Assembly (NCBI GenBank): GCA_005889225.1
Contig: VBEW01000016.1
Coordinates: forward strand, 2,229-66,228
Source: Chloroflexota bacterium
GTDB taxonomy: Bacteria > Chloroflexota > Dormibacteria > CF-121
Direction of reading: 5' to 3'
Length of the DNA stretch: 64,000 nt
How positions within the stretch are numbered: the first letter of the stretch is position 1; each line of letters begins with the position of its first letter. A model generated the notes under the pieces. It was not told the origin of the DNA. It ran no database searches and saw only the letters and a list, made by a program, of their open reading frames with translations. Of this stretch, positions 1 to 64,000 are shown piece by piece. The position numbers and the translations under genes were made by a program.

Positions 1-681
1 GTCGACGAGGCGTCGTTTCAGTACGCGCACATCCAGCCGAGCTTCACCCTGGATGCACAGCCGGTTAACAGTCGGAACCTGTCCTACATCGACTTCCTCG
101 TGCCCGGCGTCATCGCGATGTCGATCATGCAAACCGGCTTGTTCAGCGTTGCCTTCTCGTTCGTCGCCTATAAACAGCAGGGGATACTGCGACGGCTGAT
201 GGCCACGCCGATGCGCGTTCCGGACTTTCTCATGTCCCGGATCGTGACCTATCTGGTGATGGCGGTGGTGCAGATGGCGATCCTGATCGTGCTCGGCCTG
301 CTGCTCTACCACCTGCATTTCGTCGGCAACATTGCGTACCTGATCATCGTCGGCTTCATCGGCGCCGCCATCTTCATGGCGGTCGGCTTCACCATCTCGG
401 GGTTTGCCAGGGATGAAGGGGCCGTGGCGGCGATTGCCAACTTGATCTCGTTTCCGATGATGTTCCTCTCCGGAGTCTTCTTCTCCCTGTCCAATGAACC
501 CGGCTGGTTGCAGCCCATTACGAAGGTGCTGCCGCTGACCTTCCTGGCGAATGCCCTTCGAAGCATCAGCCTCGATGGCGCCAGCTTGTGGGCGGTGCGA
601 GGCGAGCTGCTCGGCCTGGCCGTCTGGTTGGTAATTGCCCTGGTCCTGGCCACCCGGTTGTTCAAGTGGGAGGTTGCGTGA
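1..681 (+). CDS. ABC-2 type transporter permease, 5'-partial (reading frame open from position 1)
   Basis: Polytopic hydrophobic protein with ABC-2/YadH-like profile; frame 1 is open back to window start; TGA stop at 679-681 overlapping next ATG. Confidence 0.7.
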   Translation, partial: VDEASFQYAHIQPSFTLDAQPVNSRNLSYIDFLVPGVIAMSIMQTGLFSVAFSFVAYKQQGILRRLMATPMRVPDFLMSRIVTYLVMAVVQMAILIVLGLLLYHLHFVGNIAYLIIVGFIGAAIFMAVGFTISGFARDEGAVAAIANLISFPMMFLSGVFFSLSNEPGWLQPITKVLPLTFLANALRSISLDGASLWAVRGELLGLAVWLVIALVLATRLFKWEVA

Positions 682-1085
682 TGGCGGTCGAACTCAGCCC
701 GAAGATGCAGGAATTCACCCAGGAGGTCTATCCGGCCATCATCGGGACAAACCGCAAGGACGGCAGCGTCCAGATCAATCCCGTCTGGTTCGAATTCCAG
801 GACGGGTCATTCTGGATCAACGGGGGCACGAACCGAGGGTGGTTCAAGCATTTGCAGCGCGACCCGCGCATCACCCTCCTGCTGATCGACCCGAAGAACA
901 TGTTTCGCTGGGCCCAGGTCCAGGGCCGCATGGTCGACTGGGCCGAAGATCCCGGTGGCGAGCACATCAATCATCTCTCCCATCGCTACACCGGCCGCGA
1001 CTACCAGAATCCGCGCACCGGCCGGATCAAGATCCAGATCGAGCCCGAGCGGGTGATGGGGTCCATCGATGGCTGGGGACGGTAA
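681..1085 (+). CDS. PPOX-class (pyridoxamine 5'-phosphate oxidase-like) probable F420/FMN-dependent protein
   Basis: ~134 aa; NPxWFEF...FWxNG...RDPR motifs typical of PPOX/Rv1155-like split-barrel family; ATG at 681 overlaps upstream stop (TGATG). Confidence 0.6.
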   Translation: MAVELSPKMQEFTQEVYPAIIGTNRKDGSVQINPVWFEFQDGSFWINGGTNRGWFKHLQRDPRITLLLIDPKNMFRWAQVQGRMVDWAEDPGGEHINHLSHRYTGRDYQNPRTGRIKIQIEPERVMGSIDGWGR

Positions 1086-1485
1086 AGCGGTCGCGGCCAT
1101 CAGCCCGGCCGTTCAGGCGCTCGTAGCGCAACCCATCCTGACGGTCGTCGGCACCAAACGCGCCGATGCAACGCTGCAGCTGAACCCGGCCTGGTTTGAG
1201 TTCACCGACGGCTACTTCTGGTTGAACAGCAACCGCTGGCGCACCTGGCCGAAAAACGTGCAGCGGGACCGTGATATCACGTTGAACTTCATCGATGCCA
1301 GCGAGCCGTTTCGGTGGGCCTCGATCCACGGCAGGCTGGCGGACGTGATCCCCGATCCAGACCACGAGTTCATCGATCGGCTGGCCCGGCGGTATTCCGG
1401 ACGGGTGTTTCGCGAGCTCCGCCCGGGCGAAGAGCGGATCACGCTCAAGATCGAACCGGTCAGCGTAACCGGCGAAATGATCTAG
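1069..1485 (+). CDS. PPOX-class F420/FMN-dependent protein, tandem paralog
   Basis: Same conserved blocks as upstream gene (NPAWFEF, GYFWLN, RDRDITL, RWASIHGR); tandem duplication. Confidence 0.6.
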   Translation: MAGDGKAVAAISPAVQALVAQPILTVVGTKRADATLQLNPAWFEFTDGYFWLNSNRWRTWPKNVQRDRDITLNFIDASEPFRWASIHGRLADVIPDPDHEFIDRLARRYSGRVFRELRPGEERITLKIEPVSVTGEMI

Positions 1486-1486
1486 A

Positions 1487-3793
1487 TCAATCTCCTCCCC
1501 CGCTCGCGGGGGAGGGCAGGGTGGGGGCTTTCCGAATCGCTTCCCAGATCCGACACGGCGTCAGCGGCATATCAAGCTCACGGATGCCCAATGGCCGCAG
1601 CGCGTCCATCACCGCGTTGACGACGGCCGGAGTCGATCCCGTCGTCCCACCTTCACCGATGCCCTTGACTCCCATCGGATTGTGCGGGGTGGGGGTTTCG
1701 GTGCGGTCGGTTTCGAACATGGGTAGATCGGCCGCGGTGGGGAGGAGGTAGGTGGTCAGGTTGCCGGTCAGCAATTGGCCGTCCGGGTCATAGACGACGC
1801 CTTCATAGAGCGCCTGGGCAAGACCCTGGGCGATAGCGCCGTGGAGCTGACCATCAACAATCATCGGATTGATCACCGGACCGCAGTCGTCCACCGCGAC
1901 GTACCGGAGGACTCTCACCGAGCCGGTCTCGGGGTCGACCTCGACGTAGGCGAGGTGCGCGCCAAAGGGGAAGACGGTATCCGGTGGATCGAAGCTCGCC
2001 TTCACAGCGAGCTCATCCGTTCGGCCCTCGCCGGCAGCCCAGCCGGCGATGTCCTTCAGCGTCATGAACCGGGTTGGAACGCCGCGGACGTGCACCCGCC
2101 CGTCGGTCACAACGACATCGGCAGTGGCCGCCTCGAACGCCGCCGCTGCCAGCGCTCGGACCTTTCGCTTGAGCCGGACCGCCCCCTCGTGGACCGCCGC
2201 TCCAGAGATGGCGGCGCTCCGGCTGCCGAACGTGCCGACGGCGTAGGCCGGTTGGTCCGTATCGCCATAGAGGACCCGGACCTTGTCGAACGGTAGGCCG
2301 AAGGCATCGGCGGCGAGCTGGGCCCAGGTGGTCTGGTGACCCTGGCCGTGCGGGGTCGACCCGGTGATCACGGTGATGGTCCCGTCGGGTTCGAGCTGGA
2401 CTGTAGCCCGATCCTCGGCAAATCCGGCGGCTTCCTCGACGTAGGTCGAGATCCCGATCCCCCGCAAGCGGCCGCCCTCGCGCGCGGTTTGCTGCGCGCG
2501 CCGTAGCCCCGAGTAGTCCGCGAGATCGATAAGCCGCTTCAGGCTCGCCTGGTAGTTGCCACTGTCGTAAGTACTGCCGGCGGCGTTGGTATAGGGGAAC
2601 TCCGAGGGCTGAACGAAATTGCGGAGCCGGACGTCGACCGGGTCCAGGTCGAGCTCGCCGGCGAGCCGGTCCATCATCCGCTCGATCAGAAAAGCGGCTT
2701 CGGGACGGCCGGCGCCGCGATACGGGCCGGTCGGAGTGGCGTTCGTATAAACCGCGCGCAGCGTGCTCTGCGAGGCAGGAATGCGGTAGCAGCCCGTCTG
2801 CAATTCCGCCACGACCGTGGGAACGAAGGCGCTGTAGGGCTCCAGGTGCGCGCCCATGTCGGCCAGGACTCGGGATCGAACCGCGAGCACCGTACCGTCG
2901 CGTTGCGCGGCCAGTTCGACGTCCTGCACCTGGCCCCGTCCGTGCCAGGTCCCGGCGCAATTTTCGGACCGCTCCTCGATCCACTTGACCGGGCGGCCGA
3001 GCCGCCGGGCGGCAGCGGCCACCGCGATCTCTTCGCCCACGCAGCCACCCTTGCTGCCGAATCCGCCACCGACGTCCTCGACGATAACCCGCACATCGGC
3101 CTCATCGATCTTGAGGCTGGCGGCGATGGCTTCGCGCACGCCGTACGCCGATTGCGAGGAGAGTTCGATGGTCAGCCGCCCGTCATCGATCCAGGCAAGC
3201 GCACCGCGCGGCTCGAGCGCACTCGGGATCAGCCGCTGGTTGACCAGCCGCTCCTTGACGATCACCGCGGCGCGGTCGAAGGCCCGCTTCACCTGTCCGT
3301 GCTTGGACTCTCGACCGAAGGCGAGGTTGGTGCCGAACTCCGGATAGATGAGTGCCGCGTTCTCCGCCAGGGCTCCCTCCATGTCCATGACGACGGCCAG
3401 CGGGTCGAGCTCGAGATCGATCCGCTCCAGCGCATCGACCGCCAGCTCGCGCGTCTCGGCAACGAGCATCGCGACGGCCTCGCCGACGTAGCGGGTGCGA
3501 CCCGCGGCGAGCACGGCCCGCTCCGGCAACGGCACGCCGTGGACCGGCGCCTCGATCTCCAGCGGCGCCAGGTCGTCAAAATCGGCGGCCGACCAGGCGG
3601 CCACGACTCCTGGCGTGTTCCTCGCCGCATCGAGGTTGAGGCCGGCAATCGTCGCGTGGGCCAGGTGGCTTCGCAGGAAGACGGCATGCAGGCAACCGGC
3701 GGGTTGGACGTCATCGACATAGCGTCCCGCGCCGCGGATCAGCCGCGGGTCCTCGACGCGCCGAACGGAGGCACCAAAGACGGGGGGCGTCAT
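1487..3793 (-). CDS. Xanthine dehydrogenase/CO dehydrogenase family molybdopterin-binding large subunit, form II CoxL-like
   Basis: VGGGFGSKG motif; AYRGAGRPE active-site loop (form II signature rather than AYXCSFR); ~770 aa; probable start at MTPPVFGASVRRVEDPRL (Met37 of the track ORF). Confidence 0.8.
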   Translation of the reverse strand: MTPPVFGASVRRVEDPRLIRGAGRYVDDVQPAGCLHAVFLRSHLAHATIAGLNLDAARNTPGVVAAWSAADFDDLAPLEIEAPVHGVPLPERAVLAAGRTRYVGEAVAMLVAETRELAVDALERIDLELDPLAVVMDMEGALAENAALIYPEFGTNLAFGRESKHGQVKRAFDRAAVIVKERLVNQRLIPSALEPRGALAWIDDGRLTIELSSQSAYGVREAIAASLKIDEADVRVIVEDVGGGFGSKGGCVGEEIAVAAAARRLGRPVKWIEERSENCAGTWHGRGQVQDVELAAQRDGTVLAVRSRVLADMGAHLEPYSAFVPTVVAELQTGCYRIPASQSTLRAVYTNATPTGPYRGAGRPEAAFLIERMMDRLAGELDLDPVDVRLRNFVQPSEFPYTNAAGSTYDSGNYQASLKRLIDLADYSGLRRAQQTAREGGRLRGIGISTYVEEAAGFAEDRATVQLEPDGTITVITGSTPHGQGHQTTWAQLAADAFGLPFDKVRVLYGDTDQPAYAVGTFGSRSAAISGAAVHEGAVRLKRKVRALAAAAFEAATADVVVTDGRVHVRGVPTRFMTLKDIAGWAAGEGRTDELAVKASFDPPDTVFPFGAHLAYVEVDPETGSVRVLRYVAVDDCGPVINPMIVDGQLHGAIAQGLAQALYEGVVYDPDGQLLTGNLTTYLLPTAADLPMFETDRTETPTPHNPMGVKGIGEGGTTGSTPAVVNAVMDALRPLGIRELDMPLTPCRIWEAIRKAPTLPSPASGGGD
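1491..1530 (+). repeat. G-rich palindromic repeat copy 1 (CCTCCCCCG-CTCG-CGGGGGAGGG + CAGGGTGGGGG)
   Basis: 10-bp GC stem plus downstream G-tracts, near identical to copies at 46459-46500 and 52307-52350; lies 6 nt after PPOX stop and encodes the last ~13 codons of the convergent CoxL-like gene. Confidence 0.6.
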
Positions 3794-3818
3794 TTCGACG
3801 AGTGTATCCTCGCCGTGA

Positions 3819-5378
3819 ATGGGCAACCCCGACGGTTCGATGCCCAGCCTCCTTCCCGAGAACAGCTGGCGTGGCGACCCGGCGCTCCGAGCAGTGCTCA
3901 CCTCCTGGTTGCGGCCGCAGACGCTCGCCTGGGCGGAGCCGGCGCTGATCGAGATGGGTCGCGCTGCGGCCGACGAGCTGCAGGACTGGGGCGATCTGTG
4001 CGAGCGACAGCCCGCGGTGCTGCAGCAATTCGATGGCTGGGGCGACCGCGTCGATGAGGTGCGCTACCCACCGGCCTGGCGCGAGATAGCGGCGGCGGCC
4101 GCCCGGGCGGGACTGGTGGCCGCTCCATACGAAACCGAGACGCTGGCCCGCGCCGGGGCCGAGGCGCGGCTAGTGCAGGCGGCGCTGTGTTACCTCTTCG
4201 CCCCGTCGACCGCAACCTATCTATGTCCGGTTGCAATGACCGATGGCGCCGCCCGGGTGCTCGTCGAGGACGGAGGCGCTCCAGCGGGGGACGACGCGTT
4301 GCGCCACCTCATCTCCCGCGATCCGGCTTCGGCATGGACTTCGGGACAGTGGATGACCGAGCGCCAGGGCGGGTCGGACGTGGGAATGAATGCCGTCGTT
4401 GCCAAACGCGATGGCGACGAGTGGCGCCTCTTCGGCCAGAAGTTCTTCTGTTCGAACATCGGCTGCGAGATGGCCCTCGCGCTCGCGCGTCCGGAGCATG
4501 CGCCGCCGGGGACCCCGGGGCTCGCGCTCTTCCTGGTGCCGCGTGACCGTCCCGACGGTCGCCGGAACAGCTACCGCATCGATCGATTGAAGGACAAACT
4601 GGGCACCCGTGCGATGGCGACCGGCGAGGTGACGCTCGACGGCGCGCATGCCGAACTGGTGGGCGAGGCGGAGCGCGGCTTTGCCCAGATGACCGCGATG
4701 TTGAACATCACCCGGCTGCACAACGCCATCACGGCCGCCGCCATCATGCGACGCGCCCTGATGCTGGCGTCGGCGTACGCCGCCCGACGGGAGGCCTTCG
4801 GCCGGAAGCTCGATGAGCATCCCTTGCACCAGGAGGTCCTGCGCGCGATGGCGGTCCAGGCCGATGGCGCGCTGCACCTCACGATGCGGATGGCACAGCT
4901 GCTGGGCCGGATCGAGACGAAGGAGGCGACCAGCGGCGAGGCGGCGCTCTTCCGGCTCGGGATCGCGCTGACCAAGCTCTATACGGCGAAGCAGGCCGTG
5001 GCGGTCGTGTCGGAGGCGCTCGAGTGCTTCGGGGGCCAGGGCTACGTGGAAGATACCGGCCTACCGAGGCTGCTCCGCGACGCGCAGGTGCTCCCCATCT
5101 GGGAGGGGACGACCAGTGTCCTGGCTCTCGACAGCCTGCGCGTCCTTCGCCGGGCCGAAACGCTGGACTGCCTCAGCGCGGAGCTGGAGCGGTTGGATGC
5201 GCCGGACGCGCGGCGCGCGCTCGACGAGGCCCATCTGGTGATCCGGGGGGACGCCGAATCGGCGGAGCGAGCGGCACGGCGGCTGGCGTTCCGGCTGGCG
5301 GAGTCCTGGATGACCGGTCTCCTACAGGCGTCGGAAACGCCCGTTACCCTGCCAGGTATCGGGCTGCGGCCGCGGTAA
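3819..5378 (+). CDS. Acyl-CoA dehydrogenase family protein (AidB-like, long form)
   Basis: C-terminal GGQGYVEDTGLPRLLRDAQVLPIWEGTTSV block typical of ACAD/AidB; ~520 aa; exact start uncertain. Confidence 0.75.
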   Translation: MGNPDGSMPSLLPENSWRGDPALRAVLTSWLRPQTLAWAEPALIEMGRAAADELQDWGDLCERQPAVLQQFDGWGDRVDEVRYPPAWREIAAAAARAGLVAAPYETETLARAGAEARLVQAALCYLFAPSTATYLCPVAMTDGAARVLVEDGGAPAGDDALRHLISRDPASAWTSGQWMTERQGGSDVGMNAVVAKRDGDEWRLFGQKFFCSNIGCEMALALARPEHAPPGTPGLALFLVPRDRPDGRRNSYRIDRLKDKLGTRAMATGEVTLDGAHAELVGEAERGFAQMTAMLNITRLHNAITAAAIMRRALMLASAYAARREAFGRKLDEHPLHQEVLRAMAVQADGALHLTMRMAQLLGRIETKEATSGEAALFRLGIALTKLYTAKQAVAVVSEALECFGGQGYVEDTGLPRLLRDAQVLPIWEGTTSVLALDSLRVLRRAETLDCLSAELERLDAPDARRALDEAHLVIRGDAESAERAARRLAFRLAESWMTGLLQASETPVTLPGIGLRPR

Positions 5379-6600
5379 CGACCCGCGCCGCCTGAACGAT
5401 CTCGTCCACGGCGATCCACTCATCGGTCGAGTGCGCCTGCCGGACATCGCCGGGGCCGTAGAGGATGGCCGGCGTTTCTGCCTCGTGCACCAGTAAGCGC
5501 ATGTCCGAGCCGTACGGCGCTCCCGCGAGTTCGGGGGCGATACCGAACTCATCGGCATGCGCCGCGCGGAGCGCCCGAAAGGCCGGAAGCTCCGGATCGA
5601 CTTCGACCGCATCGAACTGACCGCCGTACCACTCGATCTGCGGGGCATGCTCCGCCAGCCACGGGTCCCGCTGGGCGGCGTCGGCGATCGCCGCGGCGAA
5701 CATTCGCCGGACCTCGGATGAGGCCATGCCGACCGGGACTCCGACGCGACCCTCGCATTCGAGCTCGTCCGGCACCGTCGATGACCAACTGCCGGCGCGG
5801 ACCCGGCCAATGCTCAGCGCGTAAGCAATCGGGTACTGGCTGAACAGCGGATGAGCCTGCTGATTGAGGGAGCGCTCGAGCTGGCGAAGCCGTGCCTCGA
5901 TCAGCTGATATTTTTCGATGGCGCTGATGCCCTCATAGCGAACCGACGCGTGCGCGGAGCGCCCGCTGATGCGCAGGCGGAAGGTCAGCGCCCCGGCTTG
6001 GGCAGGGATGATCCGCAGCCGGGTGGGCTCGAGCACGAAGGCAGCGTCCGCTCGGTAGCCGCGCTGCGCCATCGCGAAGCTCCCGATGCCGCCGTCTTCT
6101 TCGCCCACCACGCTCTGCACCACCAGGCGCCCGCGAAGCTGGAGCCCGCTCTTCTTCAGCGCCGCGCCGGCGCTGATGGCGATGGCCAGCCCGGCCTTCA
6201 TGTCACATGCGCCGCGTCCATAGAGGCGGCCGGCATGGATATGGGCCGACCAGGGTGAGGCGTGCCAGGCCTGGCGGTCGCCTGCTGGCACGACGTCGAC
6301 GTGGCCATTGAGAATCAAGGACCGCTCGCCTTTGACGCCGAGCAACCCGGCGACCAGGATCGCCGCCGTGCGCTCGACCTCCATTCCGGGAAAGCGCGGA
6401 TGCTCCTTCAGCAGGGAGACGTCGGCCTCGAAGCGGTCGACCTCCAGGCCAGCTGCTTCGAGGGTGAGCGCAACCAGGTCCTGGGCATCGCGTTCGTCGC
6501 CGGTGACCGAGGGGACGCGGATCAGGTCCTGCGCCAGCCGGACGCACGCACCGGTGTCAAGCGCCTGGAGGGCTTTAGCCTCCGCCCGCTCTCCGATCAC
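5344..6600 (-). CDS. M20 family metallopeptidase (ArgE/DapE/succinyl-DAP desuccinylase-like)
   Basis: LIRVPSVTG, NGHVDVVP, GRGACDMKAG, VGEEDGG motifs; track ORF N-terminal 214 aa are a wrong-frame GC artefact; GTG start at 6600 (VIGERAEAKALQ...) inferred. Confidence 0.75.
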   Translation of the reverse strand: MIGERAEAKALQALDTGACVRLAQDLIRVPSVTGDERDAQDLVALTLEAAGLEVDRFEADVSLLKEHPRFPGMEVERTAAILVAGLLGVKGERSLILNGHVDVVPAGDRQAWHASPWSAHIHAGRLYGRGACDMKAGLAIAISAGAALKKSGLQLRGRLVVQSVVGEEDGGIGSFAMAQRGYRADAAFVLEPTRLRIIPAQAGALTFRLRISGRSAHASVRYEGISAIEKYQLIEARLRQLERSLNQQAHPLFSQYPIAYALSIGRVRAGSWSSTVPDELECEGRVGVPVGMASSEVRRMFAAAIADAAQRDPWLAEHAPQIEWYGGQFDAVEVDPELPAFRALRAAHADEFGIAPELAGAPYGSDMRLLVHEAETPAILYGPGDVRQAHSTDEWIAVDEIVQAARVVTAAAARYLAG

Positions 6601-6629
6601 CGGGTGAGTGTAATCGCGTGGCGCGGTTC

Positions 6630-7808
6630 CTACAGGTGTGGGAACTGCTGCTGGCCGAGGTAGACGAGGTAGTCCGGCACGTTCACCAGGTTGGTCAGGC
6701 TGTAGACGAAATTCCAGAAGGTTGCGCTGACCGGTCCGCCCTGCCAGAGCAGATAGAAGAGGAGCAGCAACGGCAGCATGCCGAGGCGACTGGCAAGGAT
6801 TCGCAGATCGATGGAGAGCCAGGGCGCGATGATCCCGAACCCGTCGAAGGGCGGGATCGGGATGAGGTTGAGCACCAGGGCGGTGAACTGCAAGAACACG
6901 AGGAAGGCGAGGGCGCCCCAGAAGTGGACGTCGCCGAAGGGTGGTTCCCCCTGGAAGGCAAGGAATGGCCAGCCGATCAAAATGGCGAAGACCAGATTCC
7001 CCAACGGGCCACCCGCCGAGGCGAAGCTGCGCCATCGATCGGTTCGGATCGCTCGCTCGTTCAGGTAGACGGCGCCGCCGGGCAGCCCGATCCCGCCGAT
7101 GAGAAGAAAGACGATCGGCAGCGCGATGCTCAAGACGGGATGCGTGTACTTCAGCGGATTGAGCGATAGGTAGCCGGCCGCCGCCACCGACCGGTCTCCG
7201 CCCAGGTAGGCGATGAGGGCATGTCCGAACTCGTGGATGCAAAGCGATGTGATCCAGCCGCCAACCACCAGCAGGACGCTCAGCAGCAGGGTCAGCCCCG
7301 GGGCGATGCCAAACCAGAGACCCAGGCCGCCGATGATCGCGGCGCCGACCGGGATCGCGAACACCGGGCTGACGCGGACCGCGCGGGCGAGCGACGGCAG
7401 CGGTCGACGGCGAGCGTCCTTCGGACCCGACCCTGGAGCGGTGAGGTATTGGCGGATGGCGTAGATCGAGATCCCGGCTGCCTCCAGCCGTTCGGCGGTG
7501 CGCGCGGAGTCCTTATAGAGAAGGGCTAAAAGCACGTGGGCGGGATCAACCTGGTAGTGGCCCATCTGCTCGGCCTCGCGGTGCGCATTGTTGAGGAGGT
7601 ATCGCGTCGCCGTTCCGATCGGGGCCGGCGCGGCCGGCAACATGGGATCGAGCTGCGGTGATTGGCTCAGGGCGCCGATGTTGGCGTTGAGCGCCGTCAG
7701 CGCCCGGTGGCCCGGGTTCTTGGGCAACAGCGCGATCGCTTCCAGCAGGTGGATCGGATCGGCCCGCGATACGCCGCGCATCGTGGCAACGCGCTGCCCC
7801 AGCTCCAC
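6630..7808 (-). CDS. Clp N-terminal repeat domain fused to site-2 protease (peptidase M50) membrane domain
   Basis: Two Clp_N repeats (HLLEAIALL; HVLLALLYKD) followed by TM region with HEFGHAL (HExxH) and LNLIPIPPFDG (LDG) motifs of M50/S2P. Confidence 0.7.
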   Translation of the reverse strand: MELGQRVATMRGVSRADPIHLLEAIALLPKNPGHRALTALNANIGALSQSPQLDPMLPAAPAPIGTATRYLLNNAHREAEQMGHYQVDPAHVLLALLYKDSARTAERLEAAGISIYAIRQYLTAPGSGPKDARRRPLPSLARAVRVSPVFAIPVGAAIIGGLGLWFGIAPGLTLLLSVLLVVGGWITSLCIHEFGHALIAYLGGDRSVAAAGYLSLNPLKYTHPVLSIALPIVFLLIGGIGLPGGAVYLNERAIRTDRWRSFASAGGPLGNLVFAILIGWPFLAFQGEPPFGDVHFWGALAFLVFLQFTALVLNLIPIPPFDGFGIIAPWLSIDLRILASRLGMLPLLLLFYLLWQGGPVSATFWNFVYSLTNLVNVPDYLVYLGQQQFPHL

Positions 7809-7909
7809 AACCTCGCGCGCTGACCCGGTCAGCGGGATCTCATGCGCGATTTGCTTGAGCGTCCAGCCCTCGGTGGCGCCTCCACCCGATTCAGCCGCCC
7901 CCGTTGACG

Positions 7910-8068
7910 TCAGGGCTTGACCGTTCCGATGCGCATCCGGAGGCGACCTTCGATCTGGCCGAGCAGCCAGGCGGCAAACTGCTCATGCGACGGGTGTTGT
8001 TCCTTGACCATTTCCAGCATCTCATCGTGGATGTGGGTCAGCAGCTTCAGGAACTCGCTGTCATCCAT
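7910..8068 (-). CDS. Small hypothetical protein (52 aa, helical)
   Basis: Perfect SD AGGAGGT 6 nt upstream of ATG (MDDSEFLKLL...); non-biased composition. Confidence 0.45.
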   Translation of the reverse strand: MDDSEFLKLLTHIHDEMLEMVKEQHPSHEQFAAWLLGQIEGRLRMRIGTVKP

Positions 8069-8136
8069 TCCCCACCTCCTGGTCGGGCGCATGATCGGAG
8101 CAGCCGGTGGGGAAAATTGTAAACGGCCCCGGGCAA

Positions 8137-8163
8137 CAAAAAAAGCGGCCGGCGGGCCGCTTT
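8137..8163 (-). terminator. Rho-independent terminator (AGCGGCC-GGCG-GGCCGCT followed by T7 on minus strand)
   Basis: 7-bp GC stem, 4-nt loop, A-tract upstream and T-tract on minus strand immediately 3' of the 8182-8400 minus-strand gene. Confidence 0.6.
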
Positions 8164-8181
8164 CCGGTCGTTATATCTCGC

Positions 8182-8400
8182 TCAGACGTCGTGGTGTTCG
8201 ACCTCGGTTGCGTCGGTGGTGTGATGGTGGTGCGTTCCGCCGTACATGCCGCCCGCCACCAGGTTATAGATGACGCCGGCGATGGCCAGCACCAGGAGCA
8301 GGAAGATCAGGGACCCGCCAACCTGGAACGACCAGCCGAGGAGCCACAGGACGACCAGGACGACAACCGCCAACCAGATCAGACTCGTCAAATTGTTCAC
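8182..8400 (-). CDS. Small two-TM membrane protein with His-rich C-terminus (GGTHHHHTTD)
   Basis: Two hydrophobic helices, GGAGGAGG upstream, followed by strong terminator; start codon choice (GTG/TTG) uncertain. Confidence 0.45.
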   Translation of the reverse strand: MNNLTSLIWLAVVVLVVLWLLGWSFQVGGSLIFLLLVLAIAGVIYNLVAGGMYGGTHHHHTTDATEVEHHDV

Positions 8401-8488
8401 CTCCTCCGAAGCCTGATGGCTTCCCCTTCAGGTTATATTAACGATATCATATCTAATGGGTCGACGATGACCAGGAATGGGGTGAGGA

Positions 8489-9535
8489 ATGGCGCCCGCG
8501 GTTGATCTGGTCGAGCCGATCGAATCGGCGCGCGCCGCGGGACTCCGCTACGTCTCGGATCTGAGTCCTGGGATCCGCCGGAAGCGCGCCGGGAAGGGCT
8601 TCATGTATCGCAACAGCGAGGGCCGCACCGTCGATGACCGGGATACGATCCGGCGGATCAAAGGCCTGGCCGTGCCGCCGGCCTGGACCGATGTCTGGAT
8701 CTGCCCCAACCCGCACGGCCATCTGCAAGCGACGGGGCGCGACGCCAGGGGGCGCAAACAGTACCGCTATCACTTGCGCTGGCGCGAGGTTCGCGATGCC
8801 GTCAAGTACGACCGGATGGTGGCCTTTGCCGCGGCCCTGCCAGAGATCCGCGAGCAGACCGACCGCGACCTGGAACGGCCCGGCATGCCGCGAGAGAAGG
8901 TGCTGGCGGCGATTGTCCGGCTGCTCGAGGAGACCCGAATCCGAGTTGGCAATGAGGAGTATCGAAAGGAGAACGGCTCCTTCGGCCTGACAACCCTGCG
9001 AAACCGACATGTTGAAGTGATCGGCTCGGACGTGCACTTTAGCTTTCGGGGCAAGAGCGGCAAGCTGCATCGCGTCGACCTCCAGGACCGGAGGCTGGCG
9101 CGCATCCTCAAGCGATTCCTCGAGATCCCGGGCCAGGAGCTCTTCCAGTTTCTGGACGAAAGCGGAGAGGCCAAGCCCATCGACTCGGCCGATGTCAATG
9201 CCTACCTGCGCGACATCAGCGGCGAGGACTTCACCGCGAAAGACTTCCGCACCTGGGCCGGTACAATCCTCGCCGCCCGATTCCTGTGCGAGACGATCAC
9301 CAGGCCGAACACCCGTGGTGCCAAGAAGCATCTCGTCCGCGCGATCGCGCGGGTGGCCGACGAGCTCGGCAACACCCCGGCCGTGTGCAAAAAAGGCTAC
9401 ATCCATCCCGCGGTCATCGCCGCCTACCTCGCCGGCGGCTTGAAGCCCGTCAACGAGAAAGATGACGTTGATCCCTACCAGCTCTCCGCCGAAGAGCGCA
9501 GCCTGTTGGCCCTGCTCAGCGCCGAGGCGTCGTAA
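8489..9535 (+). CDS. DNA topoisomerase IB (poxvirus/eukaryotic-type, bacterial TopIB)
   Basis: ~348 aa; FRGKSGK, RTWAGT and C-terminal KKGYIHP (catalytic Tyr context) resemble bacterial TopIB such as Deinococcus enzyme. Confidence 0.75.
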   Translation: MAPAVDLVEPIESARAAGLRYVSDLSPGIRRKRAGKGFMYRNSEGRTVDDRDTIRRIKGLAVPPAWTDVWICPNPHGHLQATGRDARGRKQYRYHLRWREVRDAVKYDRMVAFAAALPEIREQTDRDLERPGMPREKVLAAIVRLLEETRIRVGNEEYRKENGSFGLTTLRNRHVEVIGSDVHFSFRGKSGKLHRVDLQDRRLARILKRFLEIPGQELFQFLDESGEAKPIDSADVNAYLRDISGEDFTAKDFRTWAGTILAARFLCETITRPNTRGAKKHLVRAIARVADELGNTPAVCKKGYIHPAVIAAYLAGGLKPVNEKDDVDPYQLSAEERSLLALLSAEAS

Positions 9536-9537
9536 CC

Positions 9538-9651
9538 CTACTGGCTCAGCAGAAGGTAGGTCGCGATCGAGAGGGCGACGAAGAGTGCGATGATCCCAAC
9601 CGCTGCCAGGGCGGGAAGGGCCGCCGGCCCGCCATTATCGGGCGCCTCCAT
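9538..9651 (-). CDS. Possible 37-aa single-TM mini-protein
   Basis: ATG ORF MEAPDNGGPAALPALAAVGIIALFVALSIATYLLLSQ in intergenic space between convergent genes; no clear SD. Confidence 0.2.
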   Translation of the reverse strand: MEAPDNGGPAALPALAAVGIIALFVALSIATYLLLSQ

Positions 9652-9724
9652 GACAATCCATGGTGACCGGTTCCTCTGAAACGCGCGTGAGGAGACTGTA
9701 TGAATTCGCTAAGGGTTCTCGGCT

Positions 9725-10462
9725 CTAGTACCAGTAGTTCGAGCCTTCGGCCGAGCCCGCAGGGGGCGCGGAGTCGCGAAGCAGTCCCTTTGGCCCGGCC
9801 AGGGTGCGGACCACTTGCTCGACGCGGGCGATGAAGCTGTCGTAGTCCTCACCCGGTTGCGGAGTCAACGGATCGCCGAAGGTGATGCTGGCCGGATGCC
9901 GGCGGGGGATCCGGCGAAAACGCGGGAAGACCTCATAGAGGCCGTCGACATAGGCCGGTACGATCGGGACCCCGGCATCGATCGCCAGGATGGCGGCGCC
10001 TTTCTTGAAGGTGCCGATGTTGCCGGTGCGCGAGAGTGTCCCTTCGGGGAAGATCACGACCGACCAGCCGTGGCCGAGATGCTCCTTCAACCGGTCGAGC
10101 GCCGGCCGAGCGCCGCCAGCGCGCGGGATGGGGAAGGTGTTAATCAACAGCTCGGTCAGCATCGCCTCCCACTTCCGCTTGAAGATCGAGTCGGCGGCGG
10201 CCACGACAAACGCCCGGAAGCGGAACCGACTGGGCAGCGCCTGCAACATCACCACGGCGTCCAGGGCGCTGCTGTGGTTGGAAACGAAGATGGCGCCCCC
10301 CTTGATGGCTTTGACGCGATACCGGTCGATCACCGTCAGTGGCGAGAAGGCGCCCATCAACGGGAAGATGATGAAGGTCTGCAAGATGGCCCGGGCACCG
10401 CGCACGGTTCGGGCCCGCGGCCACGACGGAAGCTTGACCGGCGGCTGGCTGGTCGTTTCCAC
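9725..10462 (-). CDS. plsC: 1-acyl-sn-glycerol-3-phosphate acyltransferase (PlsC/LPLAT family)
   Basis: NHSSALD (HX4D) and FPEGTLSRTG motifs; GTG start at 10462 preceded by GGAGGGGAG; longer track ORF would overlap glpX upstream. Confidence 0.7.
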   Translation of the reverse strand: METTSQPPVKLPSWPRARTVRGARAILQTFIIFPLMGAFSPLTVIDRYRVKAIKGGAIFVSNHSSALDAVVMLQALPSRFRFRAFVVAAADSIFKRKWEAMLTELLINTFPIPRAGGARPALDRLKEHLGHGWSVVIFPEGTLSRTGNIGTFKKGAAILAIDAGVPIVPAYVDGLYEVFPRFRRIPRRHPASITFGDPLTPQPGEDYDSFIARVEQVVRTLAGPKGLLRDSAPPAGSAEGSNYWY

Positions 10463-10536
10463 CTTTCTCCCCTCCGGTGGGCCGCCCGCTAAAGTTAGGT
10501 TCGGGTGCCGATGCCGGAACATCGCAAGCGTATCTG

Positions 10537-11562
10537 ATGGCCCGACCACTCCGAGCGACGGAAAACGTCTCGGCGGAGATCAGTCGCAACCTGGCTCTCG
10601 AACTGGTCCGGGTGACCGAGGCGGGGGCGCTCGCCAGCGCCCGCTGGATGGGCCGCGGCGATAAGAACACTGCTGACGGTGCGGCCGTCGACGCCATGCG
10701 GCGGGCCCTCGGCATGATCCCGATGGACGGCGTGGTTGTCATCGGCGAGGGCGAGAAGGATGAGGCGCCCATGCTTTACATCGGTGAGAAGATCGGGACC
10801 GGCGACCCGCCCGAGGTTGACGTCGCCGTCGACCCGATCGACGGCACCACGCTACTGTCGAAGGGGCTTCCGAACGCGATCTCGGTGGTCGCCATGGCAG
10901 CCGGGCGAGGATCGCTCTACGACGCCAAGCACGTCGCCTACATGCACAAGATCGCGACCGGCGCCGACGCGTCCGGCACCCTGAACATCGAAGATCCTGT
11001 CGCCGCCAACCTGCAGCGGGTGGCCCGGGCCAAGCGGATGCGGGTCAGCAACCTGACCGTGGTTATCCTGGATCGGCCCCGGCATGAGGATCTGATCAAA
11101 GAAGTCCGCGAAACCGGGGCGCGCATCAAGTTGATCAGTGACGGCGATGTGGCCGGAGCCATGATGACGGCAATCGACGGTTCGGGACTCGACGTGCTGC
11201 TCGGGATCGGGGGCTCGCCCGAGGCGGTGCTGGCGGCGGCCGCGCTCAAATGCCTCGGCGGCGAGATTCAATGCAAGCTCTACGCCCGTAACCCTGAAGA
11301 GAAGGACAAGGCCGAGGCCGCCGGCGCCGACTTCGATCGGGTGCTGGGCATCGACGACCTGGTCCGCAGTGATGACGTCTTCTTCGCCGCGACCGGCGTT
11401 ACCGACGGCGAGGTCCTCCAGGGCGTGAAATATCACATGAACTGGGCGGAAACAGAATCGCTGGTCACACGTAGCCGTTCAGGCACCCTGCGGCGCATCT
11501 ACGCCCGCCACCACTGGGGATACAAACAGCGGGAGTGGCTCGGGCAGCCGGAGGAGGGCTAG
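10537..11562 (+). CDS. glpX: Fructose-1,6-bisphosphatase class II (GlpX)
   Basis: LALELVRVTEAGALASARWMGRGDKNTADGAAVDAMR and downstream GlpX blocks; ~342 aa. Confidence 0.85.
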   Translation: MARPLRATENVSAEISRNLALELVRVTEAGALASARWMGRGDKNTADGAAVDAMRRALGMIPMDGVVVIGEGEKDEAPMLYIGEKIGTGDPPEVDVAVDPIDGTTLLSKGLPNAISVVAMAAGRGSLYDAKHVAYMHKIATGADASGTLNIEDPVAANLQRVARAKRMRVSNLTVVILDRPRHEDLIKEVRETGARIKLISDGDVAGAMMTAIDGSGLDVLLGIGGSPEAVLAAAALKCLGGEIQCKLYARNPEEKDKAEAAGADFDRVLGIDDLVRSDDVFFAATGVTDGEVLQGVKYHMNWAETESLVTRSRSGTLRRIYARHHWGYKQREWLGQPEEG

Positions 11563-11573
11563 ACTGGCGAGCC

Positions 11574-13859
11574 CTAACTCTTTAGGGTCGTCTGCGCCGC
11601 ATTGAACGGAGAAACGACCGACTCGCCGCAGTGGAGGCAGTAGCGGGCGCCCTCGGGTAGCAGCCGGTGGCAGCGCGGGCAGAGATGCATGCCGCCATCG
11701 AGCGAAAACAGGAAGTCCGGCCAGGCATCGGCCGTCTCCGGCCCGACCAGCGTGACGGTGTCGAGCAGCTCATCGATCTCCTTGCCAACAAGTTCTTTCT
11801 TTTCGATCAAGACCCTCGCCAAGCGGTCGATGGCGTCCTTGTTCTTTACCATCAGACGCCAACAATCGACATAGGCGCTGCCCAGAATTTGCGCGACATC
11901 ACGCGCTTTTTCTCGATCCCGCAGAACGGTGGCGACGACGTTGGGATCACCCTGAGGCGCCTGCAAAGCGGCGGCCGCCGAAATCAGGCGATGGCCGATC
12001 ATTTCCGCGCGGAGGCTGTCCTCGTCATTTCGCCGGTCGGGACCCATCCCAAACACGCCCACCATGAGGGCGGCATCTCTCGTGGCAGACATGAGGTCGC
12101 CTGACACGCCCTGGCTGTTTTCGCCGTAGAAGACGCGCTCGACCGCGATACTTCCGATACCCCAGCGAAGATCCCCAGCCATTCGTGAGCGGAACTTGGA
12201 GAACGATTCTTCGGCGTCCACTGCCTGGTGGTGCCCAAGAGATCCTCCGCGTTTGCGGATCGATAGCCGGACCGATTTCATGTCGGGTATGAAGAAGCGA
12301 TTCGCCACGGCGTGACCCATCTCGTGCCGGGCAGTAGCCAGTGTTTCCCTCTCTGAGTATTGGATTGGCTCGGCGAGCCCTGCCTCGATATTCGCCATGG
12401 CCTCCCGAAGGTCTTCCCAAACAACGCCCTCGCGGCCGTGTTCGAAGGCGTACATCAGGCCGACGGAGAGTGCTTGCTGGATCATTGCTGGCGAGTAACC
12501 CTTCGTTATGCGAGCGAACTCGTCGCGCATGTCAGGTTCGTCGAGTCGCTTATCGTGGCGGACCCGGCTGAAGTAGAGGTCCGCGATGTCTTTGCGATCG
12601 TCGAAGTCCGGCATCTTGAATATGATCTGGCGTCCGAATCGGCCCGGACGGGTGACAGCCTCGTCAAGCACCTGCGGCCGATTGGTCGCCCCCATAAAGA
12701 AAATGTTGTAGCGGGGCGGTTTCAGCGGCGCCAAGCGCAGAGGAAGCGTGCGCTTGCCCAATCGGATCCGCTGCGGAATGATGAAGGTGGCGTCGAGAAG
12801 GGCGTTGACGGTCTTACGGATTGCCCGCCGGATGGCGCTCGGGTTATCGAGGCCATCCATGACGACGAGCAGCATGTTGAGCGCCATCATGCCGCCGCCG
12901 AACATGCCGCCCATCATCCCGCCGCCGCCCATCCCGGCGCGCCGGCTGCCGAGCGTGTCGAATTCGTCGATGAAGATGGCGCAGCCTCCCCACTTCTTCG
13001 CCCGCTTCTTTGCCATCCGGGACATCATCAGGACCTTGAGCACATCCATCCCGAGAAACATGCCGACAAAGGAGGCGCCCGAGGTGACCAGGATGGGCAG
13101 TTCCAGGGTGCTGGCGATCGCCTTGGCCAGCATGGTCTTCCCAGTCCCGGGCGGACCAACCATCAAGATGCCGCGCTCGCGCAGGCCGCCGGACTGAATG
13201 TACTTGTTCCCCTGCTCGATCAGGCGGAGGATTTTCTGCATTTCTTCGACGGCCGCCTTCTGGCCGCGGACATCCGACAGCCTGACCTGCCAGCTGGCGT
13301 CCCCCGGATCGCTGGGGTTCAGCCCCATGCGGGCATAGAGTAAGAACGGCCCGAAGAACAGCAGGAAGTTGGCGAGGAGAAGGGCGAGGACATAGATCAG
13401 CGACTGCAACATGCTGCCGATGAGGCCCGGCGCCGCCAGCAGCGCTGTTGTGGCGCTCAGATCGAGGACGACGACGTAGTAGCCCAGGTAGAGCGCCGTC
13501 AGCACGCTCAGCCAGAGGAGGCGGGTCCAGGTCGCGGCGCGGCCGACGTCGATGATGCGGCGCTCGCGCGAGGTGCGCTCGCGAATGATTTCGCGATTGA
13601 TCATGGCGCGCCGGAAGACCGTGAACAGGCCGCGCAGGTAGAGCATGGTGCCGGCCGCCAGCAGGAGGGACGTCACGATCGGGTAGCCGCGAATCAGCAG
13701 GAAGGTGAACATGCTGAGCCCGGTCCCCAGCCAGACTAGGGCGAGCAATGGGGTAAGGGCGCTGAAAGCTCGAGCGGTCACCGGCGGTTCGCTCGGCGGT
13801 AGTGCCGGCGGCGCGGGCGGGTCCGGCGGTTCGGGCGCGCGTAGGGTGGGATCTACCAT
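11574..13859 (-). CDS. Atypical FtsH-like membrane AAA+ / M41 zinc metalloprotease with C-terminal zinc ribbon
   Basis: 4-5 N-terminal TM helices without periplasmic domain; Walker A GPPGTGKT, Walker B IFIDEFD, Gly/Met-rich loop GMGGGGMMGGMFGGGMM, ~45-aa insertion before ATNRP, HEMGHAV zinc motif, C-terminal CPRCHRLL...CLHCG. Confidence 0.8.
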   Translation of the reverse strand: MVDPTLRAPEPPDPPAPPALPPSEPPVTARAFSALTPLLALVWLGTGLSMFTFLLIRGYPIVTSLLLAAGTMLYLRGLFTVFRRAMINREIIRERTSRERRIIDVGRAATWTRLLWLSVLTALYLGYYVVVLDLSATTALLAAPGLIGSMLQSLIYVLALLLANFLLFFGPFLLYARMGLNPSDPGDASWQVRLSDVRGQKAAVEEMQKILRLIEQGNKYIQSGGLRERGILMVGPPGTGKTMLAKAIASTLELPILVTSGASFVGMFLGMDVLKVLMMSRMAKKRAKKWGGCAIFIDEFDTLGSRRAGMGGGGMMGGMFGGGMMALNMLLVVMDGLDNPSAIRRAIRKTVNALLDATFIIPQRIRLGKRTLPLRLAPLKPPRYNIFFMGATNRPQVLDEAVTRPGRFGRQIIFKMPDFDDRKDIADLYFSRVRHDKRLDEPDMRDEFARITKGYSPAMIQQALSVGLMYAFEHGREGVVWEDLREAMANIEAGLAEPIQYSERETLATARHEMGHAVANRFFIPDMKSVRLSIRKRGGSLGHHQAVDAEESFSKFRSRMAGDLRWGIGSIAVERVFYGENSQGVSGDLMSATRDAALMVGVFGMGPDRRNDEDSLRAEMIGHRLISAAAALQAPQGDPNVVATVLRDREKARDVAQILGSAYVDCWRLMVKNKDAIDRLARVLIEKKELVGKEIDELLDTVTLVGPETADAWPDFLFSLDGGMHLCPRCHRLLPEGARYCLHCGESVVSPFNAAQTTLKS

Positions 13860-13866
13860 CGCTGGC

Positions 13867-14523
13867 TCATTTTCTCACCACTTCCGGGCTGATCTGTAAG
13901 CTCTGCCTTGCCAGACGCCAGCGGTAGATCACATAGGGACCAAGGCTGAGGAAGCCGCAGGTGATCGTGCCATGGACCAGCGTCACAGTCAGGAGAGAGG
14001 GTGGCTGCGGCTGCCAGAGATAGATCAGTCCGAGAGCCAGACCGGCGGCGGTCGCGCCAATGACGGGCCGCCAATCCCAGCGGTCCAGCAAGTGATACGC
14101 GCCAAAGACCGCCGTGGTCACCACGACCGCCGCGGCCGGCGCGTTCCACCACCGGCTCAGACCTCCCTGCATGAATCCCCGGAAGAACAACTCTTCAATC
14201 GGCGCGTTGAGGGCAAGATAGTAGACACTCTGGACGGCAAGGTCAGGACCGTCAGGCACGAACCAGTGCCGTCGACGCCGAGCGAGATATTCCGCGAACC
14301 AGGCAGCGATCACGAATCCGGCGAGCGCCAGGGGGATGCTGACGAGGAGATCGCGAATCGGATGGGCGAGCGTGACTCCAAGGGCGGTCACGGGGGTGCC
14401 GGTCAGCCGGATGAATATCAGGGGCACGATCGTCAGCGGGGCCAGCCGGATGAGAAGGTCGAGCCGCATCCATCGCCAGCTGTCGGCTACCGTCGTTCTA
14501 TACAGCACGCCCCGGGCGGCCAT
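13867..14523 (-). CDS. CPBP family intramembrane glutamic/metallo endopeptidase (CAAX protease / Abi family)
   Basis: EELFFRG and FGAYH motifs in polytopic membrane protein; 8-nt gap to FtsH-like gene. Confidence 0.75.
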   Translation of the reverse strand: MAARGVLYRTTVADSWRWMRLDLLIRLAPLTIVPLIFIRLTGTPVTALGVTLAHPIRDLLVSIPLALAGFVIAAWFAEYLARRRRHWFVPDGPDLAVQSVYYLALNAPIEELFFRGFMQGGLSRWWNAPAAAVVVTTAVFGAYHLLDRWDWRPVIGATAAGLALGLIYLWQPQPPSLLTVTLVHGTITCGFLSLGPYVIYRWRLARQSLQISPEVVRK

Positions 14524-15503
14524 TAGCTAACCGTCAGGTCGATACTGAGTGGTGGGCCGCCATTCGCCGCCGACATCGGTTCAGACGCCTCGCCTAGAAA
14601 GACCTGGACGGGAATTTGAAACCGTCCGGTCTCGCGAGGAAGGACGCCGATCAACAGGATCGTCTGGCCGCCAGGTGGCAGCGCGGTGGGGAATTCCAGG
14701 GTCTGGCCATCCGGGAGCACTCGTGCCTGACTCGACAGATAGCTGAACTCAAACGACGATTGGATCGCCGGGAAACGCAACCGGATGGCCTTGATCGCGA
14801 TTGGGCCGGTGTTGGCGACGTGGATCTGCCAGACGGCGACTTCGCTCATTGGAACCTGCGGCTCGTAGATCGCCGTCAAGCGCGCATCGGCGTCCGCATC
14901 GGTTGGCTCCCGGACTTTCGCCCCGAGGGCGAGCGTTGTCAGGATGCGGCCATCCGGTACCGCAACCCGGGCTGCCGTCGAGCCGCCATTCCTGGGCGTC
15001 AGTGTCAGGTCGATTTCTGAATCCATCGCCCTGGTCGGAACCAGGCTGACTGATAGCGTTTCAGTGCCTCCGGGAGGAATGACGCCGGCGAAGAAGATCG
15101 ACGTTCCGCTGATAGTGGCGGCCGATTCGGCCCCTGTGGCGCCCAGGACTCTCCAGCCCGGGTCCAGCCGACTGAAGCGCAACGTGAGTCCGTGCACCAC
15201 ACGTTGGTCTTGATTGTGGACGGTCAGGCTGAAGCTGAGCGGAACCCCGGAGATCTTTTGGTTGGATGACCAGATTGCGCTGGTCAGGGTGAGATCGTAA
15301 GGGGCGATTGTTGCTCCGGCACTGCGACCGAGTGACCGAATCGGGTTCCATAGGGCGACCGCGGCGCCGACCAGAATAACGAGAGCCGCCCCGAATGCGA
15401 CCCACGGCCAGGCGCGCGGCCGAGGCGCGTCGGTGAGCCCGCCGACGTACTCGACCGGCGGTTGGGTCGGCGGCTCAACTACCGGGTGGAGCGGCTCCTC
15501 CAT
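14523..15503 (-). CDS. Membrane-anchored protein with two tandem beta-sandwich (DUF11/CARDB-like) repeats
   Basis: N-terminal TM anchor; internal repeat LTLRFSRL...PPGGTETLSVSLVP / IRLRFPAI...PPGGQTILLIGVLP; overlaps CPBP gene start (operon). Confidence 0.55.
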   Translation of the reverse strand: MEEPLHPVVEPPTQPPVEYVGGLTDAPRPRAWPWVAFGAALVILVGAAVALWNPIRSLGRSAGATIAPYDLTLTSAIWSSNQKISGVPLSFSLTVHNQDQRVVHGLTLRFSRLDPGWRVLGATGAESAATISGTSIFFAGVIPPGGTETLSVSLVPTRAMDSEIDLTLTPRNGGSTAARVAVPDGRILTTLALGAKVREPTDADADARLTAIYEPQVPMSEVAVWQIHVANTGPIAIKAIRLRFPAIQSSFEFSYLSSQARVLPDGQTLEFPTALPPGGQTILLIGVLPRETGRFQIPVQVFLGEASEPMSAANGGPPLSIDLTVS

Positions 15504-15548
15504 GGCTACCTTCTACCATCTGCGGCGCCGGGTTGCGTCAGTCCGTCG

Positions 15549-15980
15549 CTACGACCTCGAGATCCCGGGCAGTACCGGCCGCTCGATCTCGATGGGAGCC
15601 GCATCGTCCACTGCCTCGATCTCCGCTTGCTCGATCCGGGCTTCGCGTCGCAGCAGACCCAGGAGGTCGTTCCACAGCCTCGTACCCAGCGCGATCAAAA
15701 CCGCGTCACCGGCCGCGTTGACGGCGTTGCGAGCCAGCGATGGCGGCCTGCCATCGACATCTGCCAGCAGGTGGGGGCGGTAGACGGCCGCGAGGACGAT
15801 CCCGACCGAGGTCTCCACGCATCGGCGGCAATGCACGAACTCATCGAGGCGCGGATGGACTGTGGAGAGCCGGCGGCGAGCTGGCTCGAAGATTCCGCCC
15901 TCCACGAAGGTGCAGCTGAGCTGGTGGCCGATCGCGGCGAGGAAAAAGAAACGCAGCATCGCCCGGCCGAGGCTCATCAT
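15549..15980 (-). CDS. Hypothetical protein translationally coupled to marR (ATGA overlap)
   Basis: ATG overlaps marR stop; Cys/His-containing N-terminus (SCTFVEGG...HCRRC); no family recognised. Confidence 0.4.
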   Translation of the reverse strand: MMSLGRAMLRFFFLAAIGHQLSCTFVEGGIFEPARRRLSTVHPRLDEFVHCRRCVETSVGIVLAAVYRPHLLADVDGRPPSLARNAVNAAGDAVLIALGTRLWNDLLGLLRREARIEQAEIEAVDDAAPIEIERPVLPGISRS

Positions 15981-16450
15981 TTCGAGCTTACCCGATCGCC
16001 GGTCAAGGGCTCGAGCGCGTCGGCGAGCTCGTCGAGCTGGGCGGGCGAAAGCCGCCGGGCGAAGTGCTGCCGGACGCCGCGCAGGTGTAAGGGTCGCGCC
16101 CGGCGGAGCCGCGCGGTGCCTTCCGTTGTCAGGATCGCCCAGGTCCCGCGACGGTCGGTGGCGCAGTTTCCCCGTTTGACCAGTCCGGCCCGAACCAGCC
16201 GGTCGACGAGCCGCGTGATCCCGCTGGGGCTCAGTCGAACGCGCTCGGACAGGTCACTCATGCGCAGCCGGCCATCCTCGGCGCGCCCGAGCTGCGCGAG
16301 GACGTCGAATTCGGCCAACGTCATCCCCTCGCCGGCGACCAACTCAGCCTCCAGGCGGCGCAACAGGGTCGCCTGGGCGTCCAGGAAGGCGCGCCAGGCC
16401 CGCAATTCAGCCGGTTTCAGTTCACTCCCCACGGGAATATATTGCCCCAT
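15977..16450 (-). CDS. MarR family transcriptional regulator
   Basis: wHTH block MTLAEFDVLAQLGRAEDGRLRMSDLSERVRLSPSGITRLVDRLVRAGLVKR; track ORF N-terminal extension is artefact; ATG at 16450. Confidence 0.8.
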   Translation of the reverse strand: MGQYIPVGSELKPAELRAWRAFLDAQATLLRRLEAELVAGEGMTLAEFDVLAQLGRAEDGRLRMSDLSERVRLSPSGITRLVDRLVRAGLVKRGNCATDRRGTWAILTTEGTARLRRARPLHLRGVRQHFARRLSPAQLDELADALEPLTGDRVSSK

Positions 16451-16454
16451 TAGT

Positions 16455-16487
16455 TTGTTGCTTTGAGTAATGTTGCTCACGCAACAA
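16455..16487. promoter_or_regulatory. Candidate MarR operator: palindrome TGTTGC-tcac-GCAACA (16471-16486) plus upstream half-site TTGTTGC (16455-16461)
   Basis: Perfect 6-4-6 inverted repeat in 60-bp divergent intergenic region between marR and yceI. Confidence 0.35.
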
Positions 16488-16510
16488 TCTAGAACCGGGA
16501 GGACTGAGGC

Positions 16511-17089
16511 ATGAAGTGGGCAATTGACGCCTATCACACGAGTGTCACGTTCACGATTCGACACATGATGTCGAGGGTGCGTGGCGAGATGAAACTCAAG
16601 GAGGGGTGGATCGACACCGACAGTGACAACCTGAGCAACGCCAGCGTGGAGGTCGTGCTCGATCCGGCGACCATCAACACCGGCGTGGAGATGCGGGACA
16701 ACCACCTGCGCAGCGCCGACGGTCACTTTGACGTGGCGAATTATCCGACGATTACGTTCAAAAGCACGCGAGTCGAAGGGACGGACCCCTCGCACTTCAA
16801 GGTCATCGGCGATCTGACGATTCACGGGCTTACCAGGGAAGTCACGCTCCACGCCGGTTTCACCGGTGAAGTCAAGGATCCCTGGGGTAACCGCCGCATC
16901 GGGTTTTCCGCCGAGACGAAGGTGTACCGCAAGGACTTCAATCTCACCTGGAACCAGGCGCTGGAAGCCGGCGGGTTCGTCGTCGGGGACGAGGTGAAGC
17001 TGGATATCGACGTCGAGGCGGTGCCGGCCAAGACCCCCGCCGAGGCCAAAGAAGAGATCGAAGCCGAGGCCGCGCTCGAGTCTCGCTAG
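16511..17089 (+). CDS. YceI family (polyisoprenoid-binding) protein
   Basis: YceI-like profile (WAIDAYHTSVTFTIRHMM..., GDLTIHG); SD GGGAGGA upstream. Confidence 0.8.
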   Translation: MKWAIDAYHTSVTFTIRHMMSRVRGEMKLKEGWIDTDSDNLSNASVEVVLDPATINTGVEMRDNHLRSADGHFDVANYPTITFKSTRVEGTDPSHFKVIGDLTIHGLTREVTLHAGFTGEVKDPWGNRRIGFSAETKVYRKDFNLTWNQALEAGGFVVGDEVKLDIDVEAVPAKTPAEAKEEIEAEAALESR

Positions 17090-17108
17090 ACGACTCCCCT
17101 TCATGCAC

Positions 17109-17139
17109 AGCCCGCCAGTACGATGGCGGGCTGTTTTTT
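17109..17139 (+). terminator. Rho-independent terminator (AGCCCGCCA-gtacga-TGGCGGGCT + TGTTTTTTG)
   Basis: 9-bp stem followed by T-tract directly after yceI stop. Confidence 0.65.
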
Positions 17140-17160
17140 GTCAGCCGATAGAGTAACCGC

Positions 17161-18531
17161 GTGATCGACGAGGCCTGGGCGCTGAAGCCGGCGCTCGAGC
17201 AAGCGCGGGCCATCGCAGCGAAGCAGCTGAAGCCCTCCGACCTGGTTGCGCTGTACTACGATCGCATCGCTCGCATCGATCCCGAGCTCAATTCCTACGT
17301 GCTGCTCACCCGTGAGCTCGCGGAAAGCCAGGCGACCGCCGCGGAAAAGCGGGTCGCGCGCGGCGAGCGGCTGGGCTTGCTGAACGGTGTGCCGATCTCG
17401 ATCAAGGAGACGTCGGCCCTCGCCGGCTATCGCAATAGCCTTGCCTCGCGCGTGTTCGAAAAATCCATCGCCCAGGTCGACGGCTTTGCCATCGGGCGCC
17501 TGAAGGAGGAGGGAGCGGTCATCCTCGGAAAGACGAATGCGTCGGAGTTCGGGACCCGCCCCGTCACCGAAGGGCCGATGTTTCCTCCAGCGCGCAACCC
17601 GGTTGACAAGAGCCGGACGGCGGGCGGCTCCAGTGGAGGCGCCGCCGCGGCGGTCGCCGCGGGACTTTGCGGCCTCGCCCAGGGCGGGGACGGCGGTGGA
17701 TCGATCCGGATCCCGGCCTCGTGCTGCGGCGTGGTTGGATTTAAGCCGGCGCGCGGCCGGATCTCCAGCGGCCCGCTGTTCGGCGAAGATTGGGCCGGTT
17801 TGTCCACCAACGGCGTGATCGCCCGAACGGTGGCGGATGCCGCTCTCGGCCTTGACGCCATGAGTGGTCACCTGTCGGGTGATCCCTACTGGGCCGACAT
17901 CGATCAACCGTTCCTTCCCGCGGCGCAACGTCAACCACCGACGCTACGCATTGGATGGACGGTGGATGCCCCCACCAGCGTTGACCCGGAGGTGGTGGCG
18001 GTGGTCGAATCAACCGCGAAGGCGCTCGCGCGTCTCGGTCATGCGGTGACCCGCGTCACGCCCGACCTCGCCCAGTTCCGCCCGCTGATCCAGACGCTCG
18101 CGGTTACTGCGGTCGGTTCCCTCCCCATCGAGCGGACCGAGCTGCTTGATCCGCTCAATCGACTGATGTTCGAAGCCGCATCATCGTCGACGGCGGTCGA
18201 CTACCTGCAGACGCTGACGCAGCTGCACCAGCAGGCCCGGAAATTGATCGCGACCTGGGACCGGATCGATGTGTTGCTGACGCCGACCCTGACCTACCCG
18301 GCGCCGAAAATCGGGACGCTCGGCCAGCACGTCGAGACCGCCTCGGCTGAGTTCCTGGACTGGTTGAGTTTCACGCACCCCTTCAACTGCACCGGGCAGC
18401 CGGCGATCAGTGTGCCGCTGGCGATGAGCAGAAGCGGACTGCCCATTGGAATCCAGCTGGTTGGCGGGCCGCGCGATGAATACACAATTCTTTCACTCGG
18501 CGCCCAGCTCGAAGCAACGGTCAGCAGTTAG
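17161..18531 (+). CDS. Amidase signature (AS) family enzyme (GatA-like amidase)
   Basis: GGSSGGAAAAVAAGL...GGDGGGSIRIPAS amidase signature; ~456 aa. Confidence 0.8.
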   Translation: MIDEAWALKPALEQARAIAAKQLKPSDLVALYYDRIARIDPELNSYVLLTRELAESQATAAEKRVARGERLGLLNGVPISIKETSALAGYRNSLASRVFEKSIAQVDGFAIGRLKEEGAVILGKTNASEFGTRPVTEGPMFPPARNPVDKSRTAGGSSGGAAAAVAAGLCGLAQGGDGGGSIRIPASCCGVVGFKPARGRISSGPLFGEDWAGLSTNGVIARTVADAALGLDAMSGHLSGDPYWADIDQPFLPAAQRQPPTLRIGWTVDAPTSVDPEVVAVVESTAKALARLGHAVTRVTPDLAQFRPLIQTLAVTAVGSLPIERTELLDPLNRLMFEAASSSTAVDYLQTLTQLHQQARKLIATWDRIDVLLTPTLTYPAPKIGTLGQHVETASAEFLDWLSFTHPFNCTGQPAISVPLAMSRSGLPIGIQLVGGPRDEYTILSLGAQLEATVSS

Positions 18532-18550
18532 TGGGATAGGATCCTTGGCG

Positions 18551-19438
18551 ATGGCTGCGGATTGGTTGCTGATCGATGGGTCGAGCGTAATGTTCCGCGC
18601 GTTCTTCGGCATCCCGGTGACGGCGTTCAAGGCGCCGGACGGCCAGCCGGTGAACGCCGTCCGCGGTTTCCTCGACATGCTCGCCCGCCTGGTGACAGAC
18701 CGTAAGCCGCGGGCCATCGTGGTGGCGACCGACGAGGATTGGCGCCCGAAATTTCGCGTCGACGTGATTCCCAGCTACAAGACCGCCCGCCTGGAGCGGG
18801 GCGCGATGCCGCCCGAGCTGGAGCCGCAGGAGCCGATCATCCGCGAAGTCCTGGCCGCCATCGGCGTGGAGGTGGTCGGCAGCGATGGTTTCGAGGCAGA
18901 GGACGTGATCGCCTCGTTATTGCTGAAGATCCGGGGCAAGGTCGAGATTGTGACCGGTGATCGCGATCTGTTTGCTCTGGTGCGCGATCCTGACGTGTGT
19001 GTCCTCTACACGCAGCAGGGAATCGGCCGGCTGCTGGTCGTCGATGAGGCCGAGGTGGAGCGCCGCTACGGGATTCCGGGGCGGTCGTACGGCGACTTTG
19101 CGGTGCTTCGTGGGGATCCGTCCGACGGACTTCCGGGGGTACCCGGCGTGGGGGAGAAGACGGCAGCCCAACTCGTCCGCCGCTACAAGAACCTGGACGG
19201 GATCATCGCCAGCGGCCGGCTTGGCGAAGCGGGCAACGCCTACGTCCAGCAGGCTCGCCGGGTGGGTGTGCCGGTCAGCATCGCACCCGTCGACACCCCG
19301 AAGGGGACGCGGCCGGCGAGGGCTCGTGACCCCCAGCGGCTCGCCGCCCTGAGCGAGAACTACGGCATCGCCGCTCCTGCGGAACGGCTGGTTCGCGCGC
19401 TGGCGGGACCTGCCCCAACCCCCGCCCCAATTGCCTAG
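18551..19438 (+). CDS. 5'-3' exonuclease (FEN/Pol I N-terminal domain family)
   Basis: LLIDGSSVMFRAFFG, VVATDEDWRPKFR, H3TH region GIPGVGEKTA; start at MAADWLL (18551) rather than track start. Confidence 0.75.
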   Translation: MAADWLLIDGSSVMFRAFFGIPVTAFKAPDGQPVNAVRGFLDMLARLVTDRKPRAIVVATDEDWRPKFRVDVIPSYKTARLERGAMPPELEPQEPIIREVLAAIGVEVVGSDGFEAEDVIASLLLKIRGKVEIVTGDRDLFALVRDPDVCVLYTQQGIGRLLVVDEAEVERRYGIPGRSYGDFAVLRGDPSDGLPGVPGVGEKTAAQLVRRYKNLDGIIASGRLGEAGNAYVQQARRVGVPVSIAPVDTPKGTRPARARDPQRLAALSENYGIAAPAERLVRALAGPAPTPAPIA

Positions 19439-19568
19439 CAGAAAGAGGCCGTAGAAGGCACCACGCGGGGAAAGCGGAGGGCGCCTCTACGGCGATGCCG
19501 GGAGATCGCGACCATCCGATAACGCGCAAGGGGCCTGGCGCGTTACGGCTTATATTGGCGGCTGCAGC

Positions 19569-19838
19569 ATGCTTGATCCGAAGCACCGCGTCATCATCGA
19601 GTTCTGCGTCCCTTGAAACTACCTGGACCAGGCGGTCGGCCTGGCGGCGGAGATCCTGGGAGCCTGGGCGCCCATCATGGTCGACGTTTCCCTGCGCTCC
19701 GGCAGTAAGGGTAGGTTCGAAGTGACCCTGGACGACCAGCTGATCTTCAGCAAGGTGACGCTGCGCCGGTTCCCGCGTCCGGGCGAAATCCTCAGACTCG
19801 CGGAGCCGACGCTTGGCCCCGCGCTCGACTGGCGTTAG
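19569..19838 (+). CDS. SelW/Rdx-family selenoprotein with in-frame UGA (Sec) in CxxU redox motif
   Basis: Translation MLDPKHRVIIEFCVP-U-NYLDQAVGLAAEILGAWAPIMVDVSLRSGSKGRFEVTLDDQLIFSKVTLRRFPRPGEILRLAEPTLGPALDWR with TGA at 19614-19616; flanks match Rdx CxxC/CxxU and G-FEV-FSK motifs; SECIS-like hairpin CCAGGC-GGUCG-GCCUGG at 19628-19644. Confidence 0.6.
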
Positions 19839-21027
19839 CACCCTGTTCCGGCGTCCGCTTCCCTTCCTGCTTGCGCTGGTGCTGGCGGTCGCCGGATTTC
19901 AGTACGCTCGCCCGCTGCCGGTGACCGCGGCGACGTCGATCGTTCCCGTGGCGCAGCGCATCGGCACGGCGCCCGCATTGCCCTGGCCCGCGCAGGGGGC
20001 GGCGGCCCTCGTCATCGATGGCCTCGGCCCCGTAGGAAGCTCGGGCGGTACCGCGCCACTGCCGATGGCCAGCACGGCGAAGATGATGACCGCCTTGATC
20101 GTGCTGGAGGACCATCCGCTCGCGCTCAATGATCCAGGCCCCCTGATCGTGGTGTCGCGGGCGGATGTTTCGACCTATGTCGCCGAGCAGAACCAGGGTA
20201 AGTCGGTGCTGCCGGTGGTGGCCGGTGAGCGGCTCACTGAATATCAGTTGCTGCAGGGGCTGCTGCTGCCCTCGGCCAGCAACTTCGCGGACATGTTGGC
20301 CACCTGGGATGTCGGCAGCGTGCCTGCCTTTGTCAATCGGATGAATGCCCGCGCAGCCTCGCTCGGAATGAGCGCGACCCACTACGCGGATGTGAGTGGG
20401 TTCTCCCCGCTCAGTGTCAGCATCCCGTCGGACCTCATCGTCCTGGCGCAGACCGCCATGCAACTGCCGGTCTTCGCCCAAATCGTCGCTCAGCCGCAGG
20501 CCACCCTGCCGGTCAACGGCGTCATCCGTAACCTCGATGCCTTGCTGGGCCAGGGCGGTATCGTGGGGATCAAGACGGGTCACACCGACCAGGCGGGCGG
20601 TTGCTTCGTGGTGGCGGCCGACCTGAGCATCGACGGTCAGCCGGCACGGGTGTATGGCGCGGTGATGGGCCAGCCTGGTGCGCTCCAAGGGGCGTTTGCC
20701 GCGACCACAACCCTGTTGCGGGCGCTGGCACCAGTGCTCCACCTTCGAACGGTCGTCCACCGCGACGACGTGATTGCACGCTATCAGACGCCCTGGGCCG
20801 AATCGGGGACGATCGTCGCCGCTCAATCCGTCGCCTGGGTATTGATTGATGGCACCACGCTCGCGGGCCGCGTCAAGCTCGACGACCTGCCCTCCACGCT
20901 GCCGGCGGCGACGCGCGTCGGCACGCTGTCCCTTGACGCGGGATTGCACCGAGCACAAGTGCCGTTGATATTGGCGTCGGCGGTGAATGGTCCGGATCTT
21001 GGCTGGCGCCTGACGCGAGGCTTCTGA
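19813..21027 (+). CDS. D-alanyl-D-alanine carboxypeptidase (peptidase S11, PBP5-like), secreted
   Basis: SXXK (STAK), SXN (SASN), KTG (KTGHT) motifs; N-terminal signal peptide; TTG start assumed, overlaps SelW-like gene by ~26 nt. Confidence 0.75.
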   Translation: MAPRSTGVSTLFRRPLPFLLALVLAVAGFQYARPLPVTAATSIVPVAQRIGTAPALPWPAQGAAALVIDGLGPVGSSGGTAPLPMASTAKMMTALIVLEDHPLALNDPGPLIVVSRADVSTYVAEQNQGKSVLPVVAGERLTEYQLLQGLLLPSASNFADMLATWDVGSVPAFVNRMNARAASLGMSATHYADVSGFSPLSVSIPSDLIVLAQTAMQLPVFAQIVAQPQATLPVNGVIRNLDALLGQGGIVGIKTGHTDQAGGCFVVAADLSIDGQPARVYGAVMGQPGALQGAFAATTTLLRALAPVLHLRTVVHRDDVIARYQTPWAESGTIVAAQSVAWVLIDGTTLAGRVKLDDLPSTLPAATRVGTLSLDAGLHRAQVPLILASAVNGPDLGWRLTRGF

Positions 21028-21126
21028 GCTTGCTAGCCGGTTCGGCGTTTGCCATAGCCGAGCCCGGGTATAAACCCGCTGACAGCATTTTGATGGGTCT
21101 CAGTTAGGAAGGGAGGATCGGATCCT

Positions 21127-22383
21127 GTGAGTGGAAATCTGCCGACGTCAGCTGTCGACACATCCGCTTCGGACAGCGCTCTGTTACTGGGCTCACCGCA
21201 GCCCGTGCCATCTTTGACTGATACGGATGCGCCGGCTGTTGTGAGGGTCGATCCGTCGATCGCGACCCGCATCGACGCCATCGTCAGCGACTACGTCAAG
21301 GGGTTGACCTCCCTTGACCCTAACTCGCCGGACTTCGCCGCGAAGGTCCGTGCGATTCACGCCATGGCCAGCGACGATATCCGCCAATCAGCGAGCGTCT
21401 CGAACCGCCTGCTGGATAAACCCATAAAAGCCATGGAATCAGGCCTGTTCAACCAGAGCACCGCCGTTTCGAAGTCGCTCGTGGAGCTTCGGCGGACGGT
21501 GGAAGACCTCGATCCTTCAGCCCATGACCTGCTCAATCCCAAGCGTCTCCTTGGGCTGGTACCCCTTGGCAAACGCCTGCGTGATTACTTCGGCCGATAT
21601 CAATCGGCGCAAGGTCATCTGAACGCGATCGTCCAGGCGCTCTATCGAGGCCAGGACGAGCTGCGCCAGGATAACGCGGCGATTGAACAAGAAAAGGTCA
21701 ACATCTGGTCGATCAAGGGCAGCCTGGAACAGTACATCTACATGGCCGGAAAGCTCGATGCGACGCTCGAGGCAGAAATTGACCAAATCGGCCAGACCGA
21801 TCCCGGGCGAGCGAAGCTGCTCCGCGAGGATCTGCTTTTCTACATCCGGCAGAAACGCCAGGACCTGCTCACCCAGCTGGCGGTCAACGCGCAGGGTTAT
21901 CTTGCGCTCGAGCTTGTGCGCAAGAGCAACCTGGAACTGATCAAGGGAGTCGATCGGGCGACGACCACCACCGTGTCCGCCCTTCGCACGGCCGTCATGG
22001 TGGCGCAAGCCCTCGTCAACCAGAAATTAGTCTTGAACCAGATCGCGGCGCTCACGACCACGACCGGGCATCTAATTGAGTCGACATCGGGGATGCTGCG
22101 TGATCAGACGGGTCAGGTGCACGACCTTGGGGCCGATGCGATCGTGGGTATCGAGAAGCTGCAGGCGGCCTTTGCCAACGTCTACGCCGCCCTGGATACC
22201 ATCGATGCCTACAAGCTTGAAGCGCTCGACAGCATGCGGAAGACGGTGGTCGCTCTTACGAGCGAGGTCACCAGGGCGCAGTCTTATCTGGAGCGTGCGC
22301 GAAATGCCCCCGCCACCAAGCGGATTGGGAGCGGCGGCCCGGCCGATCTTTCGCTGGAGGGACCTGCCGCCCCATCTAAATAG
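21127..22383 (+). CDS. TelA/YaaN family toxic anion resistance protein
   Basis: ~418 aa helical protein; conserved YFGRYQSAQGHLNAIVQALYRGQDELRQDNAAIEQEK block as in TelA/KlaA/YaaN. Confidence 0.7.
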   Translation: MSGNLPTSAVDTSASDSALLLGSPQPVPSLTDTDAPAVVRVDPSIATRIDAIVSDYVKGLTSLDPNSPDFAAKVRAIHAMASDDIRQSASVSNRLLDKPIKAMESGLFNQSTAVSKSLVELRRTVEDLDPSAHDLLNPKRLLGLVPLGKRLRDYFGRYQSAQGHLNAIVQALYRGQDELRQDNAAIEQEKVNIWSIKGSLEQYIYMAGKLDATLEAEIDQIGQTDPGRAKLLREDLLFYIRQKRQDLLTQLAVNAQGYLALELVRKSNLELIKGVDRATTTTVSALRTAVMVAQALVNQKLVLNQIAALTTTTGHLIESTSGMLRDQTGQVHDLGADAIVGIEKLQAAFANVYAALDTIDAYKLEALDSMRKTVVALTSEVTRAQSYLERARNAPATKRIGSGGPADLSLEGPAAPSK

Positions 22384-22434
22384 GCGCCTGCCATCCTTCA
22401 CGCCGTCAGTGCTACTGTGAAAACGAGGGCAGGC

Positions 22435-22566
22435 ATGGGATTCACGAGCAAGCCCGTCAGGGTGATCGAGATACCGGAACCAGCGTCGGAGCCACTGCTC
22501 GCTCCCGAGCGAGAGCCGGAGCCGAGCAGAAGGGAAGAAGAGGTTCCGGCGACCACGCCGGCATGA
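22435..22566 (+). CDS. Possible 43-aa Pro/Glu-rich mini-ORF coupled (ATGA) to downstream gene
   Basis: ATG with GAGGG SD; stop overlaps ATG of 22563 gene; not in ORF track (<60 aa). Confidence 0.25.
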   Translation: MGFTSKPVRVIEIPEPASEPLLAPEREPEPSRREEEVPATTPA

Positions 22567-23159
22567 TTCCCGCGGTCGGCTATCGCTTCTGGCGGGTCGA
22601 TCCCGATGACGCCTGGACCCGTGGCCGGCTGCAATCGCCGGTGGCCGAGACGTTGTGGCCGCCGCTGGAGAGCCTCAGTGCGGAATGCCAGACCCGCCCC
22701 GGTCTGCGTCTCGCTCGGGCCGGCCTGCACCGGACCGAGGAAGACCGGGTCTCGCCGGAGCCGGGCTGCAGCTGCGGCATCTATGCCTACCACGACATCG
22801 TGCCGATGACCCGCGCGCTCCGCGAGGAGCCCTTCATGTTCGGTGGGGCGGTCCTCTGCTGGGGTCGGGTGGTGATCCATCCGGAGGGGCTCAGGGCCCA
22901 ACACGTCCGCCCGCTCGCGCTCTGTCGCCCGGAGAGCCCGATCGTGCAGCAACGAACGGCCGTGCTGCTCGACGAGGTGACCAAGGAGTATGCGATCCCG
23001 CTGCTCGATCTCAAAGACCTGGTGGCCTACGCGAGCGAGTTCGGTGCGAGCTACAAGCCCGAGCCGTCCCAGCCGGCCCGCCGCGGACTGGACCGAGTGC
23101 GTGATGCACTCTCACTCCGCCGGATCGTTCGCCGGCTGGGCAAAGCGATCGGCGGTTAG
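22563..23159 (+). CDS. Hypothetical cytoplasmic protein with CSCG...H motif (possible papain-fold/NlpC-P60-like hydrolase)
   Basis: Non-biased composition; GCSCGIYAYH and GRVVIHPEG reminiscent of Cys/His hydrolase motifs; no confident family. Confidence 0.5.
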   Translation: MIPAVGYRFWRVDPDDAWTRGRLQSPVAETLWPPLESLSAECQTRPGLRLARAGLHRTEEDRVSPEPGCSCGIYAYHDIVPMTRALREEPFMFGGAVLCWGRVVIHPEGLRAQHVRPLALCRPESPIVQQRTAVLLDEVTKEYAIPLLDLKDLVAYASEFGASYKPEPSQPARRGLDRVRDALSLRRIVRRLGKAIGG

Positions 23160-23279
23160 CGCCCGATCCGTGCCCCGCGCTTAGGGTTCAGCCGGCACGA
23201 TGTCGAACACCGCGTGCATGTGCCGTCGTAAGATCGCGCTTCCGGCGGACCACAGCCGACCGCGCCGACAAGAACCGCG

Positions 23280-24944
23280 ATGAGGATGAATGACGGCGCG
23301 GATGTGATCGTGGTTGGCGGTGGCCTCGCTGGGCTGGTCGCCACCGCCGAGCTCGCCGACGCCGGGCGGCGGGTGATCCTCGTTGAACAGGAGCCAGAGC
23401 CGTGGTTGGGTGGGCAGGCGTTCTGGTCGTTCGGTGGCCTCTTCCTGGTGAACTCACCCGAGCAGCGGCGACTTGGGGTTCGCGACTCCCCTGAGTGCGC
23501 GCTGAAAGACTGGATGGCGACAGCCGGCTTCGACCGCCCCGAGGACCAGTGGCCGCGGAAGTGGGCGGAGGCGTACGTTGCCTTCGCCGCCGGTGAGAAG
23601 CGCGCCTGGCTGCATCAGCAGGGCATTCGCTTCTTCCCGATCGTCGGGTGGGCGGAGCGCGGCGGCTACGGACCGAGCGGCCCGGGCAACTCTGTTCCGC
23701 GCTTTCACATCACCTGGGGCACCGGCCCCGGCGTGGTGGCCCCATTCGAGCGGCGGGTGCGGCAGGCGGTGGCGAACCGTGTGGTCACGATGAAATTCCG
23801 GCACCGCGTCGATGGCCTTACTCGGGCGGACGGCGTTGTGGACGGCGTGCGCGGCGCGATCCTCGAGCCGAGCGCTGCGGCGCGCGGGACACCCAGCTCG
23901 AGAGTTCAGGTCGCCGAATTCGAGCTGCGCGCGCAGGCCGTGATCGTGACCGCGGGCGGCATCGGCGCCAACCATGAGCTGGTTCGGGCCAGCTGGCCGG
24001 CGCGGCTAGGGGCGGCGCCCCATCGGATGCTGAGCGGTGTCCCGGCTCATGTCGATGGCCGGATGCTCGCCATTGCCGAGGCGGCAGGCGGAACCGTTAT
24101 CAATCGGGATCGGATGTGGCACTACGTCGAAGGAATCCAGAACTGGAACCCCATCTGGCCCAACCATGGCATCCGGATCTTGCCGGGCCCGTCCTCGATT
24201 TGGCTCGACGCGCTGGGCCGTCGACTGCCGGCTCCGCTCTTCCCGGGCTTCGACACGCTCGGTACCCTCCAGCGCATCGCCAGGAGCGGATTCGACTACT
24301 CGTGGTTCGTCCTGAACCAGCGAATCATTCGGCGGGAGTTTGCGCTCTCGGGATCCGAACAGAATCCCGACTTGACGAACAAGGACATTCGGTTGCTGTT
24401 GCAACGCGTGGTCTCGAGGTCCGGTCCGGCGCCGGTCGAGGCGTTCAAGCAACGGGGAGCGGATTTCGTGGTGGCGAGCACGCTCGATGAACTGGTTCGA
24501 GGAATGAATGCCTTGACGGGCGAGCCGCGAATCGATTACGTCAAGCTCGAGGCGGAGATCACGGCTCGTGATCGCGATGTTGACAATCCATCTGCTGGCG
24601 ACGAGCAGGTGCGGGCGATTCGTGCGGCTCGCCGCTACCTCGGCGATCGGCTGATCCGTGTGGCGCGGCCGCACCGGCTCCTCGATCGGCCGGCGGGCCC
24701 CCTGATCGCGGTTCGCCTGCAGATACTGACCCGCAAGACGCTCGGCGGACTGCAAACCGATCTGTCGGCGCGGGTTCTTGGCGCTGACGGGACGCCCGTG
24801 CCTGGGCTCTATGCCGCCGGTGAAGTCGCCGGGTTCGGTGGTGGCGGGATGCATGGCTACCGCTCGCTTGAGGGGACGTTTCTTGGCGGCTGCCTGTTCT
24901 CCGGCCGCACTGCCGGGAGGGCGGTCGCGGCTGCTCTCTCGTAG
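23280..24944 (+). CDS. FAD-binding dehydrogenase (KsdD/fumarate reductase flavoprotein-like family)
   Basis: N-terminal DVIVVGGGLAGLVATAELADAGRRVILVEQE Rossmann FAD motif; C-terminal LYAAGEVAGFGGGGMHGY; ~554 aa. Confidence 0.75.
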   Translation: MRMNDGADVIVVGGGLAGLVATAELADAGRRVILVEQEPEPWLGGQAFWSFGGLFLVNSPEQRRLGVRDSPECALKDWMATAGFDRPEDQWPRKWAEAYVAFAAGEKRAWLHQQGIRFFPIVGWAERGGYGPSGPGNSVPRFHITWGTGPGVVAPFERRVRQAVANRVVTMKFRHRVDGLTRADGVVDGVRGAILEPSAAARGTPSSRVQVAEFELRAQAVIVTAGGIGANHELVRASWPARLGAAPHRMLSGVPAHVDGRMLAIAEAAGGTVINRDRMWHYVEGIQNWNPIWPNHGIRILPGPSSIWLDALGRRLPAPLFPGFDTLGTLQRIARSGFDYSWFVLNQRIIRREFALSGSEQNPDLTNKDIRLLLQRVVSRSGPAPVEAFKQRGADFVVASTLDELVRGMNALTGEPRIDYVKLEAEITARDRDVDNPSAGDEQVRAIRAARRYLGDRLIRVARPHRLLDRPAGPLIAVRLQILTRKTLGGLQTDLSARVLGADGTPVPGLYAAGEVAGFGGGGMHGYRSLEGTFLGGCLFSGRTAGRAVAAALS

Positions 24945-24965
24945 GGCCTCAGATAGGATTCCCCG

Positions 24966-25709
24966 GTGGCCTCCGAGATTTCCGCCTACCCGAAGGAAGG
25001 GGTCGAGCTGCGGCTGATCGAACGCTTCGTGAGTCTCCGCCGCAAGCGCGTTCTCGAGGTCGGCTGCGGCGACGGACGGCTGACGTTCCAGTATGCCCCC
25101 ATCGCGTCCTCGGTCCTGGCCATCGATCCCGATCGACTCAGCATCGACGAAGCCGCCGCGGAGCAACATCGCCGCCGGATCGCCAACATCGATTTCCAGG
25201 TTGGTTCGATCGAGCGCCTGGCCGCTCGCGGCGCCCCGTTTGATGTCGCCCTCTTCAGCTGGTCACTTTGATGAATCGCGCCCACGGGCATGGTCTATGC
25301 CCTCCGGCGAGCGGCAGGCCGGCTGCGTGCCGGCGGAAAGCTGATCAGCATCCGACCGCACCTGACCCGACGGCCAACGGTCGCAATCCTTGCCGGTGAG
25401 CGTCGGTTGCCGGTCGCGACACTGCTCGAAACGAACTTTGAACGCAACCTGGATGCCGCCGAGTCAGCCCTGCGCCGGGTTGTCGACGAAGGCCCGTTCA
25501 AGCCTGCCGGCCTCCGGTCCGCGCAGTTCCGCACGTACCTGGAGCGTCCGTCGCAGATGCGCACCTACCTCGAGCTGATCTACCCGCCTCGTCCGCGATT
25601 TCCTCCGGGTGGTCGCGCCAGGCTGTACGAAATGTGGGACGCGGCACCCCGGGGAGCGCGCATCGAAGTCACTGAATCGCTGATCCTGAACGCGCTGCGA
25701 CGCCGCTAA
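24966..25709 (+). pseudogene. Class I SAM-dependent methyltransferase interrupted by tandem in-frame TGA TGA (25269-25274)
   Basis: VLEVGCGDGRLT motif I upstream; ...FDVALFSWSL-*-*-IAPTGMVYALRRAAGRLRAGGKLISI downstream in the same frame; the two stops sit where LHH/LWW-type residues are expected. Confidence 0.55.
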
Positions 25710-25730
25710 CCCGAGCCGGCCTGGAAACCC

Positions 25731-27113
25731 TTAGAGCACCTCCTGCAGGAACTGCGCCGCGGTCACGCCGTAGAAAACCCGGTGATCGACGGACAGGGTG
25801 ACCCGCATCCGTTTGCCGGGGACGACCTGCCCATCCTTGACGACCGCCTTGTCCTCGATCGACCCGACCGCCAGGATGCCGGAATCGGGCGGGTTGATGA
25901 TCGCGGTGAACTGGTCGACGTCGTACATGCCAAGGTTCGAGATGCTGAAGGTGTTGCCGAGGTAGTCCTGAGCGGCGGCCTTGTTCGTGCGCGCCCGCTC
26001 GATGAGCTGCTTCGACTCACGGGCAATGTCCTGGAGCGACTTCTGGTCGGCGTTGCGCAGCACCGGCACGATCAGCCGATCCGGCAGGCCGACCGCGATG
26101 CCGATGTTGATGTCGCGCTTGCGCTCGATCCGGCCATCGGCCCAGGAGGCATTGACCTCCGGAAACTTCGTTAGGGCCAGCGCCACGGCCTTGACGATCA
26201 GGTCGTTGATGCTGATGGCTTCCGACCTGTCGACCGCCTCGTTGAACATCTGGCGGAGGCGCACCGCGTCGTCCATGGCAATCTCGGAGGTCACATAGAA
26301 GTGCGGCGCCGAGAATTTGCTCTGCGCCAGCCGCATGGCGATGGTGGTCTGCATCTTCGACAGCTCGACGACCTCGACGTCTTCCTTCGGGCGGGGCGTT
26401 GGCTGACGTTCCTCGCGAGCCGGGGCTGCGGTTGGCGCGCTGGCGGGCTGGCGCTCGACTCGCGCGGCCGCCGCCTCGACGTCCTCCTTCGTAATTCGCC
26501 CGCCCGGTCCGCTGCCCTGGATCTGGCGCAGGTCGACTCCGTGCTCTTCGGCCAGCCGCCTGGCCACTGGCGAGACTCGCTGGCGTTCCCCGTTTTCCGG
26601 AGCGGCCGGGCGCCGGATCGCGCTCAACGCCGCCTGCGCCGCCGCCCCGACTTCGGTTCGGTCGTCGGGACCGCCGTGGGGATATTGCTCACCGCCGCTG
26701 TCCGCGGCCTGCTGGGCAGTCGCCGCCATCGCCTTGTCGGCCTGCGCGACGTGCGCCTCCGGCCTGGCGGCCTGCGCCTTGGGCGCCTCGGCACTTACTG
26801 CTTTTGCCTTCGGCTCAGGCTCGGCTGCCGGTGCCTGTTCCCCGGGTCCGGCGGGTTTTTCTGTCCGCGGCGCGGCGCCGCCATCGCCGATCTCCGCGAT
26901 CACCGCCCCGATCGGGGCGCTCTCGCCCTCGGGGACGACGATCTTGTTCAGCTTGCCGGAGGCGTAGGCCTCAACCTCGATGTTGGCCTTATCGCTCTCG
27001 ATCTCGACCAGCGGCTCGCCTTTCTTAACCTCCTCGCCTTCCTTCTTCAACCAGCGCAGGACCTTGCCGGTTTCCATCGAATCCGACAGGCGGGGCATCT
27101 GGACGTCGGCCAT
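25731..27113 (-). CDS. 2-oxoacid dehydrogenase complex E2 component (dihydrolipoamide acyltransferase)
   Basis: Lipoyl domain with IESDKANIEV, peripheral subunit-binding domain (SPVARRLAEEHGVDL), catalytic domain ending LSVDHRVFYG. Confidence 0.85.
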   Translation of the reverse strand: MADVQMPRLSDSMETGKVLRWLKKEGEEVKKGEPLVEIESDKANIEVEAYASGKLNKIVVPEGESAPIGAVIAEIGDGGAAPRTEKPAGPGEQAPAAEPEPKAKAVSAEAPKAQAARPEAHVAQADKAMAATAQQAADSGGEQYPHGGPDDRTEVGAAAQAALSAIRRPAAPENGERQRVSPVARRLAEEHGVDLRQIQGSGPGGRITKEDVEAAAARVERQPASAPTAAPAREERQPTPRPKEDVEVVELSKMQTTIAMRLAQSKFSAPHFYVTSEIAMDDAVRLRQMFNEAVDRSEAISINDLIVKAVALALTKFPEVNASWADGRIERKRDINIGIAVGLPDRLIVPVLRNADQKSLQDIARESKQLIERARTNKAAAQDYLGNTFSISNLGMYDVDQFTAIINPPDSGILAVGSIEDKAVVKDGQVVPGKRMRVTLSVDHRVFYGVTAAQFLQEVL

Positions 27114-27122
27114 GGGTGCCTG

Positions 27123-28103
27123 CTAGTTCTTTCCGAGGAGGGCCTTCGCGGTCACGACCACGTCGGCCTTGCCGGGAAAGGCGATCTTCTCCAGCCGTTT
27201 GTTGTAGGGAGCCGGGACTTCGGCCGCTCCGATCCGGGCGACCGGCGCGTCCAGGTAGTCGAACGCCTCCTCGTAGACGCGGGAGGCGATCTCCGAGCCG
27301 ACGCCATAGGATCGCCAGCCTTCCTCGACGGTGATCAGCCGGCTGGTCTTCTTGACCGACTCGATGACTGGCGCCATGTCGAGCGGCCGCAGCGCCCGCA
27401 TGTCGACGATCTCGGCGCTGATGCCCTCCTTTTCGAGTTCGCTGGCGGCATCCATGGCGACGATCAGCATCCGCGAGTGGGCGCAGATCGTGATGTCGTC
27501 GCCGGCCCGCTTCACCTCGTTCTTGTCCAGCGGTACCAGGTGCTCGCCGTCCGGGACCTCGCCCTTGACGGCGTAGGTGCCCTCGTTCTCGATGAACATC
27601 ACCGGGTTGTCATCGCGGATGGCGGACTTGAGCATGCCTTTAGCGTCGGCCGGGGTCCCGGGGGCAACCACCTTCAGGCCAGGCACATGGGCGAACCAGT
27701 TCTCGTGGCTGTGTGAGTGCTGCGCTCCCAGCTGGTGGCCACCGCCGCCCGGCGTGCGAATCACGAGCGGGACCTTCGTCCCACCACCGAACATGTAGCG
27801 GATGTGGGCGGCCGCGTTCACCACCTGGTCCATGGCGACCATGATGAAGTTGACCGTCATCATCTCGGCAACCGGTCGAAGTCCGGACATGGCCGCCCCG
27901 ATGGCGGTGCCGATGATGATCTCTTCGGCGATCGGGGTGTCGAGCACCCGCTTCTCGCCGAACTCTTTCATCAATCCGCGTGTCACCTTGAAAGATCCGT
28001 CGTAGAGGCCGATGTCCTCGCCGAGCAGGAACACGCTCTCATCGCGCTTCATCTCTTCGCGCAGCGCCTGGTTGAGGGCGTCACGCATGGCAAGCACGGC
28101 CAT
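27123..28103 (-). CDS. 2-oxoacid dehydrogenase E1 component beta subunit (transketolase-like)
   Basis: MAVLAMRDALNQALREEMKRDESVFLLGEDIG... E1beta profile; start ATG at 28103 overlapping E1alpha stop; track N-terminal extension is artefact. Confidence 0.85.
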   Translation of the reverse strand: MAVLAMRDALNQALREEMKRDESVFLLGEDIGLYDGSFKVTRGLMKEFGEKRVLDTPIAEEIIIGTAIGAAMSGLRPVAEMMTVNFIMVAMDQVVNAAAHIRYMFGGGTKVPLVIRTPGGGGHQLGAQHSHSHENWFAHVPGLKVVAPGTPADAKGMLKSAIRDDNPVMFIENEGTYAVKGEVPDGEHLVPLDKNEVKRAGDDITICAHSRMLIVAMDAASELEKEGISAEIVDMRALRPLDMAPVIESVKKTSRLITVEEGWRSYGVGSEIASRVYEEAFDYLDAPVARIGAAEVPAPYNKRLEKIAFPGKADVVVTAKALLGKN

Positions 28104-29119
28104 CAGGCGGCGCCCTCCCCGGCATAGACGTCGCGGTAGAGGTCTTTGGGATCCGGTTCGGGGCTCTCCTCGGCGAACTTGACGGCGTCCTCCACCTGGG
28201 CGGTGATCTCCTCGTCGATCCGCTCGATCTCCTCGTTGGTCAGCATCTTCTGTTTCTTCATGTGCTCGCCCAGGCTGAGAATCGGATCTCGGGTCTGCCA
28301 CTCTTTGATCTCGTCCTTGCCCCGGTAGGTGTCCGGGTCGGACATCGAGTGGCCGCGATAGCGGTAGGTCACACACTCGAGCAGGCTCGGCTCGTGCTCC
28401 TCGCGCGCCTGCGCCACCAGCTGGTCGGTGATCCGGCGGACGGCCAGCACGTCCATGCCGTCCACCCGCTCGCTCGTCATGTCATAGGCGCAAGCCTTCT
28501 TCCAGATCTCGGTCACCGCCGACGCGCGGTTCACCGCGGTGCCCATCCCGTAGAGGTTGTTGACGCAGACGAACACGATCGGCAGGTGCCAGAGCTTGGC
28601 GACATTCAGCGATTCGTGGAAGGCGCCGATGTTGGTGGCGCCGTCACCGAAGCTGCTCATCACCACGTCGTCCGTCCCCTTGTAATTGATGGCATACGCG
28701 CTCCCGCACGCAATCGGCAGCGCCTGACCGACGATGGCATACCCGCCGTAGAAACGTCGGTCCGCACTGAACAGGTGCATCGATCCGCCGCGCCCGTGCG
28801 AGGTGCCCGTCTCCTTGCCGAAAAGCTCGGCCATCACCGCCCGGGGATCGATCCCCTTGGCGATCGCGTGCCCGTGCTCGCGGTAGGTGCTGTAGACGTA
28901 ATCCGTCGGCCGGAGCGCCGAGATGGTGCCGACGATGGTGGCCTCCTCCCCGATGTTGAGGTGGCAGAAGCCGCCGATCTTGGCCGCCTGGTACATCTCC
29001 GCGGTCTTCTCCTCGAATCGCCGAATGAGGAGCATCTCGCGGTAGAGGTTGAGCAGGCTGGCCTTGTCCGTGAACGCTTCCTTCGATTTGCTATCGGCCG
29101 GGCGCTGCTCGACTTTCAT
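28103..29119 (-). CDS. 2-oxoacid dehydrogenase E1 component alpha subunit (TPP-dependent)
   Basis: LYREMLLIRRFEEK, GFCHLNIGEEA, TPP-binding GDGATNIG...VCVNNLYGMGT; ATG at 29119 with AGGAGCGG SD. Confidence 0.85.
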   Translation of the reverse strand: MKVEQRPADSKSKEAFTDKASLLNLYREMLLIRRFEEKTAEMYQAAKIGGFCHLNIGEEATIVGTISALRPTDYVYSTYREHGHAIAKGIDPRAVMAELFGKETGTSHGRGGSMHLFSADRRFYGGYAIVGQALPIACGSAYAINYKGTDDVVMSSFGDGATNIGAFHESLNVAKLWHLPIVFVCVNNLYGMGTAVNRASAVTEIWKKACAYDMTSERVDGMDVLAVRRITDQLVAQAREEHEPSLLECVTYRYRGHSMSDPDTYRGKDEIKEWQTRDPILSLGEHMKKQKMLTNEEIERIDEEITAQVEDAVKFAEESPEPDPKDLYRDVYAGEGAA

Positions 29120-29175
29120 TGCCGCTCCTGGAACTGAGACTGCTGGATTAGTTGCAAAATCAGTTCTATTGTATT

Positions 29176-29210
29176 CATAGAGATCTTCTATGGATGCCCG
29201 CGCGGCCATA
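29176..29210. promoter_or_regulatory. AT-rich promoter region with overlapping palindromes CATAGA-gatct-TCTATG and CTATGG-n12-CCATAG upstream of E1alpha
   Basis: Perfect inverted repeats in the 126-nt low-GC intergenic region 60-90 nt upstream of the operon start codon. Confidence 0.3.
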
Positions 29211-29245
29211 GTTCCATCGCCCAAGCCGGTATACGCAGCGGAGCG

Positions 29246-30292
29246 TTAGCCGGCCTGATCCGCCGTCGCGACGTGGCAGGCGGCCGTGTGGTCGGGCCGT
29301 AGCTCTCGAAGACGCGGGGTGACCTGCGAACAGAGTTCGATCGCGTATGGGCAGCGTCCGCGGAACCGGCAACCCTCTCCCGGATCGACGACCCGGGGCG
29401 GCTCGCCGACATCGGCGGACGGCATGCTGCTGACGGGGGCGCGCGGATCGGGCACGGCCGAGAGGAGCAACTGCGTGTACGGATGCTTGGGGTGGGCAAG
29501 CACATCCTCGGAGGGGCCGCTTTCCACCACGTGGCCGGCGTACATGACCAGCAACCGATCGGCAACGTATCGGGCGCTGGCGATGTCGTGGGTGATGTAG
29601 AGAATCGAGATGCCGCGCTCCGCGCGCAACTGCGCCATCAGGTTGAGCACGCCGATTCGTACCGAGACGTCGAGCATGGACACAGGCTCGTCGGCAAGGA
29701 TCAACTCGGGTGATGAGGCCAGGGCCTGCGCAAATCCGATCCGCTGGCGCTGGCCGCCGCTCAGCTCGTGGGGATATTTCGCCAGGAAGCGCCCTGGCGG
29801 CGTCAACCCCACGGATTCGAGGACTCGCTCCGCTTCCGCCCGCCGGTCGCCCGGCCGCAGATCGGGCCGGTGCAATTTGAGGGCCCGCATGATGCCGTGG
29901 GACACTCGATACACCGGGTTGAGCGAGCTGTAGGGATCCTGGAAGACCATCGGCACCCGGCCGCGGTAATCGAGCACGTCGCGGCGAGCTCGCAGCGAGC
30001 TCAGCGGCCTGCCTTTGAAGCGGACCTCGCCGCGAGTCGGCCGATAGATCAGCGCCAGCAGCCGGGCCACCGTGCTCTTTCCGCTGCCACTTTCTCCGAC
30101 CAGCGCGACGATCTGTCGCTGCGCGATCGAGAGGTCGATATCGTCGGCCGCATGGAGAAAGCGCGGTGCGAAGAGTCCACCGACGCGAAAGTGCTTGGTC
30201 AGCCCTGAGGTCTCGATGACGCTGGTCAACGTGGCCGACTTAGGCTGCGCCCCCGCCTCGCTGGGCGCAGCACGGTCAATGATCGCGGCCAT
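29246..30292 (-). CDS. ABC transporter ATP-binding protein (OppF/DppF-like)
   Basis: Walker A GESGSGKST, signature LSGGQRQR, oligopeptide-type C-terminal extension. Confidence 0.8.
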   Translation of the reverse strand: MAAIIDRAAPSEAGAQPKSATLTSVIETSGLTKHFRVGGLFAPRFLHAADDIDLSIAQRQIVALVGESGSGKSTVARLLALIYRPTRGEVRFKGRPLSSLRARRDVLDYRGRVPMVFQDPYSSLNPVYRVSHGIMRALKLHRPDLRPGDRRAEAERVLESVGLTPPGRFLAKYPHELSGGQRQRIGFAQALASSPELILADEPVSMLDVSVRIGVLNLMAQLRAERGISILYITHDIASARYVADRLLVMYAGHVVESGPSEDVLAHPKHPYTQLLLSAVPDPRAPVSSMPSADVGEPPRVVDPGEGCRFRGRCPYAIELCSQVTPRLRELRPDHTAACHVATADQAG

Positions 30293-31247
30293 AACGGTGA
30301 CACCGAACCAGCGTGTTTCCGACTGTCGTAAGGGGCGGCTCTTCGATCCGGAAGCGCGGTTCCACCAGGGGACAGCGTGGATGAAAGCGGCAACCGGCCG
30401 GTGGATGGAGGAGATCCGGTGGGCTGCCGGGGATCCCCTGCAGCACCTCCTTCGGACCGGTGATCGAGGGAAACGAAGCCATCAGGGCGCTGGTGTAGGG
30501 ATGCTTCGGATCGCGAAACAGCTCGCGGGTGTCGCCCAGCTCCACGATCTGGCCCGCGTACATCACGGCGAGCCGATCGGAGAAGTGGCTGACGAGCGAC
30601 ATGTCGTGGGTCACGAACAAGGCGGCGAAGCCGATCTGGCGCTGCAGCTCCTTGATCTCGAGCATCAGGGATCGCTGGGCGACCACGTCGAGCGCCGAGG
30701 TCGGCTCGTCCATGATCACGAGGTCGGGCGTGAAGATCAGCGCCATTGCGATCATCGCCCGTTGCCGCATGCCGCCGCTGAGCTGGTGCGGGTAGCTCTT
30801 GAGATGGAGAGGATCGATCCCGACCAGGCGCAGCAGCGACGCGGACCGCTCCTGGGCTGAGCGCGCCGGCATCGACTCGTGGGCCGCGATGGTGTCCTCC
30901 AGCTGGGCACCAACCGTCAGCACCGGGTTGAGCGCGTTCATGGCGCTCTGCATCACCACCGAGTAGTCGCGCCAGCGGATCTCTCGGAGGGCCTCCTCAT
31001 CCATCCCCAGCAGGTCCCGTCCATGGAGACGGACGCTCCCGCCGACGACGTCGCATGAGGGACTGAGCAGGCGGGCGATGGCGAACAGGAGCGTCGATTT
31101 GCCGCAGCCCGACTCGCCCACGATGCCGACGAACTCCCCGGGCGTCAGATCCAGCGACACATGGTCGACGGCGCGCACCGGACCGGCGTCGGTGGCGTAC
31201 TCCACCGTCAGGTCCTCGACTTCGAGCAGCGGCTTTACAGAGATCAC
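30276..31247 (-). CDS. ABC transporter ATP-binding protein (OppD/DppD-like)
   Basis: GESGCGKST, LSGGMRQR, Walker B LVIMDEPTSALD. Confidence 0.8.
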   Translation of the reverse strand: MISVKPLLEVEDLTVEYATDAGPVRAVDHVSLDLTPGEFVGIVGESGCGKSTLLFAIARLLSPSCDVVGGSVRLHGRDLLGMDEEALREIRWRDYSVVMQSAMNALNPVLTVGAQLEDTIAAHESMPARSAQERSASLLRLVGIDPLHLKSYPHQLSGGMRQRAMIAMALIFTPDLVIMDEPTSALDVVAQRSLMLEIKELQRQIGFAALFVTHDMSLVSHFSDRLAVMYAGQIVELGDTRELFRDPKHPYTSALMASFPSITGPKEVLQGIPGSPPDLLHPPAGCRFHPRCPLVEPRFRIEEPPLTTVGNTLVRCHRYGRDH

Positions 31248-32170
31248 CGGCGACGCCGAACCGGCCGTAGCGCCGGATTGGTGATCTCGTCAAAGGCGTA
31301 GTTGAGCAGCGCAAAGGCGGCACCAAGCAGGCCGATGCAGAGCCCGGGCACGATCGCCCACAGCGGAGAGCCGGCGTTGAGCGCGCCGTTGTTCTGCGCC
31401 CAGAACAGCATGGTGCCCCAGCTCATGTCGCTGGGATTACCAAGCCCGATGAACTGCAAGCCGGCCGCCGCCAGCACCGCGTAGAGCGCCACGCCCAGGA
31501 AATTGGCCACGATCAGCGAGGTCATCGTCGGCAGGATTTCGAAGACGATCACGTACCCGCTCCGCTCCCCGCGAACCCGAGCGGCGTCGAGGAATTCGCG
31601 GTTGCGAAGCGAAAGCGCTTGCGAGCGTAACTGCCGTGCCCCGTACGACCAACCCGTGACTACGATCACCGAGATCAGCACCGCGAGCCCGCCATTTCTC
31701 GCATAGGCTGCCAGCACGATCATTAGCGGAAGAGTCGGGATCACCAGGAACACGTCGGTCACCAGCGAAAGGACGTGATCGCTCAGCCCGCCGAGATAGG
31801 CTGAGGACACGCCGATCAAGAGCGAGATGCCGGTCGCCAGCAAGCCGGCGATGATCGCGATGGCCAGCGACTCGCGCGTGCCCCAGATCAGCTGCGAGAA
31901 GATGTCCTGCCCATTACCAGTGGTCCCGAGCAGGTGCTCCCTGGAGGGACCCAGGGTCTGCGCGAAGATCTGGGCGTGCGGGTCGTAGGGGGCAAGCATC
32001 CCGGGGATGATCGCAAGCACCAGGAAGATGCCGAGGATGATGACGCCGGCCAGCGCCTTGCGGTTGCCGAGCAGGGCCCGGCCGACGATGTGCAGGCCGC
32101 CGGCCTCGGGGCGGGCGGCCTCGGCTTGAATCGCGCTCTGGTCGGCGACGAGCCGAACATCCAGCCCCAC
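31244..32170 (-). CDS. ABC transporter permease (OppC/DppC-like)
   Basis: BPD_transp_1 type permease with N-terminal OppC-like region. Confidence 0.8.
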   Translation of the reverse strand: MGLDVRLVADQSAIQAEAARPEAGGLHIVGRALLGNRKALAGVIILGIFLVLAIIPGMLAPYDPHAQIFAQTLGPSREHLLGTTGNGQDIFSQLIWGTRESLAIAIIAGLLATGISLLIGVSSAYLGGLSDHVLSLVTDVFLVIPTLPLMIVLAAYARNGGLAVLISVIVVTGWSYGARQLRSQALSLRNREFLDAARVRGERSGYVIVFEILPTMTSLIVANFLGVALYAVLAAAGLQFIGLGNPSDMSWGTMLFWAQNNGALNAGSPLWAIVPGLCIGLLGAAFALLNYAFDEITNPALRPVRRRR

Positions 32171-32180
32171 GGCTTGCTCC

Positions 32181-33164
32181 TTACCCCCGCTCCCGGGTCC
32201 GAGGATCGAGCCAGGCGGTCAGAAAGTCGGCGACCATCACCGCCAGCAAGACCGCCACGGTGATCAAGAGAAAGAGGGTTTGCATCAGCGAGAAGTCCTC
32301 GTTCTTCACGGCCTGCAGCAGGAAGGTGCCCAGCCCCGGGTAGTTGAAGACGATTTCGACGAGCAGGGCGCCGCTGATGACGAAGCCAAGCGACATCGCG
32401 AACCCCACCAGGTTGGGCAGGATCGCGTTCCGGGCCGCGTACTGGAACATGATTCGGGTCGGCGACAGCCCCTTCGCCCGGGCCATCTTGATGTAGTCCT
32501 CGGCCAGGGTGGTGATCATGTTGTTGCGCATCGTCAGGATCCAGCCGCCGATCGATGTCAGCACGATGGTGAACGCGGGCAGAATCGAATGCCAGAGCAC
32601 GTCCGAGATGAAGGTCCAGGACAACTCGCTGGTCACCTCGGAACTGTTGCCGAACGCCTGCGGGAACCAGCCCAGCGTGATGGCGAACACCAGGATGCAG
32701 ATCAGGCCGATCCAGAAGTAGGGAAACGCCGAAGTCACGACGAAGATGGGGGGCAGCACGCTGTCCAGGATGCCGCCCCGGCGCCAGGCGCCGAGGATCC
32801 CGATCAGCGTGCCCAGCAAAAAGGCAATCAAGGTCGCCGTGCCGACCAGCCCGAGGGTCCAGGGCAGGGCCAGCATGATCACGTGGCTGACGCGCTGTGG
32901 ATAGAAGCCCAGGGAGACGCCGAAATCGCCCCGCAGCATGTTCCCCATGTACGAGAGGTACTGCTGGATCGCGTTCTGGTCGTTGCGGATGCCCAGCGCC
33001 ACCTCCAGGCTCTTGATGGTGGCCGGCTGGATGCGGCCGTGGAAGCGGGTGAGCAAGGCCACCTCGGGGCCGCCCGGAAGCAACCGCGGCAGGATGAAGT
33101 TGAGGGTGAGTGCGGCCCACAGCGTCACCACGAAGAACTCGAGGCGCCGGACCAGGTACCGCAC
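32181..33164 (-). CDS. ABC transporter permease (OppB/DppB-like)
   Basis: Typical OppB N-terminus MRYLVRRLEFFVVTLWAALTLNFIL and permease core. Confidence 0.8.
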   Translation of the reverse strand: MRYLVRRLEFFVVTLWAALTLNFILPRLLPGGPEVALLTRFHGRIQPATIKSLEVALGIRNDQNAIQQYLSYMGNMLRGDFGVSLGFYPQRVSHVIMLALPWTLGLVGTATLIAFLLGTLIGILGAWRRGGILDSVLPPIFVVTSAFPYFWIGLICILVFAITLGWFPQAFGNSSEVTSELSWTFISDVLWHSILPAFTIVLTSIGGWILTMRNNMITTLAEDYIKMARAKGLSPTRIMFQYAARNAILPNLVGFAMSLGFVISGALLVEIVFNYPGLGTFLLQAVKNEDFSLMQTLFLLITVAVLLAVMVADFLTAWLDPRTRERG

Positions 33165-33177
33165 TCCCGCTACATCC

Positions 33178-34845
33178 TTACGACTTGTGCACCCTCAACA
33201 GCGTCTGCTCCCAATCGGGGATGTTCCAGGGCGCCGGGGCCGCGTAGGGATCGTCCTTGGTCGGCCAGCCGGCGAAGCCCTTCGTGCTGTACTGGTACCA
33301 GGCCACGCTCTCCGTCACCGGGATGACGGGCACCTGCTCCAGCATGATCCCCTGGATTTGCTTCATGATCCGATGCTGCTCGGCGCTGTCCGTGGTGCTG
33401 CCAAAATCCTCGATCAGCTTATCGGTCGTCGCGTCGGTCCAGCGCTGGTAGTCGCCGGATGCCGTTTCTCCGATGGCGGCCGAGGTCTTGCTGTACAGGG
33501 TGTTGCGCAGCTCGTAGTAGGGATTCGGCCCCGGCGAGGTTGACAGCGATCCATACGCCAGCTGGAACTGGCCGTTGAACAGCTTGTTGAAATAGTCGTC
33601 GTGCGACAGGTCCTGCTCCTTGATCTCGATGCCGATCTGCTTCAGGTTGTCCTGCACCACTTGCAGGGAGGCGGTCCAGTCGGTGTAGCCGGCGATGCTG
33701 AGCACCGTGAACGACAGCTTCTTGCCTGATGCATCCTTGAAGATCCCGTCACTGCCCTTGGTGAAGCCGGCGCCTTGCAAGAGCGACTGCGCCTTCGCCG
33801 GATCGAACTTGTAGTTGTACTTCGCCGCCTGGCTCGAGTCGTACCAGTCGTTGAATGTCGGGATCACGATCCCGGTCTGGCTCCCGGGCGGCTGGTAGCC
33901 GTATTCGCCGATCCTCGAGACCTTGGGGCGATCGATGCCGAAGGCGATTGCCTGGCGGACTTCCTTCTTGTTGAAGGGCGCCATGGTCAGGTTCATGAAG
34001 AGGTTGACGTTCTGAATTGGCGGGAACCAGTAATGGTGGTTAGCTTTGTCCTTGGCCACGTAGTACTGGTCGATGTTGGGGATGAACTGGCCGCCCCATT
34101 GCGCTTGCCCGCTGGCGAGGTACGCATTCGCCGGGTCGTTGTCGAGGAAGGCCGGGTAGTTGACCTTATCGAGGTAAGGCTTCCCGGACTGCCAGTAACT
34201 GGCGTTGCGGACGTACGGGATGTTCTGCGGTGTGCAATCGCCCATCGTGAACGGGCCGGTGCCGATTGGTTTCGGATTGTTATCGCTGACCGGGTCGGTG
34301 ATCTTCGACCAGATGTGCTCCGGGACGATCGGCTGCTGCCCGGCGATGTAATAGAAGTAGGGCACCGCGGCCGACTGAAATGTCATCACGACCTGGTCAG
34401 ACCCTTCCTGCTTGACGTCCGAAAGGACTGACCAGACCGATTGCAGATCGAGGGCATTGTTCGTCTTGATCAGGTTGAAGGTGTAAACGACGTCCTTGGC
34501 CGTGAACGGCTGGCCGTCACTCCACTTGACGCCGGAACGGACCGTGAAGGTCAGCGTCTTGCTGTCGCTGCTCCACTTGTAGGCGCTGGCCAGCATCGGC
34601 GTCGGCTTGCCGTTGAGCAGATTGACGTAGACCAGCGGCTCGTAGATGGGGCCAAAGGCCAGGAAGTTGACGTTGCCATTGAACGGGTTGAATCCGCAGG
34701 ACCATAGGGTCCCGCTTTCGTTGTCGATCGTGAGCGTCCCGCCCGTGGACGGCGTGGATGTCGTCGCCGACGGATTGCCGCAGGCGCCAACAAGCACTGC
34801 GAGTGCCGCCAGCATGCCGATGATCGCGTATCGTCGTCGTCCCAT
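33178..34845 (-). CDS. ABC transporter substrate-binding lipoprotein, family 5 (oligopeptide/oligosaccharide-type)
   Basis: SBP_bac_5 profile; lipobox LVGAC after signal peptide; ATG at 34845 with AGGAGGG SD (track start further upstream rejected). Confidence 0.8.
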   Translation of the reverse strand: MGRRRYAIIGMLAALAVLVGACGNPSATTSTPSTGGTLTIDNESGTLWSCGFNPFNGNVNFLAFGPIYEPLVYVNLLNGKPTPMLASAYKWSSDSKTLTFTVRSGVKWSDGQPFTAKDVVYTFNLIKTNNALDLQSVWSVLSDVKQEGSDQVVMTFQSAAVPYFYYIAGQQPIVPEHIWSKITDPVSDNNPKPIGTGPFTMGDCTPQNIPYVRNASYWQSGKPYLDKVNYPAFLDNDPANAYLASGQAQWGGQFIPNIDQYYVAKDKANHHYWFPPIQNVNLFMNLTMAPFNKKEVRQAIAFGIDRPKVSRIGEYGYQPPGSQTGIVIPTFNDWYDSSQAAKYNYKFDPAKAQSLLQGAGFTKGSDGIFKDASGKKLSFTVLSIAGYTDWTASLQVVQDNLKQIGIEIKEQDLSHDDYFNKLFNGQFQLAYGSLSTSPGPNPYYELRNTLYSKTSAAIGETASGDYQRWTDATTDKLIEDFGSTTDSAEQHRIMKQIQGIMLEQVPVIPVTESVAWYQYSTKGFAGWPTKDDPYAAPAPWNIPDWEQTLLRVHKS

Positions 34846-34879
34846 TCCTAACCCTCCTAGCTTGGCAATATCGTTGTCT

Positions 34880-36142
34880 TCACTCCGCCGCCTCGTGAAC
34901 CTGTCGTCCTGGTCGCCGTGCAAACACCCGCTCCCGTGCCGCTTCTAGAGCGATTGCCACCGCCCCTTGCAGGACCGCGTCGTCGCCGAGCGCGGACACC
35001 GCGACGCGCGGCTTGAACGGCATCAGCTGGCGCAACTCGCGCTCAATGGGTTCCAACAGCAGGTCGCCGTTGCGGCCGACGCCCCCGCCGAGAATGACGA
35101 TCTCGGGGTCGAGCACCGGGGTGATGGTGGCGATCGCCAGCGCCAGCCGGGCCGCCTCGGTCTGCACCACCTTCATGGCCGTGCGGTTCCCGCGGCGCGC
35201 GGCGCTAAAGATGGTTTCCGCGCTGAGGGGGCTACGCATTCCGAGCGCCTTCGCCTGGCGGACGATGCCGGCCGCCGCTGCGGTTTCCTCGAAGGCGCCG
35301 CGCCGCCGGTTCGCGGGGTCGCGGGGATCAGCCGGGCCGATCGGAAGATAGGCGATCTCGCCGGCGGCGCCGTGGGCGCCGCGCCGGAGTTGGCCGTCGA
35401 TCACCAACGCCAGGCCAATGCCGGTGCCCACCGACAGGAAGGCGAAGTTTGCCAGGTTGCGGCCGAGGCCGTGCGCGCGCTCGGCGAGCGCGGCCAGGTT
35501 GACATCGTTCTCGAACGTGACGTTCGTCCCCAATTGCTCGCGCACCGCCTCCACGAGGCCGTGCCGTCCCCAGCCGGGAAGATTGGGGGCCATGGCGACG
35601 TAGCCGTGGACCGGATCGAAGACGCCCGGGCTCCCGAGCGCCGCGTGCGTGACTTGCGACCACTCCACGCCGGCCTCACCGGCCAGCCGATGGGCGATCG
35701 ATCCGATTTGTCCGATCAGCGAGCGCGCGCTGGAGACTCGGGCTCGCTCGTCGCGACGGGCAACGACGCGGCCCGCGATGTCGGCGATGGCGGCCCGCAC
35801 CCAGTTGCGGCCGACGTCGATTCCCACCACCCAGCCGGCGGCCGGGTTCAGCTCGTAGAGCAGCGCGCTGGGGCCGCGATCACCGCGCGAACGGCCAACC
35901 TCACGCACCAGCCGGGCATCGAGCAACCCGGACAGGGCCAGAGAGACCGTGGGTTTGGAAAGGCCGCTGACTCGCGCCACCTGGGCGCGAGACAGGGGAC
36001 CGCGACGATGGATCAGCTCCAGCACGGAGCGCTCGTTGATGGCGCGCAGCAGGCTTGGTGTGCCGGCCGTGATGCTGACCTCACGCAGTCCACCTCCATC
36101 CACGGAGGGTCGCTCCAGCAAGCCTCTTGACAGCGCATCCAT
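34880..36142 (-). CDS. ROK family transcriptional regulator (NagC/XylR-like)
   Basis: N-terminal wHTH (LSRAQVARVSGLSKPTVSLALSGL) plus ROK sugar-kinase-like domain. Confidence 0.8.
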   Translation of the reverse strand: MDALSRGLLERPSVDGGGLREVSITAGTPSLLRAINERSVLELIHRRGPLSRAQVARVSGLSKPTVSLALSGLLDARLVREVGRSRGDRGPSALLYELNPAAGWVVGIDVGRNWVRAAIADIAGRVVARRDERARVSSARSLIGQIGSIAHRLAGEAGVEWSQVTHAALGSPGVFDPVHGYVAMAPNLPGWGRHGLVEAVREQLGTNVTFENDVNLAALAERAHGLGRNLANFAFLSVGTGIGLALVIDGQLRRGAHGAAGEIAYLPIGPADPRDPANRRRGAFEETAAAAGIVRQAKALGMRSPLSAETIFSAARRGNRTAMKVVQTEAARLALAIATITPVLDPEIVILGGGVGRNGDLLLEPIERELRQLMPFKPRVAVSALGDDAVLQGAVAIALEAARERVFARRPGRQVHEAAE

Positions 36143-36211
36143 AGTTAGGAAGAATTCCTTACGAAACGATAGACGTCGGTGGCGCCTTCGTCAAGAGGGA
36201 AAATGGCTCGA

Positions 36212-37492
36212 TCAGTCGGCGGGAAAGAAGCGGGGCAGATGCGAGCGGTTCGCCTCGAGGAGCGCGTGCAGGAGACCGTCGGCCGTGCTGTAGCCGGGGA
36301 CCAGCGGGTTGGCCAGCAGCGCCTTGAGGGCGGCGGCTCGATCGCCGTTGATCGCGGCTTTGACAGCCAGCCGCTCATAGGCCTTCACCTGCTGGACGAG
36401 GCCCGCCAACTCGGGCGCCAGCGAAGCGAGCGGCGCCGGATGAGCGCCCTGCCGATCGATGCGCGCCGGGATCTCGACGACGGCGTCGTCGGGAAGGTCG
36501 GGTATCGCCCCGGCGTTGCGCACGTCGACGGCCTGGAGATCGCCAGTGCCGGCGTAGAGGGAGGCGATCAGCTGGGCGGCAGCCTCGCTGTAGTAGGCGC
36601 CGCCGCGCTGCTCGAGCAGGGCTGGTTTCTCGTCGAGTGCCGGGTCCTCATACATCTGCAGCAGCGTTCGCTCGATCGCCATGACCTCCTCGGCTCGCGA
36701 TCGCTTGCCACCCGACAGCTGCTCGGCCAGGACCTCCCCGGTGCAGTAGTAGTACCGGAGGTAATAGGACGGAATCGCAGCCAGCAGTTGAATGAGGTCG
36801 ACTGGAATTTTGATCTCGGCCGCAATCTCGGCACCGGATCGATGGATCAGATCTGGCAGCCGATCCTTTCCCTCGACCACGGCGGCGCGCACCCACGTCA
36901 GGTGATTCAAGCCCACGTGCTCGAGTGCGACGTCGTTGGGTGCGACGCCCAGCAGGCGGGCGACCATGCGCTGAAACCCCATCGCCGAGTTGCAGAGCCC
37001 GATCGCCCGGTGGCCCTCGTCGAGCAGCGCCTGCATCACGATACCCACCGGGTTGGTGAAGTCGACGATCCAGGCGTGCTTCGCGGACCGGCGGCTCACC
37101 TCCTCGGCGATGTCGAGGACCACTGGCACGGTGCGCAGCGCCTTGGCGAAGCCGCCGGGGCCGGTGGTTTCCTGCCCGATGGTCGAGAATTCGAGTGGCA
37201 GGGTCTCATCGAGCAGGCGGGCCTGCTGGCCGCCCACGCGCAACTGGATGACGATGAAGTCGGCGCCCTCCAACGCCTGGTTCCGGTCAGCCGTCAGCGT
37301 CAGAACGCCCGGCCAGCCCCGCTTTGTCAGAATGCGGCGGGCAAACCCACCGACGACCTGGAGTCGCTGGGGATTCAGGTCCAGGAGGACCAGCTCGTCG
37401 ATCGGCAGGCGCCCGGCATGAGTGGCGAAGCCCTCGATCAGTTCCGGCGTGTAGGTGCTGCCCCCGCCGACGACCGCAATCTTGACGCCCAC
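36212..37492 (-). CDS. Glycoside hydrolase family 4 enzyme (NAD+/Mn2+-dependent 6-phospho-glycosidase/alpha- or beta-glycosidase)
   Basis: VKIAVVGGGSTYTPELI Rossmann start, GLCNSAMG and NHLTW GH4 blocks; GTG start inferred at 37492; rest of the 622-aa track ORF is artefact. Confidence 0.8.
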   Translation of the reverse strand: MGVKIAVVGGGSTYTPELIEGFATHAGRLPIDELVLLDLNPQRLQVVGGFARRILTKRGWPGVLTLTADRNQALEGADFIVIQLRVGGQQARLLDETLPLEFSTIGQETTGPGGFAKALRTVPVVLDIAEEVSRRSAKHAWIVDFTNPVGIVMQALLDEGHRAIGLCNSAMGFQRMVARLLGVAPNDVALEHVGLNHLTWVRAAVVEGKDRLPDLIHRSGAEIAAEIKIPVDLIQLLAAIPSYYLRYYYCTGEVLAEQLSGGKRSRAEEVMAIERTLLQMYEDPALDEKPALLEQRGGAYYSEAAAQLIASLYAGTGDLQAVDVRNAGAIPDLPDDAVVEIPARIDRQGAHPAPLASLAPELAGLVQQVKAYERLAVKAAINGDRAAALKALLANPLVPGYSTADGLLHALLEANRSHLPRFFPAD

Positions 37493-37578
37493 CTCGAGCG
37501 ATGTTACGCGAAAGAGTGAAAAATTGTTAGAGAAGTTTCCTGATCCAGGTACCGACGCGCGCGCTTCGAAGGTCACGC

Positions 37579-38613
37579 ATGAGTGAAACGGTGCGCGCCG
37601 CGGTCCTGGCGGTTGATGGCGGGGACTCCAAGACCGACGTCGTGCTGCTCGATCGGCGCGGCGGGATCCTGGGAGCGAGACGGAGGAAGAGCTCCGGTCA
37701 CGCCGGGCTCGGCCGGCTGGAGGCACTCGAGACGATCGATGGGGCCATCCGCTCGGTCTGTAATGAGATCGGCGCGGATCCGGATCGGCGGCCGGTCGCG
37801 GACGTCGGGGTCTACTGCCTCGCCGGAGCCGACCTGCCGCTCGATGACCGCCGTATCGGCCGCGATGTTTCCGGCCGCGGGTGGACCCGAAAGAATCTGG
37901 TGCGAAACGACACCTTTGCCGTGCTTCGTGCCGGCACCGACCGGGGCTGGGGCGTGGGGATCGTCTGCGGCGCCGGGATGAACTGCGCCGGTGTTGGCCC
38001 CGATGGGCGGGTCGTCCGCTTTCCCGCGCTCGGAGAAATCTCTGGTGACCTGGCGGCGGGAGGTGGATGGATCGGCACACAAGCGATCGCCCATGCGATG
38101 CGGGCTCAGGACGGCCGGGGACCGCGCACGGTGCTCGAAGAGCTGGTGCCCGCGCATTTCAAGCGCACCCGCCCCAGCGCCGTCGTGGAGGCGTTTTATG
38201 TTGGCCGGCTCGACCACCGGCGGGTCGCCGAGCTTCCACCGCTGGTTTTCTCGGCTGCCCGGCAGGGCGACGCCGTGGCGCAGCAGATCATCGATCGGGT
38301 CGCCGATGAGATTGTCGCGTTCGCGCTGGCCAGCATCCGGCGGCTGCGCCTGACGGCGCGCGATGTCGAAGTGATCCTGGGTGGCGGAATCTTTCGCACG
38401 GATGACCAGGGGTTTCTGAAGCGGATCGAGCGCGGAGTCCGCGAGGTGGCGCCACGCGCAGTGCTTCGCAGGCTTGAATCCCCGCCGGTGGTCGGCGCCG
38501 GGCTGATCGGCCTGGATGAGCTCGGGGTCGCGCGCGCCCGGGCGGCCGGGTTGCGCGCCGTCCTTACCGATGCACGGCTCACCAGCCCGAACAGCGGCCG
38601 ATCAGCGCCCTAG
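37579..38613 (+). CDS. BadF/BadG/BcrA/BcrD-type ATPase family sugar kinase (N-acetylglucosamine kinase-like)
   Basis: N-terminal AVLAVDGGDSKTDVVLLD (DGGxTKT-type) and ASKHA fold blocks; divergent from GH4 gene. Confidence 0.75.
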   Translation: MSETVRAAVLAVDGGDSKTDVVLLDRRGGILGARRRKSSGHAGLGRLEALETIDGAIRSVCNEIGADPDRRPVADVGVYCLAGADLPLDDRRIGRDVSGRGWTRKNLVRNDTFAVLRAGTDRGWGVGIVCGAGMNCAGVGPDGRVVRFPALGEISGDLAAGGGWIGTQAIAHAMRAQDGRGPRTVLEELVPAHFKRTRPSAVVEAFYVGRLDHRRVAELPPLVFSAARQGDAVAQQIIDRVADEIVAFALASIRRLRLTARDVEVILGGGIFRTDDQGFLKRIERGVREVAPRAVLRRLESPPVVGAGLIGLDELGVARARAAGLRAVLTDARLTSPNSGRSAP

Positions 38614-38726
38614 CCGGACTTGGTTCTGTGCCCTAACGCTGAGCCGGGTAGGAGAATTGGGAGGCAATCCACTGACCGGTCTAGTAGTCGATCGCTACCC
38701 ATTGGGACGTCGGGTCGCAGGATCCA

Positions 38727-39017
38727 TCAGCAGAGTAAGTGCCACTGGCCATTGAACGTAACGACCCATGCCCAGCGGTGCGTTGGTTGGTCCAAGCCGG
38801 TGTCGAAATTACGCTTGATTTCGGCCGACTTTACGCTAACGGCACCAGTTCCGGAAAGTCCCCATGCCAGCTGAATCGCATCCGACCGCGAGATACCGCT
38901 GCCTGGACTCTCGGCCTGCTGCAGTGCAAGAACCACAGCTGCGGTGATGACCACGGCGAGGCCACCTAGCAGGAGCAGGACCCGATGCCTGACGAACCTC
39001 CCCTTCCTAAAATGCAT
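38727..39017 (-). CDS. Hypothetical small membrane-anchored/secreted protein
   Basis: TM/signal segment VLLLLGGLAVVITAAVVLAL then ~60-aa domain; lower-GC region; weak SD; start uncertain. Confidence 0.35.
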   Translation of the reverse strand: MHFRKGRFVRHRVLLLLGGLAVVITAAVVLALQQAESPGSGISRSDAIQLAWGLSGTGAVSVKSAEIKRNFDTGLDQPTHRWAWVVTFNGQWHLLC

Positions 39018-39128
39018 TGTCAGACACATAACGCGAGGTAAAGGCCAGTCCAACGGCGCCGGCCGATGATTTCTCGGCAAAACCGTCGTCTAGATGACTG
39101 TGCAGGATCACCAAGGCAGGAGAGGAAC

Positions 39129-40265
39129 ATGAGCGAACTTCAGCAGCAGGTTCAGGCAGCGATCGACAAGCTCGTCGACTCAGGAGAGGAACGCGGTATC
39201 CAGGTCGCCGTCTTCCACCGCGGTCAACCAGTGGTCGAGGCAGTCGCCGGCGTCGCGGACGCGAGTACGGGGCGCCCGGTCGGCTCAGACACGCCGTTTT
39301 ACAACTACTCGATCGTCAAGGGTGCCGCGGCAACCATCGCCCACATCCTTGTCGATCGAGGTCTGTTCGGCTACGACACGCCGGTCGCCAAAATCTGGCC
39401 CGAGTTCGGCGCCCGCGGCAAGCAGACCGTGACGATTCGGCAGGTGCTGAATCATTCGGCCGGCGTGCCCCAGATTCCGCTGGACACGACCCCAGAGGAC
39501 CTCTGCAACTGGGACAAGATGTGCGCGGCCATCGCCGATCAGGAGCTGTGGTGGGAGCCGGGGACCAAGATCGGCTATCACGCCTACACTTTCGGCTACA
39601 TCGTGGGCGAGGTCGTTCGCCGCGCCACCGGGAAGCGGATCTCCCAGCTTCTGGCGGATGAGGTCGCTGGCCCGTTGGGCGTGGCTGATGAGATCTACTT
39701 CGGGATGCCCGCATCGCAGCAGCCCCGGCTGGCGCGATTGGAGGACGCGCCCCCCGATCCGCAGATGGCGGCCCAGATGGCAGCCATGCCGCCCGACCTG
39801 CCGATGTTCAAGGCTGCGCCGATGACCCTGATGCCGACGGCCCAGCTGGGCAATCGAAGCGACATCCTCGCCGCCGATATCCCGGCTGGAGGCAAGACGT
39901 CGGCACGGGCCATTGCCCGGATGTATGCGGCGTTGCTCGATCGAGTGGATGGGGTGCGGCTCATCTCGCCCGAGCGGCTGCGGGAGGCGACGGCGGTCTC
40001 GATGAGCGGCGCCGACCAGGTTTTTGGCATGCCGACCACCTGGGGGCTGGGGTACTCAATCGGTCGCTTAGGAGCAAGTCCGCAGGAGTCATCGACAGCG
40101 TTCGGCGTCGGTGGGGCTGGTGGCAGCTTCGCCTACGGCGACACCGCCAGCGGGATTGCATTCGGTCTGACCAAGAACCGGCTCAGCAACGACTTTGGCA
40201 CGGCCACCCAGATCGTCCAGCTGGTCAACGAACGGCTTGCGGTTGGGAGCGCGCCTAGTCGGTAG
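39129..40265 (+). CDS. Serine hydrolase, beta-lactamase/transpeptidase-like family (class C beta-lactamase/esterase-like)
   Basis: SIVKG (SxxK), YHAYTFG, LNHSAGV motifs; ATG at 39129 with AGGAGAGGAAC SD. Confidence 0.75.
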   Translation: MSELQQQVQAAIDKLVDSGEERGIQVAVFHRGQPVVEAVAGVADASTGRPVGSDTPFYNYSIVKGAAATIAHILVDRGLFGYDTPVAKIWPEFGARGKQTVTIRQVLNHSAGVPQIPLDTTPEDLCNWDKMCAAIADQELWWEPGTKIGYHAYTFGYIVGEVVRRATGKRISQLLADEVAGPLGVADEIYFGMPASQQPRLARLEDAPPDPQMAAQMAAMPPDLPMFKAAPMTLMPTAQLGNRSDILAADIPAGGKTSARAIARMYAALLDRVDGVRLISPERLREATAVSMSGADQVFGMPTTWGLGYSIGRLGASPQESSTAFGVGGAGGSFAYGDTASGIAFGLTKNRLSNDFGTATQIVQLVNERLAVGSAPSR

Positions 40266-40269
40266 TCGG

Positions 40270-40683
40270 TTAGTGCGGCTGGTCGTCGCGGCTCATGCCG
40301 TTCGGTGAATAGCCCTTCTGCGCGTGGCGCGCGGTGACGACCGTCTTGATGTTTCCGCGGACGTTGAAGTCACCGACCACTTCTATGAACCGAGGGTTGA
40401 CCAGGGCGACGAGGTCATCCAGGATGCGGTTGACGGCGGTCTCGTGGAACATTTCCTGGTCCCGGAACTTGTTGATGTAAAGCTTGAGTGACTTGAGCTC
40501 GACCAGCTTGTGGTCAGGGATGTAGTGAATCCGGATGGTGGCGAAGTCGGGGAAGTTCGACTGCGGACAGAGACAGGTGAACTCGGGAATCGTGAAGTCG
40601 ATTTCGTAGTCACGTTCCGGGTTGCCGTTCTCCACCGCCTGCAGCGTCGACTCCGCGATCATCTTCGCGCCGTATTTCATCAC
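40270..40683 (-). CDS. queF: NADPH-dependent 7-cyano-7-deazaguanine reductase QueF (type I, preQ0 reductase)
   Basis: EFTCLCPQSNFPDFATI catalytic-Cys motif and ELKSLKLY QueF motif; near full-length similarity to YkvM-type QueF. Confidence 0.85.
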   Translation of the reverse strand: MMKYGAKMIAESTLQAVENGNPERDYEIDFTIPEFTCLCPQSNFPDFATIRIHYIPDHKLVELKSLKLYINKFRDQEMFHETAVNRILDDLVALVNPRFIEVVGDFNVRGNIKTVVTARHAQKGYSPNGMSRDDQPH

Positions 40684-40695
40684 CCTATGCTACCG

Positions 40696-41388
40696 TCAGC
40701 CGGCCAGGCGAAATGGGTTGAAGTCGGTCCCGATGTCGAACGGATCCTGGTGCTCGCGCCGCTTGAGGACCCGCACCACCGCATAGGTCAGCGGGGTGGC
40801 GACGATTTCATAGGCGGTCTTGAACGCCCACTGGTAAAGGATGGTGCGCAGCAGCAGCGGGGCCGGGAGAACGCCGGCAAAGGCGCCAGTGATGAAAATC
40901 GCCGAGTCGATACCCTGCCCGATCAAGGTCGAGCTGATGGTCCGGGTCCACAACCAGCGGCCCTGGGTGGCGATCTTCAGTCGTGCCATCACGAATGAGT
41001 TGAGGAACTCACCAGCCAGATAGGCGACGAATGACGCCACCAGCAGGCGCGGCGTGAAGCCGAGGATGCGCCCAAACGCTGATTGGGCGTTCGCATCCCA
41101 GGCCCCCGGAGCGCCGGGCAGCGCACCGGCCGCCAGGATGAAGAGGACGAACACGAGGTTGCACCCAAAGCCCAACCAGATGACGCGGCGGGTGACGGCG
41201 TAGCCGTAGACCTCGGTCAGGACATCGCCAAATAGGTAGGAGAGGGGGAAGACGATGACCGCGGCCGGAAGGATCATGGGCCCGAAGGCAATCAGCTTGA
41301 CGGCGATCAGGTTTGATGTCAGCAAGACCGTGACGAAGAGCGCGCTGAGGGCGAGCAGCAGCGGTGAGGTCCGTGCGGTCGATCGCAC
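40696..41388 (-). CDS. Queuosine precursor transporter (YhhQ/DUF165 family)
   Basis: VKLIAFGPMILPAAVIVFPLSYLFGDVLTEVYGY block typical of YhhQ; 6 TM; adjacent to queF. Confidence 0.7.
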   Translation of the reverse strand: MRSTARTSPLLLALSALFVTVLLTSNLIAVKLIAFGPMILPAAVIVFPLSYLFGDVLTEVYGYAVTRRVIWLGFGCNLVFVLFILAAGALPGAPGAWDANAQSAFGRILGFTPRLLVASFVAYLAGEFLNSFVMARLKIATQGRWLWTRTISSTLIGQGIDSAIFITGAFAGVLPAPLLLRTILYQWAFKTAYEIVATPLTYAVVRVLKRREHQDPFDIGTDFNPFRLAG

Positions 41389-41418
41389 GGCGCTTAGTGT
41401 ACGGTCGCATCGCGACCG

Positions 41419-42477
41419 TCAGGGCGTGACGGTGAGCGCCGTGGCCGAACTGACGATCGTGCCGTCCCCGTTTGTCAGCTGGATCACGTAATCCTGGACC
41501 ACCTGCCCGGCTGGCACTTTGACGGTCAGCGTCGACGAACTGACCAGGGTCGGCGCCAGGCCGGTGAAGGCGCCGCTCGGGCTCGCAACTGGTACAAAGC
41601 GAATGCGAAGCGCCCGGCCCTCGATGAAGCCGGTGCCCTGGATGGTCACGACGGTGGCCTGCCCGGTCGAGACGCGCGAGGGGCTGACCGCCTGTACGGT
41701 CGGTCCGGAGCTGGGCGGCGGGCTGGCGGTGCCGTTCGTCCGAAGCACCAGGTATGCCGGAAACGGCGCCAGTGCTGCGGGTGTTCCGGGTTGACCGTGC
41801 CATTGGGCGATGTCGGGCTGTGCCAGGTTGATGGGAAGCGCGGTTCCGCTGGCGGTCAGTATCCCGAGCACTTTGCCGCCGGGTCCGACCACCGGCCCGC
41901 CGACATTACCCGGGAGGTCTTCCGCCTGCAGCCGCAATTGGGTATCCGTCGTGCTGCTGACGAACGCCGAGGTCGCGGCCGGGAGGTTTTCGATCCGCGG
42001 GTTCGACAGCAGGACGACTGGGTCGTTACGAAGCAAGACGGCCGGATTACCCAGCGGCATCGGTCGTCCCTGCGCGGTTACCCGCACCTGGGCGATCCCC
42101 AGGGCGGGGTCGATGCCCACCAGGTTAACCGTATGCATGCTGCCGCTGTTGTCCACCAGCCGGAGACTCTCGCCGCCGCTGACCAGGCGCGCCGCCGTGA
42201 GGAAATCGCCTTGCGGATCGATCAGAAATGCGGTCCCGAAGGTGTGGCTGTTGACGATCGTCACCACGCCCTCGAGGGCTCGATCGAGCTCGTCAGGTAG
42301 CAGCACCGAGGCCGGCGGCGCAGTTGGCGTCGGGGTCGGCGGCGGCGTTGCGCTGGGACGAAACGCCATCAGGCGCTGGGCCGCCGTGGGGATGAGGACG
42401 GCGGCCCCGACCAGGACCAGGCTGATGACGAGGGCGGCGAGCAGTTGCTCCAGCCGGCTCTTGGGCAGGCGGCTCAC
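41419..42477 (-). CDS. Membrane-anchored trypsin-like (HtrA/S1C-fold) pseudo-protease with C-terminal IPT/TIG domain
   Basis: S1C-like blocks GTAFLIDPQGDFLTAARLV (His replaced by Arg) and PGNVGGPVV (Ser replaced by Val); IPT-like C-terminus; track start 42540 also possible, GTG at 42477 preferred. Confidence 0.55.
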   Translation of the reverse strand: MSRLPKSRLEQLLAALVISLVLVGAAVLIPTAAQRLMAFRPSATPPPTPTPTAPPASVLLPDELDRALEGVVTIVNSHTFGTAFLIDPQGDFLTAARLVSGGESLRLVDNSGSMHTVNLVGIDPALGIAQVRVTAQGRPMPLGNPAVLLRNDPVVLLSNPRIENLPAATSAFVSSTTDTQLRLQAEDLPGNVGGPVVGPGGKVLGILTASGTALPINLAQPDIAQWHGQPGTPAALAPFPAYLVLRTNGTASPPPSSGPTVQAVSPSRVSTGQATVVTIQGTGFIEGRALRIRFVPVASPSGAFTGLAPTLVSSSTLTVKVPAGQVVQDYVIQLTNGDGTIVSSATALTVTP

Positions 42478-42541
42478 AGTGTTGAAACGAGGATGGCCGG
42501 GCTTTCTTGGAGTCGCGCCGGTTTCGTATACATTCATCACG

Positions 42542-43741
<1,200 letters not shown>

Positions 43742-43838
43742 TGGGGGAGGGAGATCACGATTTCCGGCGTATGCCTTCTAATACGTAGGCCGTCGGCCGG
43801 CTATTCGCTGCCGTCGTCGCGCCTGCGTGACGCCCCGC

Positions 43839-44267
43839 TTACGCGGTCTCGGTGATGCGGTGAACGCGTGGTAACCGCGGCGGCGGAAAGGGCGGCAGGT
43901 CGGTTGGGCCGCGTCGCTCGAGCAGCTCGCGCAGCGCGGCCGTCTCGACGACCAACCGCTCGACGTCGATCGTCATGCAGGCCGGTCGATAGGGCTCCAG
44001 CTTGGCCAGCCCGTGGCCGAGCTTCGCCACCGCGCCGCGCCAGTTGCCGCGGCGCCAGTGGTAGAAGCCAACGCCCACCTGCAGGATGCCCTGGTAGAGG
44101 TAGCGAACCGCGTCCGGCTCCTTGATCCAGATCCCTTCGAGCGTCTCATGCTGTTCAAAGAACTCCTGACGGTTGAACTCCTCGATGCCGCGCAGCAGCG
44201 CCGCCGGAGGTGGATCAGCACAGCGCCCGGTGCGGCGCGGTGCCGTCTTCTTGAACCGCAGGCTCAC
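43839..44267 (-). CDS. DUF309 domain protein
   Basis: EFNRQEFFEQHETLEGIW...YQGILQVGVGFYH block typical of DUF309; start uncertain. Confidence 0.55.
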   Translation of the reverse strand: MSLRFKKTAPRRTGRCADPPPAALLRGIEEFNRQEFFEQHETLEGIWIKEPDAVRYLYQGILQVGVGFYHWRRGNWRGAVAKLGHGLAKLEPYRPACMTIDVERLVVETAALRELLERRGPTDLPPFPPPRLPRVHRITETA

Positions 44268-45484
44268 GCCGTGGCGCCGGTTGCGGTCGACGCCCGGGCC
44301 GAGTCGCCGTCGGGCGACGCCGCGGGCAGCTCCAGATAGAAGGTTGTGCCTTTGCCTTCCAGGCTGTTGGCCCAGGCCCGTCCACCGTGCGCCTCCGCCA
44401 CCCGGCGAAGCAAATAGAGGCCGAGCCCCTGGCCGCGGGCGGGCTGATCTTCTGCCAACGGGCCGAAGAGGTCTTCGAGCCGATCGGCCGACATGCCCGG
44501 GCCGTCATCCTTGACGATCAGCTGGTAACGGTTGGCGCTCGCCTGCCGCAGCCGAAGCTGGACGACGGTCGCGCTGCGCGCGTGCCTGAAGACGTTATGC
44601 AACATCTCGTCAAGCGCCGCCTCCATCAGGGTGGCGTCGCCCCAAACATCGACCTCGGTATCGAGCTGCAGCCGTAGCTCCATGCCGGCGCGAGCCATCC
44701 GGTCGCGGACCCGCTGCGCCGCTGATTGCGCGATCGCTCCCAGCGAGACGCGGACGGTGAAGGCCAGCTCGAGCGGGAGTCGCGACAGGAGCAGGACCTG
44801 GTCGGCGACGCGCATCAGGGTCTCCGACTGGAGGGCGAGGCGCTCCGCCACTAGCGGCATCTGGTCCGCCGGAACCTCGTCGTTGGCGAGCATATCGGCG
44901 TAGTTACGCAGGATCGCCAGCGGTTCCTTGACCTCTTCCGATGCCAGCCGCACCACGGAGACTGGAGTGCGCGGCTGGCCGTTGGTCGACCGCGATTCCG
45001 AATGCAGGCGGGGCGCCAGCAATCCCGCCACGATCAACAGTAGGTCCTGGTCCATCTCGCTAAAGCTGCGCGGGCCCTTGCCGATGACTCCCAGGGTCCC
45101 GGTCACCTCTCCCCGCGCCGGGAAGGACGTTCCAAGGTAACTCACGATCCCCAATTGCTGCCGCATCGCCAGGCTTTTGAAAGGCTGGCGTTTGCTCGCG
45201 TCGCGAATATTGAGCACCCCGCCCTCCATCTCTTCGTCGACTGCCGCAAACGTATCCTCGAGCGCCATTCGAAGTCCGGGGTCGATGGGGGGCCCGCTCT
45301 GAACGGATGCGGCAATGATCTCGAACGAGTGGCCCTCGATCCTGGCGTAAAAGGCGGCTCGCGCATCGAGCGCCTGGTTAAGACAGGTCAGCGCCTGGTC
45401 GATCAGCTCGGGGAGCGGCCTGGCGAGATTGACGACCACCAGGTGGCGGACCAGGCTGAGGGGTGGCTGGCGGTCGGAGCTCAT
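44264..45484 (-). CDS. GAF domain sensor histidine-kinase-like protein lacking the phosphoacceptor His
   Basis: N-terminal GAF; DHp-like SEEVKEPLAILRNYADML (canonical SHELRTPL with His to Glu); HATPase_c N, G1 (DDGPGM), G2 (GLGL) boxes present. Confidence 0.7.
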   Translation of the reverse strand: MSSDRQPPLSLVRHLVVVNLARPLPELIDQALTCLNQALDARAAFYARIEGHSFEIIAASVQSGPPIDPGLRMALEDTFAAVDEEMEGGVLNIRDASKRQPFKSLAMRQQLGIVSYLGTSFPARGEVTGTLGVIGKGPRSFSEMDQDLLLIVAGLLAPRLHSESRSTNGQPRTPVSVVRLASEEVKEPLAILRNYADMLANDEVPADQMPLVAERLALQSETLMRVADQVLLLSRLPLELAFTVRVSLGAIAQSAAQRVRDRMARAGMELRLQLDTEVDVWGDATLMEAALDEMLHNVFRHARSATVVQLRLRQASANRYQLIVKDDGPGMSADRLEDLFGPLAEDQPARGQGLGLYLLRRVAEAHGGRAWANSLEGKGTTFYLELPAASPDGDSARASTATGATA

Positions 45485-45579
45485 GAGAGGGCGCCCACGG
45501 TTATATCACGCCGGCCCTGATTTCTCTCCGGAGGAAGGCAGGCCGGTGGCTGCCGGATACCACATAAAATGGGCGACCA

Positions 45580-46458
45580 TTGGCTGAGGTATCCAACGGT
45601 CGGGCGAACCTGCACCTGCACACGATATTTAGCGATGGGGAGCTGCCGCCGGCGGAGGTGGTCAAAGCGCACGCCGACGCCGGCTTTACGGTGATTGCCC
45701 TGACAGACCATGACACGCTGGCCGGCATCGATGCCATCGGTGGACTCGATGGGCAGGGCGTTCGGCTGATTGCCGGCGTCGAGTTGTCGATCGAGGACGA
45801 GCCACGCCGCGGCCTGGTTGACGCTCACCTCCTCGGCTACGGATTTGCCCTCAACCACCGCCGCCTCCGGAATCGCCTGCATCAGGCCAGCGAGGCCCGG
45901 GAGGCGCAGAAGCGGGAGACCGTGCGCCGGCTGGCGGCAGCCGGGTTTGACGTCGAGTGGGAAGCCGTGCGGTCCCGCGCTCGAGGCAACGTCGGCAAGC
46001 CCCATATCGTGGCGGCCATCGAGGCGGCGCAGCCAGGGGTGAAACGCGAGGAGCTCTACGCCGTCATGGGACCGGGCGGCGCGGCCTCCGTGGCCCGGGC
46101 GAAAGACCTGTCGCTCGAGGAGGCGGTGGATTTGATCACCGGCGCCGGCGGAGTCAGCGTGCTGGCGCACCCCGGTGTGTACACGCATGTCCCCGATCTC
46201 GAGCTGCTGTTCCGGACCTGTGCGGTCGCCGGTGTCCTGGGGCTGGAGGTCACCTATCCCCAGGCTCCCGACGATCCGTATGGACCGAAAAGCGCCGCGC
46301 TCATGGATCGGTTCGCAAAGACTGCTGCATCGTACGGCTGGGTCGCGAGCGGAGGCGATGATTTCCACGGGCCCACGGTGACACCGCTGATCCGGTTGGC
46401 GGCGTGGACAGCGACCCCGGCCAGTTGCGCCGACGAGCTGCTGGCGCGCCGCAGCTGA
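45580..46458 (+). CDS. PHP domain metal-dependent phosphoesterase (TrpH/YciV-like)
   Basis: ANLHLHTIFSDG and TDHDT PHP motifs; TTG start assumed. Confidence 0.7.
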   Translation: MAEVSNGRANLHLHTIFSDGELPPAEVVKAHADAGFTVIALTDHDTLAGIDAIGGLDGQGVRLIAGVELSIEDEPRRGLVDAHLLGYGFALNHRRLRNRLHQASEAREAQKRETVRRLAAAGFDVEWEAVRSRARGNVGKPHIVAAIEAAQPGVKREELYAVMGPGGAASVARAKDLSLEEAVDLITGAGGVSVLAHPGVYTHVPDLELLFRTCAVAGVLGLEVTYPQAPDDPYGPKSAALMDRFAKTAASYGWVASGGDDFHGPTVTPLIRLAAWTATPASCADELLARRS

Positions 46459-46500
46459 ATTTCTCCCTCCCCCCTTGCGGGGGAGGGTCGGGGTGGAGGG
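46459..46500 (+). repeat. G-rich palindromic repeat copy 2 (TCCCTCCCCCC-TTG-CGGGGGAGGG + TCGGGGTGGAGGG)
   Basis: Exactly fills the gap between convergent stop codons (46458 and 46501); near identical to copies 1 and 3. Confidence 0.65.
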
Positions 46501-47979
46501 TCAGCGGGTCGTCAAGAATCGCGTAATTGCTTCCACCAGGGCATCCGGCCGGTCGAGGGGAAGGAAGTGCCCTCCGGGATCGATGATCTCGACCGTTGTG
46601 TCGCGGAGTTTGTTCTTGAGCGTTTCGGCCCACTGCGGCTCGAGGAATTTGTCATTCGCGCCCCAGATGATCAGCGTGGGCGTTTCGATCTCCTCAATGT
46701 GCTTCGAGCGGCTGATCAGGTCGCGGTTGTTCAGGGATCGCGCGGCGCGCAGGTAAGCGCGCCGCCCGCCCAGATCCTGGAACGGACGGGTCCATTCGTC
46801 GACCAGCTCATCCGTTACGCGGCCCTCGGTCACGATCCCCGCCTCCAGCCCTTTGCGTAAGCCCTTTCGAAGGTCGATGTTGACGATGATCTGATCCCAG
46901 GCCGGCTCCTTCAGCCGCGCGATATCGGGAATGGGCCAGTTGTTGTCGACCACGCTGTCGATCAGGATCAGGCGGGCCACCCGCTGCGGTTCATCCGCCG
47001 CCATCAGCTGGGCGATGCCGCCGCCAATATCGTGACCAACGACCGCCACCTGGTGCACGCCGAGCGATTCCATCAACGCCACCATGTAGCGGGCCTGTGC
47101 CGCGATCGACAGCTCGGCGTCAAGGCGCTTGTCGGAATCGCCATAGCCGAGCAGGTCCGGAGCAAGCACATCGAAGGTTGCGGACAGCGGATCGATCACG
47201 TCGCGCCAGAGATACGAGGAGCTGGGAATGCCGTGCAGCAGGAGCAGGGCTGGTCCCTGACCCTGTCGCAGGTACGCGACGTCACCGCCGAAGGTGCGAA
47301 TTCTCTGCTTGGTGCGAGCAAGTGGGGCAGCATTGATGAGCTCGGTGATCATCGGCGGCGACACCGTCGGTGTCGGCGTTCGTTCGAGCGGCGATGGCGG
47401 TGCGCTGAAGCGCGGGGCCGGCTCGGGTGCCGCCACGGGCGCGAAGGGAACGCCACTCGGGATGGGTGGCGTCACCGTGGGCGGCCCGGCCGCCGCGATG
47501 CTGGGTTGCGGTGCCGGCGGCTGGACCGATCGGCGCTGCAGGATGACGTTGGTGGAGCTGGCCCGCGCGATCAGTTGATTCTGCTGGTCGAGCACCTCCG
47601 CTTCGGCGACCGCGAGTTGCTGGCCGCGGTGCACCACTCGGCCGATCGATCGCAGCATGCCGGAATCGGCGCTCACCGGCTTGAGGAAATTCAGATGGAG
47701 TTCAGCCGTGGTGAAATTCTCGCCGGGCGCGAGCGTGCTGAAGACCGCAAATCCCATCGCGCTGTCTGCGAGGGAGGCGAGCGCGCCGCCGTGAACCACA
47801 TTGTTCGGGTTGTAGAGATCGACGCTCGCCGGCATTTCGAAGGTCGCGCTGCCGTCGGACACCGCGATGAAACGCATATTGAGGAGGCGGACGTAGGGCG
47901 GTGGTGGGGCGGCGCCACGCAGCGCGGCCTCGAGCAAGTCACGACCCGACATCTCCGCCGGTTCGGACATCGCCCGCAT
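46501..47979 (-). CDS. Fusion protein: PaaI/hotdog-fold thioesterase domain, Pro-rich linker, alpha/beta-hydrolase domain
   Basis: N-terminal hotdog block (VVHGGALASLADSAMGF), ~70-aa Pro/Ala linker, C-terminal LLLHGIPSSSYLWRD...VVGHDIGGG alpha/beta hydrolase. Confidence 0.75.
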   Translation of the reverse strand: MRAMSEPAEMSGRDLLEAALRGAAPPPPYVRLLNMRFIAVSDGSATFEMPASVDLYNPNNVVHGGALASLADSAMGFAVFSTLAPGENFTTAELHLNFLKPVSADSGMLRSIGRVVHRGQQLAVAEAEVLDQQNQLIARASSTNVILQRRSVQPPAPQPSIAAAGPPTVTPPIPSGVPFAPVAAPEPAPRFSAPPSPLERTPTPTVSPPMITELINAAPLARTKQRIRTFGGDVAYLRQGQGPALLLLHGIPSSSYLWRDVIDPLSATFDVLAPDLLGYGDSDKRLDAELSIAAQARYMVALMESLGVHQVAVVGHDIGGGIAQLMAADEPQRVARLILIDSVVDNNWPIPDIARLKEPAWDQIIVNIDLRKGLRKGLEAGIVTEGRVTDELVDEWTRPFQDLGGRRAYLRAARSLNNRDLISRSKHIEEIETPTLIIWGANDKFLEPQWAETLKNKLRDTTVEIIDPGGHFLPLDRPDALVEAITRFLTTR

Positions 47980-48131
47980 TCTAAAGCCTGCTGAGGTTGC
48001 TTACCCAGGGACGTCATTGCCGGGATTAGTCCCTGGGTGACCGGGCTTTTGGTTACGCACCGCGCGTAACGGCTGCGTGACGACCGTGTGATAGCTCGTC
48101 GCGCCGATGCAAGCCATCGTTATGACAGCAG

Positions 48132-49151
48132 TTGGTCCTGTGTAGGCCGCAACTCGCGTGGCCAGTAGGAGGGGAAAAGGGGGACGACCGGCTGAAGTAC
48201 GCTGCGCCACGTTTTGCGACTCACTCGGCCGCGCTGCTGATGGCCGTGGCGATGCCCTGGCTGGCTTTCCACGTACCGGTTGGTGCAGCGCCCGCCATGG
48301 CCGGCGCCTCGAGCCCCGGGACAGCGCTCGCGCAGGCGCCGTTCGGCCGCGCGGTGGATGGGATCGGTTGGTCCATGAGCGGGACGCTCGTGGTCCCGGC
48401 GCTGCCGGTGACGCCGCCGGGCGAGAAACATCGCGACATCGTCCATTACCACGCCCTCGACGGCGACACGCTCCGGGCGCTGGCCGCGAAGTTCGGGCTG
48501 TCGGTTAATACTCTGCTCTGGTCAAACCCCAAGCTCGTCGACCGGCTGACGGCAGGTCAGGAAGTCTTGATTCCGCCGGTCGACGGTGTGCTGGTGAAAG
48601 TGGGCGCCGCAGACACCGTGGCATCGCTGGCGCAGAAATACCGCGCGGAGTCGGACGCGATCATCGAGTTCAACCTCTTGCGCCATCCGGAAACGTTGCC
48701 GGTCGACGACTACCTGATGGTGCCGTACGGCGTTGGGCCGGAGCCACCGTCGGCGCCGCAGTCGAACGCGCACACGGTCACGGTCGGAAAACGCTCCTGG
48801 TACGTCACGCCCGTGTGGTCGTCGGGCGGAGGGGTTTATCCGTTCGGGCAGTGCACCTGGTACGTGAACACTCGCCGGCCGGCGCCGTGGGGTGGTAATG
48901 CGTGGCAGTGGTTCTCGCGCGCCCGGGCCTACGGTCGGCCCGAGGGAGCGACCCCGCGCGTGGGCGCCATCATGGTCACCTGGGAGTCACCGTACTGGGG
49001 CCACGTCGCCTACGTCGAGCAGGTGTACACGGATGGGAGCTGGCTCGTCTCGGAGATGAACTACTACGGTTCGCCCGGCGGCGGTTGGGGCCGCGTCAGC
49101 TATCGCCACGTCGTCCCCGGAACCATCCCGCTGATCGGCTTTATCTACTAG
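48132..49151 (+). CDS. Secreted cell-wall hydrolase: two LysM domains plus CHAP amidase/peptidase domain
   Basis: LysM blocks (HYHALDGDTLRALAAKFGL; VGAADTVASLAQKY), CHAP motifs GQCTWYV (Cys) and GHVAYVE (His); start codon uncertain. Confidence 0.7.
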   Translation: MVLCRPQLAWPVGGEKGDDRLKYAAPRFATHSAALLMAVAMPWLAFHVPVGAAPAMAGASSPGTALAQAPFGRAVDGIGWSMSGTLVVPALPVTPPGEKHRDIVHYHALDGDTLRALAAKFGLSVNTLLWSNPKLVDRLTAGQEVLIPPVDGVLVKVGAADTVASLAQKYRAESDAIIEFNLLRHPETLPVDDYLMVPYGVGPEPPSAPQSNAHTVTVGKRSWYVTPVWSSGGGVYPFGQCTWYVNTRRPAPWGGNAWQWFSRARAYGRPEGATPRVGAIMVTWESPYWGHVAYVEQVYTDGSWLVSEMNYYGSPGGGWGRVSYRHVVPGTIPLIGFIY

Positions 49152-50490
49152 CCAGCGCTTCGATCAGCCTTCCAACCGCCAGCACCCGCGCCTCGTCGTT
49201 CCAGCGGCCGACCAGCTGCACTCCCACCGGTAACCCGCTCACCTCGCCGTAGGGGATGGATAGCGCGGGCACCCCCGTCAGGTTGAAGGGCGCGGTTAGC
49301 CGAACGAGCGCGCCGTCAACCGGCTCCACGCCAGTCCGCCAGGGCACGGTGCGCTCGCCAACGACGGGAGCGGTGATCGGCGTGGTGGGGAGCAGCAGAA
49401 GATCGATCTCATCAAAGATGCGGCGCAGCGCATTTGTGATCCTTGCTCGCATGCGCTGGGCCAGCACGTAGTCAGCGCCGGCAACGAGCGCGCCGAGCTG
49501 GAGCCGGACGCGCACGTCCGGACCGTAGGCGCGCGGGCGGGCTCGGATCCACCTGGCATGGGCCGCGCTGGCTTCAGCTCGCAGGGTGACCAGTTGTGTC
49601 ACCACGGTCCACGCCATTTCGGGAAGGTGAACATCGCGGACCCGAAGACCGCTCCGCCCGAGTGCCGCGGCTGCCTCCTGCAGCTGCCTGGACACGCCCG
49701 GCTGGAGCGGCTGCAGGATCGAGTCATGAAGGATGCCGACCCGAAGTCCGTGGGTGGTCACCCGCCCCGCCTGCTTCCAGGCTCGTCCGCCTGACAGTGC
49801 ATCGAGGAGAAGGCCGGCATCCTCGATCGTCCGCGTCAGGGGTCCGGCGTGATCCAATGACCACCCCAGCGGGATGGCGCCGTCGAGCGGCAGGAGCCCA
49901 TAGGTCGGCTTCAGCCCGACGCAGCCGCAGAGCGAGGCTGGGATCCGGATCGATCCGCCGGTGTCCGACCCCAGCGCCGCGGCAGACAGGCCGGCCACCA
50001 CCGCGATGGCCGATCCACCACTCGAGCCGCCCGGACTGCGGCGCACATCGCGGGGATTGCGCGCCACCCCCCACCAGGGATTCGCGTTCGTCACCCCGTA
50101 GGCAAACTCGTGCAGGTTGGTCTTGCCAAAGATGACGGCGCCAGCGGTCCGTAGCCGCGTTACGACTGCGGCGTCCCTCGACGGCACCCAGTCCCGAAGG
50201 ATGCGCGAGCCCGCCGTGGTCCGCAGCCCGCGGGTCGCAAACAGGTCCTTGACGGCGATCGGCACCCCGAGAAGCGCGCCCGACTCGCCCCGGGCCAGTT
50301 GCTGCTGCGCTCGCTGGGCCGCCCGCCGAGCCCGCTCGCCGGGAGGCGTGATGAACGCGCGCAGGTCGGCCGACCGCTCGATTCGTTGCTGGTACGCGTC
50401 CAGCAGCTCCAGCGGGGATATGGTCCGGCGCCGTAACGCCGTCGCGAGCTGGGCCAGCGGCGCCGTCGCCAGGCTCGGGGGCAGTACCAT
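49141..50490 (-). CDS. Amidase signature (AS) family enzyme
   Basis: GGSSGGSAIAVVAGLSAAALGSDTGGSIRIPAS signature; ~449 aa. Confidence 0.8.
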   Translation of the reverse strand: MVLPPSLATAPLAQLATALRRRTISPLELLDAYQQRIERSADLRAFITPPGERARRAAQRAQQQLARGESGALLGVPIAVKDLFATRGLRTTAGSRILRDWVPSRDAAVVTRLRTAGAVIFGKTNLHEFAYGVTNANPWWGVARNPRDVRRSPGGSSGGSAIAVVAGLSAAALGSDTGGSIRIPASLCGCVGLKPTYGLLPLDGAIPLGWSLDHAGPLTRTIEDAGLLLDALSGGRAWKQAGRVTTHGLRVGILHDSILQPLQPGVSRQLQEAAAALGRSGLRVRDVHLPEMAWTVVTQLVTLRAEASAAHARWIRARPRAYGPDVRVRLQLGALVAGADYVLAQRMRARITNALRRIFDEIDLLLLPTTPITAPVVGERTVPWRTGVEPVDGALVRLTAPFNLTGVPALSIPYGEVSGLPVGVQLVGRWNDEARVLAVGRLIEALASR

Positions 50491-50645
50491 CAGTCGTTCG
50501 AAGGCTCAGGCGCCAGCGCCGATCTCAATTCTTCGACCAGCGCCTGGTACCGCTTCCATGCCGGACCCAGCGCCTCCAGGTCCGCTGCGGTCAGCCGGAG
50601 CCCTGCCGTCCGTGCGGCGGCGGCCAACCGGTCCCTCTCCGTCAT
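50490..50645 (-). CDS. GatC-like / AtzG-like small protein (51 aa) translationally coupled to amidase
   Basis: MTERDRLAAAARTAGLRLTAADLEALGPAWKRYQALVEELRSAL resembles GatC N-terminus; stop overlaps amidase ATG (TGATG); absent from ORF track (<60 aa). Confidence 0.5.
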   Translation of the reverse strand: MTERDRLAAAARTAGLRLTAADLEALGPAWKRYQALVEELRSALAPEPSND

Positions 50646-50745
50646 CGGCACAGTATGCAATCCGTGACCGGCAGGGGTTTTGTCGTCGCTTTATGGGGGC
50701 GGGTCGGGTGCGGGGTCCCATCACCACTTGCGAGTGCGAAAAAGT

Positions 50746-50775
50746 TTGACAAGACCGCTGAGTCCGCCCTAAGCT
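50746..50775 (+). promoter_or_regulatory. Candidate sigma-70-type promoter (TTGACA - 18 nt - TAAGCT) for the 50864 gene
   Basis: Consensus -35 hexamer and TAnnnT -10 in a 370-nt intergenic region. Confidence 0.35.
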
Positions 50776-50863
50776 GCCGTTGCCGCCACCGGCTCTTGGG
50801 GAGGCGCAGGCTGGCGGTGCCGCTGCCGTTTACCTAATTTTCGTTGCTGAGGAGCCCGAAACA

Positions 50864-52282
50864 ATGCTGCTTGTGGAAGTCCGCCGCCTGGATATCGCGC
50901 CGTCCGCCGATCAGTTCTGGACGATCGTCTCCCGCGTCAACGGCCCGGAGTTCATGGGCGTTCTATACCGAGCCCGCGAAGCCATTTTCGACAGTGCCGG
51001 AATCGCCTTCACCATCGACCTGCTGAACAAGTTCCTGCAGTTTGACGTGACAAAGAGTTGGTCCGCCGCCGATGAGGGGGAGCTGTTCATGGGGTCGGCG
51101 CCGGTGGTCGGCTGGTTGCGCGTCCGCCGTCCGGGCTCGGCCACCCTGCGTGAGCTCCGATCGGACGACATTCATTTCATGGAGCTCGAGCACGCTGCCA
51201 AGCCGGCGTTCGTGGAAGTCGGTGTCGCCTATCGCGCCGGCACCGAGAAAGTGCGAACGGACTTCCTCAAGCGCATTCGGACCGCCGCCCAGGAGGCGCT
51301 TGGCCAGGAAGTGGGGACGCCGTCGTCCTGGCCGGTGCTCGCCCCCGTGGGCAGCCATAACTTCGATGCCATCCGCAAGTCCCGCCAGGCATCCTACGAA
51401 GCCAGCGCCGAAGAAAACCAGGCGATGGCCGCGTTTACCACCCCGGAGATTCGGGCACTCATCCGCGACCTCGAGCGAGTTGGCTCGCTGACGGTTTCCG
51501 ACCTCCCCAAAGTCCTGGGCGAGGCGCAGGGGACGGCGGTCGCCGGCAGGCTCGGTGAGCTGCGCAACCTTGGCCTGATCCAGTCCGAGTATGTGATCGT
51601 GTGCTCGCGCACCGGAAATGCCGTGCTCCGCACTGACGATCCGAACAAGCTGCAGAAGATGGCACCCGATTGGATGAAGTGCGCCTGTGGCCGGCCGCTG
51701 AATGAAGAGCGGGTTGACCAGGTGATCGTGCCGACCGACCGCGCCACCGCGCTCAACGACAAGGGTCGCTGGATGACGACGCTGGCGACGGCGATCCTCC
51801 CCAAGCTCGGCATTAGCCGTGAGCAGGTCATCATCGACGCCAGTCCCCAGGGCACGGACATCGTGCTCGACCTCAGCGGTGACCTCGTGCTGGTGGTCCT
51901 GAAAGATCACGAGTTCAACCTGGCCGATGCCTACGCCTTCAACGCCAAGGTCTCACGCATCAAGGCCGCAGAAGGCGTGATCGTCAGCAATGAGGGGCTC
52001 TCCGGCGATGCCAAGAAGCTGGTCCAGGATGAGCTCGGTCCGCAACGCGCCCGGATCACGGATCCGTTCCGGATCACCTTCGTGGAGGGCGTCCAGGCGT
52101 TTGAGCACGACCTCGGCCGGGTCGTGGAACGGCGGCGCCGCCAGTATTTCCTGCGGGCGCTCGGCGACCTGGCGACCATTCAGGGCCTCAACATCGGTCA
52201 GCTCGCGCTGGCGAAGGTCGAAGCGGGCGGCCGCGTCGGCAAAGAAGTCGTGGCGCCGGAGGCCGTTCCCGCCGAGGCGTAG
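50864..52282 (+). CDS. Multi-domain protein: unknown N-domain, wHTH-like segment, Cys-cluster zinc ribbon, C-terminal Mrr-like PD-(D/E)xK nuclease domain
   Basis: C-terminal GTDIVLDLSGDLVLVVLKDHEFNLADAYAFNAKVSRIKAAEGVIVSNEGLSGDAKKL aligns with Mrr_cat restriction-endonuclease core; CSRTGNAV...KCACGRP; start at MLLVEV with GAGGAG SD. Confidence 0.65.
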   Translation: MLLVEVRRLDIAPSADQFWTIVSRVNGPEFMGVLYRAREAIFDSAGIAFTIDLLNKFLQFDVTKSWSAADEGELFMGSAPVVGWLRVRRPGSATLRELRSDDIHFMELEHAAKPAFVEVGVAYRAGTEKVRTDFLKRIRTAAQEALGQEVGTPSSWPVLAPVGSHNFDAIRKSRQASYEASAEENQAMAAFTTPEIRALIRDLERVGSLTVSDLPKVLGEAQGTAVAGRLGELRNLGLIQSEYVIVCSRTGNAVLRTDDPNKLQKMAPDWMKCACGRPLNEERVDQVIVPTDRATALNDKGRWMTTLATAILPKLGISREQVIIDASPQGTDIVLDLSGDLVLVVLKDHEFNLADAYAFNAKVSRIKAAEGVIVSNEGLSGDAKKLVQDELGPQRARITDPFRITFVEGVQAFEHDLGRVVERRRRQYFLRALGDLATIQGLNIGQLALAKVEAGGRVGKEVVAPEAVPAEA

Positions 52283-52306
52283 CACCGAACCGACACCATT
52301 CGATCC

Positions 52307-52350
52307 ATCTCCCTCCCCCGTCGGCGGGGGAGGGTCGGGGTGGGGGGTTC
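52307..52350 (+). repeat. G-rich palindromic repeat copy 3 (TCCCTCCCCCG-TCGG-CGGGGGAGGG + TCGGGGTGGGGGG)
   Basis: 25 nt after the stop of the 50864-52282 gene; same element as copies 1 and 2; G5-A-G3-TC-G4-T-G6 fits a G-quadruplex pattern. Confidence 0.65.
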
Positions 52351-52405
52351 GATCAACACTCGATCGGAGTGGATCTGCGGAAACCCGCTCGCGTAGTGTA
52401 GGGCG

Positions 52406-52597
52406 GTGCGAATCGGGAGTCTTGTCGCCGGGGTCATCGCCATCCTGGTGGGCGCGGTCTGGATCCTGCAGGGCTCGGGCGTGCTCCCCGGGAGCTTCAT
52501 GACCGGCCAGACCATGTGGCTGGTCATTGGCATCGTGGTCGCGGGCCTGGGCCTGGGTCTGGCATTCAACGGACTTCGCCGCCCGGCCAAGCCGTAG
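52406..52597 (+). CDS. Possible small two-TM membrane protein (63 aa)
   Basis: Hydrophobic ORF immediately upstream of the molybdoenzyme gene; weak SD; GTG start. Confidence 0.3.
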   Translation: MRIGSLVAGVIAILVGAVWILQGSGVLPGSFMTGQTMWLVIGIVVAGLGLGLAFNGLRRPAKP

Positions 52598-52601
52598 CCG
52601 A

Positions 52602-54029
52602 TTGAGCCGCCATCGCGCGCTGGTCACCGGGCTGAGCGCGGGCACGCTCGCGCTGGGCGTCGACTACCTGGCCCACGCCTTCGTCAACGTGCCGCTCGCC
52701 CCGGAGCAGGCCGGTTATCTCTTGCTCAAGGTGCTCCCGCTGTCCACGTTCGCGGACTTGCTCAAGACGCTCGGGACGCTGGCCAGGCCGCTCCTGCTCA
52801 TGGGCGCGACCGTCGTGATCATCGCGGCTTATGGCGCGGCCGCCGCGGTGCTTGGGCGTCTGTTGCCCCACTGGACCATCGCGGCGATGACCGGGCTGGT
52901 AGCGCTGGTCGCCGGGGTGGTTGCCCTCATCGCGTTTTCGCCCGGCGACTCCGTGCTAGGCATCGTCGTCGAGGTCGTGCTGTTGGCGGGCATGGTCCCG
53001 CTGGTGGCCGCCGTCCTCACGCAGCTCACCTTGCCGGTCGGCGCCAACGAAGATCGACGGGTTTTGCTCCGCAACCTCTTTTACGGGGCGGTGGGCATCG
53101 CCCTGGTCGGCGTCGGCTACGCCAATGTTCGTCGGTTTGTCACGGCGCTCGCCACCACGGAGGGGAACCGCGCGGATCGCGAGGTGACCAGTGTCAGCGA
53201 CTTCTACGTTGTCTCGAAAAATCTCGGCGGCGACCCGGTCGTCGACGCATCCACCTGGCGCTTGAACCTGCCAACCCGATCCCTGACCTACGACGAATTG
53301 CTGACGCTGCCATCGGATGAGCTGGAGCTAACCCTGGAATGCATCAGCAACGAGGTTGGCGGGACGTTGATCAGCAACGGGATCTGGAAGGGGCCGCGGG
53401 TCAGCGACCTCCTGGCGCTGACGACCGTGCCATCCGACGCGGTCTGGATGCTGATCGAGAGCGCCGACGGCTACACGGAAAGCTTTCCGCTGCGTGACCT
53501 GACGCCGGATCACCGGCTTGTCACGCACCTCAACGGCGCTCCACTGACCTCGCAGCACGGCTTCCCAGCGCGCTTCATCTTTCCCGGCCATTACGGAATG
53601 AAGCAACCGAAATGGGTCACGCGCATCCACTTCTCGGCGACCGACCAGCCCGGCTACTGGGAAAACAACGGCTGGGACGAACGGGCAATCGTCAAGACGA
53701 TGTCGCGCATCGATCGACCGTTCGACGGCGCCGCGCTGGCCGCCGGTGCGGTTCCCATGCGCGGCATTGCGTTCGCCGGCGCCCGCCGGATCAGCGGCGT
53801 CGATGTCAGTTGGGATGGGGGGCGCGCCTGGCATTCGGTCCAGCTGCAACCCGAGTTCTCCGCCTATGCCTGGCGATTCTGGGAGCTGACGCCGACCCTG
53901 CCGGCCGGCCAGTACCGGATCCGGGTCCGGGCCCGGGACGGCGAGGGAACCTTACAGCCCTCCAGATCAACGGCGACGCTGCCGAACGGCGCCGACGGCT
54001 ACCACACGATCACGATCACGGTCGCCTAG
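52602..54029 (+). CDS. Sulfite oxidase-family molybdopterin oxidoreductase (YedY/MsrP-like catalytic domain) with N-terminal 5-TM anchor
   Basis: NGAPLTSQHGFPARFIFPGHYGMKQPKWVTRIHF Oxidored_molyb block plus C-terminal Mo-co dimerisation-like domain; ~5 TM helices N-terminal; TTG start inferred. Confidence 0.7.
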   Translation: MSRHRALVTGLSAGTLALGVDYLAHAFVNVPLAPEQAGYLLLKVLPLSTFADLLKTLGTLARPLLLMGATVVIIAAYGAAAAVLGRLLPHWTIAAMTGLVALVAGVVALIAFSPGDSVLGIVVEVVLLAGMVPLVAAVLTQLTLPVGANEDRRVLLRNLFYGAVGIALVGVGYANVRRFVTALATTEGNRADREVTSVSDFYVVSKNLGGDPVVDASTWRLNLPTRSLTYDELLTLPSDELELTLECISNEVGGTLISNGIWKGPRVSDLLALTTVPSDAVWMLIESADGYTESFPLRDLTPDHRLVTHLNGAPLTSQHGFPARFIFPGHYGMKQPKWVTRIHFSATDQPGYWENNGWDERAIVKTMSRIDRPFDGAALAAGAVPMRGIAFAGARRISGVDVSWDGGRAWHSVQLQPEFSAYAWRFWELTPTLPAGQYRIRVRARDGEGTLQPSRSTATLPNGADGYHTITITVA

Positions 54030-54143
54030 CGCTCTCAGCCACTTCTCAGCGATACGCCGGACACCGTATAACAATCCGCCCCTACCGTAAGGTTGGAGCT
54101 CGCTGGAAACCATGAACGGTCGCGTTGTACGGTCAGGGAGAGG

Positions 54144-54320
54144 AATATGTCCTCGAACGCGACGCTGAGGTGGGCGTCGGTGCTGGGCACGCTGTTGCTG
54201 GCCCTGCTCTTTGGTGGCGTCGTCGCCACGTCGCCCAAGCCTGACCAGGCCCCGCTCCACCCGGCGGTCACGGTGTTGCCGAACGATTCCACGGTGCAGA
54301 GTGAGAGCCATGTCTCCTGA
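54144..54320 (+). CDS. Small secreted protein (58 aa, signal peptide)
   Basis: GGGAGAGGAAT SD before ATG; signal peptide WASVLGTLLLALLFGGVVATS; overlaps apbE start by 11 nt. Confidence 0.45.
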   Translation, partial: NMSSNATLRWASVLGTLLLALLFGGVVATSPKPDQAPLHPAVTVLPNDSTVQSESHVS

Positions 54321-55176
54321 GCTCCAGAGCCGTCACTTCGACGCGCTCGGCTCCACCTGCGAGCTGCTCAGCCTCGGCAGCGGGCAGGCGGCGCTCGAAC
54401 GCTGCGAGCGATGGGTGCGCGACGCCGAGGCGCGCTTCACGCGTTTCCTTCCCGACAGTGAACTCGCGGGGCTGAATGCCGGCGGCGGCCGATATGTTCC
54501 AGTGAGCCCGGAGCTGTTTGCGATGCTCGAAGCTGCGCTCTGGGCATTTGAAGAGAGCAGTGGCCTGGTGAATGCGGCGGTGCTGCCGGCGCTGGTCGCC
54601 GCCGGTTATGACCGGCCATTTCGGCTGGGTCTGGCGGAGCCGGCGCACCTCAACCCACTGCCCATCCCGAGGCTGCCGGACGTGCTGATCCTGGATCAGG
54701 CGACTCGTTCAGCGGCGCTGGCTCCGGCAGCGGCGCTCGACCTTGGCGGAATCGTCAAGGGGGCCCTGGCCGACATCCTTATTGATGAGCTCGGTGAGAA
54801 CGCCGTCTGCAACCTGGGCGGCGACCTCCGCGTCCGCGGCGCCGGTCCCGACGGCGATGGCTGGCACATCGGCCTGTGCGACCACTCAGCGGTTGCGCTC
54901 ACGGACGGAGCGGTCTGCACCAGCGGCGTGACCCGGCGGCGCTGGGGCCAGTCCATGCATCACCTCATCGATCCAGGGACAGGGATGCCGGCCAGGACCG
55001 ACCTCGCCGAGGTCTCGGTGGTGACCGACAGCGCCCTGCGTGGCGAGGTCTACGCCAAGAGCGCCATGCTCCTGGGCGCCGCCGCAGGGATCGCCTTCCT
55101 CGAAGCCCGGGGCGTGCACTACGCCCTGGTGCCCGCCGTCGGCGCCGGAGATGGCATCCTTCCCGCGGCAGCGTGA
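54310..55176 (+). CDS. apbE: FAD:protein FMN transferase (ApbE family)
   Basis: ApbE profile (FDALGSTCEL..., GGIVKGALAD, MHHLIDPGTG); start at MSPELQSRHFDALG. Confidence 0.8.
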   Translation: MSPELQSRHFDALGSTCELLSLGSGQAALERCERWVRDAEARFTRFLPDSELAGLNAGGGRYVPVSPELFAMLEAALWAFEESSGLVNAAVLPALVAAGYDRPFRLGLAEPAHLNPLPIPRLPDVLILDQATRSAALAPAAALDLGGIVKGALADILIDELGENAVCNLGGDLRVRGAGPDGDGWHIGLCDHSAVALTDGAVCTSGVTRRRWGQSMHHLIDPGTGMPARTDLAEVSVVTDSALRGEVYAKSAMLLGAAAGIAFLEARGVHYALVPAVGAGDGILPAAA

Positions 55177-55718
55177 CCCTCGACCAGCTGCTCTGGCTCA
55201 CGTCGCGGGTGGCCGCGCTGACCGCCTTCTTTGTCCTGGCCGCCGCGCTGGTTACGGGCCAGGCGCTGCGAAGCGCGATGTTCGAAGGCGCCATGCGCAA
55301 TCGCGAGCTGTCCAGTCTCCACCGTTTCCTCACGATCTGCTGGGTACCGTTTGTCTTGCTCCACGTCGTGACAATCACCATCGACAGCGTGGCGCGAGTG
55401 AGCCCCATCGACCTCGTCATCCCGTTTCGGGTCGCATACGCCGCCCTGCCGGTCGGGCTGGGCGCCATCGGCTTCGACCTGCTGTTGATCGTCACCGTCA
55501 CCAGTTACCTGCGGCGCCGTCTCGACCCCACTACCTGGCGATGGCTACACCGGCTCTCTTATGTGATGTTCGGGGTATTTGCGTTTCATGCACTCCTGGC
55601 CGGATCAGATTTCGCGCGCCCACTCGTGCTGGCTCCGGCCGCCGGGGTCGTCGCCTTCATTGCGATCGTCAGCCTGGCCCGCCTCGCCTTCGGACGCTGG
55701 GAAACAACCGCCCATTAG
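55173..55718 (+). CDS. Ferric reductase-like transmembrane component (MsrQ/YedZ-like heme-binding membrane protein)
   Basis: ~181 aa, 5-6 TM with conserved His in TM helices (LHRFLTICW, LHVVTIT, FHALLAG); GTG overlapping apbE stop. Confidence 0.65.
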   Translation: MTLDQLLWLTSRVAALTAFFVLAAALVTGQALRSAMFEGAMRNRELSSLHRFLTICWVPFVLLHVVTITIDSVARVSPIDLVIPFRVAYAALPVGLGAIGFDLLLIVTVTSYLRRRLDPTTWRWLHRLSYVMFGVFAFHALLAGSDFARPLVLAPAAGVVAFIAIVSLARLAFGRWETTAH

Positions 55719-55758
55719 ACTCTCGGGGCAGGTAAGCGCGATTCTCAGGAGGACTGAC

Positions 55759-56097
55759 ATGCGCGTGATGGATGTCGTCAATGAAACGAAAGCGGCCATG
55801 CGGGCGAGTGAGGTTTTCGGGACTCCTTACGAGAAGAACGGGGTAACGATCATTCCTGCGGCCAGGATCGCCGGCGGCGCCGGTGGCGGCGGCGACCAGC
55901 AGGAGCCGCAGGCAGGCGGTGTGGGTTTCGGGGTGTCATCGCGTCCGGTCGGGGCCTTTGTGATCAAGGGCGGCGAGGTCAGCTGGCAGCCGTCCCTGGA
56001 TCTGAACCGAGTGATCTTGATGGGCCAGGTCGTGGCCATCGTGGCTCTGCTCACGGTGCGCGCGGCCATCAAGGCCTGGGCGAAACGGCGCGCGTGA
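55759..56097 (+). CDS. GerW/YtfJ family protein
   Basis: VFGTPYEKNGVTIIPAARIAGGAGGGG...GVGFGVSSRPVGAFVIKGGEVSWQP matches YtfJ/GerW; AGGAGG SD. Confidence 0.65.
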   Translation: MRVMDVVNETKAAMRASEVFGTPYEKNGVTIIPAARIAGGAGGGGDQQEPQAGGVGFGVSSRPVGAFVIKGGEVSWQPSLDLNRVILMGQVVAIVALLTVRAAIKAWAKRRA

Positions 56098-57341
56098 TCC
56101 CGGCGGCGATCGACCTCGACCTGCAGTCGGTCCGGCGGCAGTTTCCCGCGCTCGGGCTGCGGATCGACGGCCGGCCGGTCGTTTACCTGGACAATCCGGC
56201 CGGTACGCAGGTGCCCCAGCGGGTCATCGATCGGACCACCTCCTACTGGCAGACGATGAACGCCAACCAGGGCGGCGTGTTTGCTACCAGCGAGCGCTCG
56301 GACGCCCTGATGCTCGAAGTGCGCGCCGCCGCTGCGGCGTTCGTCAACGCCGATTCGCCGGAGGAGATCGTCTTCGGGCCGAACATGACCACGCTGACGT
56401 TCGCCGTCAGCCGCGCCATCGCGCGCGAACTGCGGGCGGGCGATGAGATCCTCGTCACCCGGCTCGAACACGACGGCAACGTGTCGCCCTGGCTGGCACT
56501 CCAGGAGCAGGGGATCATCGTCCGGTTCGCCGACATCAAGACGCCGGAGTGCACGCTCGACCTCGATGACCTCCGGCGGCAGCTGACGGCGCGGACCCGC
56601 CTGGTCGCCGTGACCCACGCGTCCAATGTGGTTGGGACGATCCCGGATCTTCCGGCGGTGGCGAGCGCCGCTCACGCGGTCGGGGCCTGGATGTGGGTGG
56701 ATGCCGTTCACTACGGTCCTCACGGGTCGATCGACGTGCAGGCGCTCGACTGCGACTTCCTGGTCTGCTCCAGCTACAAGTTCTACGGACCGCACCTCGG
56801 GATCCTCTACGGGCGTCGCGAACTGCTGGAGCGGCTGCGGCCCTACAAGGTCCGGCCGGCCAGCGACGAGCTGCCGAGCCGCTGGGAGACCGGCACCCAG
56901 AACCATGAGAGCCTCGCCGGCCTGCTCGGCGCCTTCGAGTACCTCGCCGGTCTTGGCGGGTCGAAGGTGGTCCGGCGGGAAGCGTTCGAGGCGGCCATGC
57001 AGCGAATCCAGGCGCACGAGCAGGCGCTGGCGGCGCGCCTGCTCGCCGGCCTCGAACTGATTCGAGGGATCCAGATTTTCGGGATCACGGCACCCGATCA
57101 GCTTCACCGCCGCGCCCCCACCGTCTCGCTCATCTGGCCGCCCCACCGGCCGCAGGCGCTCGCGCGCTGGCTGGCCGGCCAGCAAATCTTCACCTGGCAC
57201 GGTGACCACTACGCGCCCGAGCTGATCGCCAGGCTGGGTCTTAGCGATCGTGGCGGCACGCTTCGGATCGGCCCGGCTCACTACAACACCGCGAGCGAGG
57301 TGGATCTCGTTCTCGAAGTGCTGGCCGGTTTCAAAGGCTGA
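56094..57341 (+). CDS. Class V aminotransferase / cysteine desulfurase family PLP-dependent enzyme
   Basis: VVYLDNPAGTQVPQRVID, THASNVVGTIPDLP, PLP-lysine in SSYKFYGP; no SufS-type catalytic Cys near C-terminus. Confidence 0.75.
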   Translation: MIPAAIDLDLQSVRRQFPALGLRIDGRPVVYLDNPAGTQVPQRVIDRTTSYWQTMNANQGGVFATSERSDALMLEVRAAAAAFVNADSPEEIVFGPNMTTLTFAVSRAIARELRAGDEILVTRLEHDGNVSPWLALQEQGIIVRFADIKTPECTLDLDDLRRQLTARTRLVAVTHASNVVGTIPDLPAVASAAHAVGAWMWVDAVHYGPHGSIDVQALDCDFLVCSSYKFYGPHLGILYGRRELLERLRPYKVRPASDELPSRWETGTQNHESLAGLLGAFEYLAGLGGSKVVRREAFEAAMQRIQAHEQALAARLLAGLELIRGIQIFGITAPDQLHRRAPTVSLIWPPHRPQALARWLAGQQIFTWHGDHYAPELIARLGLSDRGGTLRIGPAHYNTASEVDLVLEVLAGFKG

Positions 57342-58305
57342 TCAACACCACGCCGGTGAGGGCCAGCCCGATCCCGGCCTGCTGCAGACGCGCCATGCGC
57401 TCATCCAACACGATCCGCGCCAGCACGACGGTGGCGACCGGGTACAGCGACGACAGGATCGAGACGACGCTCAAAAGGCCGGTGGTGGTGGCAAACGCAA
57501 AGAACACGTCGGCCCCGACGTCCAGCACCCCGACGGCAAACAGCGCTGGCAGGTCGGGCGGACGAGGCTTGATGCGCGATCGAAACGCCAGCCCAAGAAG
57601 CAGCAGCACGGAAACGCTGCCGGCCCGCGTGGCCAGCACTCCCCAGACCGCGTCGGGCCGGCTGGCAAAGCGAATCGCCACCAGGAAGAGCCCGAACGAG
57701 AGCGCGGCGATAAGGGCCAGGCCGGCGCCGGGAACGAGCCGCCGCCCGGGCTGCGCGGGGCGGCGATCGAACGCCAGCAGCGCGACCCCACCCAGGGTCA
57801 GCGCCATGCCGGCGAGCTGAAGCCCACCGGGTCGTTCACCGAGTGTCAGCCCGACGAGGACCGGAACCACCGGCCCGGTAGCGGCAATCGTCGAGACCAC
57901 GCTGACCACGCCGATGGCCATGCCGCGGTAGATCGCGGCCAATCCGACCAGACCGATCAGGCCGGCGAGAACGCCGGCCACCATCCAGGGCCCGGGGCGG
58001 AAGGGTACGCCGCGCACGATCACGACGGCGGCGATCATGGCCAGGGTCGGTGGCTGCGACAGGAAGAGCACCGCGAAGGTACCCAGGCGTCGAGTCTTGA
58101 AGCCGCCGATGAAATCGCCGACGCCCCAGCTCAGGCTGGCCGCGAGCGCGAGCAGAACCGCGGTCAGGTCGAGACCCGCCGGACCGTAGCCCTGACGGCA
58201 AGATCCCCGAGCCGCTGCCGGTGGCCGCGGCGAAGCAGGAGCACCGCGTCGATGGGCCAGAGGAAAACGAGCACGCCGATCGCGTTTCGCAGCGCCGCGC
58301 GCCAC
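57331..58305 (-). CDS. EamA/DMT superfamily transporter (start uncertain)
   Basis: 10-TM DMT profile (two EamA repeats); only in-frame start (58305) would overlap upstream DedA-RDD gene by 142 nt. Confidence 0.55.
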   Translation of the reverse strand: MARGAAKRDRRARFPLAHRRGAPASPRPPAAARGSCRQGYGPAGLDLTAVLLALAASLSWGVGDFIGGFKTRRLGTFAVLFLSQPPTLAMIAAVVIVRGVPFRPGPWMVAGVLAGLIGLVGLAAIYRGMAIGVVSVVSTIAATGPVVPVLVGLTLGERPGGLQLAGMALTLGGVALLAFDRRPAQPGRRLVPGAGLALIAALSFGLFLVAIRFASRPDAVWGVLATRAGSVSVLLLLGLAFRSRIKPRPPDLPALFAVGVLDVGADVFFAFATTTGLLSVVSILSSLYPVATVVLARIVLDERMARLQQAGIGLALTGVVLISL

Positions 58306-59222
58306 CAGCCTGGTACCCCACCCTCGGGACCGTACACGGAGATGCCCATCAGGAGCTTGCCAAGCGTCTGGCCGGTTCGGGCCTCGTAGGGCACCCGATA
58401 GAGCAAGGTCACGCCGGCAAGGAGCAGGAGACCTTCCGGGTCGAGCACAACCTCTGTTGTCTCGAGCCCGGATGCGGCGGTCAGAATGAGTACGGTGATC
58501 CCAAAGGTGAGGGTCAGGTCGACGATGGCGGCCCAGAGGCGGCGGATCAGCGGATAGTCCTGCCAGGTTCGGTCGTCCCGGTCACGAAAAAGTTTGGCTT
58601 CAATCGAGTCGGCCAGATTCCGCCGCACGGCGAAGACGATCGGCTCCAACGCGGTCAGCGCGCCGCGACGCGCCAGCCAGCGGATGGACAACACGACCGC
58701 CAGGGTGGCCAGCGTCGTGACCGCGATGACGAACAATCGGTGCTCGGCGCGGTGAAATAGCCGGACCGCTGGCTGGCCGACCAGCGCCCCCAGGCCGACG
58801 AAGAAGGCGATGTAGACCAGGACGGAGGGAATCAGGCCGGCCGCAAAGGTCAGGCGAGGCATGTTGCTGACGCCCGCCGCCTGGGTTGTATGAATTCGCA
58901 AGCCGGGTATCAGGCGACCGGCGAAGACGGCCGGCGCGCCGCCTCGGCGCAGCAGGTGGATCGCGCGTTCGAGCGCCGGCCGAAAGCGCAGCGTATCGGC
59001 AACCTTCATCACCGCAGGCTGACCCACCGTGGCGAAAATCTCGCGGCCGATCATGGCCCCGATCACCGTCGCCAGCAGCAAGGCGGCGACCATGGGGACC
59101 GGGTCTACGGTGCCACTGGCGATCGCGATGCCGGCGATCATCAACAAGAGGTCGCCGGGCGCGAACGGAACCGGGACCCCACTCTCCTCGATGAAGACCA
59201 GGCCCGCGATGACGGCAATCAA
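58164..59222 (-). CDS. DedA (SNARE-associated) domain fused to RDD family membrane domain
   Basis: N-terminal DedA blocks (VFIEESGVPVPFAPGDLLLMIAG; FAGRLIPGLRIHTTQAAG), C-terminal RDD blocks (LIRRLWAAIVDLTL; RQRLGDLAVRATVRRV). Confidence 0.7.
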   Translation of the reverse strand: MIAVIAGLVFIEESGVPVPFAPGDLLLMIAGIAIASGTVDPVPMVAALLLATVIGAMIGREIFATVGQPAVMKVADTLRFRPALERAIHLLRRGGAPAVFAGRLIPGLRIHTTQAAGVSNMPRLTFAAGLIPSVLVYIAFFVGLGALVGQPAVRLFHRAEHRLFVIAVTTLATLAVVLSIRWLARRGALTALEPIVFAVRRNLADSIEAKLFRDRDDRTWQDYPLIRRLWAAIVDLTLTFGITVLILTAASGLETTEVVLDPEGLLLLAGVTLLYRVPYEARTGQTLGKLLMGISVYGPEGGVPGWWRAALRNAIGVLVFLWPIDAVLLLRRGHRQRLGDLAVRATVRRVST

Positions 59223-59260
59223 GAGATCGCCGCTCAGGTTCGAGATCGAGCCGATCGGGT

Positions 59261-60850
59261 TCAGTTGATCAACTGCCGAATCAACGGGATGGGGAGATAC
59301 CCGCAGCCGAGAAAGGCGTCGTGGAAGCGCTTCAGGGAGTAATCCGGGCGGCCCTCCAGGTCGTTGCGCAGCTCGAGAATGAGCAGCTTGCCGAGTGTAT
59401 AGCTCAGATACAGCGGATCCCAGGCTCCCCGCATCGCCTCGCGCTTGGCCGGCAGTTCCGACAGGAATCCCATCGACATGAACAGTTGAATCGCTTCGGG
59501 CATCGGCATTGCCTGGCAGTGGAGACCGAGCGCAACGAGGAACCGGCAGTCGCGCAGGAGGGCGTCGCTCCGCTGCGCCAGTTGAAGTTTGGGATCCGTC
59601 GAGTAGCCGGCGTCGAGCATCATCTCCTCGACGTAATGCGCAAACCCCTCGACATTGGCATAGGACCAGAACAGCTGACGCGTCCTCGACCCAACTCGCC
59701 GCTCGTGCAGGGATTGCACGAAATGACCCGGGTAGGCTTCATGGATCGAGACGTTTTCGAGCATCGCGTAATTGAGGTGACGCAGCCACTGCTCGCGGCT
59801 GGTCTCGCTCCAGTCAGCGGCAGGCACCGTCACGTAGTAGTAGCTTTCGGTGGCGACGGTCTCGAGCGGCCCGGCGCTATCCATGGCGGCACTGATGTAG
59901 GACGCGTACGAGGGGGTCGGACGGACCAGGCAGCGCGCCTCCGAAGGGATCGAGACCAGGTCGCGCTCCAGGATGAAGCTGCGCAAGCCTTCCAGCGTGG
60001 CCCTGACGTCATCGATGATGGTCTCGGTCGTTGGATGATGCGCTTCCAGGTCGCGCAGCGCTGCGCTGACGCCGCCTCCGGGGCTGATGGCCTCAGCCGC
60101 GCGTTCCGCCTCCGCCATGTTGCGCTCGATGTCCGCCCGAACCAGGTGCTCGAGCTCGGCGACGTTCGCAGGAACGAGCTCGCGGGTTTGCAGTAGGCGC
60201 AAGAAGCGGTCTTCGCCCAGCGCGAAGTGGTCGTGAGCGTCACGCTGGCGTTGCTTGAGGAAGTCGACGGCTGCCCGGGTCTCCCGCACCGCCCGGTCGA
60301 TTGCCTGGAGCGTGTCAGCGTCGCCGGCGGCGGCCGTCCGCACCTCGCCGTCGAGATAGGCGGACTGTCCGGCGGCGGCTTCGATTGCGATCTGCAGGTT
60401 CGGTCGAGGGAGTGACGCCTCCAGGTTGTCGCGGGCGGCCTCCAGGTAACCGGAATAGCCGGCAAGGTGCCGCCGCAAGGCGGCCAACCGCTCGCCCAGC
60501 GGCGCGTACGGCCGCTTGAGATAAGAGCTCACGTCCAGCTCGCTGCCAGCACCCATATAGAACATCGGTTCCGTAAACGGCCGCCGCAACTCGGTCAGTT
60601 CGAGCCGGGCCGTCTTGAGCTGGATGAGCAGCCCTTGCCGGTCCACGTCCTGGTCCCGGCTCAGCCCCGCCAGCGGCTCCAGCACTCCAATCTGTCGGTC
60701 GATCTCGCCAATGCGGGCGTGGATGGTGGTCGCCGAGAGGTCGCCCACGACACCGTCGAAGTGGTGGTCGCCGCCGACGCGAGCGTGGTTGGGGGAGAAG
60801 CGAAAGAAGCCATCGATCACCTTGTGCTCGATCGCTGCCCAGTCCGCCAC
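59261..60850 (-). CDS. DUF885 family protein (putative metallopeptidase-like)
   Basis: ~529 aa; conserved HEAYPGHFVQ block of DUF885. Confidence 0.75.
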   Translation of the reverse strand: MADWAAIEHKVIDGFFRFSPNHARVGGDHHFDGVVGDLSATTIHARIGEIDRQIGVLEPLAGLSRDQDVDRQGLLIQLKTARLELTELRRPFTEPMFYMGAGSELDVSSYLKRPYAPLGERLAALRRHLAGYSGYLEAARDNLEASLPRPNLQIAIEAAAGQSAYLDGEVRTAAAGDADTLQAIDRAVRETRAAVDFLKQRQRDAHDHFALGEDRFLRLLQTRELVPANVAELEHLVRADIERNMAEAERAAEAISPGGGVSAALRDLEAHHPTTETIIDDVRATLEGLRSFILERDLVSIPSEARCLVRPTPSYASYISAAMDSAGPLETVATESYYYVTVPAADWSETSREQWLRHLNYAMLENVSIHEAYPGHFVQSLHERRVGSRTRQLFWSYANVEGFAHYVEEMMLDAGYSTDPKLQLAQRSDALLRDCRFLVALGLHCQAMPMPEAIQLFMSMGFLSELPAKREAMRGAWDPLYLSYTLGKLLILELRNDLEGRPDYSLKRFHDAFLGCGYLPIPLIRQLIN

Positions 60851-60938
60851 GGGGCTTGAGGCTAGCAGGTGGCGTATTTCGGGACGGATTTGTCACTGGG
60901 TCCGTAAGGTTGCGCTGTTACGTTGGCGTCACCGAATC

Positions 60939-62450
60939 ATGATCCAGCCATCACGGCCCCGTTTCCGGCTGTTACCAGTGCGCCACCTGGCCGTGGTGAT
61001 CGCCGCCACCAGCTTGGCGATGGCCGCCATGCCGGCCGTACCCGCCTGGGCGGCCTCCAATCGGGCACACCTTGACCGCCAGGTCCTCAAGGCCATGCAG
61101 CAGGGCCGGCGGTTGCCTGTCATTCTGGTCGCCCACGGCGAGCTCAATGTCCTCGAAGCCGACCTGCGACGGAGCGGCGTCAAGAACACCGTCCGTGTGC
61201 CGATCGGACATGGGATCGCCGCCGAGCTCAGCGCCCCACTGATCGCGCGCTTCAGTACCCGCTCAGATGTCGAGCGCATTATCTACGACGCCCCGGTCCA
61301 GCTGACCGATACGGCGTTCGATCCGTCCGCGCTTGCCACGGCCTACCCGGCTGTGGTCGATGCTGTGGCCGCCTGGAGCAGCGGGGTGGCTCCGCTGACT
61401 GGCCGGGGCGTCGGCATCGCCGTGATCGACAGCGGGATCAGCGCCCATCCGGACCTCGGCGATCGGGTGATCTTGAACCGCAATTTCAATGCCACCGTGA
61501 CCGGTACCGACGATGCCTACGGCCATGGCACCGCCGTTGCCGGGATCATCGCGGGCGATGGGACGGCAAGCACCGGTCGCTACATCGGCATCGCCCCCCA
61601 GGCAAACCTGATCAACCTTCGGGTCAATGATGGGACCGGCGCCGCGCCGACGTCGGCGATCATGAACGCCATCCTCTGGGCTGTCCTGAACAAAGACACC
61701 TTCGACATCCGCGTCATGAACCTCTCGCTCCTGGCCACCGTCCAGGAGAGCTACCAGACCAGCCCGATCGATGCCGCGGTCGAGTACGCCTGGCTGAAGG
61801 GCATCGTCGTGGTGGTCGCGGCGGGCAACACCGGTCCCAACAGTGCGCTCTACGCTCCCGCCAATGACCCCTACGTGATCACCGTGGGCGCGACCGACGA
61901 CCACGGTTCGGCGACGGCGGTCGACGACACGGTGGCCGGCTTTTCGGGCTACGGTCTGACGCAGGACGGCTTCAGCAAGCCAGACTTCGTCGCACCAGGC
62001 CGGCGCATCATCACCACCCTGGCGCCCAACAGCAATTTCGCCCTCAGCTATCCCGCGTATCTGGTCGGGAATCAGTACATCCAGCTGAGCGGGACATCGG
62101 TGGCCGCGCCCATCGTGAGCGGCGTGGCGGCCCTCTATGCGGAAAGCCGTCCGAACGTGCGCCCGGGCCAGTTGAAAGGCGTGCTCCTTGCCACAGCCAC
62201 GGGGCTTTCGCTCAGTGGGAGTGGGAATGGCTACCCGGACGCGGCCGCGGCCATCGCCTATATCGGGCTCGTCGGCAACGCGGACCGGGGGCTGGCTCCC
62301 AACAACTACTTGATGGTCCTCTACCTGGCGGCCCACAACCTGGCAACGCTGCCGGTGGTGTCGTGGGACACGGTGTCATGGGATAGCGTCTCCTGGAGCA
62401 GCGTCTCCTGGAGCAGTGTCTCCTGGAACGCCGTGAGCTGGAGCGATTAG
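60939..62450 (+). CDS. Secreted subtilisin-like serine protease (peptidase S8) with C-terminal VSWxx pentapeptide repeats
   Basis: Signal peptide; Asp (VIDSGI), His (HGTAVAG), Ser (GTSVAAP) triad; C-terminal VSWDTVSWDSVSWSSVSWSSVSWNAVSWSD. Confidence 0.8.
   Translation: MIQPSRPRFRLLPVRHLAVVIAATSLAMAAMPAVPAWAASNRAHLDRQVLKAMQQGRRLPVILVAHGELNVLEADLRRSGVKNTVRVPIGHGIAAELSAPLIARFSTRSDVERIIYDAPVQLTDTAFDPSALATAYPAVVDAVAAWSSGVAPLTGRGVGIAVIDSGISAHPDLGDRVILNRNFNATVTGTDDAYGHGTAVAGIIAGDGTASTGRYIGIAPQANLINLRVNDGTGAAPTSAIMNAILWAVLNKDTFDIRVMNLSLLATVQESYQTSPIDAAVEYAWLKGIVVVVAAGNTGPNSALYAPANDPYVITVGATDDHGSATAVDDTVAGFSGYGLTQDGFSKPDFVAPGRRIITTLAPNSNFALSYPAYLVGNQYIQLSGTSVAAPIVSGVAALYAESRPNVRPGQLKGVLLATATGLSLSGSGNGYPDAAAAIAYIGLVGNADRGLAPNNYLMVLYLAAHNLATLPVVSWDTVSWDSVSWSSVSWSSVSWNAVSWSD
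62386..62435 (+). repeat. 15-bp tandem DNA repeat (AGCGTCTCCTGGAGC x3-4) encoding the SVSWS peptide repeat
   Basis: Direct repeats visible at 62388-62435. Confidence 0.6.
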
Positions 62451-62452
62451 CC

Positions 62453-63166
62453 ATGAAGCGGGCGCGACGTTCCACGGCCGCGGTCGTCTACATCACGGGC
62501 CTGAGCGGCGCGGCCGTGATGGGCACCTTCGCGTTGAGCCGCGTCGGCGGATCAGGCGCGCTCCTGTGGACCTTTATCATCCTGACCGGCCTCGGCATGG
62601 TGGCGCACGCCTTCCCGATCCAGGGCAGCCGGCATCAGGCCTACCAGGTCACGCTTCCGTTCATCATTGCCGCCGCGGCCTTGTTTAGCGCCGCGCAGCT
62701 CGTCGCGTTCGTTGTCCTGATCCATCTGGCCGAGCAGGCGCGGCTTCGCCGGCCGCTTCACATCCAATGGTTCAACGTCTGCAACTACTTCCTGAGCGCG
62801 GCGGTGGCGGCAGCGTTCTTCAATCGCGCGATCGCCCTGCTCCCAGAAGGTGCGATCGGCCAGGTGGCCGCCGCGATGGCGGCCGGTTGTACGTTCATCG
62901 TGCTCAACCGACTCATCCTGGCCGGCGCGCTCTGGCTGGCCCGCGGACTCTCGCTCGCTGCCTCGGGGTTGCTCTTGCCCCGCCTGCTGGCCGCCGACCT
63001 GATCATCGCCTGGATGGCCGGCCCCATGCTGGTCCTCACGCTGCTGGCGGGACCCTGGATGGTGCTGGTCACGGCGGGCCCGCTGTTGCTGGCACGCACG
63101 GCTCTTTCGGTGCTCGTGCCGTCAGTCCCGCGCCGGGCGAAGCACGCGAGGGTGCGCGCCGCCTGA
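62453..63166 (+). CDS. Polytopic membrane protein, stand-alone paralog of the N-terminal membrane module of the downstream GGDEF protein
   Basis: 7-8 TM; shared blocks with next gene (HIQWFNVCNYFLSAAVAAAFF vs YIQAFNVANFVLCSLAAGALF). Confidence 0.55.
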   Translation: MKRARRSTAAVVYITGLSGAAVMGTFALSRVGGSGALLWTFIILTGLGMVAHAFPIQGSRHQAYQVTLPFIIAAAALFSAAQLVAFVVLIHLAEQARLRRPLHIQWFNVCNYFLSAAVAAAFFNRAIALLPEGAIGQVAAAMAAGCTFIVLNRLILAGALWLARGLSLAASGLLLPRLLAADLIIAWMAGPMLVLTLLAGPWMVLVTAGPLLLARTALSVLVPSVPRRAKHARVRAA

Positions 63167-63175
63167 CGGCAACCC

Positions 63176-64000
63176 ATGGCTGATCTGCCGCGCGCCGCTC
63201 GACTCTACCTGGGAGCGGTCCTGGTCACCGCATCGCTCGCCGCCGTCGTCGGCATCATCGTCGCCCCGGCTCGCCTCGCGCTGGCCCCGGTTGCACTGGT
63301 TCTGCTCGGCTGCGCGGCCGTTGCCCAGCAATTCAAGGTGCGAAGCCCCAAGCACCAGTCGTACTACACGACGACGATTTTCTTCTTCGCCGCGGCGCTG
63401 CTGCTGCATCCCGGATACGTGGTCGCGATCATCGTGGTGGCGCACGCCGTGGAGTTGTTGCGGGTCCGCTACCGCTGGTACATCCAGGCCTTCAACGTCG
63501 CGAATTTCGTCCTTTGCTCGCTGGCCGCGGGCGCCCTCTTCAGCGCCGGACTTCAGGGCCACGCAGCGGGAGACGCCCGGGCCCCGCTGTTCGCGCTGCT
63601 CGCGGGTCTGGTATTCGTCGGTCTCAATCACGTGCTCACCGCATTGGTGATCATGTGGGCGCGTGGCGTCCCAATCTCGCGCGCCGGGACGTTGGATTGG
63701 GACAACCTGGGCACCGACCTGGCGTTGATGTCCGTTGGTGCGCTCGGCTCCTTGCTGTGGCTCACCAACCCGTGGTTCGTCCCGCTTTGCCTTGGTCCGC
63801 TCTTCCTGATCTATCGATCGTTGCTGGTGCCCACGCTGAAGGAAGAGGCGCGGACCGACCCGAAGACCGAGCTGGCCAACATGAAGCACTGGAACGAGGT
63901 CGCTCAGGCCGAGGTGGAGCGGGCTCGTCGCTTCGGCCGCCCGTTGACCGTCGTCCTCGCCGACCTCGATCTGCTGCGCGAGATCAACAACCGGCACGGC
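63176..64000 (+). CDS. Membrane sensor module fused to GGDEF diguanylate cyclase domain, 3'-partial
   Basis: N-terminal 7-TM module then RFGRPLTVVLADLDLLREINNRHG (start of GGDEF domain) running off the window end. Confidence 0.6.
   Translation, partial: MADLPRAARLYLGAVLVTASLAAVVGIIVAPARLALAPVALVLLGCAAVAQQFKVRSPKHQSYYTTTIFFFAAALLLHPGYVVAIIVVAHAVELLRVRYRWYIQAFNVANFVLCSLAAGALFSAGLQGHAAGDARAPLFALLAGLVFVGLNHVLTALVIMWARGVPISRAGTLDWDNLGTDLALMSVGALGSLLWLTNPWFVPLCLGPLFLIYRSLLVPTLKEEARTDPKTELANMKHWNEVAQAEVERARRFGRPLTVVLADLDLLREINNRHG

Follow-up and report, generated by a model that had tools for sequence, protein, structure and literature searches.

A MarR-linked operon of Dormibacteraeota in which a CPBP-family protease gene precedes a non-canonical FtsH paralog

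Results and discussion

The 64-kb stretch of DNA analysed here (hereafter the window), from a soil-dwelling member of the candidate phylum Dormibacteraeota, contains an operon whose last two genes encode a CPBP/Rce1-like (Abi) intramembrane protease and an unusual, undescribed variant of FtsH. The reading that we favour, with about as much doubt as conviction, is that this is a chromosomal accessory operon for membrane proteolysis, probably stress-inducible, rather than a housekeeping locus, and that the CPBP protein may act as partner to the FtsH paralog. Its accessory nature is evident from the loss of the FtsH-like gene in close relatives.

Five minus-strand ORFs (Table 1) are tightly packed, and their coordinates, overlaps and short gaps agree with those in the preliminary description of this DNA: the 143-aa ORF starts before marR has ended, 45 nt separate that ORF from the 326-aa gene, 1 nt is shared by the stop of the 326-aa gene and the start of the CPBP gene, and 7 nt lie between the CPBP and FtsH-like genes. 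No convincing internal terminator was found in the five-gene stretch. Base composition is that of the rest of the window, GC content is unremarkable, and the context is core-chromosomal. All the sequence details quoted in that description were found (RRAGMGGGGMMGGMFGGGMMA, DNPSAIRR...LKPPRY with 47 aa, HEMGH, and CPRC...CLHC), and a Pfam search supported its assignments (AAA, 6e-25; Peptidase_M41, 8e-19; Rce1-like, 3e-16; MarR_2, 6.5e-16).

Table 1. Features of the operon and its divergent neighbour (window positions)
Feature	Position	Strand	Evidence
Non-canonical FtsH paralog, 761 aa, AAA+ ATPase and M41 zinc metalloprotease, clade A	11574..13859	-	Pfam
C-terminal C4 zinc ribbon, CPRC-x10-CLHC	11628..11681	-	Zn_Ribbon_1 1.4e-4 (below Pfam cut-off)
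HEMGH zinc-binding/catalytic motif, M41 domain	12312..12326	-	HExGH in 64/64 clade A, 51/51 clade B
47-aa insertion, alpha3 helix to sensor-1 strand	12708..12848	-	Alignment gap
Gly/Met-rich extended pore-2 loop (RRAGMGGGGMMGGMFGGGMMA)	12882..12944	-	Alignment with canonical FtsH
N-terminal membrane anchor, ca. residues 36-177, four long helices	13329..13754	-	AF2 and hydrophobicity
CPBP/Rce1-like glutamic intramembrane protease, 218 aa	13867..14523	-	PF02517 3.3e-16
Membrane-anchored protein, two Ig-like beta-sandwich domains, 326 aa	14523..15503	-	Structure model
Small protein gene, 143 aa here, 59 aa in L081	15549..15980	-	Codon-position GC, L081 homology
MarR-family transcriptional regulator, 157 aa	15977..16450	-	MarR_2 6.5e-16, MarR 4e-11
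Perfect inverted repeat TGTTGC-N4-GCAACA, candidate MarR operator	16471..16486	.	marR/yceI intergenic region
Divergent YceI-like protein	16511..17089	+	PF04264 2.3e-45

The FtsH paralog and its relatives

The FtsH-like protein has in common with FtsH (MEROPS M41, TIGR01241) the order of membrane anchor, one classical-clade AAA module and M41 protease, together with Walker A/B, the pore-1 aromatic-hydrophobic-Gly motif, sensor-1, the Arg fingers, HExxH and the downstream acidic ligands. Walker A, Walker B, pore-1 MFLG, sensor-1, the Arg fingers, HEMGH, E574 and D588 show no variation among 30 homologs, and with all its catalytic motifs kept the protein is apparently an active protease. That it is not a canonical FtsH, as had been claimed, is clear from its score on TIGR01241 (251 bits vs a cut-off of 600) and from an identity of ca. 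25% (24-26%) to its nearest solved structures, FtsH, AFG3L2 and YME1. The AF2 model has the FtsH fold, at moderate confidence (pLDDT 69, pTM 0.44).

Four departures from the canonical enzyme stand out. Where canonical FtsH has two TM helices and a periplasmic domain, the model presents four long N-terminal helices (residues 27-56, 61-88, 98-131 and 136-177, with hydrophobic segments at 38-56, 61-79, 114-132 and 154-172) and no periplasmic domain, consistent with the four or five TM helices counted earlier; the loop joining helices 2 and 3 is probably cytoplasmic, since it is Arg-rich. In alignments, RRAGMGGGGMMGGMFGGGMMA stands at the position of GAGLGGGHDEREQT in canonical FtsH, so that the pore-2 loop is Met/Gly-rich and lacks the acidic DERE stretch; this loop is kept in clades A and B (see below) and is disordered in the model. 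The insertion, previously estimated at about 45 aa, has 47: alignments to solved FtsH structures break at, and skip, residues 342-384, and the distance from Walker B to sensor-1 is 88-93 aa in the clade of the window protein vs 35-44 aa in canonical FtsH. It is modelled as a helix (342-357) and a beta-hairpin (364-373) with pLDDT 63-75, and like the C-terminal C4 ribbon it is absent from canonical FtsH.

Clade A comprises 64 full-length ribbon-bearing relatives, 67-100% identical and found in Dormibacteraeota only. The ribbon is present in all 64 and in none of the 51 proteins of the sister clade B (ca. 55% identity), and those representatives of the wider family that were scored among the top 150 all lack it. 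Clade B proteins have the same anchor, Gly/Met loop and insertion, but lack the ribbon and also the Pro-rich N-terminal extension. They too have a small polytopic membrane gene at their start; this partner is DUF5317 (PF17248), abutting or overlapping the clade B start, instead of CPBP, and hhalign detected no relationship between the two (probability 0.6%). A membrane partner at this position is therefore a recurring theme. The clade B locus has a conserved core context, with MerR/Rv1828_C, menaquinone genes, an M20 peptidase, response regulators and SLT, and a scan of species-representative genomes recovered, of the two clades, clade B and not clade A. The wider non-canonical family, which is uncharacterised, extends to Chloroflexota, Actinomycetota and phage-like contigs, and some members carry inteins. 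Source records label it 'ATP-dependent Zn protease'.

The CPBP gene and its pairing with the FtsH-like gene

The CPBP protein matches PF02517 well above threshold (59.8 bits vs a cut-off of 22.4), with motif 1 (EExxxR, here EELFFR) and motif 2 (FxxxH, here FGAYH) present and the Glu/His/His set intact. Motif 3 retains its His but has Thr in place of Asn throughout the subfamily (HxxxT vs HxxxN of the family), which makes the activity of the protein uncertain. It falls far below every Mrt equivalog cut-off of the NCBIfam Mrt-type sorting proteases, and no C-terminal sorting-signal partner was identified for it.

The five readable loci of clade A (the window, L081, L084, L091 and L092), which represent four different upstream contexts, all have the CPBP gene directly upstream of the ribbon-bearing FtsH-like gene, at 7-60 nt; about ten further contigs appear to hold both genes, since contigs of identical length occur in the two match lists. 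A search of a literature library found no description of a CPBP protease paired with a ribbon-bearing FtsH paralog, in keeping with the preliminary description. Adjacency alone is nevertheless weak evidence of a functional link, because clade A is narrow (at least 67% identity) and the flanks, with a convergent glpX, an acyltransferase and Top1B, are conserved too; the adjacency and general synteny cannot be told fully apart. Moreover, an orthologous CPBP gene (ca. 70% identity) lies directly before glpX without an FtsH-like gene in four other loci (L095-L098). Since these are nested inside the FtsH-bearing group in the glpX tree (the glpX of L097 is 96% identical to that of L081), the FtsH-like gene has been lost there and the CPBP gene kept, so that CPBP is independent of the FtsH-like gene. 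The proposed conservation of the adjacency thus held by half: in clade A the FtsH-like gene is always beside CPBP, whereas CPBP stands alone in L095-L098 and clade B genes lie beside DUF5317. The link is lineage-specific and not obligatory.

Upstream genes and a candidate operator

The tandem beta-sandwich membrane protein anticipated from the sequence was recovered in a high-confidence model (pLDDT 88), with a TM helix followed by the two sandwiches. The 143-aa ORF, without a family match among Pfam and NCBIfam profiles, has a coding-like codon-position GC (0.71/0.47/0.82) and is taken to be a real gene of variable length, because both its N-terminus (M.LGR..LRF) and its C-terminus (VLPGIS.RS) are shared with the shorter gene of L081, an 85%-identical locus. 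The marR coordinates take in the last 157 aa of an ORF that, as called mechanically, is longer.

Orthologs of marR are found at this place in L081, L095 and L097, but marR and the beta-sandwich gene are absent from L084, L091 and L092 (three of the five clade A contexts), both being confined to the sub-lineage of the window. The earlier label 'MarR-linked' is correct for that sub-lineage only, and the MarR link of the FtsH-like gene is lineage-specific rather than obligatory. Between marR and CPBP lies a variable slot, occupied by the small and beta-sandwich protein genes, by MFS and Dabb genes, or by nothing; the MFS transporter inside the marR-led operon of L095 fits a MarR-type stress/efflux regulon. 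The 60-nt divergent marR/yceI intergenic region carries the palindrome, which has a single match in the window (0.09 expected by chance) and is found at the same position in L081, L095 and L097, four loci with the window; we infer that it is a candidate operator bound by MarR. The yceI-marR pair is kept in the same three loci, a strong terminator-like hairpin (17107-17134) follows yceI, and yceI is probably co-regulated with the operon.

Alternative readings of the locus

A less probable, though still substantial, alternative is that the two proteases are not coupled: the FtsH-like protein would be an independent accessory quality-control protease, derived by duplication from clade B and placed beside a resident CPBP gene in a syntenic block, and MarR would regulate yceI and its own small operon, with incidental read-through into the protease genes. 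The solitary CPBP genes at the same site in L095-L098, the equally good conservation of glpX, acyltransferase and Top1B around the pair, the variability of the marR-CPBP region and the unrelated neighbours of distant family members (L004, L005, L008 and L100) all favour it. On the other hand, the CPBP/FtsH-like junction, with its gap of 7-60 nt, stays intact through four changes of the gene directly upstream of CPBP, acquisition of the ribbon coincides exactly with CPBP adjacency, and in clade B a membrane protein has independently been retained at this position.

It is unlikely that the locus is an Abi-type defence or toxin-immunity module acting against phage or bacteriocin, an idea for which the comparison gave no support. 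The CPBP/Abi family does include abortive-infection and bacteriocin-immunity factors, loss in close relatives gives the patchy presence typical of defence genes, and members of the wider FtsH-like family occur on phage-like contigs (L099 and L101). But PADLOC gave no match for CPBP and none but generic ones to AAA-core (IetA) and wHTH, the locus has a fixed syntenic position and does not differ in composition from the remaining window, toxin and bacteriocin genes are missing from its surroundings, and L081 has housekeeping neighbours (glpX, amidase, 5'-3' exonuclease) and no integrase, transposase or defence-island neighbour.

Least probable of all is that this is the housekeeping FtsH of the organism in a divergent form peculiar to the phylum and among unrelated neighbours, for although its catalytic motifs are intact, its family bears the protease label mentioned above and no other FtsH homolog lies within the window, the gene is, unlike canonical FtsH, dispensable, being cleanly lost in close relatives where glpX is 86-96% identical, it scores far short of the FtsH equivalog cut-off, and it is clade B, not clade A, that sits in a conserved core context and was recovered from representative genomes.

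Comparison with known systems

The rhomboid YqgP serves as an FtsH adaptor in Bacillus subtilis (PMC7231995), and likewise associates an intramembrane protease with a membrane AAA+ protease; it provides a model in which clipping or presentation by one protease licenses processive degradation by the other. YqgP is, however, a rhomboid serine protease with canonical FtsH as partner, whereas CPBP is a glutamic protease, and that link was established by proteomics and biochemistry, whereas here there is gene adjacency alone. The MoxR-vWA-FtsH ternary conflict systems (Kaur et al. 2020, PMC7159879) also employ a divergent FtsH-type AAA+ protein outside the housekeeping role, but they need MoxR and vWA partner genes and include a protein that has a pair of FtsH-type AAA domains, of which the first is inactive; the operon in the window has neither of these partners nor such a double-domain protein.

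A possible function for the operon

In the favoured reading, of an accessory membrane-proteolysis operon, the conserved core is the CPBP gene followed within 7-60 nt by the lineage-specific FtsH paralog, placed in the window at the distal end of an operon for MarR, the small protein, the Ig-like ectodomain protein, CPBP and the FtsH-like protein. The promoter region is common to the operon and the divergent yceI; this shared region and its conserved palindrome suggest that MarR most likely represses expression, and a ligand or stress signal would release it.

The FtsH paralog should act like FtsH, because all residues for ATP hydrolysis, threading and zinc proteolysis are kept: as a hexamer, it would degrade proteins that lie in the membrane or are associated with it, after threading them through its pore. 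The ClpX zinc-binding domain docks substrates or adaptors, and the cytoplasmic C4 ribbon could do the same. The flexible pore-2 loop, Met/Gly-rich where that of FtsH is acidic, might suit a grip on hydrophobic segments, and the compact four-helix anchor, without the periplasmic domain that canonical FtsH exposes, and the helix and beta-hairpin insertion before sensor-1 may likewise have functional consequences. The coupling proposed from gene order is that CPBP, by analogy with YqgP, would clip or present membrane substrates to the FtsH paralog, whose special features may give it a different clientele or a different regulation from those of canonical FtsH.

Organization of the marR-led gene array

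The ORF map of the window places five ORFs in a head-to-tail array, all on the minus strand, which confirms the tight packing of five genes noted in the preliminary description, at the coordinates collected in the table. The G+C content is 62-70% across the window, and the operon region shows no compositional anomaly. Homologs with a source name come from Candidatus Dormibacteraeota. A Pfam search gave only a sub-threshold hint of DUF11 for the 326-aa beta-sandwich protein and no match for the 143-aa ORF. Since the latter has a coding-type GC distribution by codon position, and both of its termini match those of a 59-aa gene found at the equivalent place in L081 (a locus whose FtsH-like protein is 85% identical to that of the window), it can be taken from its sequence as a real but variable gene. 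No convincing terminator was found within the operon, nor any sigma-70-type promoter between positions 11000 and 17200 in a scan that is uninformative for this phylum. Further downstream, a 348-aa ORF is the positional counterpart of the Top1B_N_bact/Topoisom_I gene of the homologous loci L081, L084 and L091 and, judged by this position, would encode a type IB topoisomerase of the bacterial kind, kept in this syntenic block.

Coordinates of features in the window and, where a locus is named, in homologous loci of other contigs
Feature	Location	Strand	Observation
MarR-family regulator, 157 aa	15977-16450	-	winged-helix domain; Pfam MarR_2 6.5e-16, MarR 4e-11
143-aa ORF	15549-15980	-	start overlaps marR stop
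326-aa protein	14523-15503	-	45-nt gap before
CPBP protein, 218 aa	13867-14523	-	start overlaps preceding stop by 1 nt
FtsH-like protein, 761 aa	11574-13859	-	7-nt gap before
YceI gene	16511-17089	+	Pfam YceI; divergent from marR across 60 nt
glpX	10477-11562	+	convergent with FtsH-like gene
348-aa ORF	8489-9535	+
Palindrome TGTTGC-N4-GCAACA	16471-16486		marR-yceI intergenic region
Variable segment, marR to CPBP	15504-15980
Variable segment, marR to CPBP	L081:6095-6350
Variable segment, marR to CPBP	L095:3198-4945
Variable segment, marR to CPBP	L097:4986-5001
Clade B gene block (example)	L085:4804-11691
617-aa family member	L008:7860-9713		Ktedonobacter robiniae SOSP1-30
P0316, family member	L099:5928-8075		Logan contig SRR21686409_2371
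Relative of P0316	L101:5001-7070		IMG/VR viral contig
Relative of P0316	L102:5001-6308		IMG/VR viral contig

The description of the operon as MarR-linked holds for only some of the loci: the window, L081, L095 and L097 have both marR and yceI, and L084, L091 and L092 have neither. In L097 marR directly precedes the CPBP gene, and in L095 the two are separated by the genes of an MFS transporter and a Dabb protein. The perfect palindrome in the marR-yceI intergenic region is unique in the window, where 0.09 matches would be expected by chance, and since each of the four loci with marR preserves it, it is a plausible candidate for the MarR operator. Between marR and CPBP, genomes that are otherwise syntenic have a variable slot, filled by a small protein (59 or 143 aa, with only the two ends conserved) plus the beta-sandwich protein, by the MFS transporter and the Dabb protein, or by nothing.

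The FtsH-like protein combines an FtsH-type core with unusual features

Pfam identified in the 761-aa protein a single AAA module (6e-25) and a Peptidase_M41 domain (8e-19), and the best fold matches were solved structures of FtsH, AFG3L2 and YME1, at 24-26% identity. As in FtsH, the AAA module is of the classical type, with a pore-1 motif made of an aromatic residue, a hydrophobic one and Gly, and the M41 domain bears HExxH with a downstream acidic third zinc ligand. All the elements by which the AAA module was judged (Walker A GPPGTGKT, Walker B DExD, the sensor-1 Asn and the arginines of the second region of homology) are present, and the residues G235-T242 (Walker A), D298-E299 (Walker B), N393 (sensor-1) and R404 and R407 (Arg fingers) are invariant in 30 aligned homologs. 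The same 30 homologs share the zinc site, H512-E513-x-x-H516 (HExGH), E574 and D588, as well as F268 and G270 of the pore-1 loop, M267-F268-L269-G270, which aligns to the MFVG of FtsH. Because its catalytic motifs are invariant, the enzyme should be active.

Unlike FtsH, the protein falls below the cut-offs of the curated equivalogs (251 bits on TIGR01241, cut-off 600; 163 on NF008004, cut-off 1008) and lacks a periplasmic domain between two TM helices. Hydrophobicity and the AF2 model indicate an N-terminal anchor of four long helices joined by loops of up to ~10 residues. Where FtsH has an acidic pore-2 loop, the alignment shows the Gly/Met-rich loop RRAGMGGGGMMGGMFGGGMMA. A 47-aa insertion sits between 'MDGL' and the sensor-1 strand, where canonical FtsH alignments skip from residue 342 to residue 384, so that the spacing from Walker B to sensor-1 is 88-93 aa vs 35-44 aa in canonical FtsH. 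It is modeled by AF2 as a helix followed by a beta-hairpin (pLDDT 63-75 there, 69 overall), and from AAA+ topology we infer that it occupies the pre-sensor-1 position; we know of no such insertion as a feature of classical-clade AAA+ proteins. The C-terminus carries a zinc ribbon, CPRC-x10-CLHC. The loop, the insertion, the anchor devoid of a periplasmic domain and the ribbon, all of which had been noticed in the window sequence, are thus borne out by sequence, alignment and model.

The CPBP protease

The CPBP protein scored 59.8 bits against Pfam PF02517, whose gathering cut-off is 22.4 (Rce1-like, 3e-16). Motif 1 (E110-E111...R115) and motif 2 (F140...H144) are invariant in 7 orthologs, and EExFFRG is found in 120 of 120 members of the subfamily. 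Motif 3 of CPBP/Rce1-like proteins is HxxxN/D; here it is H184-x-x-x-T188, with Thr in 119 of the 120 members. A subfamily profile compared with PDB sequences in order to map the catalytic residues on Rce1 gave no significant match, and the motifs are therefore assigned by the Pfam match and by the established pattern of the family.

Conservation of the pairing between CPBP and the FtsH-like protein

Close homologs of the FtsH-like protein split into two clades. Members of clade A, which includes the window protein, are 67-100% identical to it and ~750-775 aa long, and the ribbon is present in 64 of 64 full-length members. Those of clade B (~55% identity, ~703 aa) have the same anchor, loop and insertion, and the ribbon in none of 51. 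Wherever the upstream DNA of a clade A locus could be read, the FtsH-like gene is immediately preceded by a CPBP gene of the same strand. What comes before CPBP differs: marR, the small ORF and the beta-sandwich gene in the window and L081, an opposite-strand methyltransferase gene in L084, an opposite-strand Clp_N gene in L091, and CHAP, DUF1360 and Dabb in L092. Contigs of equal length in the match lists of the two proteins suggest some ten further pairs on one contig. We conclude that the ribbon-bearing paralog and the CPBP adjacency came into being together. In clade B, the FtsH-like gene is preceded by DUF5317, a polytopic protein of 167-183 aa, with a gap of 45 nt at most or an overlap, so that both clades repeat the pattern of a small membrane protein encoded just before the FtsH-like one. 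A partner family shared by the two clades was considered and rejected, CPBP and DUF5317 giving an hhalign probability of 0.6%.

The main rival explanation is that CPBP and the FtsH-like protein are functionally independent neighbors. The loci L095/L096 and L097/L098 have an orthologous CPBP (~70% identity) at the same syntenic position, with glpX coming right after it, and neither an FtsH-like gene nor a remnant of one was found in them; their gene order is amidase, yceI, marR, further genes, CPBP, glpX, acyltransferase and Top1B. In a tree of glpX these loci fall within the group that has the FtsH-like gene, L097 being 96% identical to L081, and all of the outgroups, L084, L090, L091 and L092, have it too; the simplest history is therefore that the FtsH-like gene was lost and CPBP retained. 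CPBP is therefore not dependent on the FtsH paralog, and the adjacency may reflect the general synteny of a narrow lineage. The pairing put forward in the preliminary description is thus upheld from the FtsH side, by all readable clade A loci, and fails from the CPBP side.

It is unlikely that the FtsH-like protein is the housekeeping FtsH, since its gene has been lost in very close relatives and the conserved core context, beside a MerR/Rv1828_C gene, is held by clade B. An anti-phage or Abi-type role, which had been suggested for the operon, is also unlikely: PADLOC gave only generic matches, of the AAA core (residues 200-308) to IetA and of wHTH domains, with none for CPBP, and the neighbors of the L081 locus are housekeeping genes. 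The MoxR-vWA-FtsH ternary conflict systems described by Kaur et al. (PMC7159879) combine neighboring MoxR and vWA genes with a protein that has two FtsH-type AAA domains; such a system was rejected, since the protein has one AAA module and no MoxR or vWA gene occurs in the window region or in L081-L094, and the absence of these partners also speaks against defence. The preliminary observation is thus confirmed, and its interpretation supported in part.

A wider family of non-canonical FtsH proteins

When 1.84 billion cluster representatives were searched exhaustively, a much wider non-canonical FtsH family emerged beyond clades A and B, with 33-49% identity and 600-1140 aa, whose members have the pre-sensor-1 insertion and pore-2 loops that are either Gly/Met-rich or greatly expanded. 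The ribbon was found in none of the scorable representatives within the top 150. The CPBP pairing and the ribbon are a lineage-specific elaboration. Among the named carriers of the family are Ktedonobacter robiniae, a Chloroflexi MAG and a Cellulomonas MAG. A profile search of genome contigs, based on the family alignment and generic P-loop patterns, gave mostly canonical FtsH among the matches listed, of which L001-L005 and L008 were informative. A literature search rendered nothing on this family, nothing on DUF5317 and no description of a module of CPBP and an FtsH-like protein. Uncharacterised and different from FtsH in structure, this family is found widely in Terrabacteria-type phyla and is of more interest than the MarR-linked protease operon.

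The clade B gene block is strongly conserved in L085-L089 and L001-L003, in the order GAF/PAS histidine kinase, two response regulators, M20 peptidase, DUF5317, FtsH-like protein, SLT transglycosylase, MerR/Rv1828_C and menaquinone-type genes. The L002 contig (DASPYG010000163.1) is labelled Candidatus Nitrosopolaris sp., an ammonia-oxidising archaeon, and bears a typical Dormibacteraeota clade B locus (response regulator, M20, DUF5317, FtsH-like, SLT, MerR), so it is probably mis-binned. A MerR/Rv1828_C gene is likewise found beside the gene of P0318 (828 aa, locus L100), a distant member of the family with neighbors of actinobacterial look.

The member from K. robiniae SOSP1-30, a named Chloroflexota strain whose genome is not a MAG (locus at ~2.69 Mb of NZ_BNJG01000001.1), has 617 aa, the Gly/Met-rich loop NMGMGGMGGMFGGGNGG and the pre-sensor-1 insertion. 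Its neighbors are unlike those of the window, with a single-TM protein upstream and, downstream, a protein that looks PMT_2-like from its sequence. Two long members, P0311 (1140 aa) and P0314 (1090 aa), contain putative intein-like insertions of ~380 aa, with Cys and His-Asn at their boundaries. One insertion interrupts the lid region, between 'ITNGYAQ' and 'SPAMIEQ', and the other follows the P-loop helix, between 'ATGFNC' and 'CPFVSIPG'. P0316, 44% identical to the window protein, is encoded on an 89-kb contig amid phage-type genes (Phage_integrase, Phage_portal, a 1199-aa protein and DUF6011), and relatives 57-60% identical to it occur on IMG/VR viral contigs of up to 94 kb. A search of cultured-phage genomes with the protein found no close relative, only canonical FtsH of <30% identity, and many of these matches are probably from host DNA.

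Possible mechanism and significance

The five genes are probably co-transcribed from a MarR-controlled promoter. The FtsH paralog would be a hexamer that degrades membrane proteins, with a compact anchor and a Met-rich pore loop that perhaps adapt it to hydrophobic substrates. By analogy with the zinc-binding domain of ClpX, the ribbon could serve as a docking module, and CPBP could be a partner of the paralog in the way of the rhomboid YqgP, which serves as an FtsH adaptor (PMC7231995). The present pair is known from gene adjacency, which is not obligatory. We consider it improbable that CPBP and the zinc-ribbon paralog form a dedicated two-protease machine, in which intramembrane cleavage or capture by CPBP would license the extraction of hydrophobic substrates through the Met-lined pore and the ribbon would have a docking or regulatory role, and that the family is at the same time an overlooked functional class of membrane AAA+ proteases, marked by an anchor of four TM helices, a pore-2 loop that is rich in Met or greatly expanded, and the insertion before sensor-1, and present in Dormibacteraeota, Chloroflexota, Actinomycetota and phage-like contigs. 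If the pairing is functional, it would be a second partnership of an intramembrane protease and an AAA+ protease, after that of FtsH with the rhomboid YqgP. Otherwise the locus is simply a MarR-led operon of variable content, in an uncultured phylum, that includes the gene of an accessory protease.

[quoted passage not shown] Three features of the non-canonical family are undescribed for FtsH, namely the Met/Gly-rich pore-2 loop, the pre-sensor-1 insertion and the dropped periplasmic domain, and these structural departures bear on substrate handling. The family is therefore a natural test of how the chemistry of the pore and the mode of anchoring in the membrane determine the clientele of such a protease, and the member from K. 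robiniae SOSP1-30 makes it open to experiment.

Follow-up and report, generated by a model that had tools for sequence, protein, structure and literature searches.

Small selenoproteins of the SelW-like type, with a CxxU motif, were described in bacteria in 2005, when no other family of selenoproteins was as abundant in the Sargasso Sea data (Zhang, Fomenko & Gladyshev, PMC1088965). The family was analysed across genomes in 2006 (Zhang et al., PMC1794560), and a 2026 review treats SelW-like (SELENOW-like) proteins as a high-confidence predicted family under PF10262 (PMC13188914). The gene considered here, found in a 64-kb stretch of soil bacterial DNA that was analysed as a whole and is called the window below, is a real member of this bacterial selenoprotein family known since 2005, and one that gene callers routinely truncate. 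It is very probably a genuine selenocysteine (Sec)-decoding SelW-like gene.

The gene and its annotation

The features of the coding region are as follows.

19569 to 19838, plus strand: gene of a probable SelW/Rdx-family selenoprotein, 89 codons and a TAG stop (from the sequence, profile scores and orthologs)
19605 to 19616, plus strand: redox motif Cys13-Val-Pro-Sec16 (TGC GTC CCT TGA), from alignment to the CxxC of 3DEX and 2FA8, with Sec16 putative
19614 to 19616, plus strand: UGA codon, presumably read as Sec (TGA in orthologs, Cys codons in homologs)

Read directly from the sequence, the open frame begins with ATG at 19569 and ends with TAG at 19836-38, has 89 residues including the UGA position, and holds a single in-frame TGA, at codon 16; the Cys13 codon is TGC at 19605-07. 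Translation with read-through gives MLDPKHRVIIEFCVP-U-NYLDQAVGLAAEILGAWAPIMVDVSLRSGSKGRFEVTLDDQLIFSKVTLRRFPRPGEILRLAEPTLGPALDWR, with the termini MLDPKHRVIIEFCVPUNYLDQAVGL...LGPALDWR, exactly the 89-residue frame around the TGA at 19614-16 that the initial annotation had translated. That annotation also called the gene unannotated, which is right for the 89-residue frame as a whole but not for the piece that follows the TGA, since many public records call this fragment of 53-71 aa and label it Rdx or "selT/selW/selH-like putative selenoprotein".

A protein search of 5.8 billion sequences returned 120 relatives, almost all of them 53, 60, 61, 65 or 71 aa long and starting at differing in-frame sites just past the CxxU position, and the few full-length database relatives carry EFCVPC. 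Virtually all public records of these soil lineages cut the gene to 53-71-aa pieces that are without the active site, and the same truncation affects at least 79 species-level genomes. The chief use of the finding is to mend this annotation and to point to Sec use in the Dormibacterota and neighbouring soil lineages. The observation from which the present analysis started is confirmed, and its interpretation in terms of family, CxxU site, Cys homologs and a SECIS-like hairpin is supported.

Family and fold

With U read as C, the protein matches PF10262 (Pfam Rdx) at 64.5 bits against a cutoff of 22.6 (E = 1e-17) over profile positions 1-71 of 74, and it retains 57.4 bits with X at the UGA; TIGR02174 (CXXU_selWTH) is matched at 54.5 bits against a cutoff of 34.2. 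Both family profiles are well over their thresholds and bear out the proposed SelW/Rdx assignment. The Campylobacter-type equivalog NF041051 gives 72.7 bits, under its cutoff of 88, and the protein is therefore not of that equivalog. A PDB sequence search found 3DEX (1.9e-10) and 2FA8 (1.4e-9), with C13 and U16 on their CxxC; U16 is aligned with the second Cys of both structures, so that the UGA does sit at the CxxC/CxxU position to which it had been assigned.

The fold was checked on a full-length Cys homolog (P0014, 58% identical) by means of its AlphaFold model (pLDDT 89.9). The model runs strand-helix-strand-strand-strand-helix, which is the thioredoxin-like beta-alpha-beta-beta-beta-alpha fold, and places C14 and C17 between strand E7-14 and helix H20-37; the C13-V-P-U16 motif of the window protein correspondingly falls between the end of strand 1 and the start of helix 1. 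Foldseek matched the model best to 2FA8, 2OBK, 3DEX and 2P0G (TM 0.78-0.83, rmsd ~1 A) and next to MIEN1, mouse SelW and thioredoxins. Profile scores, fold and CxxC alignment together establish Rdx/SelW membership. Within the family the proteins share a subfamily signature, GRFEVTLD[DG]..[FY]SK, and a conserved C-terminal tail, LGPxxxWR.

Conservation of the UGA and coding evidence

The ortholog set consists of DNA from 80 species-representative genomes encoding relatives, which belong to the Dormibacterota (often labelled "Chloroflexi CF_xx"), Acidimicrobiia, Nitriliruptorales, Limnocylindria and others. The initial annotation had asked whether close relatives carry TGC at the CxxU codon: across these several phyla and classes the codon is TGA in 79 of the 80 species representatives and TGC in a single one (L060). 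TGA stands at the same codon also in six strain-level metagenome contigs. Cys homologs with EFCVPC are found as well (P0014, P0104, P0113 and P0116), giving the Sec/Cys pairing at this position. The protein similarity (E = 1e-17) and the conservation of the UGA (79/80 species) are both far beyond chance. In three metagenome-assembled genomes (MAGs) two TGA-containing copies lie on separate contigs (L040/L046 in DATARN01, L072/L081 in DATCPH01, L067/L085 in PLZO01); these are either paralogs or strain mixtures within the bins.

An ATG or GTG lies exactly 15 codons 5' of the TGA in all 18 closest species. For the 15 codons that precede the TGA, these species show entropies of 0.20/0.10/0.72 at codon positions 1/2/3; the values are 0.24/0.17/0.88 for the 60 codons past it and 1.44/1.44/1.47 further upstream of the start. 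The coding-type entropy on both sides of the TGA shows that the two halves are translated as one protein, and translation as one protein excludes both a pseudogene and the shorter annotated ORF. Reassignment of the UGA codon was considered and rejected on stop-codon usage: the 52 predicted window genes end in TGA (20), TAG (18) or TAA (14), and UGA is thus an ordinary stop here.

The stem-loop downstream of the UGA

Two overlapping stem-loop registers, R1 and R2, can be drawn just 3' of the UGA.

19628 to 19644, plus strand: candidate bSECIS hairpin, register R2 (from the sequence, folding, bSECIS constraints, and RNAalifold in Dormibacterota clade 2)
19631 to 19649, plus strand: site of the family-wide putative SECIS register R1 (from covariation, and RNAalifold in three clade subsets), weakened in the window

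In the window R2 is made of the stem CCAGGC (19628-33), the loop GGUCG (19634-38) and the stem GCCUGG (19639-44); after an 11-nt spacer the stem starts with the 12th nt past the UGA, and the distance from UGA to loop is 17 nt. R2 is contained in the minimum-free-energy (MFE) fold of the window sequence and is worth -12.0 kcal/mol, against -6.2 for R1. The bSECIS model (PMC13188914) calls for an upper stem of 4-16 bp, a loop of 3-9 nt with G in its first two positions, 16-37 nt from UGA to loop and an MFE of at most -7.5 kcal/mol, and the window R2 conforms to all four constraints with 6 bp, the 5-nt GGUCG, 17 nt and -12.0 kcal/mol. Such a structure is nevertheless not rare by chance, since the fold energy of 19605-19675 is no better than that of shuffles (z = +0.86), and a comparable hairpin follows 7.4% of all TGA trinucleotides in the window (66% G+C), or 0.8% when G-U is demanded at loop positions 2-3; R2 taken alone is for this reason only suggestive.

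Comparison among species, by means of a gap-free alignment of 80 sequences (A2), is more informative. In all 79 TGA orthologs the UGA is followed, at a distance of 17 or 21 nt, by a 5-nt loop with G-U at its positions 2-3. In 68 species the more stable register is R1, formed by A2 columns 24-30 with 36-42 and with its loop GGUCU 21 nt past the UGA. At its pair 28-38, 62 sequences have G-C, 15 have A-U and one is unpaired; its pair 29-37 is U-G, U-A or C-G with none unpaired, and its covariation score was reached by 0 of 500 shuffles, with far lower values for slid controls. R2 shows no covariation across the whole family in the 80-sequence alignment; in the window and in the three species closest to it, where R2 has -12.0 and R1 -6.2 to -6.7 kcal/mol, it is the more stable register, as it is in a second Dormibacterota clade, there with the loop CGUGA. 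In the window R1 keeps 5 of its 7 pairs and has a G-G mismatch and the loop GGCCU, in which the loop U is lost. Three substitutions separate the window subclade from its sister, two synonymous (GCC to GCG and GGT to GGC) and one conservative (GAG/GAA/GAT to GAC), and together they both weaken R1 and complete R2. The hairpin CCAGGC-GGUCG-GCCUGG noted earlier 12 nt downstream of the UGA is present and bSECIS-like, but it is a clade-specific register, the hairpin of most relatives lying 4 nt further 3'. One orthologous gene is seen to carry two registers 4 nt apart (19628-19649; A2 columns 21-42), with a G-U loop in both.

RNAalifold on the mixed 80-sequence alignment returned neither register, only an uninformative 3-bp consensus; clade-wise runs recovered R1 for three groups and R2 for Dormibacterota clade 2, and for the window's own four-sequence subclade RNAalifold gave a longer alternative fold. 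Three relatives (L007, L008 and L023) have an extended MFE structure, whose UGGC loop lies 25 nt past the UGA. The distant TGC homologs L088 and L060 have neither hairpin. A further homolog, L087, has TGT at the Sec codon; it is full length (27-299 of ENA ERZ27255773 k141_2490459), with flanks and R1 hairpin nearly identical to those of TGA-bearing Acidimicrobiia orthologs, and is apparently a very recent Sec-to-Cys (TGA-to-TGT) conversion or a sequencing variant. As a Cys control expected to be without a hairpin it failed, R1 being retained after the recent change, and the hairpin is therefore not strictly tied to the UGA over short evolutionary times.

No SECIS family of Rfam matched the window at the gathering threshold, and at a permissive threshold the interval 19560-19720 gave chance-level matches only (E ~2-3, to miRNA and snoRNA models). 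Since bSECIS elements are poorly represented in Rfam (preprint 10.64898/2026.04.03.716425), this is not counted against a SECIS function.

Selenocysteine machinery

No SelA, SelB or SelD was found among the predicted proteins of the 64-kb window (Pfam scans of ~50 proteins), ARAGORN called no tRNA-Sec in it, and no Rfam family of any kind reached the gathering threshold there. The 10 kb past the right edge of the window likewise hold no selA, selB, selC or selD. Across 1.3 Mb of related loci SelA, SelB and SelD gave no tblastn match with approximate E. coli queries, and ARAGORN found no tRNA-Sec in the related loci. A 64-kb sample is expected to miss the Sec genes by chance, and their absence from the window is thus unsurprising.

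Several candidates in these searches were set aside. An ARAGORN "tRNA-???" at 43037-43124 (minus strand) was considered as an odd tRNA-Sec; it has a two-base anticodon and no Rfam tRNA match, runs antisense to a class-I Cys-tRNA-synthetase-type gene (41810-43741) that encloses it, and is almost certainly spurious. A run of 93 N in L007 (7423-7515) came into question as a masked tRNA but probably marks a scaffold gap, the matching window site falling within a coding gene. A class-V aminotransferase (PF00266, the cysteine desulfurase / selenocysteine lyase-type fold) is also encoded in the window, at 56094-57341 on the plus strand; this fold is not selenium-specific, and the gene is no evidence of Sec machinery.

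Complete Sec machinery has been reported as universal in Actinomarina, the Actinomarinales being placed in the Actinomycetota (preprint 10.64898/2026.04.03.716425). The 80 loci include no Actinomarinales locus. We take the Actinomarinales to belong to the Acidimicrobiia, a class that carries the TGA ortholog. The Actinomarina result supports Sec decoding here only indirectly. A literature search on Dormibacterota/Dormibacteraeota with selenocysteine and selenoproteins found no paper linking them; Sec decoding by Dormibacterota, soil Acidimicrobiia and Limnocylindria is indicated by the gene described here.

Alternative readings and proposed mechanism

The initial annotation had itself named a decayed Cys gene as the alternative, that is a TGC or TGT mutated to TGA in a pseudogene followed by a chance hairpin. 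One base separates TGA from either Cys codon, the hairpin by itself is no more than chance would give (7.4% of TGAs; z = +0.86) and no Sec machinery is seen in the 64-kb window, yet decay is refuted by a TGA kept in 79 of 80 species of several phyla with the frame intact and the start codon conserved, by third-position-biased substitutions on either side of the TGA, and by a hairpin maintained with compensatory changes, so that its probability is practically nil. It is also extremely improbable that the real gene is the post-TGA ORF of 53-71 aa and the upstream segment a regulatory or leader sequence or else a 15-residue peptide of its own. Although callers do annotate products of 53, 60, 61, 65 and 71 aa, which Pfam still matches, the start codons of these fragments are unconserved and vary in position among species, the fragments are without strand 1 and the CxxU motif, and the 15 upstream codons share the codon-position pattern of the downstream part in the same frame behind a conserved ATG/GTG.

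Read-through of the UGA without Sec, by near-cognate Trp or Cys insertion or by some SelB-independent route to a CxxW or CxxC protein, has in its favour that no Sec machinery turned up in the searched DNA of this genome and that other bacteria have functional Cys forms of the family. It is very unlikely, however, for UGA is a standard stop (20/52 genes) and a bSECIS-type hairpin held at a fixed distance by compensatory changes is needless for read-through; Sec forms moreover predominate in Sec-using organisms (PMC1794560), and Sec machinery is documented in the Actinomarinales (preprint 10.64898/2026.04.03.716425), an order absent from the 80 loci. A different kind of doubt concerns which hairpin would serve as the SECIS of a genuine selenoprotein gene. 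R1 is the sole register with family-wide covariation, and the L007/L008/L023 fold with its UGGC loop at 25 nt also fits the bSECIS rules on spacing and G in the loop; nevertheless R1 in the window, with its G-G mismatch, its GGCCU loop and an energy of -6.2 kcal/mol, lies above the -7.5 limit, whereas R2 has a perfect 6-bp stem, -12.0 kcal/mol and a GGUC loop, is the consensus structure of Dormibacterota clade 2, and was built by the same three subclade substitutions that break R1. That the R1 site (19631-19649) or the longer fold serves here in place of R2 is on balance rather unlikely.

The preferred reading is then that of a Sec-decoding SelW-like gene with R2 as its SECIS. The gene has the family and fold of an Rdx protein, a conserved UGA with coding selection on both sides, and a conserved and covarying hairpin; that the UGA is read as Sec, and not as another residue, is an almost certain inference. 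Taken as a functional gene, it would encode a cytoplasmic SelW/Rdx-family protein of 89 residues, with the thioredoxin fold and a redox centre Cys13-x-x-Sec16. The UGA at 19614-16 would be recoded during translation by an mRNA stem-loop just 3' of it (19628-19644 in this clade), which would present G-U in a 5-nt loop and recruit SelB-GTP-Sec-tRNA(Sec) to the ribosome, leading to insertion of Sec instead of termination. Binding of the hairpin by SelB and the redox function of the protein are predictions, and the product would be a selenosulfide/thiol-selenol oxidoreductase. We know of no bacterial SelW-like protein with a defined substrate, and to our knowledge the function of the family in bacteria is not known.

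Gene neighbourhood

Two further features flank the coding frame.

19551 to 19556, plus strand: TATATT, a hexamer resembling a -10 element, 12 nt before the ATG, with similar elements in relatives
19813 to 21027, plus strand: Peptidase_S11 gene, D-Ala-D-Ala carboxypeptidase family (PF00768; synteny in 17 species)

There is no Shine-Dalgarno sequence between TATATT and the SelW ATG. The relatives L009-L022 have TATAGT or TGATACGCT-type motifs, and the -10-like element ends 6-12 nt before the ATG or GTG. A sigma-70 two-hexamer scan found nothing. These hints suggest, weakly, that the SelW-like mRNA may be leaderless or have a short leader.

The gene order in the window is YceI, amidase, 5'-3' exonuclease, SelW-like, Peptidase_S11 and TelA. 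Within a single Dormibacterota clade, 17 species keep the one-strand triplet of exonuclease, SelW and S11. Two members of clade 2, L024 and L025, have an S11 homolog ~1.65 kb upstream, and elsewhere in the compared loci the SelW-S11 association is absent, so that it is specific to the one clade. Here the S11 TTG at 19813, which has GGAG upstream of it at 19802-05, overlaps the 3' end of SelW by 26 nt, and if this start is used the earlier suggestion of an overlap with the downstream D-Ala-D-Ala carboxypeptidase holds. The TTG is not typical of the clade: in 14 of the 17 syntenic species no ATG, GTG or TTG occurs in the open S11 frame before the signal-anchor, the window being one of the three exceptions. 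The signal-anchor itself (RRPLP[FY]LLAL...FQY.RPLP) is conserved with coding-type entropy (0.26/0.27/0.84) and starts 13 or 20 nt past the SelW stop, at 19849 in the window. The only near-cognate candidates in frame sit at the SelW stop, CUG/AUU/AUC at +7 in the window subclade (19843-45) and a CUG at -8 as the candidate of the sister subclade. A frameshift fusion of SelW and S11 was considered; since the S11 frame relative to SelW is +1 or +2 according to subclade, fusion is unlikely.

Coupling of the carboxypeptidase to the SelW-like gene in this one Dormibacterota clade is plausible, and one may speculate from the reading frames that S11 starts in a non-canonical way, perhaps through termination-reinitiation linked to translation of SelW. 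The stronger proposal, that the SelW-like gene acts as a translational gatekeeper of S11 through termination-reinitiation and that the 4-nt SECIS shift is in addition a natural experiment on SelB spacing, is a long shot. If true, synthesis of a cell-wall enzyme would be tied to Sec insertion at the upstream UGA, and hence to selenium supply, and the 4-nt move of the SECIS between sister clades, with the G-U loop kept, would record how much variation in spacing SelB tolerates.

Some other observations concern the surroundings. The Cys-form homolog P0113, in L088 (1-3282), lies in divergent orientation beside a xanthine-dehydrogenase-type Mo enzyme operon (FAD_binding_5, Fer2, MoCoBD), and the window has a MoCoBD enzyme at 1487-3901 on the minus strand, 16 kb from the SelW-like gene. 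Four plus-strand ORFs of the window (50780-52282, 57250-58389, 62453-63166 and 63176-64000) have coding-like GC3 and no Pfam match at E <= 1e-5; opposite 57250-58389 the public calls have a minus-strand EamA-family gene, and this ORF may be spurious.

Comparison with known systems

The E. coli fdhF SECIS and the window hairpin share a position directly 3' of the UGA and a GGUC-containing apical loop. Numbering from the U of UGA puts the loop G-U of the window at 22-23, against presumably G23/U24 in fdhF. The window stem differs in being 6 bp without the bulged U and without the long lower helix of fdhF, its binding by SelB being a prediction. Eukaryotic SelW is decoded in another way, by a 3'-UTR SECIS with SBP2/eEFSec as against an in-ORF hairpin with SelB, as is well established (PMC1088965). 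Mouse SelW (NMR structure 2NPB) and MIEN1 (2LJK) belong to the same Rdx superfamily and have the CxxU/CxxC motif at the same position, but they are distant (Foldseek TM ~0.6, 19-26% identity).

Closer in structure are the Cys SelW-related proteins of A. tumefaciens (Atu0228, 2FA8) and S. avermitilis (SAV_2001, 3DEX), which have the thioredoxin-like fold with their CxxC on the CxxU, and those of P. fluorescens (2OBK) and V. cholerae (2P0G), which have the same fold; the P0014 model superposes at TM ~0.8. All four differ in having Cys at both sites (YCTQC) and no recoding, at an identity of only 26-36%. The bacterial SelW-like selenoproteins are the nearest described system, and the present gene shares with them the Pfam/TIGRFAM family, the size, the CxxU near the N-terminus, the small stem-loop directly after the UGA with G in its apical loop, and the scarcity of Cys homologs among close relatives. 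Since bacterial SelW-like CxxU selenoproteins are already known, novelty is low; the gene adds members to a well-established selenoprotein family and does not change that family. What sets these members apart are their hosts, the soil Dormibacterota, Acidimicrobiia and Limnocylindria, together with the GRFEVTLD[DG]..[FY]SK signature, the LGPxxxWR tail and the two SECIS registers found within this one orthologous group.

What the first reader, a model, noticed from the sequence alone, without database searches (positions are those of the whole stretch)
44264..45484. GAF-domain histidine-kinase-like protein whose phosphoacceptor His is replaced by Glu, operonic with DUF309
The DHp H-box reads SEEVKEPLAILRNYADML, aligned to canonical SHELRTPLxxIxGYxELL, so His is replaced by Glu. 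The ATP-binding N/G1/G2 boxes are intact. No response regulator is adjacent. The 3' neighbour is a DUF309 protein overlapping by 4 nt. The protein may be a pseudo-kinase, a phosphomimetic or constitutive scaffold, or may use another residue.
Basis: partly seen in the sequence, partly recalled or inferred. Interest (0 to 1): 0.5.

Follow-up and report, generated by a model that had tools for sequence, protein, structure and literature searches.

The report
Histidine kinase look-alike lacking its histidine
This soil-bacterium gene encodes a sensor kinase look-alike whose phosphate-accepting histidine is replaced by glutamate and changes freely between related species while the rest of the protein stays tightly conserved, so it is a working "pseudokinase" of a kind already known from a few other bacteria.

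Summary
ORF 44264-45484(-) encodes a 406-aa soluble GAF-DHp-CA protein. Glu183 sits where HK853, ZraS and WalK have the phospho-His. There is no His anywhere in the DHp helices. The ATP-binding residues (N297, D326xGxG330, G351xGxG355) are intact. A DUF309 gene follows with a GTGA stop/start overlap. No receiver domain was found in the 64 kb.

This is not a sequencing error or a decaying gene. The protein belongs to an orthogroup found only in Dormibacterota, which sits in a conserved gene neighbourhood. Across 138 sequences, position 183 reads Q 77, E 34, H 20, A 3, D 2, L 1, R 1. Its flanks (RLAS_EVKEPLAILRGYADML) and the ATP pocket are almost invariant. Among 22 species representatives the site changed at least 12 times, the most of any DHp-CA position, at roughly the neutral rate (site omega about 0.8). 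The DHp and CA domains evolve at dN/dS 0.04-0.13 whether or not His is present.

Glu is therefore not a conserved phosphomimetic. The conserved function does not need the canonical acceptor. The best reading is a histidine pseudokinase like DivL or PsmA, but unlike PsmA it keeps its ATP pocket under selection. The TPR-like DUF309 protein is a plausible partner, but this is unproven. It is a new member of a known kind and of moderate interest.

The parts
44264..45484 (-). Gene for a 406-aa cytoplasmic GAF-DHp-CA histidine-kinase-like protein (histidine pseudokinase)
   Evidence: ORF; Pfam domains; alignments to PDB kinases. The AF2 model has pLDDT 80, and its best Foldseek matches are HK853, DivL and WalK DHp-CA cores.
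45014..45421 (-). GAF sensor domain (residues 22-157)
   Evidence: Pfam GAF 30 bits and GAF_2 24.6 bits. The AF2 secondary structure is an alpha/beta fold over residues 8-163. This is the fastest-evolving domain, with dN/dS 0.12-0.29.
44963..45004 (-). Hypervariable linker between GAF and DHp (residues 161-174), predicted to be disordered
   Evidence: It holds the highest column entropies in the protein, at positions 162-167. pLDDT is below 50 for residues 162-174.
44768..44962 (-). DHp helical hairpin (residues 175-239) with an H-box that lacks His
   Evidence: AF2 helices span 175-200 and 206-239. HisKA profile match at 181-236. The H-box flanks are nearly invariant in 138 sequences.
44936..44938 (-). 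Codon 183 (GAA, Glu) at the canonical phospho-His position
   Evidence: Alignment to the SHE motif of HK853, ZraS and WalK; translation check. The family carries Q/E/H/A/D/L/R here. There are at least 12 changes among 22 species and at least 23 among 138 sequences.
44318..44755 (-). CA (HATPase_c) ATP-binding domain (residues 244-389). N297 lies at 44594-44596, G1 (DDGPG) at 44495-44509 and G2 (GQGLG) at 44420-44434.
   Evidence: Pfam HATPase_c 78 bits; motif translations. The motif residues show zero changes on the family tree. dN/dS is 0.04-0.09.
43839..44267 (-). Downstream DUF309 gene (142 aa), encoding a TPR-like helical protein with invariant C16, H40, E41, E44, H70, C97 and D101
44264..44267 (-). 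GTGA overlap: the DUF309 GTG start overlaps the kinase-like gene's TGA stop, suggesting translational coupling
   Evidence: Sequence read. The same GTGA overlap occurs in L087 and L088.
45485..45579 (.). 95-bp divergent intergenic region between the kinase-like gene and the PHP-domain gene 45580..46458(+). It presumably holds both promoters.
   Evidence: ORF coordinates; PHP domain. The arrangement is conserved in all orthologous loci. No sigma-70 consensus was found.

Best explanation
The gene encodes a histidine pseudokinase. It is a soluble GAF-DHp-CA protein descended from a genuine HisKA kinase with a phytochrome-like H-box (SHDxKEPL). In the window's lineage it has Glu at the phosphoacceptor position.

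Shown: it cannot autophosphorylate on the canonical His, because that residue is absent and the DHp has no other His. It is still a functional protein under strong purifying selection. Its ATP-binding residues and the rest of the H-box surface are conserved. The identity of residue 183 is nearly irrelevant to fitness across the orthogroup.

Inferred: the protein works as an ATP-binding, GAF-regulated protein-interaction switch rather than as a phosphodonor. In this model the conserved DHp H-box face and the CA domain bind a partner, as DivL and PsmA do. The most likely partner is the translationally coupled, TPR-like DUF309 protein encoded immediately downstream, or an unlinked receiver protein. 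Orthologues that still carry His may retain residual or ancestral kinase activity.
For: - E183 aligns to the phospho-His of HK853, ZraS and WalK. The DHp has no His.
- The orthogroup is confined to Dormibacterota. HMMER scores then drop steeply to generic HKs at about 30% identity.
- Site 183 reads Q 77, E 34, H 20, A 3, D 2, L 1, R 1, with near-invariant flanks.
- There are at least 23 changes at the site on the 138-sequence tree, against a median of 2.
- Among 22 species there are 12 changes. That is rank 1 of 221 DHp-CA positions and compares with a mean of 6.3 at four-fold degenerate sites. Site omega is about 0.8.
- N297, D326, G328, G330, G351, G353, G355 and H366 never change.
- dN/dS for DHp is 0.05-0.13 and for CA 0.06-0.08 in E/E, Q/Q and A/A pairs. 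His/His pairs give 0.04-0.08.
- Variants carrying H, Q, L or E sit in the same syntenic locus, so they are true orthologues.
- DUF309 is directly downstream on the same strand in all 27 orthologous loci that extend that far; only L007 ends inside the gene. A GTGA overlap occurs in several lineages. DUF309 is retained where the downstream synteny differs.
- The DUF309 fold is a TPR/6H-like helical repeat, typical of adaptor proteins.
- Published precedent: PsmA of Streptomyces has Glu at this position, the residue varies (D/Q/V/Y) among orthologues while the flanks are conserved, no autokinase activity was detected, and restoring His has no effect (PMC12963549). DivL's kinase core has been repurposed as a binding sensor (PMC4211667).
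Against: - No biochemical data exist for any family member.
- Invariant ATP-binding and Mg-binding residues, and a conserved acidic residue at H+1 (E/D184), are what a catalytically active kinase would keep. PsmA, by contrast, has lost its ATP-binding residues. Some phosphotransfer or ATPase chemistry may therefore persist.
- His is retained on all five long basal branches. In those lineages, at least, the protein may be an ordinary orphan kinase.
- The link to DUF309 rests only on gene order, in a neighbourhood that is syntenic as a whole. A mirror-tree test gave no specific co-evolution signal: partial r was 0.27, lower than for unrelated neighbours.
- The site is not fully unconstrained. 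Q, E and H make up 95% of states.
Confidence: 0.6

Rival explanations
1. The protein is still part of a two-component pathway with an unlinked orphan response regulator. Orthologues with His act as kinase/phosphatase. His-less orthologues such as the window's act as phosphatase-only or as regulator-sequestering proteins. Toggling of the acceptor residue would then be an evolutionary on/off switch for kinase output.
For: - The H-box flanks and DHp helix 1, the surface that docks receiver domains in HK853-RR468 complexes, are nearly invariant.
- The best structural matches are HK853-RR468 complexes.
- His persists in about 14% of members and on all basal branches.
- From established knowledge of EnvZ and NtrB: substitutions of the acceptor His can leave phosphatase activity intact.
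Against: - No receiver domain was found in 64 kb or in the syntenic flanks of other members.
- H+4 is Glu, not the Thr/Asn of the HisKA phosphatase motif E/DxxT/N.
- The site's near-neutral rate (omega about 0.8) fits irrelevance better than a selected switch.
- Two divergent members have also lost the acidic H+1 residue (P0121, P0122).
Confidence: 0.2
2. The CA domain is catalytically active but uses a different acceptor. The protein would be a GHKL-type Ser/Thr (or Tyr) protein kinase or an ATPase, like SpoIIAB/RsbW, mitochondrial PDK/BCKDK, plant phytochromes or subfamily-2 ethylene receptors. It would phosphorylate itself (for example at S/T182 or Y195) or the DUF309 protein.
For: - All ATP/Mg-binding residues are invariant, and CA dN/dS is 0.04-0.09 despite loss of His.
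- E/D184, the catalytic acid, is conserved.
- HATPase_c_2 (anti-sigma Ser kinase type) scores 32.9 bits, above its 27.4 cut-off.
- Position 182 is always Ser or Thr.
- The DUF309 gene is translationally coupled and has invariant His, Cys and Tyr residues.
Against: - HATPase_c (78 bits) fits much better than HATPase_c_2, and weak HATPase_c_2 hits are common among ordinary HKs.
- S182, Y195 and H366 are generic HisKA/HATPase features that are also present in real kinases.
- There is no STAS or sigma-factor partner nearby.
- The DUF309 fold is TPR/6H-like, not an Hpt four-helix bundle.
Confidence: 0.15
3. Artefact or decay: the Glu is a sequencing or assembly error, a misalignment, or a sign that the gene is becoming a pseudogene.
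For: - The HisKA Pfam score is below its threshold (20.6 against 26.9 bits).
- One MAG (L025) has an apparently frameshifted copy.
- The protein evolves faster overall than its neighbours PHP, CHAP and DUF309.
Against: - Glu is present in 14 relatives at 87-96% identity drawn from several sources. The Glu codon (GAA in the window, GAG in L024) is two mutations away from a His codon.
- Four independent PDB kinases give the same alignment.
- The intact 406-409-aa ORF is kept across the phylum.
- dN/dS is 0.10-0.18 overall and 0.04-0.13 in DHp and CA.
Confidence: 0.02

Closest known systems
PsmA of Streptomyces (histidine pseudokinase; Mavi and Flardh 2026, PMC12963549)
   Same: Both have an HK-like DHp-CA core with Glu at the phospho-His position in the reference species. 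In both, that residue varies among orthologues (D, Q, V, Y in PsmA; Q, H, A, D, L, R here) while the residues that follow are highly conserved. Both are lineage-restricted orthogroups in a conserved genomic context.
   Different: PsmA is a large hybrid protein of more than 1270 aa with a REC domain, and it binds DivIVA at hyphal tips. It lacks key ATP-binding residues and the E/DxxT/N motif (its H-box reads XSLRGP). The window protein is a 406-aa GAF-DHp-CA protein with no REC domain. Its ATP-binding motifs are invariant, His is retained in about 14% of members, and it is coupled to DUF309. The two are not orthologous.
DivL of Caulobacter crescentus (PDB 4Q20)
   Same: Both are HK-fold proteins without the acceptor His whose DHp-CA core is used for protein binding rather than phosphotransfer (PMC4211667). 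DivL is among the best structural matches, with TM-score 0.82 on the target.
   Different: DivL has a conserved Tyr at the site, multiple PAS domains and a membrane anchor. It works with DivK~P and CckA in Alphaproteobacteria. Here the site is not conserved at all, the sensor is a single GAF domain, and no receiver partner is known. Sequence identity is about 23%.
Canonical HisKA sensor kinases: NtrB/ZraS/AtoS-like in sequence score, phytochrome-type 'SHDLxEPL' in H-box
   Same: The DHp-CA architecture and all ATP-binding boxes match. The best PDB sequence hit is ZraS (E = 2.6e-15). The best NCBIfam hits are CreC, AtoS, PhoR and ZraS, all far below their cut-offs. The basal family members read SHDVKEPL, like genuine kinases with Glu at H+4 (L045, L054, L064, L071).
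   Different: The defining phosphoacceptor His is absent in the window protein and in about 86% of the family. There is no cognate regulator nearby. The GAF-DHp linker is disordered and hypervariable, unlike the continuous signalling helix typical of such kinases.
DUF309 / TTHA0068-like proteins (PF03745; PDB 2IJQ, 2CWY)
   Different: No function is known for the family. The Dormibacterota proteins add an N-terminal segment with an invariant Cys and a Pro-rich C-terminal tail. Pairing with a kinase-like gene has not been described, to my knowledge.

Membership tests
HisKA-type sensor histidine kinase (EC 2.7.13.3) | Phosphoacceptor His in the H-box of DHp helix 1 | tested here: not met
   E183 aligns to the His of HK853, ZraS and WalK. 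There is no His in residues 172-245. By contrast, 119 of 120 generic relatives have His.
HisKA-type sensor histidine kinase (EC 2.7.13.3) | DHp (HisKA) helical hairpin | tested here: met
   The AF2 model has helices at 175-200 and 206-239. The fold matches HK853, DivL and WalK cores. The Pfam HisKA score, 20.6 bits, is below the 26.9 cut-off.
HisKA-type sensor histidine kinase (EC 2.7.13.3) | HATPase_c domain with N, G1 and G2 boxes | tested here: met
   78 bits to PF02518. N297, D326xGxG330 and G351xGxG355 are present and invariant.
HisKA-type sensor histidine kinase (EC 2.7.13.3) | Cognate response regulator (usually adjacent) | tested here: not met
   No receiver domain was found in the window or in the flanks of orthologues. 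Orphan kinases exist, so this is not decisive.
HisKA-type sensor histidine kinase (EC 2.7.13.3) | ATP-dependent autophosphorylation and phosphotransfer | not testable with these tools
   This needs a biochemical assay.
HisKA-type sensor histidine kinase (EC 2.7.13.3) | HisKA phosphatase motif E/D-x-x-T/N after the His | tested here: not met
   The motif reads E184-V-K-E187. Glu187 changes only once on the 138-sequence family tree. Glu at H+4 also occurs in genuine phytochrome-type kinases.
Bacterial histidine pseudokinases (functional class: DivL, PsmA) | HK fold that lacks the phosphorylatable His | tested here: met
Bacterial histidine pseudokinases (functional class: DivL, PsmA) | Function retained independently of the acceptor residue | tested here: met
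   The evidence is indirect and evolutionary. dN/dS is 0.04-0.13 in DHp and CA of His-less pairs, equal to His-bearing pairs. The site itself is near-neutral. There is no genetic test.
Bacterial histidine pseudokinases (functional class: DivL, PsmA) | Orthology to DivL or PsmA | tested here: not met
   The family is confined to Dormibacterota. The nearest other proteins are generic HKs at about 30% identity. The architecture lacks PAS arrays and a REC domain.
GHKL Ser/Thr protein kinases of the anti-sigma type (HATPase_c_2: SpoIIAB/RsbW) | Best match to HATPase_c_2, no DHp, and an adjacent STAS antagonist or sigma factor | tested here: not met
   HATPase_c_2 scores 32.9 bits against 78 bits for HATPase_c. 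A DHp is present. No STAS or sigma gene lies in the neighbourhood.
DUF309 (PF03745), downstream gene | Profile match and TTHA0068/2IJQ-like helical fold | tested here: met
   [not shown]

The most novel reading that the evidence does not exclude
The conserved ATP-binding CA domain of this His-less protein still catalyses phosphoryl transfer, but to an external acceptor. The co-translated DUF309 protein, which has invariant His, Cys and Tyr residues, would be its substrate or obligate partner. Together they would form a previously undescribed two-protein signalling module that replaces the DHp His and the response regulator. The repeated H/Q/E toggling would record lineages switching the old phosphorelay output on and off.
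Probability: 0.1. Interest if true: 0.75.

Novelty: new member of a known kind. Interest (0 to 1): 0.42.

Why it matters
Public annotation calls these proteins 'sensor histidine kinase', but most of them cannot be one. This orthogroup is a natural experiment. Across one phylum the phosphoacceptor drifts at about the neutral rate, while the ATP pocket and the docking face of the H-box stay frozen. That raises a sharper question than DivL or PsmA do: what is ATP binding for in a kinase core with no acceptor? It also nominates a candidate partner, which would be a first functional lead for DUF309, a family solved by structural genomics in 2005-2006 but still of unknown function. Finally, it gives a rare view of signalling in the uncultured soil phylum Dormibacterota.

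Tried and rejected
1. Re-alignment to find another His: rejected. Residues 172-245 contain no His. The invariant H301 and H366 are ordinary N-box and 'AHGG' positions in the CA domain.

2. Sequencing error: rejected.

3. Pseudogene decay: rejected by dN/dS.

4. Conserved phosphomimetic Glu: rejected. Gln is the commonest residue, and Ala, Leu and Arg also occur.

5. Treating Glu at H+4 as evidence of a lost phosphatase motif unique to this family: toned down. Genuine kinases with SHDLKEPL share it.

7. Mirror-tree co-evolution between the kinase-like protein and DUF309: uninformative. Partial r was 0.27, lower than for unrelated neighbours.

8. Anti-phage defence role: prompted by the resemblance to the Csm6 6H domain, but there are no PADLOC hits.

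9. Literature on DUF309: only prefix false positives (DUF3090 and similar) in the two papers opened; the other eight hits were not read.

10. Promoter scan: no sigma-70 consensus in 43600-45700. This is uninformative for this phylum.

11. Linkage of DUF309 to kinase-like genes outside Dormibacterota: could not be tested.

12. My script's count of H+4 residues in generic kinases was unreliable because of gap handling, so I do not use it.
Full report
**1. What is in the sequence**

The ORF at 44264..45484 on the minus strand encodes 406 aa. Pfam finds three domains:
- a GAF domain at residues 24-157 (30 bits);
- a sub-threshold HisKA match at 181-236 (20.6 bits against a cut-off of 26.9);
- a strong HATPase_c domain at 282-389 (78 bits).

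NCBIfam matches only kinase families such as CreC, AtoS, PhoR and ZraS, all far below their cut-offs.

phmmer against PDB sequences aligns query 182-SEEVKEPL-189 with SHELRTPL of HK853 and WalK and with AHEIRNPL of ZraS. Glu183 (GAA, 44936-44938) therefore sits at the phosphoacceptor position. The DHp segment 172-245 contains no His at all (sequence), so no re-alignment can rescue an acceptor His.

The ATP-binding motifs are present: N297 in MLHNVFRHA, G1 as D326-D-G-P-G330, F340, and G2 as G351-Q-G-L-G355.

An AlphaFold2 model (pLDDT 80) shows a GAF fold, then a low-confidence linker (162-174), then a helical hairpin (175-200 and 206-239) and an alpha/beta CA domain. Foldseek places the model next to the HK853-RR468 complexes, DivL (4Q20, TM-score 0.82 on the target) and WalK.

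The downstream ORF 43839..44267(-) is a DUF309 protein (80 bits). Its GTG start overlaps the TGA stop of the kinase-like gene as GTGA.

No receiver domain is encoded next to the gene or anywhere in the 64 kb. The same search recovered only this gene as a kinase core.

**2. It is not an error and not decay**

The protein has about 900 detectable homologues. The best 120 are 74-96% identical and come from soil metagenomes and from MAGs named Candidatus Dormibacteraeota or 'Chloroflexi bacterium CF_nn'.

In one-genome-per-species data, the orthologue occurs in 22 MAGs at 54-91% identity. Hits then drop abruptly to generic kinases at 22-40%.

An exhaustive HMMER search of 1.84 billion representatives gives the same picture. 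A handful of 50%-identity clusters belong to the family, most of them fragments. After them the score falls from 397 to about 160 bits.

The gene neighbourhood is conserved throughout: amidase, CHAP peptidase, thioesterase-hydrolase fusion, a divergently transcribed PHP gene, the kinase-like gene, DUF309, CysRS, Trypsin_2/TIG and QueF. These are therefore true orthologues.

Fourteen relatives at 87-96% identity, drawn from JGI and ENA metagenome assemblies and NCBI MAGs, carry Glu. The codon was read in two of this clade: GAA in the window and GAG in L024. Either is two mutations from a His codon.

**3. The key result: the acceptor position is the most labile residue of the kinase core**

- In 138 non-identical family sequences, position 183 reads Q 77, E 34, H 20, A 3, D 2, L 1 and R 1. 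The flanks, RLAS_EVKEPLAILRGYADML, are almost invariant.
- More divergent members at 51-63% identity show Q, E, H and A. L023 has R.
- The codons form a network connected by single-nucleotide steps: CAG/CAA, GAG/GAA, CAC/CAT, GCG, CTG and CGC.
- On a neighbour-joining tree built without that column, Fitch parsimony needs at least 23 changes at the site. The median for DHp-CA positions is 2.
- Among 22 species representatives the site changes 12 times. That is rank 1 of 221 DHp-CA positions and rank 2 of 397 overall. The 73 four-fold degenerate sites average 6.3 changes.
- Counting nucleotide changes gives about 14 non-synonymous changes over about 2.7 non-synonymous sites. The site omega is therefore roughly 0.8, which is near neutral.
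- As a control, 119 of 120 generic kinase relatives have His at the aligned position.

By contrast, N297, D326, G328, G330, G351, G353, G355 and H366 never change.

Nei-Gojobori dN/dS is 0.05-0.13 for DHp and 0.06-0.08 for CA in pairs where both members lack His. These pairs are E/E window-L024 and L010-L028, Q/Q L001-L026 and L011-L027, and A/A L018-L019. His/His pairs give an indistinguishable 0.04-0.08. Selection therefore maintains the DHp and the ATP pocket regardless of the acceptor.

The five long basal in-group branches (L020, L012, L014, L015, L017) all keep His, often as SHDVKEPL. The crown clade that contains the window toggles among E, Q, H and L. This suggests an ancestral real kinase, followed by relaxation of the acceptor site.

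Glu at H+4 looked anomalous at first. It also occurs in genuine kinases with an SHDLKEPL H-box among the generic hits (L045, L054, L064, L071). From my own knowledge, it also occurs in phytochrome-type kinases.

**4. The DUF309 neighbour**

A DUF309 gene lies directly downstream on the same strand in all 27 orthologous loci that reach that far; L007 ends inside the kinase-like gene. The gap runs from -4 to about +85 nt. The GTGA overlap recurs in L087 and L088.

In L087 the downstream genes differ, but the PHP / kinase-like / DUF309 core remains.

Within the clade, DUF309 is better conserved than the kinase-like protein (68-88% against 54-78%). Its invariant residues include C16, H40, E41, E44, H70, C97 and D101.

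The fold suggests an adaptor rather than a phosphoacceptor.

A mirror-tree test gave no specific co-evolution signal. PADLOC finds nothing. The two of ten DUF309 literature hits I opened were prefix false positives (DUF3090, DUF3096), so I found no function for the family. The functional link therefore rests on operon structure alone.

**5. Mechanism**

Shown: the window protein cannot use the canonical His. The family's conserved function does not depend on the residue at that position. The ATP-binding pocket, the acidic H+1 residue and the H-box surface are under strong constraint.

Inferred: the protein is a histidine pseudokinase. It would convert a GAF-sensed signal, and probably ATP occupancy, into a protein-protein interaction. 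The co-translated TPR-like DUF309 protein is the most plausible partner.

Rivals:
- a phosphatase-only or sequestering role toward an unlinked orphan receiver, with His-bearing lineages still acting as kinases;
- a Ser/Thr kinase or ATPase activity directed at another acceptor, possibly DUF309;
- artefact or decay, which is refuted.

The invariant catalytic residues are the main reason not to settle on a purely scaffolding role.

**6. Comparison with what is known**

His-less kinase-like proteins are an established kind.

DivL has Tyr at the site, and its kinase core has been repurposed to sense DivK~P (PMC4211667).

PsmA of Streptomyces is the closest analogue in pattern (PMC12963549). It has Glu at the position in S. 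venezuelae and D, Q, V or Y in other species. The following residues are conserved. No autokinase activity was detected, and restoring His had no phenotypic effect.

The present family is not orthologous to either. It differs in five ways:
- it is a small soluble GAF-DHp-CA protein without a REC domain or PAS arrays;
- its ATP-binding motifs are invariant, whereas PsmA has lost key ones;
- it retains His in a minority of lineages;
- it is coupled to DUF309;
- it is confined to Dormibacterota.

I therefore file it as a new member of the known class of histidine pseudokinases. It is not a member of the catalytically defined histidine kinases, because the defining acceptor was tested and is not met.

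**7. Verdict**

Interest is moderate at 0.42. The evolutionary pattern is clean and raises a testable question about what ATP binding does in an acceptor-less kinase core. It also gives a first lead for DUF309. However, the phenomenon has published precedents, and the mechanism here is inferred only from sequence.

Noticed in passing
L025:2460-3561 (VBFX01000277.1): The orthologous kinase-like gene in this MAG aligns in separate pieces. Residues 1-198 match, and the H-box tail then reads ...GILRGYAALTPS. This suggests a frameshift, either a real pseudogene or an assembly error. The DUF309 gene downstream is intact.
   Followed up: partly
P0126 (377 aa, metagenome protein): This predicted protein starts as the kinase-like DHp, runs through about 150 residues of Arg/Gly/Pro-rich out-of-frame sequence, and ends as the DUF309 protein. 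It looks like a frameshift-generated fusion call across the two adjacent genes.
   Followed up: no
[not shown]
   Followed up: partly
window 44963-45004 (-), residues 161-174: The GAF-to-DHp linker is the most variable stretch of the protein and is predicted to be disordered. Canonical GAF/PAS kinases transmit signals through a continuous helix into DHp helix 1.
   Followed up: no
window 40270-41388 (-): A QueF gene (40270-40683) sits next to a Vut_1/YhhQ-type transporter gene (40696-41388). Their orthologues in L005 carry the PF14489 and PF02592 domains. This is a queuosine-precursor salvage and synthesis pair. The transporter is absent from this position in about half of the related genomes.
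   Followed up: no
window 46501-47979 (-): A 492-aa fusion joins a 4HBT thioesterase domain (59-137) to an alpha/beta hydrolase domain (243-484) through a Pro/Ala-rich linker. It is conserved in all syntenic loci.
   Followed up: no
L010 (DATNMH010000068.1) and L027 (DATNNA010000086.1): These contigs are titled 'Candidatus Acidoferrum sp.' and 'Candidatus Binatus sp.'. Yet they carry the Dormibacterota-type locus at about 75% identity with full synteny. The MAG labels or bins are probably wrong.
   Followed up: no
window 41810-43741 (+): The mechanical ORF list gives a 643-aa ORF here. Only its C-terminal part, about 380-400 aa, corresponds to cysteinyl-tRNA synthetase in the orthologous loci. 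The real start is probably near 42545. The gene is convergent with the DUF309 gene.
   Followed up: no
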